Origin: Leptospiraceae bacterium
Lineage (GTDB): Bacteria > Spirochaetota > Leptospiria > Leptospirales > Leptospiraceae
Assembly (NCBI GenBank): GCA_016720625.1
Contig: JADKKG010000114.1
Location: forward strand, 1 to 11,120
Length of the DNA stretch: 11,120 nucleotides
Direction: 5' to 3'
In this document: positions 1-11,120 of the stretch, piece by piece
How the letters are laid out: the number at the start of each line of letters is the position of its first letter
Numbering within the stretch: the first letter of the stretch is position 1
The notes under the pieces: generated by a model
What the model was told of the DNA's origin: nothing
What the model saw: the letters and a program-made list of their open reading frames with translations, nothing else
The model's database searches: none
Program-made: the position numbers and the translations under genes

Positions 1-526
1 TAGCATTTGATAACCAAGCGAAGACGAAAGCCCCTAAGGTTAACACACCGAATGCGTTACCTGCCCACCAACCAAGTGAAATTGAATAAAAAAAATTCCA
101 TTCGACCATTCCATTTAAACATAGACCTAGAACTCCGATCAATGCACTAATTGTAGGCGCAATGATAATTGCAATCAGAAAGAACATACCAACATTCTTT
201 AGACTAAGCGGATATTTGTTATTCTCTAGTCTGGATTTTAAAAAATAGGCACTGAACAAAGGCTCAAGACTATTTCCGATAACAGTGGCTATTACAAAAC
301 CAATCGGTGCACCTGTTGAATAGGTTGTAAAAAATGCTCCTATACTAATTGCAGGCAAATACTTATAACCCCCGAAAAGTAAAACAGGAAGTGACAGACC
401 AGAAGGAAGCCAAATTAATGTAACATTCGATTGAATAAATGCAATTTTTAAACCGATCTTGGCAAAAAGAAAAAAAGCAATGGAAATTAAAATATTCGTG
501 ATGATAAATCTAATCTTAGAATGCAT
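1..526 (-). CDS. N-terminal ~175 aa of a MASE1-domain membrane sensor protein (partial; 3' end lies beyond window start). Likely the input domain of a histidine kinase or GGDEF/EAL protein.
   Basis: Manual translation of the minus strand from ATG at 524-526 gives an open frame to position 1 with no stop. It is absent from the ORF track only because its stop is outside the window. The sequence is MHSKIRFIITNILISIAFFLFAKIGLKIAFIQSNVTLIWLPSGLSLPVLLFGGYKYLPAISIGAFF...LGWWAGNAFGVLTLGAFVFAWL. It shows multiple hydrophobic helices plus the 'WLPSG' and 'WWaGNafGvL' motifs typical of the MASE1 membrane sensor domain. There is an in-frame TAA just upstream of the ATG, and AGGAAG lies ~15 nt upstream. 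Confidence 0.6.
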   Translation of the reverse strand, partial: MHSKIRFIITNILISIAFFLFAKIGLKIAFIQSNVTLIWLPSGLSLPVLLFGGYKYLPAISIGAFFTTYSTGAPIGFVIATVIGNSLEPLFSAYFLKSRLENNKYPLSLKNVGMFFLIAIIIAPTISALIGVLGLCLNGMVEWNFFYSISLGWWAGNAFGVLTLGAFVFAWLSNA

Positions 527-554
527 TAAATTGTCATTCAGCTTCCTTTAAGAA

Positions 555-1586
555 TTACTTTTCTTCTTCCTTGCGCTTAATCGGAAGTTTCCCCAGACTC
601 TCTCCACCTATGTTCAGAAATACACCTTCTAGTTTAGTTCCGGATAGAAGTCTTGAGAACACTTCTGCAACAGATTCTCCACCGAGGATTGCAAGGGGAG
701 CCATTGCTTCTGCAATCTTGACAAGTTGATCTTTATCGTTGAAAGACTGAAGTGCTGCGATGAAATCGGGGCTAATCGCCTTTGCCCGCTCAACCATGGA
801 TCTGACTTGCGTATCAAGCTCTTTTGCTGAGAGGTTGATATTTTGTTCCTTGAAGAATACTTCTTGATCTAATCTGGATTTGTCTCTTGTGAGTTGGACA
901 GAGTTGATCTTGTTCATCAAATCTTCTTTGTTCAACTGATTGTTTAATTTTAAGTCTTCGATAGATGCATTTGACTTTGCTCGGGTAGTTTCTAAATCTA
1001 GACGCTTTTCCAATTCTTCTTTTTCGTAACCGTAAATAGCTTTTTGGGTTGAATATTGAGATTCACTGGTTTCTTGTTTTACTTTCTCCATGAATTTTAA
1101 TATTTCTAGCTTTGACTTCTCGCGGGTAAGAGTTGTTGACTCCTGAATCAGAGTTTGTTGCGATTCTTGCATAAGCTTTGCAATGGCTGCATCTTTGATA
1201 AGAATGCCTGTAACTTCCACATCGTAGATTTTCATTTCATTTTCTGTAAAGTGGTAACCAGCATTATCTTCTCCGAGAATCGTCTTCTTTATAATGTTAA
1301 TTCCATTTGTGTAAAATTCTTCTACGCGGAAATTCTTTACAGCAGAGCGGATAACAGATCTAAATCTGTCTGTGAGAAATTTTACATAATTCTCTACATT
1401 AAACCATTTAGAAGAGTCATTTATAAAATTCAATCGGTAAGAAAGCTTAATCTGTATGCTTACAAAATCCTTTGACTCTACTTCAATTGTATCGGATACT
1501 TTGTTGTTAGCCACTCGAAGATATACATCTCGAATTAGGTTTTCATCTGTCTTTGGATTTCCTTTTGATAGAGAAAAAACTTGCAT
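555..1586 (-). CDS. Major vault protein (MVP) homolog, C-terminal part: shoulder (SPFH/band-7-like) domain, coiled-coil cap-helix and cap-ring region. Probably the downstream half of a frameshifted single mvp gene.
   Basis: ORF-track protein. 'VFSLSKGNPKTDENLIRDVYLRVANNKVSDTIEVESKDFVSIQIKLSYRLNF' aligns by eye with vertebrate MVP shoulder '[52 protein letters not shown]'. A long E/K/Q/L-rich predicted coiled coil follows (…KAIYGYEKEELEKRLDLETTRAK…). The C-terminal 'AISPDFIAALQSF…LAILGGESVAEVFSRLLSG' resembles the MVP cap-ring 'AIGPSTIRDLAVAG…LITDGSTPINLFNTAFG'. Confidence 0.75.
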   Translation of the reverse strand: MQVFSLSKGNPKTDENLIRDVYLRVANNKVSDTIEVESKDFVSIQIKLSYRLNFINDSSKWFNVENYVKFLTDRFRSVIRSAVKNFRVEEFYTNGINIIKKTILGEDNAGYHFTENEMKIYDVEVTGILIKDAAIAKLMQESQQTLIQESTTLTREKSKLEILKFMEKVKQETSESQYSTQKAIYGYEKEELEKRLDLETTRAKSNASIEDLKLNNQLNKEDLMNKINSVQLTRDKSRLDQEVFFKEQNINLSAKELDTQVRSMVERAKAISPDFIAALQSFNDKDQLVKIAEAMAPLAILGGESVAEVFSRLLSGTKLEGVFLNIGGESLGKLPIKRKEEEK

Positions 1587-1600
1587 ATCCTCGTCGAATT

Positions 1601-3046
1601 CTAAAAGGTAAGTGCTTGGTCAACTATGACTTTACGCTCTCCTGATTTGCCTACTACCATGATCGCATAACCAGCCCAAACTCCAAGAGAAACTGCGCCA
1701 TCGTATTTTGTATCAAGCGTGATATAGCGAGGAGGAGTATACTTATTTCTTCGTTGAAACGAATCGCTGGCTATTTGTTCTAATTCTTCTGCTTCTGGTT
1801 CTGATAGCAAGGAGTCAGCAACTGAAAATTCACGTTTGCTGGAAGCGGGAGAAGGTGTGGCTTGCGGTCTTGGAGGCAAAGTAGGCTTATCCGCTGGTAT
1901 TGCTTGCTTACGTAGTTCAGAATTAATTTCTATGGCACGATCATTTCCCGGAAACCAAAGACCTACTTGACGATGCTCCAAAATTCTACGAACAATTACT
2001 TCAAAGCGAGGATCAGGTAAGAACATATCGGGACCACGACGAAGTTTTACTTCACCAGTGAGACGGTTCATTACATAGCGCGCTTCTCCAAGTGGAATTG
2101 CTACAGCGTAGTGCACCTCGTTATCCTCATACTTGACGATTGCGTGTTCTTTACGTGGAAAATAAATCATTTGGTCTTTGCCAGTAAAGAAAAGCTCATC
2201 ACCTTCTTTGTATTGTGCCTCACCTTCTGTATAAGGAGCGATTACTTTGATGTAGATTCCTTTGATTTCACTTAGCTCAATCGCTCTATATTTGCGACTA
2301 CCATCTTTCTGGATAAATGTTTCCGTTGGTTCTGGAAATACAACCTCGGGACCTCGCACATAACGTTTATTACCATCTTCATCTAAGAGGATACAATATT
2401 CTAGCCGCTCAAGAGTAACTGCTTCGCGAATGTATTGGTTTCTAACATCTTTTACTACTTCAATACCAGTTGGGGGTATATAGAACGAAACCTCAGTTCC
2501 TTTAATGGTGATATGTTTCCCTAGTTTGAGTTTTGAAATATCAAATTCAGTCTGACCGGTGCTTGATTCACTTGTCTTGATGACCGCCTTATTCCAATTA
2601 TCCTTAGCGGCAGTCTCGTCATACACTCGCACAACCAAGTATTGATTCGAACGAAAATGATGTCCTTTTACTACATTTACCATTTGCCCCGACCAGAGCG
2701 GAAAAGAAATTGGTCCGGGGATATTCACTTTATGTCCCACATTGAGCTCGATGAGGCTATTCACTGTTCCAGTCTTTGGATTAGAATTGTCTTTCGCAGG
2801 ATTTTTTAGAACAAGATACCAACCTTCTGGAGATATTGCAAAGGTTTGAATGGCTCCTTCTAGAGAACATTTTTCAAAGCGCTTCGTTTTCTCATTGAAG
2901 ATGATTGGCTGATCGGTGTTGGAGAGACTTGCTTTATATGGACCAACGTAAATATTAATATTACCTTTTGTTTGGTCAGAAATAAATGCAAATTCATTTG
3001 GGGAGAGAATTAAATCCCTTTCGCGTTGTCTTTCTTCTACTGCCAT
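1601..3046 (-). CDS. Major vault protein (MVP) homolog, N-terminal part: tandem MVP (vault) repeat domains. Upstream half of the split mvp gene.
   Basis: ORF-track protein. The N-terminus 'ILSPNEFAFISDQTKGNINIYVGPYK' resembles MVP '[28 protein letters not shown]'. It has repeated ~55-aa units with the MVP-repeat signature (G-x-x-Y/F-I/F-P … E-V/I-V), e.g. 'GTEVSFYIPPTGIEVVKDV…', 'GDELFFTGKDQMIYFPRKEHAIVKY…' and 'RRGPDMFLPDPRFEVIVRRIL…'. AGGAG lies 7 nt upstream of the ATG at 3046. Confidence 0.75.
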   Translation of the reverse strand: MAVEERQRERDLILSPNEFAFISDQTKGNINIYVGPYKASLSNTDQPIIFNEKTKRFEKCSLEGAIQTFAISPEGWYLVLKNPAKDNSNPKTGTVNSLIELNVGHKVNIPGPISFPLWSGQMVNVVKGHHFRSNQYLVVRVYDETAAKDNWNKAVIKTSESSTGQTEFDISKLKLGKHITIKGTEVSFYIPPTGIEVVKDVRNQYIREAVTLERLEYCILLDEDGNKRYVRGPEVVFPEPTETFIQKDGSRKYRAIELSEIKGIYIKVIAPYTEGEAQYKEGDELFFTGKDQMIYFPRKEHAIVKYEDNEVHYAVAIPLGEARYVMNRLTGEVKLRRGPDMFLPDPRFEVIVRRILEHRQVGLWFPGNDRAIEINSELRKQAIPADKPTLPPRPQATPSPASSKREFSVADSLLSEPEAEELEQIASDSFQRRNKYTPPRYITLDTKYDGAVSLGVWAGYAIMVVGKSGERKVIVDQALTF

Positions 3047-3142
3047 AAAAATCTCCTGCTAATAGTTTATTCTGCAAATCTTAATTTGAATAATAGAACA
3101 AGCAAGTAGAAAAATATTCGTTTTATTTTTTACTTTGAGTAA
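3047..3142 (-). promoter_or_regulatory. AT-rich intergenic region between the che operon (cheY-like stop) and the vault-like gene. Likely contains the che-operon terminator and/or the vault-gene promoter and RBS.
   Basis: This is the only sizeable non-coding gap in the window (96 bp). On the minus strand it carries AGGAG 7 nt before the ATG at 3046, a possible sigma70-like TTGCTT-N16-TAAGAT, and a weak A/T-only hairpin followed by a T-run (minus strand, ~3115-3140). Confidence 0.3.
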
Positions 3143-3502
3143 CTACTCTAATTGTTTTAGCAGGTCAATCATTTCAGCATTTTTAAATGGTTTTACCATC
3201 CAGGCAGATGCTCCTGCGTCTTCTCCTTTTTTACGAATCTCAGCACTAGACTCGGTGGTCAGAATTACAATCTTCATTGATTTGCCATTGGGATGTTTTA
3301 AAACTAGTGGGACAAGTTCGATTCCAGTTTTTCCAGGCATATTTACGTCGAATATTCCAAAATCGAATTTTCCTTCTTCAATTTTTTTTAGCGCCTCATC
3401 GGCATTAGACGCTCTGACTACATCATAATCTTCGAGGCTTAGGGCAGTCTCAATTATATTCAAAACCATTGGAGAATCATCAACTATAAGAACTTTTTTC
3501 AT
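3143..3502 (-). CDS. cheY: CheY-like single-domain response regulator (receiver domain only), terminal gene of the che operon.
   Basis: 119 aa. It has the canonical receiver residues: 'LIVDDS' acidic pair, phospho-acceptor Asp in 'FDVNMPG', 'ILTT' Thr and 'VKP' Lys. AGGAAG RBS lies 4-5 nt upstream of the ATG. Confidence 0.9.
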   Translation of the reverse strand: MKKVLIVDDSPMVLNIIETALSLEDYDVVRASNADEALKKIEEGKFDFGIFDVNMPGKTGIELVPLVLKHPNGKSMKIVILTTESSAEIRKKGEDAGASAWMVKPFKNAEMIDLLKQLE

Positions 3503-3520
3503 AATACTTCCTTGCCTTTT

Positions 3521-4768
3521 TTATAAAATTGGAAATCGAACCCAAACGCATACATCTTTCATATTGTTTTCTCGTCTCATATTATTGTCTGTTGTATAAA
3601 ACGAAATACTCCCTTTGTGTAAATCAATAATTTTATTTACAACTGTCAAACCCAGACCAAATCGAAATGTTTCCTGCATGAATCTATCATCTACAACATT
3701 AGTCAATCGAAAAAATGGTTCAAAGATTTTATGCGCATTACTCTCCGTTATCCCCACTGTTCCGTCTGAATTCTTGTAGGCGGGATTCAGGATTCTGATT
3801 CCAATATCTGATTTATCATGGGAAAAGAGAATATAGATTGTATCCCCATCTTCCGAGTATTTAATTGCATTTGTTAATAATTCATCAAAGACTAGCTTCA
3901 AATTTTCTGGGCTGGCAGTAATTGATCTTCCGGCTAGGTCTCTTGGAAAATCACCCATAACTATCTTCTGATTTTTAATTCCAGCAACTGGTTTCATACC
4001 TTTTACCATTTCGGTTAATGCAGCATAGAAATCTTTCAGGGTTAATTTCCCTATATAAAAATCCTTTTCCGCTAATATGGCTTGTGTTTTAGTTAAACTA
4101 TCACTTAGTTTTAGAATTTCGTCGTAGTTGTCTTTTAATAGGTGATAAATTTTTTCATGAACTAAGTAAACTTTTTTCTCTTCATCTAATTTAGCTTTTG
4201 AAAATAAAATACTCAGTGTGCTAATAAGTGATCCGAGACCACTTCCATGGAAGAAGCTAATATTGATTTGGTGTATTAATTCATTTGCAAGAGATTCGAC
4301 TTTTCTAGTATCAAGTTCTTTTCTCCAATCAAATACTTTAATCATGGATTCGAAAACTTGTTTCTCGTTTGATTTAAAATCAGAAATCTTGGACATCACC
4401 TTTCCGTAGGTGATAGCCTTTGTTATCGCAAAATGAAAATTGAATTTATAAATTGGGTAGGAGATAATATCATACACATGATAGTTTTCCATCATTTGTA
4501 GAAACTTGTCTCCTTCCTCTCGATTGATTAATAGAATAACCAATTGAAATGGATATTCGGAAAGAATATTTCCAAGATTTTTTTGATTTTCGCTACTCGT
4601 GTCAAGAAAATCATAAACGAGTAGCCATGTGTCATCTGATTTAAGATAACTTGTGAGATTATCCATATTATCCGCTACGTTGAAAGCGTAAGTAAGATCA
4701 TCAACGTAGGTTTTCACCTGCTCTGTTATTTCTTTGTTTTGAGTATAGAGTAATATTTTATCAGACAT
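3521..4768 (-). CDS. Atypical cytoplasmic histidine-kinase-like protein: N-terminal receiver-like (probably pseudo-receiver) domain plus C-terminal HATPase_c (GHKL) catalytic domain. No canonical H-box is recognisable.
   Basis: 415 aa. The C-terminus has the N-box 'DELLTNAIKYS', a G2-like 'RFGLGLTVVNKIIDLHKGSIS' and an F-box-like 'FEPFFR', which is the classical HK ATP-binding domain. The N-terminal ~120 aa has a receiver-like beta/alpha pattern (KILLYT…WLLVYDFLD…QLVILL…DIISYP) but lacks the DD pair. No 'HExxxP' DHp motif is seen; the only candidate is the H in 'FFHGSGLGSLISTL'. Its start overlaps the cheB stop by 8 bp. Confidence 0.75.
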   Translation of the reverse strand: MSDKILLYTQNKEITEQVKTYVDDLTYAFNVADNMDNLTSYLKSDDTWLLVYDFLDTSSENQKNLGNILSEYPFQLVILLINREEGDKFLQMMENYHVYDIISYPIYKFNFHFAITKAITYGKVMSKISDFKSNEKQVFESMIKVFDWRKELDTRKVESLANELIHQINISFFHGSGLGSLISTLSILFSKAKLDEEKKVYLVHEKIYHLLKDNYDEILKLSDSLTKTQAILAEKDFYIGKLTLKDFYAALTEMVKGMKPVAGIKNQKIVMGDFPRDLAGRSITASPENLKLVFDELLTNAIKYSEDGDTIYILFSHDKSDIGIRILNPAYKNSDGTVGITESNAHKIFEPFFRLTNVVDDRFMQETFRFGLGLTVVNKIIDLHKGSISFYTTDNNMRRENNMKDVCVWVRFPIL

Positions 4769-5840
4769 ATTGGCCCGAGTAGTTTAAATAATTTTTTATC
4801 TTATTCACCATTTGAGAAAGGGGAAGTTGCTCTTCCACACCGCCGATTTCGTAAGCAACTTTCGGCATTCCGTATATGAGTGCCGACTGTTCACTTTCGC
4901 CAATGGTTCTCGATCCAGCTTCTCGCATTGCTAGTAACCCTTTTGCTCCGTCCATTCCCATGCCTGTCAAAATAACGCCAATTGTCTCACTGGCAAGTTT
5001 ATTATCAACAATGGAATGAAATAGAACATCCACAGATGGTCTATGTCCGTTAACTTTCTCGGCACGATTTAAGCCAACCGTGTGATTAATTCCATTTCTT
5101 TTATTTACCACTAAATGAAAGTCTCCCGGTGCAACGTAAATTCTTCCTGTCTGAATTATATCTTGATCTTTTGCTTCTCGCACATCAAGTCCGAAATCTT
5201 TAGAAACTCCCTTTGAAAAAGTAGCCGTAAATCCTGGCGGCATATGCTGAGTAATCACAATGCATGGAAAATCTCTAGGCACTGTAGATAGCACCTGACG
5301 TATTGCAGTCACTCCACCAGTTGATGCACCAATAGCCACAAGATTGTATTTACTCTTTCCATTTTTACCTGCCATAGGATTATTTATGAGTGGCAAGGAT
5401 TTATATTTTAATTGCTTGAGCCATCTATCAATATTGATCGTAGATGCTGTTTTAATCTTTTGAATTAATTCTGCTTGCGTTGATTCGAGAGTAATCGCTC
5501 CACCATCTGGCTTTGTGACAAAGTCAACTGCACCATATTGCATTGCTAAAATTGCTTTCTCTGAACCTTCCTCAGTTGTGCTACTGACCATGATCACAGG
5601 GATTGGATACTGAGGCATAAGCTTTCGCAAAAATTCCACTCCATCCATGCGAGGCATTTCTACATCTAGAGTTAAAACATCAGGCTCTTTTTCTGGAATC
5701 AGCTCGCTTGCTTCAAAAGGATTTGAAGCTTCTCCTACCACTTCAATACGCGGATCGGTCGTTATCATTTTTCGAATAACATTTCGAACGACTCTTTGGT
5801 CATCCACAATAAATACTTTAATTTTTTTGTTATTGTCCAT
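4761..5840 (-). CDS. cheB: Chemotaxis response regulator protein-glutamate methylesterase CheB (receiver domain plus methylesterase).
   Basis: 359 aa. N-terminal receiver ('VFIVDDQ', 'LTLDVEMPRMDG', 'TKP'). C-terminal methylesterase with the catalytic triad context 'IGASTGG' (Ser), 'QHMPPGFT' (His) and 'TGMGMDG' (Asp). Overlaps the cheA 3' end by 11 bp. Confidence 0.95.
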   Translation of the reverse strand: MDNNKKIKVFIVDDQRVVRNVIRKMITTDPRIEVVGEASNPFEASELIPEKEPDVLTLDVEMPRMDGVEFLRKLMPQYPIPVIMVSSTTEEGSEKAILAMQYGAVDFVTKPDGGAITLESTQAELIQKIKTASTINIDRWLKQLKYKSLPLINNPMAGKNGKSKYNLVAIGASTGGVTAIRQVLSTVPRDFPCIVITQHMPPGFTATFSKGVSKDFGLDVREAKDQDIIQTGRIYVAPGDFHLVVNKRNGINHTVGLNRAEKVNGHRPSVDVLFHSIVDNKLASETIGVILTGMGMDGAKGLLAMREAGSRTIGESEQSALIYGMPKVAYEIGGVEEQLPLSQMVNKIKNYLNYSGQYV

Positions 5841-7710
5841 GTGCTGCTTCGGATTCTTTGTTTTCCTTGTAGTAATTGTTAATAAAGAATCTAATGTCTA
5901 AAATCATTCCAATATTACCACTTCCCAGGATTGTGCAACCTGAAAAGCCCTTTGTTCCTTTTAAATAATCCGGAATTGGTTTAATTACAACCGATTGATT
6001 TCCTACAATTCCATCAAATACTAGGGCTAGCGAATTATTCTTATACTCCACAATAATTACATATAAAGAATTTTCGTAGTTAGAGTCCTTGTCACTTGAA
6101 TCGTGATTGAGTAATCTCTCTACGGAGACAACGGGTATTAGCTGCTCTCGGAAGCGAATTACTTTTTTGTCCTGATCGATATAGTCGATTTTCGATTCTG
6201 CCAAATTCAGTGTTTCTTTTACGTCTATTGTGGGGATAATATAGAATACCCCGTTGTAGATTACCACCATACCTTCAATGATAGCAATTGTAAGAGGTAG
6301 CTTTAGAATGAACGATGCTCCCTGGTCTTTTTTCGTCTTGATTTCAACATCGCCGTTGATCTTTGCTATATTTCTGCGAACTATATCAAGTCCTACTCCG
6401 CGTCCTGAAATATCAGTTACTCTATCACTAGTCGAGAATCCAGGTTGAAAAATAAAATCCCAAATTCTTTCGTCTTTTAGATTTTCGTCTTCTCCTTCTT
6501 TGATTAATCCGCGAGCCATTGCTTTTTTCAAAATTCTATCTCTATCTAAGCCTGCACCATCATCAGAAATAATAATCCATACTTCATTTCCTGAATGCAT
6601 TGCTTCAATCTTGATATGACCGGATTCTACTTTGCCTTTGGCTAATCTCTCTTTGCCTGTTTCCAATCCATGATCGATACAGTTGCGGATAATATGAACT
6701 AGTGGATCTGTTAATATTTCAAGGGCATTCTTATCAATTTCTGTTTCTTTTCCCGTAACTTGAAGACCCACTTTCTTTCCTGTTTTTTGTGCTAAGTCTC
6801 GAACAAGTCGTTCCATTTTATTAAACAAACCTTCGAGGGTAATCATCCTTAGCTGCAAGGATACTTCTTGTAGATTACGGACTACTTTACGTAAATAGGA
6901 AGATTGAATAGAAAAGTTCGGAAGATCTAGTTCTTTGATGTCTGGATTTTGAGTTACAAGAGATTCAGCTATCACTAGCTCACCAATCATGTCTAGTAGG
7001 TAATCTAATTTCTCTGTTTCGATTCGAATGTCTCTTTTTACTGTAGCTTGTCCATTCGAATTACCGTTATTTGCCTCTATAGTATTTTGAATCTTTTTTT
7101 CTAAAACAGGATTTTCTTGCGTGGCTCTCTCTGTAATATGTTTATCTAACTTATCAGATTCTGAATTTTCCGGAGTAGGGGCAGGTTCATTCGAAACTGG
7201 CAACTCCTTATTATCCTCTTCTGTTATTGGAGTATCAGAAAGCACAATTTTCTTTTTGAAGATTCCAAACCTAGGCTCTTCTTTCTTTGGCTCTGAAGAC
7301 TCTGCTTTTAGATTTTCTTTTATATAGAAGAGTCGGGGAATTAAAGTATCCGCCTTCTCCTTATACATTGTATCTGTTTTGTTTTCGTTGAGATGTGAAA
7401 AAATTTCATATAGAGTATCTCTTGCTTCCATGAAGAGCTGAATCATTTTTTGATCAAGAAGAGAATTGTCATTTCTTACAATCTCTAATAATGATTCTGC
7501 TGAATGCGATAGGTTTACTATCACATTGAAATTGAAAAATCCCGCATTTCCTTTGAGTGTATGGAAATAGCGGAATAATGAATTTACCTTATCTGCGTCA
7601 ACCGTTGACTCAGTTAAACTTTTTTCCAATTGGATCAGAATTGCTTCTGCTTTATCCAATATCTCTTGTGAATCAAGCACAAGGTCTGAAAGTTCATTTT
7701 CTCCAAGCAT
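5830..7710 (-). CDS. cheA: Chemotaxis histidine kinase CheA (P1-HPt, P3 dimerisation, P4 HATPase, P5 CheW-like). The P2 domain is apparently replaced by a low-complexity linker.
   Basis: 626 aa. HPt motif 'FHTLKGNAGFF' with the phospho-His at about residue 50. Dimerisation segment 'LDYLLDMIGELVIAESLV'. Kinase boxes 'HIIRNCIDHGLE', 'DDGAGLD' and 'GRGVGLDIV'. C-terminal CheW-like domain. Residues ~133-226 are an E/K/P/S/N-rich low-complexity stretch with no P2-like fold signature. Confidence 0.95.
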   Translation of the reverse strand: MLGENELSDLVLDSQEILDKAEAILIQLEKSLTESTVDADKVNSLFRYFHTLKGNAGFFNFNVIVNLSHSAESLLEIVRNDNSLLDQKMIQLFMEARDTLYEIFSHLNENKTDTMYKEKADTLIPRLFYIKENLKAESSEPKKEEPRFGIFKKKIVLSDTPITEEDNKELPVSNEPAPTPENSESDKLDKHITERATQENPVLEKKIQNTIEANNGNSNGQATVKRDIRIETEKLDYLLDMIGELVIAESLVTQNPDIKELDLPNFSIQSSYLRKVVRNLQEVSLQLRMITLEGLFNKMERLVRDLAQKTGKKVGLQVTGKETEIDKNALEILTDPLVHIIRNCIDHGLETGKERLAKGKVESGHIKIEAMHSGNEVWIIISDDGAGLDRDRILKKAMARGLIKEGEDENLKDERIWDFIFQPGFSTSDRVTDISGRGVGLDIVRRNIAKINGDVEIKTKKDQGASFILKLPLTIAIIEGMVVIYNGVFYIIPTIDVKETLNLAESKIDYIDQDKKVIRFREQLIPVVSVERLLNHDSSDKDSNYENSLYVIIVEYKNNSLALVFDGIVGNQSVVIKPIPDYLKGTKGFSGCTILGSGNIGMILDIRFFINNYYKENKESEAAHGQ

Positions 7711-7718
7711 TATAGAGC

Positions 7719-8207
7719 CTAAGCAATTCCTTTTACATCTTTCTCATGAATAAACTTATTCAGGTCGATCAATATTTTCAATGTATCGCCTGACTTTCCA
7801 ATGGAATCGACGAATCGTTCCATATTTGCTTCTTCAAATCCTGGTGAGGGCTCAATACAATCTTTTGGAATTTTTAAAACTTCTTTAACTCCATCGACGA
7901 TAAGCCCTGCACTTAGATTGTTAAAATTCATAATCAATATGCAGGTGAATTCGGTATAGTCTATCTTGGGTAAACCGAATCTTAGCCGCACATCAATTAC
8001 GGGAATAATCTTCCCTCGAAGGTTGATTACTCCCTTAACATATTCTGGTAAGTTTGGAACAAAAGTCACAGGTTGAAACGCAATGATTTCAATCAAGTAA
8101 CGAATCTCTATACCATACTCTCTTCCATCGATGAAAAAGATGATATAGAGATCCTCCATAGTATCTTCAGATTCTTCTAATTGTTCTTCTTCAAATGTCG
8201 TTACCAT
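7719..8207 (-). CDS. cheW: Chemotaxis coupling protein CheW.
   Basis: 162 aa. The CheW-like domain pattern is seen throughout (…IEIRYLIEIIAFQPVTFVPNLPEYVKGVINLRGKIIPVIDVRLRFG…LIVDGVKEVLKIP). It sits between the MCP and cheA with 12-bp and 8-bp gaps. Confidence 0.9.
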   Translation of the reverse strand: MVTTFEEEQLEESEDTMEDLYIIFFIDGREYGIEIRYLIEIIAFQPVTFVPNLPEYVKGVINLRGKIIPVIDVRLRFGLPKIDYTEFTCILIMNFNNLSAGLIVDGVKEVLKIPKDCIEPSPGFEEANMERFVDSIGKSGDTLKILIDLNKFIHEKDVKGIA

Positions 8208-8219
8208 ACACTTTACTCC

Positions 8220-11120
8220 TTACTTCAAATCAATTTTTTTCTTTCCGCCAGATTGTTGGTCTCTTCTTTTATCATCTTTTGATTTCTTAATTTGAAATCT
8301 TTTTACCATTGTTTGGAATGCTTCTGCTTGGCTAGACAACTCAAGACTAGCTGCTGAGCTTTCTTCTGCTGTAGCAGCAGCACTCATTGTCACCTGTGAA
8401 ATCTGATTGATACCAGTTGTAGTCTCTACGACCGACGAAGACTGCTCAATCGAAGCACTCGCGATGTCTTTCACTAGCTCTGTAACATCTACAACACCAG
8501 CTGTCATCTTATTCAATTCGTTTGCAGTTCTTCCCGCAATGTCCATACCAGAGCGAACTGTTTTAATCGAGCCTTCAATCATCTTAGTGGTTTCTTTCGC
8601 AGCATTCGCGCTACGAGAAGCGAGATTACGAACTTCTTCCGCCACCACGTTAAATCCTTTTCCATGTTGACCTGCACGGGCAGCTTCCACCGCAGCGTTT
8701 AATGCGAGTATATTTGTTTGGAATGCGATTGCATCAATTTCTTTGATAATCTTCGCAATGTTTTCGGAAGTTTCACTGATTTCTTCCATCGCTTTGAGCA
8801 TTCCCTTCATTTCGTTATTACTAGAAACTGCTTGGTCTTTCACGTTCATAGCTTGGTCACTTGCGTCCTTCGCATTCTTCGCGTTATCCTTAGCTTTGAG
8901 TTCGATTACTGCCAGCGTTGAAGTAATCTCTTCTACGCTACTAGCTTGTTCGTTTGATCCTTGCGAGAGAGATTGGCTGGAGTCAGCCACTTGTCTAGAG
9001 CTAATGAGGATTTGATCCGAAGCATTGATGATTTCACCAATGAGCTCATTGAAGGAATCAACGATGAGAGTGAGTGCTTTTTTAATCTCAGCGAAATCTC
9101 CCATAAAGTCTTTTGTTACTTCAACAGTTAAGTCACCTGCTGACATAGAAGAGAGGATACGCGAAATTTCCCCCACATAATCGTTTAACGTTACCAGACT
9201 TGTATTAAGAGCAGTCTTAATAGTAGCATGATCTCCCTTGTAATCACCGAGCATTCTAGCTTTTAAGTTTCCTTTAGACAATTCTAGCAACACTGCGGAA
9301 GCTTCTTGCACTGGAAGGATAACAGCGTCTAATGTGTTGTTTACCCCATCCACAATCTTACGGAAGTCACCTTGGTGTTTGGTCGCATCTGCACGAGTTG
9401 CAAGCTTACCATCAATAGCCGCTTTCGCAAGCATACCTGCATCAGCCACAAGTGCGTTTACGTTTTCAATACAACGATTAAGGTTGTTCTTTAGAGTGTT
9501 AAAATCCCCATTATAAGTATCCGTAATTTGATTTGGAATTGCACCGCGAGAAATTCTATCTACATAATCAGCAGCAACGTTAAGAGGACCAATCACCGAG
9601 TCTAATGTCTGATTAACTCCTTCCACAATCTTACGATAGTCGCCTTGGTGTTTAGTAGCATCAGCACGAGTTGCAAGCTTACCTTCGATAGCTGCTTTCG
9701 CAAGCATACCGGCATCAGCCACAAGAGCATTTACATTATCAATTGCGTTGTTTAAGTTGTTTTTAATTGTGTTAAAGTCTCCATTGTAAGTATCCGTAAT
9801 CTTAGTCGGAATAGCCCCGCGGGAAATTTTATCTACATAATCCGCGGCAACATTAAGAGGACCTATCACAGAGTCTAACGTCTGGTTAACCCCTTCTACA
9901 ATCTTACGATAATCGCCTTGGTGTTTAGTAGCATCAGCGCGAGTTGCAAGTTTACCTTCTACTGCTGCTTTCGCAAGCATACCGGCATCAGCCACAAGTG
10001 CGTTTACATTATCAATCGCATTGTTTAAGTTGTTCTTAAGAACGTTGAAATCACCGTTGTAAGTGTCAGTAATTTTAGCAGGAATAGCACCACGAGAGAT
10101 TTTATCTACGTAATCAGCAGCAACATTGAGAGGACCGATCACAGAGTCTAACGTCTGATTAACCCCTTCCACAATTTTACGATAGTCGCCTTGGTGTTTA
10201 GTTGCATCCGCACGTGTTGCGAGCTTACCTTCAATAGCTGCTTTCGCGAGCATACCGGCATCAGCCACAAGTGCGTTTACATTATCAATCGCATTGTTTA
10301 AGTTGTTCTTGATAACATTAAAGTCACCGTTATAAGTATCGCTGATCTTTTCAGGGATAGCACCACGAGAGATTTTATCAACATAATCAGCAGCAACGTT
10401 GAGAGGACCGATTACCGAGTCTAACGTCTGATTAACCCCTTCTACAATTCTACGATAGTCACCTTGGTGTTTAGTAGCATCAGCACGTGTTGCAAGCTTA
10501 CCTTCTACTGCTGCTTTCGCAAGCATACCGGCATCAGAGACGAGGTTGCCGATATTATTTTTCATTAGCATCAACCACTCATGAATTTGATCTTGTTCGG
10601 AAGCTTTGTTCATTGTCGCAGTCAAATCACCATTCGATATCTTATTCACATAGGCTACAAGATCAGTAAGCCACAAATGAACTCCGTTGACGGCATCTTT
10701 CATTTTTTGATGATCACCACGACATTCGATCTCCATTCTTTCGCGAAGATTTCCGCCTCTAATAAGTCTTAATACTCTATTTCCTTCCCCTATTGGAATT
10801 AGAATCGCATCGAGCATTGTGTTTACGCCAATTAAAACATCTGCATAGGCACCTTTGAATTGTTCTGGTTTTCCTCTTTCATCTAACATACCTGCTTTAG
10901 AGGCTTCTGTAAGACGAAGTAATTCTTTTTGTAAGGCTTGCAAGACTTGCATAACAGTGATTAAACTCTTTGAGAGTAAATCATTTTCAGAGCGAACATT
11001 TACTTTGACGGAGAGATTTCCTTCAGAAATGGCAACTGCTGCCTCTGCTTGTTGGTTAATCGCATTGATCGCCAAATTGAGGTTATTCTTTAGAGTGTTG
11101 AAATCGCCATTATACGTATC
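8220..11120 (-). CDS. mcp: Methyl-accepting chemotaxis protein with a very long tandem poly-HAMP array and a C-terminal MCP signalling domain (partial; the N-terminus lies beyond the window end).
   Basis: The ORF is open to the window edge. The track's 'M' at 11075 is a TTG inside a HAMP unit, not the real start. The signalling domain shows the hallmark '[37 protein letters not shown]'. Candidate methylation sites are 'SSVEEITST' and 'SIEQSSS'. Upstream are at least ~14 consecutive HAMP-like units (AS1-connector-AS2, e.g. '[18 protein letters not shown]…[19 protein letters not shown]' and '[25 protein letters not shown]'). No transmembrane segment falls in the in-window part. Confidence 0.95.
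9171..10535 (-). repeat. Tandem 273-bp (91-aa) direct repeats inside the MCP coding sequence. There are four near-identical protein copies plus one half-diverged copy, and each unit encodes two HAMP domains (di-HAMP module). More diverged HAMP units continue to the window end.
   Basis: The marker 'gaggacc…tctaa(t/c)gtctg(a/g)ttaac' recurs at 9584, 9857, 10130 and 10403, an exact 273-bp period. The proteins are ~95% identical ([10 protein letters not shown][IV][80 protein letters not shown]). DNA copies are only ~85-90% identical by eye, mostly at synonymous positions. Confidence 0.9.

Follow-up and report, generated by a model that had tools for sequence, protein, structure and literature searches.

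Organization of the locus

The stretch of DNA analysed here (the window, 11,120 nucleotides that make up a whole contig of a Leptospiraceae metagenome-assembled genome) carries all of its long open reading frames (ORFs) on the minus strand (Table 1). Read in this direction, the genes form a co-directional run in which a che-like cluster is followed by a histidine kinase-like (HK-like) protein, a stand-alone receiver (REC), a vault-like gene and, at the contig end, the kinase gene with which this analysis is concerned. The che cluster comprises genes encoding a methyl-accepting chemotaxis protein (MCP), CheW, CheA and CheB, and no CheR was found within the window. The HAMP_2 units of the MCP are partly encoded by a 273-nt tandem repeat at positions 9318-10537 (4.5 copies, 85% match); its ORF starts at a TTG codon inside a HAMP-like stretch, and neither a membrane domain nor a ligand-binding domain was detected in it. 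The HK-like protein contains a HATPase_c domain with no detectable HisKA or Hpt domain, and is best described as kinase-like.

A scan of metagenome contigs yielded two, L081 and L082, that come from the same species as the window and are 94.4% and 96.6% identical to it, respectively, at the DNA level. Both share its gene order as well as its spacer between the vault-like and kinase genes. Five further loci, L001 to L005, represent sister species.

The vault-like gene is divided into two ORFs in the window. Specifically, alignment of the DNA with that of L081 places a 1-nt deletion (GG to G) at approximately position 1621/1622, within 1601-1625, where GTTGGACC has become GTTGACC. The gene is intact, encoding a protein of 829-844 aa, in L081, L082, L001, L002, L003 and L005, and the intact L081 protein matches Vault_3, MVP_shoulder and Band_7. 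The split reflects either an assembly error or a real pseudogene. An exact-sequence look-up of the 343-aa vault-like ORF of the window returned no match; that ORF is a product of the frameshift carried by the assembly.

Table 1. Features of the window and of the related loci to which it was compared. Unprefixed positions are those of the window.
Feature	Location	Strand	Details
5' part of hybrid histidine kinase gene	1-526	minus	175 of ~817 codons; truncated by contig end
Mini-ORF of 3 codons (ATG ACA ATT TAA)	526-537	minus	stop overlaps kinase start as TAATG; kept in L081 and L082
Spacer between vault-like stop (TAA 557-555) and kinase start (ATG 526-524)	527-554	minus	28 nt; same in L081 and L082
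AGGAAG, Shine-Dalgarno-like	542-547	minus	15 nt before ATG526, 4 nt before ATG537
C-terminal ORF of vault-like (MVP) gene	555-1586	minus	shoulder/SPFH domain and coiled-coil tail; MVP_shoulder E=1.5e-24, Band_7 3.6e-05 (Pfam)
N-terminal ORF of vault-like gene	1601-3046	minus	from DNA alignment with relatives' intact genes
Upstream region of vault-like gene	3047-3142	minus	~70 nt conserved in all sister species
HK-like protein	3521-4768		415 aa; between CheB and stand-alone REC
Methyl-accepting chemotaxis protein	8220-11075		seven HAMP_2 units
MASE1	L081 protein, residues 11-289		86.4 bits; model positions 2-298 of 299
PAS_3	L081 protein, residues 360-409
HisKA	L081 protein, residues 436-501		67.6 bits
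HATPase_c	L081 protein, residues 549-663		92.1 bits
Response_reg (REC)	L081 protein, residues 697-808		89.3 bits
Positional hybrid kinases	L081:10001-12454; L001:11138-14029; L002:11094-13892; L003:8317-11067; L005:8573-11029
Palindrome ATTGATTGCA-N8-TGCAATCAAT	L002:11093-11120; L004 ~9790-9820; L001 ~11100-11130
Inserted small gene in vault-like/kinase gap	L003:7918-8304; L005:8165-8548		127-128-aa protein with signal peptide

The gene downstream of the vault-like gene encodes a predicted MASE1 hybrid histidine kinase

Translation from the ATG at 526-524 yields an ORF of 175 codons that remains open to base 1. With a TAA in frame at 550-548, the N-terminus cannot extend to a canonical start codon further upstream. 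The claim of an earlier note on this DNA, that the ORF represents a MASE1-type membrane sensor, is borne out by a match to the Pfam MASE1 model (PF05231) of 59.6 bits, where the gathering score is 29.8 (E=3.5e-16), and by the two motifs on which the note had relied, WLPSG and WWAGNAFGVL, which are found at residues 39-43 and 153-162, respectively. The match extends over residues 11-173 of the fragment and model positions 2-170 of 299, and the fragment thus holds the N-terminal ~57% of the domain. Consistent with this assignment, the NCBI label for the ORF is 'MASE1 domain-containing protein, partial'. A protein search with the 175-aa fragment recovered no relatives, the self-match alone being returned, and the full MASE1 domain, when searched against PDB sequences, matched no solved relative.

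MASE1 is a polytopic integral membrane domain with approximately eight predicted transmembrane helices. Hydrophobic segments were identified here by Kyte-Doolittle hydropathy only, a crude method, which gives approximately five in the 175-aa fragment: three at a strict threshold (19-aa window, 1.6) and five as local peaks (15-aa window, at least 1.0). Residues 1-290 of the L081 protein contain approximately nine hydropathy peaks, reaching up to 2.72, and the highest 15-aa value beyond residue 320 is 1.38. By this crude measure, both the fragment and the L081 protein have the character of a polytopic membrane domain. The fragment therefore combines an HMM match with ~5 hydrophobic segments, rather than the pairing of fewer than ~4 helices with no HMM match that the earlier note had named as the contrary outcome.

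The output domains of the window gene lie past the contig end, as the earlier note had anticipated, and are supplied by the same-species contigs. L081 and L082 each encode an uninterrupted 817-aa protein, with 171 of the 175 residues of the window fragment (98%) being identical to it, in which an N-terminal MASE1 is followed by PAS_3, HisKA, HATPase_c and REC domains. In the L081 protein, the H-box SHELRTP (His 446) and the LDIQMP and KP motifs of the receiver are intact; this orthologue accordingly possesses each element of a hybrid histidine kinase, namely HisKA with its histidine, HATPase_c and a fused receiver. The window gene is predicted to be a MASE1-PAS hybrid histidine kinase and not a c-di-GMP enzyme, its C-terminal part being read from the same-species contigs. 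In both of these contigs a convergent gene encoding an NAD-binding dehydrogenase abuts the kinase stop codon, which makes the kinase the last gene of the co-directional run.

The junction between the vault-like and kinase genes

The vault-like and kinase genes lie on the same strand and are separated by 28 bp, exactly as the earlier note described, and this same-strand arrangement with an operon-like spacer is found in the window, L081 and L082 alike. The AGGAAG hexamer that the note had taken for the ribosome binding site of the kinase does exist at 547-542, but it is poorly spaced for ATG526, a distance of 15 nt being long for a Shine-Dalgarno site. The overlap between the stop codon of the mini-ORF and the kinase start makes translational coupling of the two possible, a suggestion that is purely speculative.

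Of the further statement that the spacer leaves no room for a promoter or terminator, the second part stands, in that no terminator-like site is present, whereas the kinase may have a promoter that lies further up, within the 3' end of the vault-like coding sequence. Consensus scans of the minus strand detected neither promoter-like nor terminator-like sites at or near the spacer, and no promoter-like match was obtained throughout 527-1220, although the promoter scan performs weakly on AT-rich Leptospiraceae DNA (8 sites versus 9.2 expected) and the lack of a match is for this reason uninformative. Additionally, RNA spanning the junction is no more stably folded than its shuffled counterparts (z=-0.96) and forms no stable hairpin. 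Because the 28-nt spacer contains no terminator, read-through from the vault-like gene is plausible.

The segment of ~70 nt conserved upstream of the vault-like gene (TTCTACTTGCTTGTTCTA...AATTAAGATTTGCAGAATA...AGGAGA) places, in the alignment, its AGGAGA element ~6 nt before the vault-like ATG. In L001 and L004, homology begins ~68 nt before the vault-like start codon even though the genes upstream are unrelated and divergent. Since this segment is conserved whatever the upstream gene, the vault-like gene very probably has its own promoter region, and positions 3047-3142 likely correspond to the promoter/5'UTR of a transcription unit made up of the vault-like and kinase genes. As judged from sequence, co-transcription of the two genes is plausible in the species represented by the window, where the contraction of the spacer suggests that the kinase is probably carried on the vault-like transcript.

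Conservation of the adjacency among sister species

Eighty genomic loci encoding relatives of the vault-like protein were compared. L001-L005, together with L081/L082, are the only loci in which the kinase lies downstream of the vault-like gene; in a tblastn search, the MASE1 fragment of the window matched at this position in L001, L002, L004 and L005 only. The kinase of L003 possesses an orthologous core and four PAS domains but no MASE1. Within this group, at least five species-level lineages have kept the kinase directly downstream, in the same orientation, despite changes in the upstream context, which is the che cluster in some sister species and consists of unrelated, divergent genes in L001 and L004. 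Such persistence exceeds pure chance adjacency and counts against mere synteny.

The junction itself varies considerably within the group. In L001, L002 and L004 the spacer measures 61-113 nt and includes a palindrome (ATTGATTGCA-N8-TGCAATCAAT) that is conserved immediately before the kinase start and could be an operator or some other regulatory element; a search of the window, with its 28-nt spacer, found this palindrome to be absent. The longer spacers, each with a palindrome of its own, suggest separate regulation of the kinase in these species. In L003 and L005, the gap is occupied by a small gene that is absent from the window, and whose product has no Pfam match and consists in part of approximately seven Cys-Lys repeats (C-K-x-x-A-S-x-D-K-S-W-C).

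Kinase identity among the sister species is 41-61%, and this holds in every domain. The flanking genes are far better conserved, with identities of 88-93% for the vault-like protein, 92-95% for REC, 76-87% for the HK-like protein (conserved in L002, L003 and L005) and 77-80% for the downstream dehydrogenase; the kinase diverges ~4-5 times faster than the vault-like protein. The possibility that the positional kinases are non-orthologous replacements of one another was considered and rejected, as their cores are 46-70% identical to each other and 34-41% identical to paralogs. The sensor region has been reshuffled among the sister species, in which MASE1 with one PAS domain, MASE1 with two PAS domains, MASE1 alone, and four PAS domains without MASE1 are observed.

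A wider survey of vault-like loci

Cytophagales, Myxococcota and Riflebacteria are among the groups in which relatives of the vault-like protein occur. In the more distant Leptospiraceae loci L006-L008, the vault-like protein is 67-68% identical and no kinase follows it; the genes found downstream are instead unrelated, and encode a HAD hydrolase, a membrane protein with PAS only, and an unknown protein with an MBOAT acyltransferase after it. The membrane/PAS protein of L007 was examined as a diverged counterpart of the kinase and discarded, showing no similarity to it and neither MASE1 nor kinase domains.

Across 82 loci, an HMM built from the MASE1 domains of the clade (E<=10) matched only L001, L002, L004, L005, L081 and L082, and in the other 76 loci the same search revealed no MASE1 gene around the vault-like gene, over flanks of up to 10 kb. 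When 126 immediate neighbours from 72 loci were scanned against Pfam, no family had more than five members; the commonest (at most 5 of 126) were LepA/EF-type GTPases and CorA, contributed by closely related loci, and neither MASE1 nor any two-component family was among the recurrent neighbours in these 72 other loci. Similarly, when the three genes flanking the vault-like gene on either side were clustered by BLAST, no partner common to different phyla emerged. Many other loci feature wide spacers around the vault-like gene or a convergent downstream neighbour. The adjacency was, in short, not encountered across distantly related genomes that encode vault-like proteins.

The earlier note had singled out the coupling of a sensor to a vault-like shell protein as an association in need of explanation. 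These comparisons tell against such a coupling, inasmuch as the arrangement extends no further than a single group of sister species and is absent from 76 other loci, L003 lacks MASE1, and the junction in sister species is either widened to 61-113 nt, with a palindrome, or interrupted by the gene for a small secreted protein. Other signalling genes are found around the vault-like gene in this family: the window has its che cluster, HK-like protein and REC, L008 both an adenylate cyclase and a kinase of the 7TMR-DISM type, L007 the PAS protein, and L081 a second hybrid kinase. Given that Leptospiraceae loci are so crowded with signalling genes, a sensor as neighbour is unsurprising and would be expected by chance.

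Interpretation

The reading that we favour, to which we assign a probability of roughly 75%, is that the gene encodes an ordinary membrane-bound hybrid kinase, probably reached by read-through from the vault-like promoter region, and that its position reflects inherited synteny rather than a functional module. Mechanistically, the polytopic MASE1 domain would provide the input and would be followed by a cytoplasmic PAS domain; the HisKA/HATPase_c core would autophosphorylate on histidine, and the C-terminal receiver would take the phosphoryl group and feed a phosphorelay, both of these steps being drawn from knowledge of the families. The spacer would have contracted to 28 nt that contain no terminator, the kinase would be transcribed at least partly via the vault-like promoter region, and the adjacency would represent synteny within one closely related group of Leptospiraceae whose genomes are dense in signalling genes. 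Set against mere synteny is the 28-nt spacer, which implies that the two genes are probably transcribed in common in this species.

An alternative explanation is that the vault-like protein and the downstream kinase cooperate in this Leptospiraceae clade. The kinase might, for example, sense the assembly of the vault-like protein or its association with the membrane via the SPFH-like shoulder, or might control vault-like expression, and co-transcription would keep the amounts of the two proteins matched. Such cooperation is in keeping with the shared strand, the short spacer and its lack of a terminator, with the retention of the kinase downstream in L001-L005 and L081/L082 despite a varying upstream context, and with the orthology of the kinase cores. 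It also has a precedent in the MASE1 domain of Escherichia coli DgcE, which is directly targeted by a partner, the large GTPase RdcA (PMC6510439); since MASE1 can take input from a protein partner, it is not absurd to suppose a protein-protein link between the kinase and the vault-like protein by way of the SPFH-like shoulder of the latter. Against this stand the limitation of the adjacency to one closely related species group, the loss of MASE1 from L003 and the extra gene inserted in L003 and L005, the longer spacers of sister species with their own palindromic element, the rapid divergence of the kinase relative to the vault-like protein, and the crowding of these genomes with signalling genes. 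The comparative evidence, in which every broader test was negative, argues against a tie between the two proteins, and we regard their cooperation as unlikely.

A second alternative, in our estimation quite improbable, retains the kinase as an independent gene transcribed from a promoter of its own within the 3'-terminal coding sequence of the vault-like gene, the short spacer being a product of compaction that entails neither common regulation nor common function. Sister species have the space for, and conserve, a separate element upstream of the kinase, and the missing promoter match carries little information where the scan returns 8 sites against 9.2 expected in AT-rich DNA. Nevertheless, the minus strand gave no promoter-like match from 527 to 1220 and, as no terminator follows the vault-like gene, transcripts reading through from it would contain the kinase in any case. 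That the ORF belongs to a small orphan membrane peptide or a decayed pseudogene, ending just past the window without an output domain, is scarcely credible: the frameshift in the adjoining vault-like gene makes local decay or poor assembly conceivable, but L081 and L082 contradict this suggestion with an intact 817-aa ORF that includes all kinase domains and whose first 175 residues are 98% identical to the fragment.

Should the kinase be tied to the vault-like protein after all, a dedicated sensor kinase would make vault function experimentally approachable. To our knowledge, nothing is known about the function of bacterial homologues of the major vault protein, and a kinase that, in this Leptospiraceae genus, monitors or controls how the vault-like shell assembles at the membrane, via MASE1 or another sensor region, would, if true, furnish the first regulatory handle on it; we consider that specific proposal very doubtful. 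Under the favoured reading of an ordinary kinase in inherited synteny, the sensor gene is one more MASE1-PAS hybrid histidine kinase, publicly annotated as MASE1-containing, in a lineage rich in such sensors and, as it stands, is of little consequence.

Comparison with known systems

In domain order, MASE1-PAS-HisKA-HATPase_c-REC, the kinase resembles EspC of Myxococcus xanthus, which acts in the Esp developmental phosphorelay. The EspC model (NCBIfam NF052574, HisKinEspCMyxo) aligns with the L081 protein almost from end to end, residues 13-764 corresponding to model positions 3-733 of 785 (E=1.7e-71), and with the window fragment at E=9.6e-25. The score of the L081 protein is nonetheless 241.4 bits against an equivalog cutoff of 1200, from which it follows that the protein is not an EspC ortholog; the two differ also in that they come from different phyla and that no Esp partners are found in the locus of the window.

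An N-terminal polytopic MASE1 domain followed by PAS is likewise shared with DgcE of E. coli and YfgF/PdeF of Salmonella, in which MASE1 serves for signal input or protein interaction: that of DgcE is the target of RdcA (PMC6510439), and that of YfgF modulates the response to aspartate (PMC3718329). Unlike these proteins, whose output domains are GGDEF/EAL, the kinase described here has a histidine kinase and a receiver as its output and, in a further difference from DgcE, the locus of the window showed no RdcA/RdcB-like partner.

Homologues of the major vault protein have previously been recognized in Myxococcales, Cytophagales and Oscillatoriales, in a study that makes no mention of Leptospiraceae, operons, neighbours or kinases and includes no gene-neighbourhood analysis (bioRxiv 10.1101/872010). 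The gene neighbouring the kinase belongs among these homologues, its product having a length of ~830 aa and matches to Vault_3, MVP_shoulder and Band_7; it is distinguished by being located between signalling genes and by being split by a frameshift in the assembly.

Lastly, the best NCBIfam alignments of the kinase core and receiver of the L081 protein are with hybrid kinases of the BarA, TorS, LuxQ and ArcB type (E 9e-105 to 7e-79). The kinase differs from these in that its scores fall far below the equivalog cutoffs and its sensor domains are dissimilar; additionally, it has no fused Hpt domain, and the only Hpt identified nearby is the P1 domain of CheA. The likeness to BarA, TorS, LuxQ and ArcB in the core and receiver implies that the kinase operates by a His-Asp phosphorelay mechanism.

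Follow-up and report, generated by a model that had tools for sequence, protein, structure and literature searches.

A frameshifted gene of the bacterial major vault protein family in an uncultured member of the Leptospiraceae

The 11,120-nt stretch of DNA analysed here, called the window in the following, very probably carries on its minus strand at positions 555 to 3046 one single gene of the bacterial major vault protein (MVP) family, which belongs to an uncultured member of the Leptospiraceae and is split in the middle of its last beta-repeat by a 1-nt deletion in the codon of Gly476. When the missing G is restored, the gene (555..3046, minus strand) encodes a product of 830 aa, and the intact database protein P0001 deviates from it in 3 of these 830 residues. 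As it stands, the window encodes no single polypeptide of ~800-900 aa with all modules, but two pieces of 481 aa and 343 aa, both on the minus strand. The N-terminal fragment ORF (1601..3046) contains the MVP-type beta-repeat array and is read out of frame in its last six codons (DQALTF) and at the TAG stop. The C-terminal part lies in the shifted frame (555..1620), which is open back to a TGA that the deletion created; the ORF listing shows 555..1586 of it, starting from an incidental ATG (Met488). The original prediction gave the coordinates of both ORFs exactly. However, the arrangement of two ORFs that it described is one broken gene, as each of the 81 related loci in the comparison, one of them with 96% DNA identity, has a single ORF of ~830 aa that spans both halves. 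Since this single-chain feature is kept in all 81 loci and the repair yields 830 aa, the locus is a damaged member of the family and not a non-member. A Shine-Dalgarno-like AGGAG read from the sequence (3053..3057, minus strand) precedes the start codon ATG at 3046 by 6 nt. Promoter and terminator scans gave background level only, and a search of the window against Rfam found no family. The intact protein had no match in NCBIfam, PADLOC or PHROGs; it carries no curated name in bacteria and is not known as part of a defence system. The exact 481-aa product has no record in the gene-position index.

Homology to MVP is found in both halves of the protein. The Pfam model MVP_shoulder (PF11978) matches the C-terminal ORF with 86.8 bits (cut-off 25) and E 1.5e-24 over model positions 2-116 of 118, and is also found in the proteins P0001, P0007, and P0033. 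The best sequence match of both ORFs among solved structures is MVP, and the matches are colinear (residues 209-343 of the N-terminal ORF with MVP 273-408, E 1.3e-3; residues 3-107 of the C-terminal ORF with MVP 497-607, E 6e-5). A family profile of 61 sequences found MVP as its sole match in the PDB (E 4e-26). Aligned with hhalign, the profiles of the bacterial family and of vertebrate MVP gave 99.6% probability and E 5e-24 over 635 columns, from residues 12-745 versus 8-788, with aligned columns in each module from R1 to the cap-ring. In the fold search, the full-length AF2 model (built from 61 sequences, mean pLDDT 56) had MVP as its 12 top matches (2e-14 to 1e-10), followed by SPFH cages (1e-6 to 1e-3). 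With the model of the N-terminal ORF (121 sequences, mean pLDDT 65, residues ~213-312 poorly modelled), 16 of 16 significant PDB matches were MVP, including the murine R1-R7 crystals (E 7.5e-10 to 6e-5, ~380 aligned columns), and the next match had E 0.12. The shoulder match, the colinear alignment and the fold matches thus bear out the prediction of an MVP homolog with the whole architecture in the correct order. The Pfam check that had been proposed came out as expected for MVP_shoulder, but not for the N-terminal repeats, which were matched by none of the models Vault (PF01505), Vault_2, and Vault_4; only Vault_3 is detected, and only after repair.

The beta-repeat array comprises residues ~10-513 (1509..3019, minus strand), as seen in the hhalign domain map, in the strand pattern of the AF2 model and in the fold search. 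We take the domain boundaries of rat MVP that underlie the repeat map to be those of Tanaka et al. 2009. Domain map and strand pattern together suggest ~8 repeat modules, with residues 213-312 at low pLDDT, and a compressed R2-R5 equivalent (133 aa in the domain map versus 216 aa in eukaryotic MVP), compared with nine repeats in eukaryotes; the geometry of the particle could therefore differ. In the R8-equivalent repeat, a low-complexity, predicted-disordered insert (residues ~386-438; 1733..1891, minus strand; pLDDT <50 in both models) aligns in hhalign to the disordered loop region at ~429-448 of rat MVP. The last repeat, Pfam Vault_3 (residues 470-510; 1518..1639, minus strand), is the one cut by the frameshift; it has E 1.7e-8 on the intact P0001 and is missed in either window ORF alone. 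The SPFH-like shoulder follows at residues 514-617 (1197..1508, minus strand), with pLDDT 74-90 in the AF2 model and with Pfam E-values of 1.5e-24 and 6.3e-24 for MVP_shoulder and ~1e-5 for Band_7. Residues 620-755 (783..1190, minus strand) are predicted as one continuous cap-helix of 136 residues by DSSP of the AF2 model, with a pLDDT of 84-90 for the larger part of the helix and lower values past residue ~730, and align to the rat cap-helix (647-802) in hhalign. The C-terminal cap-ring-like region (residues 756-830; 558..782, minus strand) ends at the stop at 555-557; its residues 757-822 align to MVP 803-846 in hhalign, and the motif APLAILGG.S..EV is conserved. The highest Kyte-Doolittle value in a 19-residue window is 1.25, compared with 2.6 in the MASE1 control, and the intact protein is therefore predicted to be soluble and to have no transmembrane segment.

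The locus might alternatively encode a generic SPFH/band-7 protein of the flotillin or HflK/C type with an unrelated N-terminal extension. This would fit the weak detection of Band_7 (E 3.6e-5 to 1e-5, a marginal 24-26 bits), the SPFH cages in the second tier of fold matches and the N-terminus missed by the Pfam Vault repeat models, but is highly improbable: MVP_shoulder beats Band_7 by ~60 bits, the N-terminal ORF on its own matches MVP repeat structures only, the two profiles align colinearly from residue 12 onward, and a membrane anchor is missing. The canonical SPFH cages (HflK/C 7WI3, flotillin 9BQ2/9L3G, prohibitin, stomatin, QmcA 8Z5G) share with the window protein an SPFH-type domain followed by a long cage-wall helix. 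However, they are membrane-anchored half-cages (PMC13100048), whereas the window protein has no hydrophobic anchor and carries ~510 residues of MVP repeats at the anchor position. Matches restricted to generic SPFH or flotillin proteins with an unrelated N-terminus, which the original prediction had named as the outcome speaking against it, were thus not what was found; both HMM and structural matches lead to the shoulder and the repeats of MVP. The designation as "eukaryote-type" does not hold. It would imply that the gene was recently acquired from a eukaryote or is a eukaryotic contaminant, in favor of which one can say that MVP is best known from eukaryotes and that horizontal transfer from eukaryotes has been considered for some bacterial copies (Daly et al., 2013, PMC3762200). 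Against it, the repaired protein has ~22% identity to vertebrate MVP versus 51-55% to homologs in other bacterial phyla, and the gene has bacterial neighbors in the same orientation on both sides, with a uniform GC content (34-42%) throughout the region. Moreover, in a neighbor-joining tree, in which the outgroups were vertebrate only, the bacterial sequences grouped largely by phylum, with the Leptospiraceae together. A eukaryotic source is hence extremely unlikely, and the protein is placed, as far as sequence comparison goes, inside the Leptospiraceae branch of the bacterial MVP-like clade. This clade comprises at least 284 species-level genomes as well as large phage contigs, with a cross-phylum identity of ~52%, and among the relatives is Enhygromyxa salina, on which previous work on bacterial MVP has drawn (10.1101/872010).

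The deletion that breaks the gene was located by blastn against the locus L001, in an alignment with just one gap within the gene. One G of the GGA codon for the invariant Gly476 is missing at 1620..1622 (minus strand, window position ~1621), by which the minus-strand sequence GTTGGACC becomes GTTGACC, 18 nt upstream of the TAG stop. A lesion in the TTTT run before this TAG, to be repaired by an added T, or at the stop itself was considered and ruled out by the same alignment, which puts the lesion in GTTGGACC. Seven relatives were compared at this position (L001-L004, L006, L007, L009), and all of them encode Gly-Pro (GGA/GGT CCN); both G476 and P477 are invariant among 61 sequences. Compared with the 96%-identical relative, synonymous and non-synonymous substitutions are in a ratio of 56:3 overall, with 40:2 in the N-terminal and 16:1 in the C-terminal half. 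Given this ratio and the single ORF in all 81 loci, the break is either recent or due to faulty assembly. Inactivation by a very recent mutation and an error of assembly or sequencing are about equally probable; the remaining genes of the window are intact, so that the assembly is not generally indel-prone, which somewhat favors a real mutation. When the junction was searched in JGI metagenome contigs, neither allele was present.

It could also be argued that the split is functional, either as a natural two-chain MVP or by programmed -1 frameshifting near ACC-TTT-TAG, since the two frames are open and lie next to each other, a GAGG precedes the ATG of the C-terminal ORF by 2 nt, and there is no terminator-like site between the two ORFs. 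Yet none of the 81 loci compared is split, the lesion takes a base from an invariant Gly codon, and the cut sits within a folded repeat. The ATG of the C-terminal ORF reads CTA in L009 and is therefore not a conserved start. Programmed frameshifting would moreover have to do without an X_XXY_YYZ slippery heptamer, and a slip at TTT-TAG would put DQALTF in place of the invariant GPSTYL. A functional split is accordingly very unlikely, and we give just as little credence to the idea that a genuine split form assembles all the same, out of two chains. The neighbors of the MVP gene in the window are genes of the che and two-component type and a MASE1 kinase gene. The 5' part of the latter (MASE1-PAS-HisKA; 1..526, minus strand) starts 28 nt downstream of the MVP gene, and its identification as a MASE1 sensor by the original prediction is confirmed, as a sensor kinase, by the 98% identical product of L001, in which MASE1 (9e-25), PAS_3, and HisKA are found by Pfam. 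An MVP-like protein acting as functional component or output of this chemosensory and MASE1 signaling system would be in line with the common orientation of the genes, which are 96 nt and 28 nt apart without a terminator-like site on their strand, and with the gene order in close relatives: che-MVP is kept in L001, L002, L004, and L009, and MVP-MASE1 in L001, L003, L004, and L009. However, L003 has no che cluster and L002 no MASE1 gene despite 92% identity of MVP in both, the MVP-MASE1 adjacency is restricted to the window and four of five close relatives, and neither neighbor occurs in any of 75 more distant loci. The most frequent neighboring family is the promiscuous receiver domain (15 loci), and clustering of neighbors in 82 loci (81 fetched plus the window), with an ORF filter that was crude in high-GC genomes and let antisense shadow ORFs appear, gave no conserved partner or cargo gene. 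A signaling link is therefore unlikely, and the chemotaxis and MASE1 neighbors appear to be lineage-specific synteny and not part of a system. The neighborhood noted in the original prediction is thus present in the window, but is confined to a shallow clade of Leptospiraceae and is variable even there.

Bacterial MVP-like proteins have been described in silico from Microscilla marina (A1ZGE7), Saprospira grandis (H6L4P8), and Enhygromyxa salina (A0A0C2D5V5) (PMC3762200; 10.1101/872010), and further from Corallococcus, Plesiocystis, Flexibacter, and Herpetosiphon (Daly et al., 2013, PMC3762200; Sokolskyi, 2019, 10.1101/872010). They resemble the window gene in length, architecture, ~25% identity to eukaryotic MVP and a band-7-like shoulder, and the copies in the genomes of E. 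salina and Thermoflexibacter ruber share 51-53% identity with the repaired window protein over ~810 residues. In contrast to these, the window copy is frameshifted, and PMC3762200 and 10.1101/872010 do not mention its host family, the Leptospiraceae (Spirochaetota). MVP-like proteins are also encoded by gut phages (Santos et al., 2023, 10.1101/2023.11.10.566534). We found full-length homologs with 39-54% identity on viral contigs, namely in three GenBank records of huge phages and in 18 contigs of IMG/VR. The novelty that the original prediction ascribed to the gene was set too high, because bacterial MVP homologs are numerous and already published (PMC3762200; 10.1101/872010; 10.1101/2023.11.10.566534). 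In silico, the family was recognized as early as 2013, and the window contributes a further, damaged member and opens no new question. Eukaryotic MVP (rat 4V60/4HL8, human 9BW5, murine R1-R7 3GNF) has the beta-repeats, SPFH shoulder, cap helix, and cap-ring colinear with the window protein, gives the top fold matches for both of its halves and shares the long disordered insert in the penultimate repeat. It differs by ~22% identity, by nine instead of apparently ~8 repeats, and by the Pfam models Vault, Vault_2, and Vault_4, which the window protein does not match. Of the NAD+/ADP-ribose pocket of eukaryotic MVP, 12 of 13 residues are replaced in the bacterial protein, e.g., K573 by D/E and R507 by T/S, and the sole conserved one is K506 (pocket residues from PMC12280208). 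Neither PARP4 nor TEP1 nor a vault RNA was found in the 11-kb window by the Pfam scan of neighbors and Rfam, as the original prediction had expected of such partners.

Vaults rank with the largest particles of the cell, and what they do is still disputed. By homology to eukaryotic MVP and the SPFH cages, the likeliest role of the intact protein is that of a soluble, self-assembling, vault-like shell. A closed helical barrel would arise from lateral packing of shoulder and cap helix and a thin wall from the repeat array, and barrel and wall together would give a vault-like or half-vault shell. It is conceivable, if somewhat doubtful, that bacterial MVP-like proteins, including the intact Leptospiraceae orthologs and the copies of large phages, build genuine vault-like shells in prokaryotes. 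If so, they would represent a class of bacterial nanocompartment never visualised, without an adjacent cargo gene and with a shoulder pocket lined unlike the eukaryotic NAD+/ADP-ribose site, and the vault architecture would predate or parallel eukaryotes. The window adds a spirochaete lineage to the bacterial MVP family and shows this family without a conserved operon partner and without the eukaryotic nucleotide pocket. The Leptospiraceae are not known to glide, and this would speak against the link to gliding motility that has been proposed. Self-assembly into a 39-fold half-vault and a 78-mer barrel is characteristic of the MVP family, and for other bacterial members favorable in-silico docking has been reported (Daly et al., 2013, PMC3762200). 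With the conserved bacterial clade, simple systems amenable to genetics are at hand in which to ask what purpose the shell serves, and cultured carriers of bacterial MVP exist with E. salina and T. ruber.

The MVP-like gene lies on the minus strand at 555..3046 and is read there as two adjacent ORFs, the N-ORF at 1601..3046 (481 aa) and the C-ORF at 555..1586 (343 aa), exactly where the original prediction had placed them. With a provisional fusion of both as query, thousands of full-length matches of ~830 aa each were obtained, among them the intact database protein P0001 with 99% identity. L001, the contig encoding P0001, shares its gene order with the window and 95.9% DNA identity across 7,078 nt, with only two indels. 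One is inside the MVP gene, with GTTGGACC in L001 and GTTGACC in the window; the other lies in an intergenic A-run (A6 vs. A5, window ~3505-3520) between the receiver and HATPase_c genes. When the missing G beside window position 1621 is restored, the repaired protein has 830 aa and differs from P0001 in three residues. The missing base is part of the codon for Gly476, which is invariant together with Pro477 in an alignment of 61 sequences, and Gly-Pro is encoded at the deletion site in all seven relatives checked there. Both MVP halves are within a single ORF in 81 of 81 related loci compared, and the ATG at which the C-ORF opens is not a conserved start, as one close relative has CTA there. 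The frameshift is located within the last beta-repeat, and since the break cuts through this repeat, the Pfam model Vault_3 (E 1.7e-8, residues 470-510) is matched in the intact or repaired protein only and missed in the separate ORFs. Hence, 555..3046 is one MVP-like gene broken by a 1-nt deletion, so that of the predicted two-ORF MVP the colinear halves hold, but not their being separate genes.

Codon differences in the MVP gene between the window and L001 are synonymous in 56 cases and non-synonymous in 3 (40:2 for the N-terminal, 16:1 for the C-terminal half), ratios that resemble those of the neighboring genes. Purifying selection has therefore acted on both halves for essentially all of the divergence, so that the frameshift is either a very recent mutation or an artefact. 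All other genes of the window are free of frameshifts, thus the assembly is not generally indel-prone, and neither allele of the junction was seen among JGI metagenome contigs. Decoding of the gene through programmed frameshifting is unlikely, since the deletion site has neither a homopolymer nor a slippery heptamer, and a -1 slip at ACC-TTT-TAG would give DQALTF in place of the invariant GPSTYL. If the deletion is real, the product of the window gene would be interrupted within a folded repeat and would probably lack function.

Several independent lines of evidence identify the protein as MVP along its whole length. Among sequences of solved structures, MVP is the best match of either ORF, with colinear alignments (N-ORF 209-343 with MVP 273-408, C-ORF 3-107 with MVP 497-607). 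In Pfam, the C-ORF matches MVP_shoulder strongly (E 1.5e-24) and Band_7 marginally, and the N-ORF alone matches no model. A profile of 61 bacterial homologs retrieved MVP as the sole match in the PDB (E 4e-26). Using hhalign, the bacterial family aligned to rat MVP with 99.2% probability (E 1.4e-19; residues 209-799 with 273-844) and to a vertebrate MVP profile built from 19 sequences with 99.6% probability (E 5e-24, 635 columns; residues 12-745 with MVP 8-788), with aligned columns in every module from R1 through the cap-ring, in the order originally predicted. The full-length AF2 model is confident only in R1, some later repeats, the shoulder and a helix that runs unbroken through 620-755 (mostly at pLDDT 84-90); vault structures make up all of the model's top 12 PDB matches (2e-14 to 1e-10), with SPFH cages next, at 1e-6 and weaker. 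A band-7 protein with an N-terminus unrelated to MVP, the alternative which the original prediction had set against its own reading, is contradicted by the N-terminal matches in the profile alignments and by a separate second AF2 model of the N-ORF (121 sequences). This model consists of beta modules with a pLDDT of ~80-88 for residues 10-210, and MVP accounts for 16 of 16 significant PDB matches, including murine R1-R7 crystal structures over ~380 columns; the first non-MVP match has an E of 0.12.

The bacterial protein nevertheless differs from eukaryotic MVP. It has ~8 repeats instead of 9, the equivalent of R2-R5 is compressed to 133 aa compared to 216 aa, and the Pfam models Vault, Vault_2, and Vault_4 match every vertebrate MVP but no bacterial protein. 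Of the 13 residues lining the NAD+/ADP-ribose pocket of human MVP (PMC12280208), the bacterial protein retains K506 only, whereas K573 is replaced by D/E, R507 by T/S, and P565 by E. F522 and L517 are changed to K and R, and the charge is often reversed. The substituting residues, in the equivalent region at repaired residues 497-560 (window ~1370-1560), are nearly invariant across the bacterial family, a pattern that may reflect another conserved interface or ligand site.

Five metagenomic proteins share 87-99% identity with the repaired protein, other Leptospiraceae/Spirochaetota MAG proteins 63-68%, and proteins of Myxococcota, Cytophagales, Chloroflexota, Sericytochromatia/Melainabacteria, Riflebacteria, Planctomycetota, Gemmatimonadota, Desulfobacterota, and others 51-55%, compared to just 21-23% for vertebrate MVP. 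In a neighbor-joining tree without bootstrap and with vertebrates as the only outgroups, all bacterial sequences form a single clade, which a long branch separates from vertebrate MVP and which is largely grouped by phylum, with the window sequence nested in Leptospiraceae. The gene is thus not a eukaryote-type acquisition, and the designation "eukaryote-type" had to be given up. Relatives, among them Enhygromyxa salina, a species used in earlier bacterial-MVP literature (10.1101/872010), were recovered through two N-terminal peptide patterns in 284 of 185,579 species-representative genomes. Among 1.84 billion cluster representatives, the repeat region found 827 clusters (50% identity) at E<=1e-3 and 438 at E<=1e-30. 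The family is rare per genome and phylogenetically broad. Homologs from different phyla (alignment A1, loci L011-L081) share ~52% identity over 830 aa, ~60% within the repeat region and ~41% over the C-terminal part, an unusually high level for a protein outside housekeeping functions. This points to very strong constraint on the structure, to lateral spread in relatively recent times, or to both. A second, divergent Leptospiraceae sequence (L013, MAG contig DAORDI010000408.1), 55% identical to the query, is placed at the base of the spirochaete group apart from other Leptospiraceae, and could be a paralog or a separate acquisition.

Upstream of the MVP gene are genes for an MCP with seven HAMP_2, CheW, CheA, CheB, a HATPase_c protein and a CheY-like receiver, and downstream is a MASE1-PAS-HisKA kinase gene. 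The flanking gaps are 96 nt upstream and 28 nt downstream and were scanned on the MVP strand without finding a terminator-like site; an AGGAG precedes the start. The che-MVP order is common to L001, L002, L004, and L009 and absent in L003, and the MVP-MASE1 order is common to L001, L003, L004, and L009 and absent in L002, these five being the close relatives. None of 75 more distant loci has a che or MASE1 neighbor, and the commonest neighbor family is a generic receiver domain, in 15 of 82 loci (81 fetched plus the window). The chemotaxis setting, pointed out in the original prediction, is therefore shallow synteny, and the MVP gene is not demonstrably linked to chemotaxis. As expected there, no PARP4-, TEP1-, or vault-RNA-like features were found within the window. 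In the chemoreceptor ORF (8220-11075, minus strand), which may run past the window end, seven tandem near-identical HAMP_2 units (PF18947) of ~86 aa each precede the MCP signaling domain as a poly-HAMP array. The 415-aa protein encoded at 3521-4768 (minus strand) has HATPase_c as its sole domain, with neither HisKA nor Hpt detected; its gene shares 8 nt with cheB and is kept in the che cluster of close relatives. The protein appears to be an atypical, kinase-like part of the chemosensory operon.

Bacterial homologs with ~25% identity to eukaryotic MVP have been described (Daly et al., 2013, PMC3762200) and analyzed further (Sokolskyi, 2019, 10.1101/872010; Santos et al., 2023, 10.1101/2023.11.10.566534), and no experimental work on a bacterial vault turned up in our literature search. 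The window gene adds a frameshifted spirochaete member to this known, experimentally uncharacterized family, whose proteins are soluble, strongly conserved, homologous to MVP in every module and encoded by a stand-alone gene. No hydrophobic segment was found in the protein (maximal KD19 1.25 vs. 2.6 in the MASE1 neighbor), defense, phage, and NCBIfam models gave no matches to the intact protein, and in contrast to encapsulins, no cargo gene adjoins the MVP-like gene across the 82 loci. By analogy, lateral association of the SPFH-like shoulder and the 136-residue helix would yield a closed barrel cap, as is paralleled in vaults and SPFH cages (PMC13100048), with the repeat array as wall of the shell. 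The R1 segment, which is invariant, e.g., at T26, T44, and D45 in positions equivalent to human waist contacts, could pair two halves. That intact family members form cages in this way is conceivable, at somewhat below even chances. Huge-phage records 462 kb and 735 kb long (LR756500.1:21054-23381; LR756501.1/LR756503.1:17395-19599) and 18 putative viral IMG/VR contigs (L082-L099), mostly of 60-416 kb, also carry full-length MVP-like genes with 39-54% identity at 88-94% coverage, and these copies may extend the "first viral MVPs" of 2023.

Follow-up and report, generated by a model that had tools for sequence, protein, structure and literature searches.

Eukaryotic major vault proteins (MVPs), known from rat, human and rabbit (PDB 4V60, 7PKZ and 9BW5), are laid out as repeats, shoulder and cap helix, and the protein described here is predicted to keep the same order of parts. 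Bacterial homologues of MVP have already been described (Daly et al. 2013, PMC3762200; Sokolskyi 2019, bioRxiv 10.1101/872010); the abstract of the latter names Myxococcales, Cytophagales and Oscillatoriales. The gene under study belongs to this same family. It lies in an 11,120-nt stretch of Leptospiraceae DNA, the whole of which is called the window below, and its reading frame is interrupted there. Which known arrangements does such an interruption resemble? Phase-variable contingency loci show a superficial likeness, namely a 1-nt length change that switches the reading frame. In programmed -1 frameshifting, as in dnaX and the IS3-family transposases, the downstream frame is likewise -1 to the upstream frame. 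The frameshifted genes of draft and metagenome-assembled genomes have the same single 1-nt indel, with no other lesion, intact orthologues and no decay.

The MVP-like gene and its surroundings

Two minus-strand ORFs make up the locus. The upstream ORF (3046..1601) encodes 481 aa with the C-terminal sequence ...ERKVIVDQALTF, ending VIVDQALTF before TAG 1603-1601, and a canonical AGGAG ribosome-binding site (3057-3053) lies 6 nt ahead of its ATG at 3046. The downstream ORF (1586..555) encodes 343 aa and begins MQVFSLSKGNPK.... It is in the -1 frame relative to the upstream ORF; this frame, taken one base upstream, reads ...PSTYLLEFDEDMQVFSLS... and leads into the downstream ORF, and the two frames overlap by 16 nt. 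The downstream frame is open only from 1619, being closed by TGA 1622-1620. The change of frame therefore falls within 1619-1604, or an indel lies at or near 1620-1622. An earlier, sequence-only reading of this DNA had noted both the VIVDQALTF ending and the continuation in the -1 frame, and had taken the two ORFs for one gene split by a 1-nt deletion. MVP homology that spans the junction and intact relatives bear this out, and we conclude that ORFs 3046..1601 and 1586..555 are, as read from their sequences, two parts of one bacterial MVP-like gene (555..3046, 830 aa once one G is restored).

The first Pfam, PDB and protein searches were made with an 830-aa fusion of the frames by T insertion, before the lesion was relocated. 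This translation matches MVP_shoulder (PF11978) at 84.7 bits over residues 514-617 (E 6e-24; cut-off 25) and also Band_7/SPFH, while the N-terminal repeat family Vault_3 scores 25.9 bits, under its cut-off of 28.8. MVP chains in the PDB, from rat, human and others, match at E 4e-10. The phmmer alignment to chain 7pkz_A is continuous over residues 458-594, across the junction, as the earlier claim of unbroken homology had it; residues 210-343 align to MVP repeats with an i-Evalue of 0.015. The protein search detected 6394 homologues at E<=1e-10 from many bacterial phyla, thousands of them ~820-830 aa long and some labelled in the source as 'major vault protein' or 'SPFH domain-containing protein'. 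Among the best 120 of the 6394, nearly all are single proteins of ~804-868 aa, and the closest, P0001, is an intact protein of 830 aa with 99% identity. The locus is thus predicted to be a single gene for an 830-aa bacterial MVP-like shell protein, in which beta-repeat domains at the N-terminus would be followed by an SPFH-like shoulder and a long cap helix.

The AlphaFold model made for P0001 is of low confidence overall (mean pLDDT 56), and we drew on it solely for the shoulder, the cap and local secondary structure. The model is confident at the shoulder (~520-617, pLDDT ~80-90), which is followed by a predicted C-terminal cap helix (620-756) with pLDDT ~80-90 over most of its length. In a Foldseek search against the PDB, MVP chains take every one of the top 12 places (E 2e-20 to 4e-17). 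The best alignments span ~800-950 columns of full MVP chains at E 2e-20 with a TM-score of only 0.17, which is low because the model is of low confidence. Residues 476/477 form a turn between predicted strands 471-476 and 478-482, in the repeat domain next to the shoulder, the last of the repeats. A low-confidence linker rich in Pro, Ser and Thr (residues ~385-441, window 1740-1890; PADKPTLPPRPQATPSPASS...) separates this domain from the repeat region, and the linker is the only part of the gene with in-frame indels among relatives (9 nt and 6 nt).

A chemosensory-type cluster (window 3143-11120, minus strand) lies directly upstream of the MVP-like gene in the same orientation. Its members are an MCP with seven HAMP_2 repeats that runs off the window, CheW, CheA, CheB, a 415-aa HATPase_c-only protein and a 119-aa receiver; a MASE1 sensor kinase (2-526) lies downstream of the MVP-like gene. 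Apart from L010 and L063, the close Leptospiraceae relatives have this arrangement too; it was not seen at more distant MVP loci. A general linkage of the cluster with MVP was accordingly rejected, being present only in the closest Leptospiraceae relatives. Self-similar DNA within the MCP gene (window 9300-10540), visible as off-diagonal BLAST matches, corresponds to tandem HAMP_2 repeats that are 82-88% identical between copies. In L002 (9471-9854), with equivalents in L003-L006, an extra ORF of 127-128 aa stands between the MVP gene and the sensor kinase; it has no Pfam match, and neither the window nor its closest relatives contain it.

The remainder of the window is in good order. No other frameshift was found in it, and all other genes are intact, with the MCP gene running off the window. 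Across ~7 kb aligned to L001, all 41 runs of at least 5 nt are conserved in length except for one intergenic T5/T6 run. This run (3517-3522), between the genes for the 415-aa HATPase protein and the receiver, is T6 in the window and T5 in L001, L007 and L008. The only other indels that separate the window from close relatives are an in-frame one of 3 nt in CheA (7078-7080) and short ones at 8243-8250, 9803/9807 and 10063/10065, around the CheW-MCP junction and among the HAMP repeats of the MCP gene; the CheW and MCP genes remain open and full-length despite them. A second frameshift in the MCP gene, suggested by a TTG 'start' at 11075, was considered and rejected, as the ORF remains open as far as the edge of the window and aligns in a single frame to the MCP of the relatives.

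Position of the missing base

Where does the gene lose its frame? The junction was read in 14 distinct related contigs whose DNA is 82-97.6% identical to the window: ~95-97.6% for L001, L007/L086 and L008/L077, ~94% for L078-L085, and ~82% for L002-L006 and L009-L012. At the position where the window reads GTTGACC (1624-1618, minus strand), all 14 contigs read GTTGGACC (Val-Gly-Pro). The relatives thus have GTT GGA CCx, and the window retains just one G, at 1621, the other G of the GG dinucleotide being gone (1620..1622; DNA alignments to L001-L012 and L077-L086). Aligned over the junction, the relatives read AAAGTCATAGTTGGACCGAGCACTTACCTTTTAGAATTC and the window AAAGTCATAGTT-GACCAAGCACTTACCTTTTAGAATTC. 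The missing G is the sole frame-breaking difference in the gene from the 14 contigs. In relatives the site falls within GGACC/GGTCC, a palindrome of the form GGWCC; nanopore deletions linked to methylation motifs are a known phenomenon. The lost base belongs to the codon of Gly476 (GTT GGA CCA), 15 nt upstream of a T4 run, and its deletion places TGA 1622-1620 in the true frame. With one G gone, translation would go through six wrong codons (DQALTF) and end at TAG 1603-1601. The 481-aa ORF therefore consists of 475 native residues and six out-of-frame ones (1621-1604), and residues 477-830, comprising the end of the last repeat, the shoulder, the cap helix and the C-terminus, follow in the true frame at 555..1619.

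Re-insertion of the G gives an 830-aa ORF (...KVIVGPSTYLLEFDEDMQVF... / ...ERKVIVGPSTYLLEFDEDMQVFSLS...) with 'VIVGPSTYLLEFDEDM' as its true junction. The restored protein differs from P0122, which is listed in 44 collection blocks and of which 24 carrying contigs were read, only by L131F; the common intact protein ends in exactly the 343 residues of the downstream product. All 121 family members that were aligned have Gly476 and Pro477, and rat MVP carries the same Gly-Pro ('VVFGPELV'). Thr479, Leu481, Leu482 (119/121), Glu483 and Asp485 are nearly invariant. The mechanical start of the downstream ORF, ATG 1586-1584, is the internal Met488, at a column that is Leu in 111 of the 121 members; the sequence-only reading was right to regard this ATG as internal.

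That reading had placed the deletion in the T4 homopolymer, as an indel that might act as a slipped-strand phase-variation switch. Arithmetically, one T added to the run does join the frames. The DNA alignments, however, place the missing base at G 1621, 15 nt upstream, and a fusion by an added T was rejected. The run itself had been assigned to 1604-1609, one base off: AAAAGG is 1603-1608 and the T run 1603..1606 (minus strand; plus strand 1601-1608, CTAAAAGG). In the true frame it forms the ordinary Leu-Leu codons CTT TTA, followed by Glu. The closest intact relatives read CCTTTTAG, identical to the window, and the more distant ones CTTATTAG, CTTGCTAG, CTTACTCG or CTTTTAGAG, again with the length unchanged. 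The junction reconstructed by T insertion, 'ALTFLEFDEDM', proved wrong, since DQALTF is out-of-frame read-through; the protein repaired in this way would carry DQALTF where GPSTYL stands at the invariant positions, with Asp-Gln in place of a Gly-Pro found in 121 of 121 members.

Known contingency tracts are far longer than four nucleotides. Tracts that slip at such loci typically have at least 7 nt; here the deletion hit GG, with T4 as the nearest run. No tract-length variation among relatives was found at the GG (14/14 contigs) or, in the closest ones, at the T run. With the deletion outside the T4 run, the idea of a phase-variation switch loses its basis, and we regard a T4/T5 indel at 1603-1606 as scarcely credible. 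The outcome is a corrected annotation, with one 830-aa MVP-like gene instead of two and the lesion at 1621 instead of in the T run, and the proposed site of phase variation or recoding is removed.

Translation across the break

Could the single-G sequence still yield a functional protein? One route would be a functionally split gene, in which an N-terminal repeat fragment and a C-terminal shoulder-and-cap fragment are made separately and co-assemble, the second by termination at TAG 1603-1601 and reinitiation at ATG 1586. The stop and the ATG are 14 nt apart with GAGGA in between, and bacteria are known to couple reinitiation to termination across gaps of this size. But the GAGGA (1588..1592, minus strand) stands 1 nt ahead of the ATG, too close for a Shine-Dalgarno element, and is part of Glu-Asp codons that vary synonymously among relatives (GAAGAT, GAAGAC, GAGGAC). 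No usable conserved start and ribosome-binding site of its own was found for the downstream piece, and Met488 is not kept in most homologues. The two products would together lack residues 476-487, including the invariant Gly476 and Pro477, Asp485 and the near-invariant Leu482; a split at this turn would cut one beta-domain between two of its strands, and a conserved strand would be lost. The sequence-only reading had allowed for orthologues that are two separately initiated genes, and the orthologous loci, once compared, turned out to be single ORFs: no relative is split here, and 73 of 76 other MVP loci give a single unbroken match, the other three being broken elsewhere or at a scaffold gap. 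We therefore consider a split gene, and the reinitiation route with it, very unlikely. Similarly little weight falls on a real single-G allele whose protein is made in two pieces (1-475 plus DQALTF, and from Met488), or which amounts to a natural knockout in a wastewater Leptospiraceae population.

Another route would be a programmed -1 ribosomal frameshift somewhere in 1619-1604, restoring a full-length protein, for which the -1 relation of the frames and their 16-nt overlap provide the geometry. The earlier judgement that this is unlikely, there being no canonical slippery heptamer, holds: none of the six codon-aligned heptamers in 1624-1601 (T GAC CAA, C CAA GCA, A GCA CTT, A CTT ACC, T ACC TTT and C TTT TAG) fits X XXY YYZ. 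If Phe-tRNA slipped from UUU to CUU, it would no longer pair at the first position. The 126 nt of RNA downstream of the junction fold no better than shuffled sequences (MFE -23.4 kcal/mol, z -1.45, a stability reached by 17 of 200 shuffles). Any shifted product would have Asp for the invariant Gly476, most shifts would also replace Pro477, and the relatives, with single-ORF orthologues, need no shift. Programmed frameshifting is thus more improbable still than a split gene. Promoter-like sites at the junction also occur at chance level only, and neither an RNA structure nor a promoter was retained as a feature of this site. With no heptamer, structure, ribosome-binding site or length variation, phase variation, -1 frameshifting and a split gene are each unsupported. 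What is left is a single gene with one base deleted at 1621 and nothing programmed about it, be the deletion real or artefactual, a reading to which we assign a probability of roughly 90%.

Age and origin of the deletion

Compared with L007/L086, the restored gene shows 55 synonymous and one non-synonymous codon changes (dS 0.108, dN 0.0005, Nei-Gojobori; whole-gene dN/dS ~0.005), and MVP is the most conserved gene in its neighbourhood. The part 3' of the break shows 16 synonymous codon differences and no non-synonymous one, where neutral drift along the window's half of the path would be expected to produce ~31 non-synonymous changes. None observed against ~31 expected means that the break covers less than ~10% of the private branch (a rough 95% bound), or none of it. 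Signs of an old, decaying pseudogene were sought in the gene, and neither a raised dN/dS nor a second indel or stop was found. From the preponderance of synonymous changes and the lack of any non-synonymous change downstream, we infer that the lesion either arose very recently or is an artefact.

A single amino-acid change, L131F (CTT -> TTT, 2654-2656), is private to the window. Codon 131 lies within the highly conserved motif G-H-H-L-R-S-N-Q-Y, in which this residue is Leu in 117 of 120 homologues, Ile in three and never Phe.

Is the deletion technical, or is it carried by the organism? A base-calling or consensus (assembly) indel error is in our judgement the most likely single cause, and a technical rather than a biological origin is about an even bet; the organism would then make the normal full-length protein. 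The artefact reading is supported by the missing G as the sole frame-breaking difference from 14 contigs, by a restored protein nearly identical to the common P0122 with Gly476/Pro477 invariant in the family, and by the combination of no decay with extreme purifying selection. Further support comes from the other broken MVP genes, two of the three of which look technical. In L063 (7391-7394; Leptospiraceae bacterium UBA2033) a two-base NN gap replaces ~59 nt, corresponding to residues 465-484, and gives an apparent frameshift. In L072 (7040-7050), a MAG copy, the frame is broken near residue 330 by a C-run miscount at CCCC, and the contig name suggests long-read data. The third, in L071 (6954-6978), is another MAG copy, broken near residue 330 at a GGCTC tandem duplication. 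That the L063 break affects the same residues as the window was considered as a sign of a hotspot and rejected; it is a scaffold gap, an assembly artefact, and the agreement a coincidence.

Several points argue against an artefact. The base was lost from a 2-nt run while longer runs are conserved, which is not the signature of homopolymer-driven platform error; the other genes in the 11 kb are intact and the assembly is otherwise clean; and L131F, at a near-invariant Leu, would fit an incipient relaxation of constraint. These same observations, a GG -> G loss outside long homopolymers in a coding window otherwise free of indels together with the private L131F, favour a real loss-of-function allele of very recent origin, which would be a nascent pseudogene or else a strain variant dominating the sampled population. 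The absence of decay would require only that the event was recent (<~10% of the private branch), and a low percentage of bacterial genes are frameshift pseudogenes. However, a null allele of the most conserved gene in its neighbourhood should be selected against, as the dN/dS suggests; the gene is intact in every related contig examined and carries no second lesion in the window, and the allele was not seen elsewhere. A scan of JGI metagenomes that accepted both alleles recovered only GG contigs, a genome-contig scan gave no match above 92% protein identity, and look-ups of the exact 481-aa, 343-aa and 415-aa products found no record. We regard a true null allele as a serious possibility that falls short of even odds; with the same reserve, the cell would make the 481-aa N-terminal fragment and have no functional vault-like shell protein. 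Everything beyond a consensus error and a real null allele is unlikely even when taken together.

The wider interest of the locus is confined to the fact that bacterial MVP homologues are functionally uncharacterised; the gene is strongly conserved here. If the null allele is real, the strain would be a natural knockout and a contrast for asking what role bacterial vault-like proteins play.

How does the locus compare with known systems? Relative to eukaryotic MVP, the protein is ~16-18% identical in Foldseek alignments, has the long linker at ~385-441 and comes from a bacterial host with Leptospiraceae MAG relatives. Relative to the described bacterial MVP homologues, the window copy differs in coming from Leptospiraceae and in being frameshifted as written. 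Phase-variable loci switch by tract length, whereas the base lost here belongs to a GG dinucleotide, the T run close by keeps its length of 4 nt, and the 14 contigs show no length polymorphism. Unlike dnaX and the IS3-family transposases, the locus has no slippery heptamer, no stimulatory structure and no two-frame arrangement conserved in relatives. Compared with the frameshifted genes of draft and metagenome-assembled genomes, it has no distinguishing feature, and the lesion belongs to that class: an ordinary frameshift in an already described family, with no new mechanism.

What the first reader, a model, noticed from the sequence alone, without database searches (positions are those of the whole stretch)
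3521..4768. Non-canonical receiver-like/GHKL kinase inserted between cheB and cheY
This gene is translationally coupled (8-bp overlap with cheB, 18 bp before cheY) inside a chemotaxis operon. It combines a degenerate receiver-like N-terminus (no DD pair, questionable phospho-Asp) with a classical HK catalytic domain but has no recognisable H-box/DHp. The REC-then-kinase order is inverted relative to hybrid HKs. The position is analogous to the uncharacterised extra ORF between cheB2 and cheY2 in spirochaete cheW2-cheA1-cheB2-orf-cheY2 operons. It could be an auxiliary kinase or ATPase modulating CheY/CheB phosphorylation, or a partner-switch-like regulator.
Basis: partly seen in the sequence, partly recalled or inferred. 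Interest (0 to 1): 0.5.

Follow-up and report, generated by a model that had tools for sequence, protein, structure and literature searches.

The report
Receiver-kinase-like gene inside chemotaxis operon
The gene between cheB and cheY encodes a receiver-then-kinase signalling protein from an uncharacterised spirochaete family that has a dead-looking receiver, a remodelled phosphorylation helix and usually no phosphorylatable histidine, so it probably tunes chemotaxis-type signalling in a non-standard way.

Summary
The ORF is real: 3521-4768, minus strand, 415 aa, with an 8-bp overlap with cheB and 18 bp before cheY. It has three parts.

- **Pseudo-receiver (1-107).** It keeps D53 but lacks the acidic pair, the Thr and the Lys.
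- **Helical linker plus a divergent DHp-like hairpin (158-233).** No Pfam HisKA model detects it. His166 aligns with the canonical phospho-His.
- **HATPase_c domain (241-415).** The N, F and G2 boxes are classical. The G1 box is atypical.

The closest solved structure is LvrB of Leptospira, the prototype Rec-controlled histidine kinase. The REC-then-kinase order is therefore a known class.

What is new is the family. The middle domain defines a discrete group of about 365 sequence clusters, almost all about 415 aa, and every member that carries an organism name is from Spirochaetota, mostly Leptospirales. It has no curated model. Only about 20% of members have His at the H-box position. A QGxGxG insertion, Glu296 and Asn328 (never Asp) are nearly invariant.

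Near relatives sit at cheB/cheA-X-cheY in at least 13 genomes, and other paralogues flank other che clusters.

I judge it most likely a CheA-independent modulator of the adjacent CheY, as kinase and/or phosphatase. A His-independent pseudokinase role is almost as likely. The Borrelia analogy fails, because bb0569 is an atypical MCP.

The parts
3521..4768 (-). ORF X, 415 aa plus stop: pseudo-receiver, helical linker, DHp-like hairpin and HATPase_c
4448..4768 (-). Pseudo-receiver domain, residues 1-107, with a (beta-alpha)5 fold. Key residues are T9, Q10, D53, N82 and Y104.
   Evidence: A family profile hits solved receivers at E 4e-28. Pfam Response_reg gives no hit for the query but hits 22 of 27 relatives.
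4319..4447 (-). Long helix continuing receiver helix 5 (residues 108-150), alphaS-like. It ends in the conserved F146-D-W148-K/R motif.
   Evidence: AF2 predicts helix 108-150, with low confidence over 144-159. W148 is conserved in 93 of 133 representatives.
4070..4297 (-). DHp-like helical hairpin, residues 158-233: helix 158-191, beta-hairpin 193-202, helix 205-233
   Evidence: AF2 model. Foldseek matches LvrB, HK853 and CusS, the last at TM 0.80. HMMER aligns helix 2 plus CA with HK853 at E 9e-11. hhalign results are.
4271..4273 (-). Codon CAC for His166, the residue aligned with the phospho-accepting His of HisKA H-boxes. It is followed by Q167 where canonical kinases have Glu/Asp.
   Evidence: hhalign, sequence, family distribution
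4226..4249 (-). Gly-rich family signature H174-G-S-G-L-G-S-L181 (family consensus QGxGxGxL). It is a 6-residue insertion relative to HisKA helix 1.
   Evidence: G175, G177 and G179 are present in 123-131 of 133 representatives. The insertion appears in the hhalign alignment. AF2 confidence is low over 174-180.
3524..4048 (-). Catalytic ATP-binding (CA, HATPase_c) domain, residues 241-415
   Evidence: Pfam HATPase_c 287-413, E 9.3e-15; AF2; solved-structure hits
3854..3883 (-). N-box E296-L-L-T-N300-A-I-K303-Y-S305. N300 and K303 align with HK853 N380 and K383. E296 is invariant in the family.
3749..3787 (-). Atypical G1 region N328-P-A-Y-K-N-S-D335-G-T-V-G339-I340
   Evidence: N328 is N in 111 and S in 22 of 133 representatives, never D. 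D335 is present in only 32 of 133. Gap placement is ambiguous.
3644..3724 (-). F-box F349-E-P-F-F-R354 through G2 box G371-L-G373-L-T375 (ATP-lid region)
   Evidence: P351, G371 and G373 are 133 of 133; R354 is 132 of 133.
4761..5840 (-). cheB (REC plus CheB methylesterase). Its stop overlaps the ORF X start.
3143..3502 (-). cheY, a canonical 119-aa single-domain receiver, 18 nt downstream of ORF X. It is the most constantly adjacent gene.
5830..11075 (-). Rest of the operon: cheA (5830-7710), cheW (7719-8207) and a poly-HAMP MCP (8220-11075)

Best explanation
**Identity (shown).** ORF X belongs to a discrete, uncharacterised family seen so far only in Spirochaetota (mostly Leptospirales) and derived from Rec-controlled histidine kinases. 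Its layout is receiver, alphaS-like helix, remodelled DHp, then CA. In this copy the receiver is a pseudo-receiver. The DHp keeps a His (H166) at the canonical position.

**Mechanism (inferred).**
- It forms a DHp-mediated dimer that sets the phosphorylation level of the co-translated CheY independently of CheA.
- The nucleotide-bound CA domain would phosphorylate H166 for transfer to CheY.
- Alternatively or in addition, the DHp surface around [H/R/K]166-Q167-x-N169 would bind CheY~P and dephosphorylate it.
- The operon would then have a second, receptor-independent handle on its response regulator, as CheS3 provides in the Che3 pathway of R. centenum.
- Because the receiver cannot be phosphorylated, input would come from protein contacts or nucleotide state, not from CheA.
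For: - **Architecture and fold.** AF2 predicts receiver, long helix, helical hairpin and CA. The best solved match is LvrB (Rec-DHp-CA, E 1e-15), followed by DHp-CA cores of HK853, CusS (TM 0.80) and CpxA.
- **H166 register.** hhalign against canonical HisKA kinases gives probability 99.8% and puts H166 on the H-box His. The H166-to-N300 spacing of 134 equals the HK853 H260-to-N380 spacing of 120 plus the two insertions of 6 and 8 residues.
- **His conservation in the near clade.** H166 is kept in 11 of 13 che-embedded orthologues, down to 32% identity.
- **Nucleotide site.** The N, F and G2 boxes are intact.
- **Synteny.** X immediately precedes a CheY in 13 full loci plus one fragment, with short gaps or overlaps. 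These include Leptospira yanagawae, L. ilyithenensis, L. jelokensis and L. levettii.
- **No known phosphatase.** No CheZ/CheX/CheC-type hit appears in the window.
- **Precedents.** CheS3, not CheA3, phosphorylates CheY3 (PMC3868531). LvrB is a working Rec-HK (PMC13269768).
Against: - The residue after the His is invariantly Gln in the near clade. HisKA kinases have Glu/Asp there, which established knowledge says is needed for autophosphorylation.
- Two orthologues in the same operon slot have Arg166 (L006, L013), and a close relative whose gene context was not examined (P0019) has Lys.
- Only 26 of 133 family representatives have His at this position, and no other linker/DHp column exceeds 20% His. 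The conserved architecture therefore evolved for something that does not need phospho-His.
- The helix-1 stretch where kinases carry variable partner-specificity residues is here an invariant QGxGxGxL(S/T) motif.
- The G1 Asp is probably replaced by Asn328.
- The H-box alignment on its own is weak (probability 15%).
- The HisKA phosphatase motif (His+4 Thr/Asn) is not matched in register, since Asn is at His+3.
- No biochemical data exist.
Confidence: 0.4

Rival explanations
1. ORF X is a His-independent pseudo-histidine kinase, that is, a receiver-regulated GHKL module. The conserved activity of the whole family would be ATP binding or hydrolysis, or phosphorylation of a hydroxyl residue. It would use Glu296 as general base and the Gly-rich DHp loop as substrate, ligand or docking site. 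H166 in this clade would be incidental or would only bind phosphate. Within the che operon it would act as an ATP-dependent switch or scaffold on Che proteins.
For: - His at position 166 occurs in only 20% of 133 representatives. The rest have E, Y, S, R, D or Q.
- R166 and K166 occur among close relatives.
- These positions are invariant or nearly so: E296, N300, P351, G371 and G373 (133 of 133), R354 (132) and G175/G177/G179 (123-131).
- E296 sits four residues before the Mg-binding Asn. That is the place of the catalytic Glu of GHL ATPases and of SpoIIAB- and PDK-type Ser kinases (established knowledge). Canonical HisKA relatives have Ile/Val there.
- Position 183 is Ser/Thr in 118 of 133.
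- 103 of 133 members have a canonical receiver, so they look like response regulators with a kinase-like output.
- The pseudo-HK concept and DivL (Tyr for His, a fold hit at rank 45) are precedents (PMC12632262).
Against: - H166 is conserved through the che-embedded clade.
- No conserved acceptor residue or partner has been identified.
- If N328 replaces the adenine-binding Asp, ATP binding itself is uncertain.
- HATPase_c_2 (anti-sigma type) does not reach threshold (E 0.076).
Confidence: 0.35
2. ORF X is a dedicated CheY~P phosphatase or phosphate sink, with kinase activity lost. The DHp-like helix binds CheY~P, and Q167/N169 position the attacking water. The nucleotide in the CA domain acts only as a cofactor. 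This would replace the CheZ/CheX/CheC that is absent from the operon.
For: - The [H/R/K]-Q-x-N motif is conserved in the che-embedded clade: Q167 and N169 are invariant in alignment A2 and constant across the additional loci.
- The conserved His is not essential for HisKA phosphatase activity (PMC12632262).
- No known phosphatase family is found in the window.
- X-CheY adjacency is the most constant feature of the neighbourhood.
Against: - The amide residue is at His+3, not at His+4 as in HisKA or His+5 as in HisKA_3.
- The idea does not explain family members outside che clusters.
- It does not explain the strict conservation of the whole triphosphate-binding site.
Confidence: 0.15
3. ORF X is a partner-switching Ser kinase or anti-sigma-like regulator of the RsbW/SpoIIAB or LvrC type.
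For: - LvrC of Leptospira is a receiver fused to a Bergerat-fold anti-sigma domain (PMC13269768).
- Distant family members lie near STAS and HATPase_c_2 genes.
- A SpoIIE-domain gene lies about 8 kb upstream in L. levettii.
- An E-x-x-x-N N-box is typical of these kinases (established knowledge).
Against: - Pfam assigns HATPase_c (27 of 27), not HATPase_c_2 (2 of 27, weak).
- A DHp-like hairpin is present, which RsbW-type proteins lack.
- No STAS, sigma or PP2C gene is in the window.
Confidence: 0.07
4. ORF X is an ordinary hybrid histidine kinase, or a decaying non-functional gene.
For: Public annotations call relatives 'sensor histidine kinase', 'response regulator' or 'hybrid sensor histidine kinase/response regulator'.
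Against: - No HisKA hit appears in any of 27 members.
- The receiver lacks 4 of 5 catalytic residues.
- The ORF is intact and 71-98% identical in 13 relatives, with many invariant positions.
- Synteny holds across genera.
Confidence: 0.03

Closest known systems
LvrB of Leptospira interrogans, the prototype Rec-controlled histidine kinase (Rec-HK, 'hybrid response regulator'); PDB 8vc9
   Same: - Same domain order: N-terminal receiver, helical linker, DHp, CA.
- Similar length (378 vs 415 aa) and the same bacterial order.
- Best full-length structural match (Foldseek E 1e-15).
- The phospho-sites are at similar positions: LvrB D56 and H161, ORF X D53 and H166 (PMC13269768).
   Different: - Sequence identity is only 14% in the structural alignment.
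- LvrB has a canonical receiver and an H-box recognised as HisKA. ORF X has a pseudo-receiver, Gln after the His, a Gly-rich insertion, a beta-hairpin at the DHp tip and an atypical G1 box.
- The ORF X family mostly lacks the His.
- LvrB is paired with LvrA and LvrC, not with Che proteins.
CheS3 of Rhodospirillum centenum (Che3 chemotaxis-like pathway)
   Same: It is a receiver-containing histidine kinase encoded inside a che-like cluster next to a single-domain CheY. It, not CheA, phosphorylates that CheY (PMC3868531).
   Different: - CheS3 has functional receiver domains that CheA3 phosphorylates.
- It is a demonstrated His autokinase.
- It belongs to an unrelated lineage (Alphaproteobacteria).
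- No sequence comparison between CheS3 and ORF X was made here.
Pseudo-histidine kinases such as DivL of Caulobacter (Tyr in place of His)
   Same: They have a DHp-CA fold without the phospho-accepting His. The ORF X family has Tyr at that position in 16 of 133 members and other residues in most. DivL is among the fold hits (4q20).
   Different: - DivL has PAS input domains and no N-terminal receiver.
- ORF X itself retains a His.
- The QGxGxG motif and the N328 feature are family-specific.
LvrC (LIC11110): a receiver fused to an RsbW-like Bergerat-fold anti-sigma domain
   Same: It is a receiver-regulated GHKL-fold output that has no phospho-His chemistry, and it comes from Leptospira (PMC13269768).
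   Different: - LvrC has no DHp-like hairpin.
- The ORF X CA domain is of the histidine-kinase type (HATPase_c), not the RsbW type.
bb0569 of Borrelia burgdorferi (between cheB2 and cheY2)
   Same: Only the position, between cheB and cheY in a cheW-cheA-cheB-x-cheY cluster.
   Different: bb0569 encodes an atypical MCP (PMC10703414). It has no kinase or receiver domain.

Membership tests
Rec-controlled histidine kinase (Rec-HK, LvrB type) | N-terminal receiver domain that can be phosphorylated (acidic pair, Asp, Thr/Ser, Lys) | tested here: not met
   The fold and homology are present. Only D53 of the five residues is kept; the others are T9, Q10, N82 and Y104. It is a pseudo-receiver by the definition in PMC12632262.
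Rec-controlled histidine kinase (Rec-HK, LvrB type) | Helical linker (alphaS) joining the receiver to the DHp | tested here: met
   AF2 predicts a continuous helix 108-150 from receiver helix 5. The junction 144-159 has low confidence.
Rec-controlled histidine kinase (Rec-HK, LvrB type) | DHp helical hairpin carrying the phospho-accepting His in an H-box | tested here: inconclusive
   The hairpin is present and superposes on DHp-CA cores. H166 aligns to the H-box His, but the middle region alone gives only 15% probability. The next residue is Gln, not Glu/Asp, and His is present in only 20% of the family.
Rec-controlled histidine kinase (Rec-HK, LvrB type) | CA domain with N, G1, F and G2 boxes | tested here: inconclusive
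   The N, F and G2 boxes are met. G1 is atypical: N328 sits at the strand end, and a 7-residue insertion precedes D335xxxG339.
Rec-controlled histidine kinase (Rec-HK, LvrB type) | Autophosphorylation on His and transfer to a response regulator | not testable with these tools
   This needs biochemistry.
Pfam HisKA-type dimerisation/phospho-acceptor families (HisKA, HisKA_2, HisKA_3, HWE_HK, His_kinase) | Profile match at or near the curated threshold | tested here: not met
   No such hit appears for the query at E<=1, nor for any of 27 family members at E<=0.01.
Classical hybrid histidine kinase | Kinase core followed by a C-terminal receiver | tested here: not met
   The receiver-like domain is N-terminal. 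Nothing follows the CA domain.
Pseudo-receiver (PsR) domains | Receiver fold lacking at least one of the five catalytic residues | tested here: met
   definition from PMC12632262
Anti-sigma Ser kinases (RsbW/SpoIIAB, HATPase_c_2) | HATPase_c_2 profile match, no DHp, and STAS/sigma partners nearby | tested here: not met
   HATPase_c_2 scores E 0.076, 13.5 bits, against a cut-off of 27.4. A DHp-like hairpin is present. No STAS or sigma gene is in the window.
New family defined here: receiver, FDW/QGxGxG middle domain, CA (seen only in Spirochaetota, mostly Leptospirales) | Middle-domain profile match; QGxGxG; ExxxN N-box; N/S at the G1 strand end; length about 415 aa | tested here: met
   The query clade tops the profile search at E 1e-52. 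There are 365 clusters at E<=1e-3 and 317 at E<=1e-10, almost all with the domain at about 121-285. Signature residues are present, with H174 in place of Q.
Known CheY-P phosphatases (CheZ, CheX/CheC/FliY) | Profile match to those families | tested here: not met
   No such Pfam or NCBIfam hit appears for ORF X.

The most novel reading that the evidence does not exclude
The family is a new class of receiver-regulated GHKL enzyme. It kept the histidine-kinase scaffold but abandoned phospho-His chemistry. The H-box became a Gly-rich loop, Glu296 serves as general base, and the adenine-binding Asp became Asn/Ser. On this reading the family works as an ATPase or Ser/Thr kinase, possibly with altered nucleotide preference, and is a previously unrecognised auxiliary component of Leptospirales chemosensory pathways. 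ORF X would be its che-embedded, receiver-dead form.
Probability: 0.3. Interest if true: 0.7.

Novelty: new variant of a known kind. Interest (0 to 1): 0.45.

Why it matters
- **Unexplored signalling in Leptospirales.** Leptospira carries unusually many receiver-kinase 'hybrid response regulators', and only LvrB is understood mechanistically.
- **A coherent, unmodelled subfamily.** This family has about 365 clusters at 50% identity and no curated model. Public annotation calls its members 'response regulator' or 'sensor histidine kinase'. Most members cannot be histidine kinases, yet they keep a strictly conserved nucleotide site and a unique Gly-rich motif where the phospho-His region should be.
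- **Repeated association with che clusters.** This suggests an auxiliary Che component specific to this lineage, inserted between CheB and CheY.
- **What characterisation would show.** It would show how a pseudo-kinase, or a second kinase/phosphatase, shapes a chemosensory output. It would also correct automatic annotation.
- **A natural experiment.** Orthologues vary between receiver-dead with His and receiver-intact with Arg. This offers a way to study how phosphorylation sites migrate within one scaffold.

Tried and rejected
- **Wide-alignment locus search.** The search for related loci with the 27-sequence alignment failed because no conserved stretch was found. I repeated it with the closer set A2.
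- **Exact lookup of the window protein.** It is not on record, so the source contig is unknown. The nearest relatives are uncultured Leptospiraceae MAGs.
- **Middle-domain profile against solved structures by sequence.** Only de novo designed helical proteins appeared, at E>0.2. The DHp assignment therefore rests on fold, spacing and profile-profile alignment.
- **Middle-only hhalign.** It reproduces the H166 register but at only 15% probability.
- **Literature.** A search for a described Leptospira che-operon kinase found nothing specific. A search on pseudo-kinase and chemosensory terms gave only general frameworks.
- **Borrelia bb0569 analogy.** Rejected.
- **Classical HisKA phosphatase motif.** Rejected as a match, because Asn is at His+3 rather than His+4.
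- **HisKA_2/HWE-like H-box.** I considered this from the E-x-x-H-x-x-N look of the sequence. I rejected it because of the wrong register and the absence of a profile hit.
- **Promoter and terminator scan of 2900-5000.** Promoter-like sites were at shuffle level. There was no minus-strand terminator between ORF X and cheY or directly after cheY.
- **Receiver degeneracy versus His166.** The association is apparent (Fisher p 1e-6 on a redundant set). It is weaker on non-redundant representatives and is not corrected for phylogeny, so I treat it only as a lead.
- **N328 or D335 at the adenine pocket.** This could not be settled because the tools give no model coordinates.
Full report
**1. What is in the window**

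All large ORFs lie on the minus strand and form one gene string:
- a cytoplasmic-looking MCP with seven HAMP_2 stretches (8220-11075)
- CheW (7719-8207)
- CheA (5830-7710; Hpt, P3, HATPase_c and CheW domains)
- CheB (4761-5840)
- the ORF in question (3521-4768, 415 aa)
- a canonical 119-aa CheY (3143-3502)
- a major-vault-protein-like gene

The ORF's ATG overlaps the cheB stop in ATGTCTGA, an 8-bp overlap. Eighteen nucleotides containing AAGGAAG separate its stop from the cheY ATG.

**2. Domains of the protein**

*Curated models.* Pfam recognises only HATPase_c (residues 287-413, E 9.3e-15). It finds no receiver and no HisKA-type domain, even at E<=1. NCBIfam gives only sub-threshold matches to many histidine-kinase equivalogs through the CA domain.

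*The N-terminus is a receiver homologue.*
- 37 homologues were found, all about 415 aa. Every one that carries an organism name is from Leptospirales or an unclassified Spirochaetia MAG; most carry none. The more distant ones carry Pfam Response_reg.
- A profile of 27 of them hits solved receivers at E 4e-28.
- AlphaFold2 (mean pLDDT 77) gives a (beta-alpha)5 fold for residues 4-107.
- The receiver is degenerate. T9/Q10 replace the acidic pair, D53 is retained, N82 replaces Thr/Ser and Y104 replaces Lys. By the definition in PMC12632262 this is a pseudo-receiver that keeps its Asp.

*The middle region is a DHp-like hairpin.*
- In the model, receiver helix 5 continues into a long helix (108-150). 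There follow a poorly predicted junction (144-159), a helix 158-191, a small beta-hairpin 193-202, a helix 205-233, and the CA domain from 241.
- Foldseek against the PDB ranks LvrB of Leptospira first (8vc9, Rec-DHp-CA, E about 1e-15, aligned over the full length).
- Next come DHp-CA cores of HK853, CusS (TM 0.80 normalised to the target, rmsd 3.3), CpxA and others.
- By sequence, HK853 DHp helix 2 plus CA aligns to residues about 209-389 at E 9e-11.
- hhalign of the family against 21 canonical HisKA kinases gives probability 99.8%. It extends through helix 1 and puts H166 exactly on the H-box His. A 6-residue insertion (the Gly-rich segment) follows the H-box, and an 8-residue insertion (the beta-hairpin) sits at the hairpin tip.
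- The middle region alone reproduces this register, but with only 15% probability.
- An independent check is spacing. H166 to N300 is 134 residues. This equals the 120 residues from H260 to N380 in HK853 plus the 6 and 8 inserted residues. The HK853 numbering follows the alignment.

So 'no recognisable DHp' is true for curated models (0 of 27 family members hit any HisKA-type Pfam model). It is not true for fold and remote homology.

*The CA domain.*
- The N-box is E296-L-L-T-N300-A-I-K303-Y-S305.
- The F-box is F349-E-P-F-F-R354.
- The G2 box is G371-L-G373-L-T.
- All three align with HK853.
- The G1 box is unusual. The strand ends in N328-P, and seven extra residues precede D335-G-T-V-G339-I.
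- Sequence aligners place the gap so that D335 matches the G1 Asp.
- However, the strand pattern I-x-I-x-N328 equally matches I-x-V-x-D.
- In the family, N328 is conserved (see section 3), whereas D335 is not.

**3. The family**

A profile of the middle region only (residues 121-286) was scored against 1.84 billion representative proteins.
- It found 365 proteins at E<=1e-3 and 317 at E<=1e-10.
- Almost all are 405-430 aa, with the domain at about 121-285. A few are longer, with extra N-terminal sequence.
- The small gap between the two counts shows a discrete family, not a tail of ordinary kinases.
- The members with names are annotated 'response regulator', 'sensor histidine kinase' or 'hybrid sensor histidine kinase/response regulator'. 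They come from Leptospira, Leptospiraceae, Leptospirales or Spirochaetota MAGs.

In 133 full-length non-redundant representatives:

| Feature | Count out of 133 |
|---|---|
| Canonical receiver (acidic pair, Asp, Lys) | 103 |
| His at position 166 | 26 (others: E 17, Y 16, S 14, R 11, D 9, Q 9, and more) |
| His in any other column of linker or hairpin | never above 20% |
| Q174 | 114 (H in 13) |
| G175 / G177 / G179 | 123 / 131 / 131 |
| Ser/Thr at position 183 | 118 |
| E296, N300, P351, G371, G373 | 133 each |
| R354 | 132 |
| N328 | N 111, S 22, never Asp |
| D335 | 32 |

In the canonical HisKA relatives the position of E296 is Ile/Val. In GHL ATPases and in SpoIIAB- or PDK-type protein kinases, a Glu four residues before the Mg-binding Asn is the catalytic base (established knowledge).

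The family as a whole therefore looks like a response regulator whose output is a kinase-like module that has given up the phospho-His.

**4. The query's clade and its genomic context**

*Loci.* A scan of one genome per species returned 53 loci. About 29 of them encode family members. Annotating them with the window's own Che proteins gave the following.
- Thirteen full loci have the gene directly upstream of a CheY and downstream of CheB (L001-L004, L008-L010, L012-L014) or of CheA (L005, L006); a fourteenth (L016) has it downstream of CheB but the contig ends inside the gene.
- These loci include cultured Leptospira yanagawae, L. ilyithenensis and L. jelokensis. One further fragment (L022) also shows X followed by CheY.
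- In L. levettii the string is MCP-CheW-CheA-CheB-X-CheY-CheY'-PAS kinase, with overlapping or abutting genes.
- A second paralogue group (Pro at position 166) sits just upstream of another che cluster in five Leptospira species; a sixth locus (L020, an uncultured Leptospira) has a copy adjoining a che cluster on the opposite strand.
- A third group follows that cluster's CheY (L017, L023).
- A fourth group (Phe at 166) precedes a CheY-CheA cluster (L028, L029).
- Three near-clade copies are orphans with unrelated neighbours (L007, L011, L015).
- Distant members lie beside other two-component genes: HisKA kinases, canonical Rec-HKs, a 7TMR-DISM/HATPase_c_2 protein, STAS, EAL and HD_5.

*Key residues in the che-embedded near clade.*
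- The motif is I-[H/R/K]166-Q167-x-N169-I.
- His is present in 11 of 13 loci and Arg in two (L006, L013). A close relative whose gene context was not examined (P0019) has Lys.
- Copies with degenerate receivers mostly have His. Copies with canonical receivers often have Arg.
- This pattern is suggestive but is not corrected for shared ancestry.

**5. How it most likely works**

*Shown.* ORF X is a Rec-HK-derived protein with a pseudo-receiver, a DHp-like hairpin with His at the canonical place, and an intact triphosphate/Mg site. It is co-translated with CheB and CheY in a conserved arrangement.

*Inferred, my preferred reading (confidence about 0.4).* It dimerises through the hairpin and controls the phosphorylation level of the adjacent CheY independently of CheA. 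It would do this by H166-mediated phosphotransfer and/or by dephosphorylating CheY~P. Its pseudo-receiver would serve as a phosphorylation-independent regulatory or docking module. CheS3 of R. centenum is the functional precedent: a receiver-containing kinase in a che cluster that, rather than CheA, phosphorylates the cluster's CheY (PMC3868531). LvrB is the structural precedent (PMC13269768).

*Against this reading.*
- Gln rather than Glu/Asp follows the His.
- Two orthologues in the same operon slot have Arg.
- The region where kinases carry variable partner-specificity residues is an invariant Gly-rich motif.
- The G1 Asp is probably replaced.
- Four-fifths of the family lack the His.

*Main rival (about 0.35).* The conserved function is His-independent: an ATPase, a Ser/Thr kinase or an ATP-dependent scaffold. 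H166 would then be secondary.

*Other readings.*
- A phosphatase-only reading (about 0.15) draws on the conserved Q167/N169 amides and the lack of any CheZ/CheX/CheC gene. However, the register differs from the known HisKA motif.
- A partner-switch kinase (about 0.07) has little support.
- An ordinary hybrid kinase or a decaying gene (about 0.03) has little support.

**6. Comparison with what is known, and novelty**

- The receiver-then-kinase order is a recognised class. Rec-HKs, earlier called hybrid response regulators, are reported to make up a large share of Leptospira two-component genes (PMC5863495, PMC13269768).
- The Borrelia gene between cheB2 and cheY2, bb0569, encodes an atypical MCP (PMC10703414). 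That analogy is positional only.
- Pseudo-receivers and pseudo-histidine kinases are established concepts (PMC12632262).
- What I could not find described is this particular family. Its distinguishing features are the FDW/QGxGxG middle domain, the invariant Glu296 and Asn/Ser328, the general loss of the His, and the repeated association with che clusters.
- I therefore rate it a new variant of a known kind, with moderate interest (0.45).
- The most novel reading not excluded is that the family is a new receiver-regulated GHKL enzyme class serving as an auxiliary Che component in Leptospirales. I give this a probability of about 0.3.

Noticed in passing
window 555-3046, minus strand (junction near 1619-1622): The major-vault-protein-like gene downstream of cheY is split by a frameshift. 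Residues 1-474 of the single 829-aa homologue in a related genome (L060) map to 3046-1622 in one frame. Residues 476-824 map to 1619-573 in another. This could be a pseudogene, a sequencing error or recoding. A bacterial MVP homologue next to a che operon is itself unusual, and it is conserved in L001-L003.
   Followed up: partly
window 9318-10537 (inside the MCP gene 8220-11075, minus strand): There are 4.5 copies of a 273-bp tandem repeat (85% matches). They encode near-identical 91-aa HAMP_2 units. Pfam counts seven HAMP_2 stretches, so the receptor is a poly-HAMP type.
   Followed up: partly
window about 1-520, minus strand: An open reading frame for a hydrophobic membrane protein starts near 520 and runs off the left end of the window. 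In the related locus L060 the gene at that place is a MASE1-PAS-HisKA-HATPase-REC hybrid kinase.
   Followed up: partly
window 5830-7710 and the whole window: CheA has Hpt, P3, P4 and P5 but no detectable P2 (CheY-binding) domain. No cheR, cheD, cheX, cheC or cheZ was detected in the window.
   Followed up: no
L017 (about 5457-6806, 7653-8915, 14377-15627) and L023 (7872-9140, 14621-15868): In Leptospira ilyithenensis and L. idonii, further paralogues of the same family flank a second che cluster on both sides. They have Pro or Gly at the His position. L017 has two tandem copies upstream.
   Followed up: partly
L059 (Leptospira levettii) 4822-14473: The orthologous operon continues after X with two single-domain receivers and an 828-aa PAS kinase, all abutting. 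This suggests a chemosensory pathway wired into further two-component signalling rather than a plain motility pathway.
   Followed up: no
family alignment, query positions 166 versus 9, 10, 53 and 104: Copies with a degenerate receiver tend to have His166. Copies with a canonical receiver tend to lack it, often with Arg in the near clade. It looks as if one phosphorylatable site or the other is kept. The pattern is not corrected for phylogeny.
   Followed up: partly
family alignment, query positions 183 and 296: Ser/Thr at position 183, four residues after the Gly-rich motif, occurs in 118 of 133 representatives. Glu296 is invariant at the position of the GHKL catalytic base. Together they hint at hydroxyl-directed phosphotransfer or ATP hydrolysis.
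   Followed up: no

Follow-up and report, generated by a model that had tools for sequence, protein, structure and literature searches.

A Leptospiraceae chemoreceptor with a poly-HAMP stalk of old, conserved di-HAMP modules

Can a chemoreceptor carry HAMP domains in long tandem repeats as a lasting and constrained part of the protein, and what would such a stalk do between a sensor and the kinase pathway that it serves? The question is raised by a stretch of 11,120 nucleotides of Leptospiraceae DNA (hereafter the window), the edge of which cuts through such a gene. Poly-HAMP arrays were first surveyed by Dunin-Horkawicz and Lupas (2010), and Coles et al. (2026, Protein Sci, PMC13446029) have described chemoreceptor arrays with 'dozens' of HAMPs, together with crystal structures of kinase-type (AskA) arrays and more than 200 models, in an account that covers the di-HAMP toggle, intragenic amplification and related arrays with different module number. 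For the gene studied here we regard as the best explanation, with a probability of about 0.72, a membrane-bound methyl-accepting chemotaxis protein (MCP) of the Leptospiraceae in which a poly-HAMP stalk, grown by duplication of di-HAMPs, relays the signal.

The receptor gene and its tandem array

The 3' part of the MCP gene occupies 8220..11120 on the minus strand (2901 nt, 966 codons plus stop), where a frame with its stop at 8220 stays open up to the window edge at 11120, the 5' end of the gene lying beyond it. The same stretch is collinear, at 98% identity, with positions 7089..9988 of another Leptospiraceae MAG contig, L001. In the window protein Pfam recognizes HAMP_2 (PF18947) over eight stretches (595 bits, E=2e-183) and MCPsignal at aa 754-911 (E=9e-44). 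The gene stands at the head of an operon with cheW, cheA and cheB, all on the minus strand: cheW (7719..8207; Pfam CheW, E=3e-32) lies directly 3' of it, followed by cheA (5830..7710; Hpt, dimerisation, HATPase_c and CheW-like domains in Pfam), the product of which matches NCBIfam CheA with E=5e-105, under that family's curated cutoff, and by cheB (4761..5840; receiver and methylesterase, Pfam CheB_methylest E=4.5e-58). A 415-aa histidine-kinase-like protein with HATPase_c only and a 119-aa single-domain receiver (3143..4768, minus strand; Pfam and NCBIfam) are encoded in the direction of the che operon. No cheR was found in the window or in the 10 kb of L001 on each side of cheW. L001 also encodes, nearby, a separate 683-aa MCP of HAMP-PAS-diHAMP order that is Aer2-like.

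The window contains fifteen HAMP-like units in full and a sixteenth that its edge truncates, in agreement with an initial annotation made from the sequence, which had claimed an MCP with at least ~14 consecutive HAMPs. Profiles support 13 of the units, and 12 lie over the Pfam HAMP_2 gathering threshold of 24.3 bits, single units over that threshold scoring 32-69 bits (32.7-68.6); these HAMP_2 scores exclude a generic coiled-coil repeat. Unit 15 (numbering of the full protein) falls below the threshold at 19.1 bits and is recognized at 39 bits by a type-A HMM of our own, one of two models (type A and type B) that we derived from the units and refined iteratively with 120 homologues. Units 14 and 17 have weak or no HMM matches, neither being significant with the Pfam HAMP models (13 bits with HAMP for unit 14, no match for unit 17), and show a regular helix-loop-helix periodicity. 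The Pfam HAMP_2 model itself spans AS2 of an A unit and the whole of the following B unit. An alignment of homologues shows an invariant glycine in each of VIGPL, NGDF and QGDY, 9trk, the solved poly-HAMP structure of AskA, aligns with the repeat units in register (E=8.5e-11), and an AlphaFold2 (AF2) monomer model of low confidence (pLDDT 64, pTM 0.30) predicts helices of 26-32 residues and connectors of 13-15 residues throughout, the periodicity to be expected of a fold in which each chain of a dimeric, parallel four-helix bundle gives two helices and a connector of ~14 residues.

The repetitive core of the window protein, which we call array B, lies at 9318..10538 on the minus strand (aa 195-601). 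Tandem Repeats Finder reports a single array at 9318..10537 (period 273, 4.5 copies, 85% matches, 0% indels, score 1659), and its units are matched by the unit HMMs at 78-93 bits as well as by Pfam HAMP_2. The four and a half exact-period repeats described initially are confirmed. The product of one 273-bp repeat is a 91-aa di-HAMP, in which a group A HAMP of non-canonical type precedes a canonical one of group B. The initial estimate of ~95% identity in protein and 85-90% in DNA captured the pattern and was slightly generous in its figures: pairwise identity among the copies is 0.81-0.96 for amino acids (0.87-0.96 for the four full copies alone) and 0.81-0.89 for nucleotides.

Array B leads into two divergent HAMPs of canonical type, units 27 and 28 (9045..9317, minus strand; aa 602-692), which link it to the signalling domain and score 38.7 and 32.7 bits with Pfam HAMP_2 and 45.5 and 38.0 bits with our type-B HMM. 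The last HAMP ends near aa 692, directly upstream of the kinase-control hairpin recognized as MCPsignal (8223..9044, minus strand; aa 693-966), which has arms of ~125 aa each, a 12-residue tip motif that begins near aa 811 and two matches to the methylation consensus, one at aa 726 and one at aa 915, and which ends in a basic tail.

Near-identical units of this kind invite errors of assembly, and the worry about collapse expressed in the initial annotation was justified. A short-read contig (L003) carries a 944-aa form of the protein by a jump across a 65-nt exact repeat, which is probably a collapse, four other short-read contigs from the same population (L002, L004, L005 and L006) break in or beside the array, and one related protein (P0019) is without the spacer described below. 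That the repeat number in the window is itself such an artefact, whether by collapse or by expansion, is nevertheless very improbable. The array units are distinguishable, differing at 11-19% of positions, and the independent assembly L001 is collinear with the window over a 10.5-kb alignment with only three 1-nt gaps, running through all of array B with an equal copy number and no unit-sized gap. Every array B unit pairs with a positional counterpart in L001, and wherever the two assemblies differ by an indel, it is a single nucleotide in a homopolymer, a pattern that would fit the errors of long-read assemblies. On the grounds of this collinearity and positional pairing we reject an artefact for array B. 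Such genes are evidently mangled in metagenome assemblies, by contig breaks in the array, by the jump across the 65-nt repeat and by homopolymer frameshifts, which matters for HAMP counts and receptor lengths taken from MAGs.

The copies have diverged strongly at synonymous sites (dS 0.51-1.05) and very little otherwise (dN 0.02-0.10, dN/dS 0.02-0.13), and the identity of a di-HAMP unit is 97-98% with the unit at the same position in L001 and 73-92% with other units. Since dS reaches 0.5-1.05 with dN/dS of at most 0.13, and since positional orthologues are closer than paralogous units, the di-HAMP modules are old duplicates, each held near-constant in protein by purifying selection, as had been proposed at the outset, rather than a recent expansion. 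Frequent gene conversion was considered as the cause of the likeness in protein and rejected. The mosaic signal is modest (best global p 0.03 within L001), a stronger A4-B4 run is seen only in the chimeric sequence composed of L001 and the window, and conversion would have homogenised the synonymous sites too, which are not homogenised. Nor is array B a block duplicate of the upstream array A, as the unit-by-unit identity matrix shows no one-to-one correspondence. A poly-HAMP array can thus be old, with modules that are saturated at synonymous sites while ~90-95% protein identity is kept, a combination which speaks for functional constraint on every module and against recent slippage as its source.

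The full-length receptor and its spacer

The window closes on the C-terminal helix (AS2) of a canonical HAMP, the last one of its array (11052..11120, minus strand; aa 1-23), recognized by a motif in common with array B; the edge encodes the repeat motif DTYNGDFN, and the last 31 nt match, at 28 of 31 positions, a 31-mer that had been quoted initially as repeat motif and that lies at 9491..9521. The claim that the array runs past the window edge therefore stands as regards the motif at the edge. It fails as regards a single tandem array, because the helix at the edge belongs to a second array (array A), separated from array B by a non-repetitive stretch of 171 aa. In L001 the counterpart of this helix closes a run of six di-HAMP units, upstream of which are a membrane HAMP and a four-helix-bundle (4HB) sensor, so that the gene does continue as had been expected. 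Positions 4737..9988 of L001 represent one gene, split by a 1-nt homopolymer deletion; its N-terminal part contains two hydrophobic segments and matches 4HB_MCP_1 at 56 bits and HAMP at 80 bits, and its HAMP1 has DEIG at the junction of connector and AS2, in keeping with the DExG motif that marks membrane-coupled HAMPs.

Putting the two contigs together, we infer a receptor of ~1750 aa with ~28 HAMPs, in which the 5' 2.35 kb, and with it the number of units in array A, are those of the 98%-identical L001 and not of the window's own genome. Its putative order would be TM1, periplasmic 4HB sensor, TM2, membrane HAMP with DExG, six di-HAMPs, four-HAMP spacer, 4.5 di-HAMPs, two HAMPs and MCP signalling domain. 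When genome contigs were searched with the sensor domain, to find orthologues from other species, only one truncated Leptospiraceae contig was returned.

The spacer between the arrays (10539..11051, minus strand; aa 24-194) comprises four HAMP-like units, numbers 14-17 of the full protein. With our own HMMs unit 15 is of type A (39 bits, as above), unit 16 of type B (31 bits; 34 bits with Pfam HAMP_2) and unit 17 a weak match (15.6 bits), and in the secondary structure of the low-confidence AF2 monomer the HAMP periodicity continues through it. It is 98% identical in the orthologues P0009, P0010, P0015 and P0016. Within the spacer, conservation among homologues singles out a two-HAMP module, present once, with invariant Cys, His and Trp (10539..10799, minus strand; aa 108-194), in the pattern C.GDH ... 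GVH.W ... DQIHEW. The module is kept in 36 sequences, namely 35 of the 120 listed homologues and the reconstructed protein, in which its position in the array varies and different sensors accompany it, and matches at E<=1e-10 were obtained in 194 cluster representatives, as a rule one per protein. It has no specific Pfam match or informative PDB match, and no cofactor-binding or metal-binding family was found for it.

Signal relay and other roles for the stalk

How might a stalk of this length work? On the poly-HAMP model of the literature, a ligand that binds in the periplasm would shift TM2, and the first HAMP would turn this shift into a rotation of helices or a change in their packing. The change would pass down the dimeric rod, successive HAMPs alternating between x-da and da-x packing, with each di-HAMP giving the signal back in its original sense, until the last HAMP fixed the state of the signalling hairpin; the hairpin would control CheA via CheW, and CheB would tune methylation. 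The array would have grown by in-register intragenic duplication of whole di-HAMPs, in which the stalk changes in length and parity is kept. The relay itself, like the ligand and the behavioural output, is put forward here as an interpretation of the gene's architecture.

It had been suggested initially that a change in repeat number would alter signal polarity, a suggestion that the published model does not support. In PMC13446029 a pair of non-canonical and canonical HAMPs acts as a toggle complete in itself, which returns the rotation to its original sense, and because each repeat here is such a pair, an in-register gain or loss of 273 bp changes the length of the stalk and keeps HAMP parity, so that polarity should stay as it is. 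Our HMMs find a strict ABAB order inside both arrays and, over the full protein, four places at which the alternation is broken: units 14 and 17 each have a B unit on one side and an A unit on the other, two B units (27 and 28) follow each other, and HAMP1 precedes an A unit. Bookkeeping of one sign per HAMP may for this reason not hold.

From helix geometry, the stalk would set the CheA/CheW layer ~70-85 nm from the membrane. By cryo-electron tomography (cryo-ET), the distance from the baseplate to the signalling domain boundary is 17.5 nm, and the height of normal arrays is 25 nm. In a second reading the main task of the poly-HAMP stretch is that of a rigid spacer or ruler, which sets the distance from the membrane sensor to the CheA/CheW layer or reaches a particular place in a very thin cell; its domains would then be no chain of two-state switches, and the signal would be a motion of the whole rod. 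We consider this unlikely. Array height does track receptor length in cryo-ET, the number of units varies by lineage, and the units are near-identical in protein despite dS of 0.5-1.0, as if a uniform packing geometry mattered. PMC13446029 moreover predicts that chemoreceptor-type arrays rest in stable conformations and that a domain differs very little between its isolated and its embedded form, a prediction that fits a rigid rod as well as a chain of switches. Yet the alternation of non-canonical and canonical HAMPs that the toggle model requires runs without exception through both arrays, HAMP bundles would be a costlier ruler than a plain coiled coil, and in Aer2-Tar chimeras different HAMP conformers gave opposite outputs, all of which speaks against this reading.

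The conserved module in the spacer raises a third reading, that the stalk is an input device, with either the Cys/His/Trp module (10539..10799) or the whole rod responding to a cue from the cytoplasm (for example temperature, osmolarity or redox state, or the presence of a metal or of a partner protein), so that the receptor would integrate periplasmic and cytoplasmic signals. The module was not amplified with the repeats, its invariant C, H and W recur among the 36 sequences with varied sensors and positions, it occurs mostly once per protein among the 194 cluster representatives, and PMC13446029, in which most described arrays are without an upstream input domain, has already raised the source of input as a question. 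Against these points stand the lack of a cofactor-binding or metal-binding family among the module's matches and the fact that the conserved residues could be packing residues at the junction of two array types, and we judge an input role for the stalk improbable. A conserved, non-amplified, Cys/His-bearing HAMP pair embedded in many arrays may in any case be of use to specialists.

A bolder combination, a membrane-anchored receptor of ~28 HAMPs that holds its CheA/CheW layer 70-85 nm deep and carries the module as a cytoplasmic input or docking site, we hold to be similarly doubtful. If it were true, that layer would be two to three times deeper than in any imaged array and would span a large part of a thin spirochaete's width, an array architecture not yet seen, and the relay rod would be a second sensor as well, which would help to explain the input of poly-HAMP arrays.

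Comparison with known HAMP receptors

The kinase-type poly-HAMP arrays of Myxococcus AskA/AskB and of the fungal group III hybrid histidine kinases resemble the receptor in their di-HAMP period of ~91-92 aa, their inter-HAMP linkers, identical in length to those here, and their comparable HAMP count (31 in AskA/AskB, 28 here). They differ in output, which is GAF-DHp-CA-REC there and an MCP hairpin here, and in HAMP groups (C/D against A/B), for which independent origins have been reported; with MCPsignal as its output and no kinase domains in the protein, the receptor is not of the kinase type.

Aer2 of Pseudomonas aeruginosa and Vibrio (PDB 3LNR, 3VOL), a soluble PAS-haem multi-HAMP receptor, shares with our protein the alternation of HAMP1-type and HAMP2-type conformers, its HAMP2 belonging to group A, and a di-HAMP right before a signalling domain of similar length. 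Unlike this receptor, it senses through PAS-haem, and its HAMPs, five in number, are diverse and do not form repeats. The Aer2 model (NF041847) is the best NCBIfam match of the window protein, at 452.6 bits against an equivalog cutoff of 1200, and PAS was matched neither in the window protein nor in the N-terminal part from L001, so that membership in Aer2 is rejected.

With the 4HB chemoreceptors of the Tar/Tsr kind the receptor has in common the series of TM1, four-helix-bundle sensor, TM2 and DExG HAMP, a hairpin with arms of ~125 aa, methylation consensus sites, and cheW, cheA and cheB as neighbours. Unlike Tar/Tsr, it has ~27 extra HAMPs between the membrane HAMP and the hairpin and, in place of an NWETF-type pentapeptide, a basic tail at the C-terminus.

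The closest likeness is to the chemoreceptor poly-HAMP arrays of groups A and B, in which fixed-period di-HAMPs, near-identical in protein, lie directly upstream of a methyl-accepting domain, and in which dozens of HAMPs have arisen by intragenic amplification, with module number varying among related proteins. Our receptor has the tandem alternating di-HAMPs with their fixed period and junction glycine, MCPsignal downstream, HAMP_2 scores over the Pfam threshold (units 14, 15 and 17 being below it or unmatched), and a place in the Che pathway marked by its tip, its methylation sites and the adjacent cheW, cheA and cheB. The initial view that long poly-HAMP rods are known from a few receptors is too narrow, given the existence of a Pfam model, the account in PMC13446029 and the more than 100 MCP homologues of 1200-1690 aa that we list, which have 19-28 units, come from many phyla and differ in unit number among lineages. 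The receptor is a large but ordinary member of a described and widespread poly-HAMP family, not a new type of system, and for the most part a clean, well-documented example of it.

In three respects it departs from the receptors of PMC13446029. Those are soluble and typically lack an upstream input, a typical rather than strictly defining trait, whereas the gene, as judged on L001, encodes a sensor of TM-4HB-TM layout and a membrane HAMP with DExG; two TM segments were found in 49 of 122 sequences (the 120 homologues and two reconstructions), and receptors anchored in the membrane, with a sensor ahead of a very long array, are common and could serve specialists as a system with a defined input. 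Here, unlike in those arrays, a conserved spacer of four HAMPs outside the repeat divides the array. Finally, its modules are strongly diverged at synonymous sites, so that the amplification, compared with that of the published arrays, is old and not recent.

The receptor gene and its che operon

Every sizeable ORF of the window lies on the minus strand. The receptor frame has its stop at 8220 and is open up to the window edge at 11120 (966 codons), and its protein matches the Pfam families HAMP_2 (PF18947; 595 bits, E=2e-183, in eight stretches) and MCPsignal (aa 754–911, E=9e-44). Pfam also identifies, on the same strand, cheW (7719..8207), cheA (5830..7710), cheB (4761..5840), a 415-aa HATPase_c protein between cheB and the receiver (3521..4768) and a single-domain receiver (3143..3502). 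These domains and the che genes downstream thus mark the region as the 3' portion of a chemoreceptor gene heading a che operon. In the window, and over 10 kb to each side of cheW in the related contig L001 (below), no cheR was found.

The exact CheW protein is found in 17 public contigs, one of which, L001 (GCA_016718635.1, JADKCW010000009.1; annotated by NCBI as a Leptospiraceae bacterium MAG, its protein being P0081 of our homologue search), is 98.0% identical to the reverse complement of the window along positions 1..10574, with three gaps of 1 nt in the alignment. The receptor is called in L001 as two genes (938 and 818 aa), with a single-base deletion in a TT run where the window sequence is intact, and joining L001 4737..7088 to the window yields a single frame of 1750 aa (window aa = full aa minus 784). 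The L001-derived part contains hydrophobic segments at full aa ~7 and ~191 and a sensor (4HB_MCP_1, 56 bits; TarH, 26 bits). The membrane-proximal HAMP (80 bits) has DEIG at the connector-AS2 junction, the DExG motif typical of membrane-coupled HAMPs. There follow array A, with six di-HAMPs (aa 263–807), a non-repetitive spacer of 171 aa (aa 808–978), array B, with 4.5 di-HAMPs (aa 978–1385), two divergent canonical HAMPs (aa 1387–1475) and the C-terminal signalling hairpin. The initial annotation had the repeat array continuing past the window edge, where the last 31 nt match the 31-mer that it quoted, found at 9491..9521, at 28 of 31 positions. The 15 residues encoded at the edge come from the second helix of array A's last unit. 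Gene and repeats thus run on past the edge, but the repeats there form a second array on the far side of the spacer, not an extension of the tandem array in the window.

Several other genes of this cluster deserve mention. The 415-aa protein has a C-terminal HATPase_c domain only, with no recognisable HisKA/DHp or sensor domain, and could be a second kinase belonging to this che pathway; its gene is broken in L001 by a homopolymer indel (T6 vs T5 at window 3715). Downstream of the che genes is a bacterial gene resembling the major vault protein (window 555..3046, minus strand; L001 15161..17653), whose 830-aa product in L001 and in the short-read contig L002 matches Vault_3, MVP_shoulder and Band_7/SPFH. 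In the window a 1-nt deletion in a GG run at ~1622 splits this gene into ORFs of 481 and 343 aa, reflecting either a sequencing error or a pseudogene. L001 1..4430 and positions 1..3532 of L003, a short-read metagenome contig, hold further HAMP_2 chemoreceptors and a second cheW; one neighbouring receptor (683 aa) has the Aer2-like architecture HAMP-PAS-diHAMP-MCPsignal, and another (at least 1007 aa) contains 4HB, HAMP, HAMP_N3 and HAMP_2.

Nature and divergence of the repeats

Tandem Repeats Finder reports array B as the sole array (9318..10537, period 273, 4.5 copies, 85% matches, 0 indels, score 1659), with a corresponding protein-level period of 91 aa (348 self-matches at lag 91). Each 91-aa unit consists of a 44-aa first half and a 47-aa second half. 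Scanned alone, the second half matches HAMP_2 positions 23–67 (68.6 bits) and the first half positions 1–22 (35.5 bits); the Pfam model therefore begins with the second helix of a non-canonical HAMP and takes in all of the canonical HAMP that comes next. Iterated over 120 homologues, HMMs made from both halves place the non-canonical (A) and canonical (B) types in strictly ABAB order. Aligned to the AskA poly-HAMP crystal structure (9trk), the repeat stays in register for more than two modules (E=8.5e-11); its alignment to the Aer2 structure 3vol is weak. The repeat agrees with published poly-HAMP arrays in being a repeated di-HAMP module of one non-canonical and one canonical HAMP. Of the 28 HAMP-like units of the full protein, 15 lie entirely within the window, which also takes in the final helix of one more. 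Units 14 and 17 are weak: unit 14 matches Pfam HAMP at 13 bits, and unit 17, with no Pfam match, scores 15.6 bits with our own HMM. A low-confidence AF2 model of window aa 1–290 (pLDDT 64) has seven helices of 26–32 residues with loops of 13–15 residues between them, so that in this prediction the HAMP periodicity runs unbroken through the spacer.

Pairwise identities among the repeat copies are 0.81–0.89 for nucleotides and 0.81–0.96 for amino acids. By the Nei-Gojobori method dS is 0.51–1.05, dN 0.02–0.10 and dN/dS 0.02–0.13, and third codon positions account for 74 of the 122 variable columns among ten units compared, which bears out the initial claim that the protein is conserved while synonymous sites diverge. 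These are old copies under constraint. An identity matrix of ten full units gives no one-to-one relation between the units of arrays A and B, the mosaic signal within L001 is modest (GENECONV-style permutation test; A2-A4 p=0.027, B1-B2 p=0.037), and the longest exact tracts common to units are 68 nt. This points to units that were amplified long ago, are each under strong purifying selection and have now and then exchanged short stretches.

Copy number and the spacer module

The window and L001 agree in the number of array B units, and the window units are 97–98% identical to their positional counterparts in L001 vs 73–92% to other units; copy number is therefore reproducible, and the two strains separated after the repeats had arisen. 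The three indels that distinguish the sequences are all 1-nt homopolymer differences, and they break three separate genes (the MCP and kinase-like genes in L001, the vault-like gene in the window). This is a long-read error pattern and suggests that both assemblies may have come from reads long enough to span the arrays. The short-read contigs L002, L004, L005 and L006 end within or beside an array. L003 carries at 3839..6673 a complete receptor form of 944 aa, lacking 806 codons, which tracks the gene to nt 1095 and resumes at nt 3468, with 2418 nt removed in frame. The junction falls within 65 nt that occur identically at gene nt 1039–1103 and 3456–3520, an exact repeat common to unit A1 and the boundary of units B2/B3. 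Most simply, this form is probably a de Bruijn graph collapse, and possibly a real recombinant or deletion allele; the homologue P0019 likewise lacks the spacer.

A sister lineage (P0009, P0010, P0015 and P0016; 88% identity in the sensor, 98% in the spacer and 97% in the C-terminus) has a smaller number of standard units and, within array A, an additional HAMP_N3-like insert; module number and composition therefore vary between related lineages, as has been described for module number in other arrays (Coles et al. 2026, PMC13446029). The insert, non-repeat and at aa ~440–560 in P0016 and P0010, implies that arrays also evolve by insertion of other HAMP cassettes. Separately, the last 1098 nt of the MCP gene (window 8223..9320, minus strand) differ from L001 at one site (0.09%), with ~2.2% divergence over the rest of the 10.5-kb alignment and ~80% nucleotide identity to paralogous MCPs of the cluster over that 3' segment. 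A recent exchange or sweep of the signalling-domain segment could have produced this pattern.

The second half of the spacer (10539..10799, minus strand; window aa 108–194) is a non-amplified two-HAMP-like module in which Cys, His and Trp residues are invariant (C.GDH, GVH.W, ASE.DQIHEW). Conserved copies, at 50–98% identity, are present in 36 sequences (35 of the 120 homologues and the reconstructed protein), whose sensors differ and in which the module's position in the array varies. Searched against a library of 1.84 billion representatives, it gives 194 matching proteins at E<=1e-10, of which 95 reach E<=1e-30, usually with one occurrence per protein. Pfam and PDB searches found neither a family of its own nor a solved relative, and Coles et al. 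(PMC13446029) make no mention of interruptions of arrays; the module may be a new detail. It could conceivably be a cytoplasmic input or docking site, though this is unlikely.

Proposed signal transmission and relation to known poly-HAMP receptors

On published models, the periplasmic four-helix bundle would bind a putative ligand and TM2 would move, the DExG HAMP turning this movement into a change of helix packing. Canonical (x-da) and non-canonical (da-x) HAMPs, in alternation, would relay the change along the dimeric rod, with every di-HAMP a self-contained toggle that brings the rotation back to its original sense, until the last HAMP biases the signalling hairpin and CheA is controlled through CheW. 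Adaptation would occur at methylation sites, for which consensus sequences are found at aa 726 and 915, by CheB and an unseen CheR. The irregular alternation at units 14, 17 and 27–28 is a caveat for this mechanism. Chemoreceptor-type arrays are predicted to be conformationally stable (Coles et al. 2026, PMC13446029), and a stalk that acts as a rigid rod is therefore a live rival to the toggle mechanism. Since each DNA repeat corresponds to one di-HAMP, units gained or lost in register alter length and keep parity, and the earlier proposal that repeat-number variation changes signal polarity is therefore not supported. With a 26–32-residue helix spanning two stacked HAMPs, each HAMP would add ~2.0–2.4 nm and 28 HAMPs 55–67 nm. 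The arms of the signalling domain are ~125 aa each, a length for which the domain boundary lies 17.5 nm from the baseplate, and the whole would stand ~70–85 nm tall, the measured heights being 25 nm for normal arrays and 35–40 nm for tall Aer2 arrays.

Identification of the receptor as Aer2 was rejected (452 bits vs a cutoff of 1200, and no PAS domain), as was a kinase-type array. Poly-HAMPs of this kind were described by Dunin-Horkawicz & Lupas 2010, as cited in later papers, and Coles et al. 2026 (PMC13446029) report 'dozens' of HAMPs per array with modules near-identical within an array, AskB with 31 HAMPs and crystal structures of the AskA array. Our homologue search returned 7996 proteins at E<=1e-20, of which the top 120 are almost all MCPs of 1100–1690 aa with HAMP_2, from Limnobacter, Methylomonas, Bryobacteraceae, Desulfobacterales, Leptospiraceae and others. 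Detectable HAMP units among these 120 reach a maximum of 28 (median 19), and the receptor is near the upper end of the family in length, not an outlier. Two N-terminal hydrophobic segments occur in 49 of 122 sequences (the 120 homologues, the reconstructed protein and the L003 form), so membrane-anchored poly-HAMP receptors are common; the 2026 paper focuses on soluble ones. The giant poly-HAMP chemoreceptor recognised initially stands as an observation, and its interpretation, polarity apart, was largely right with its novelty overstated: the receptor adds a new, large example, anchored in the membrane, to a family that is already known and widespread.
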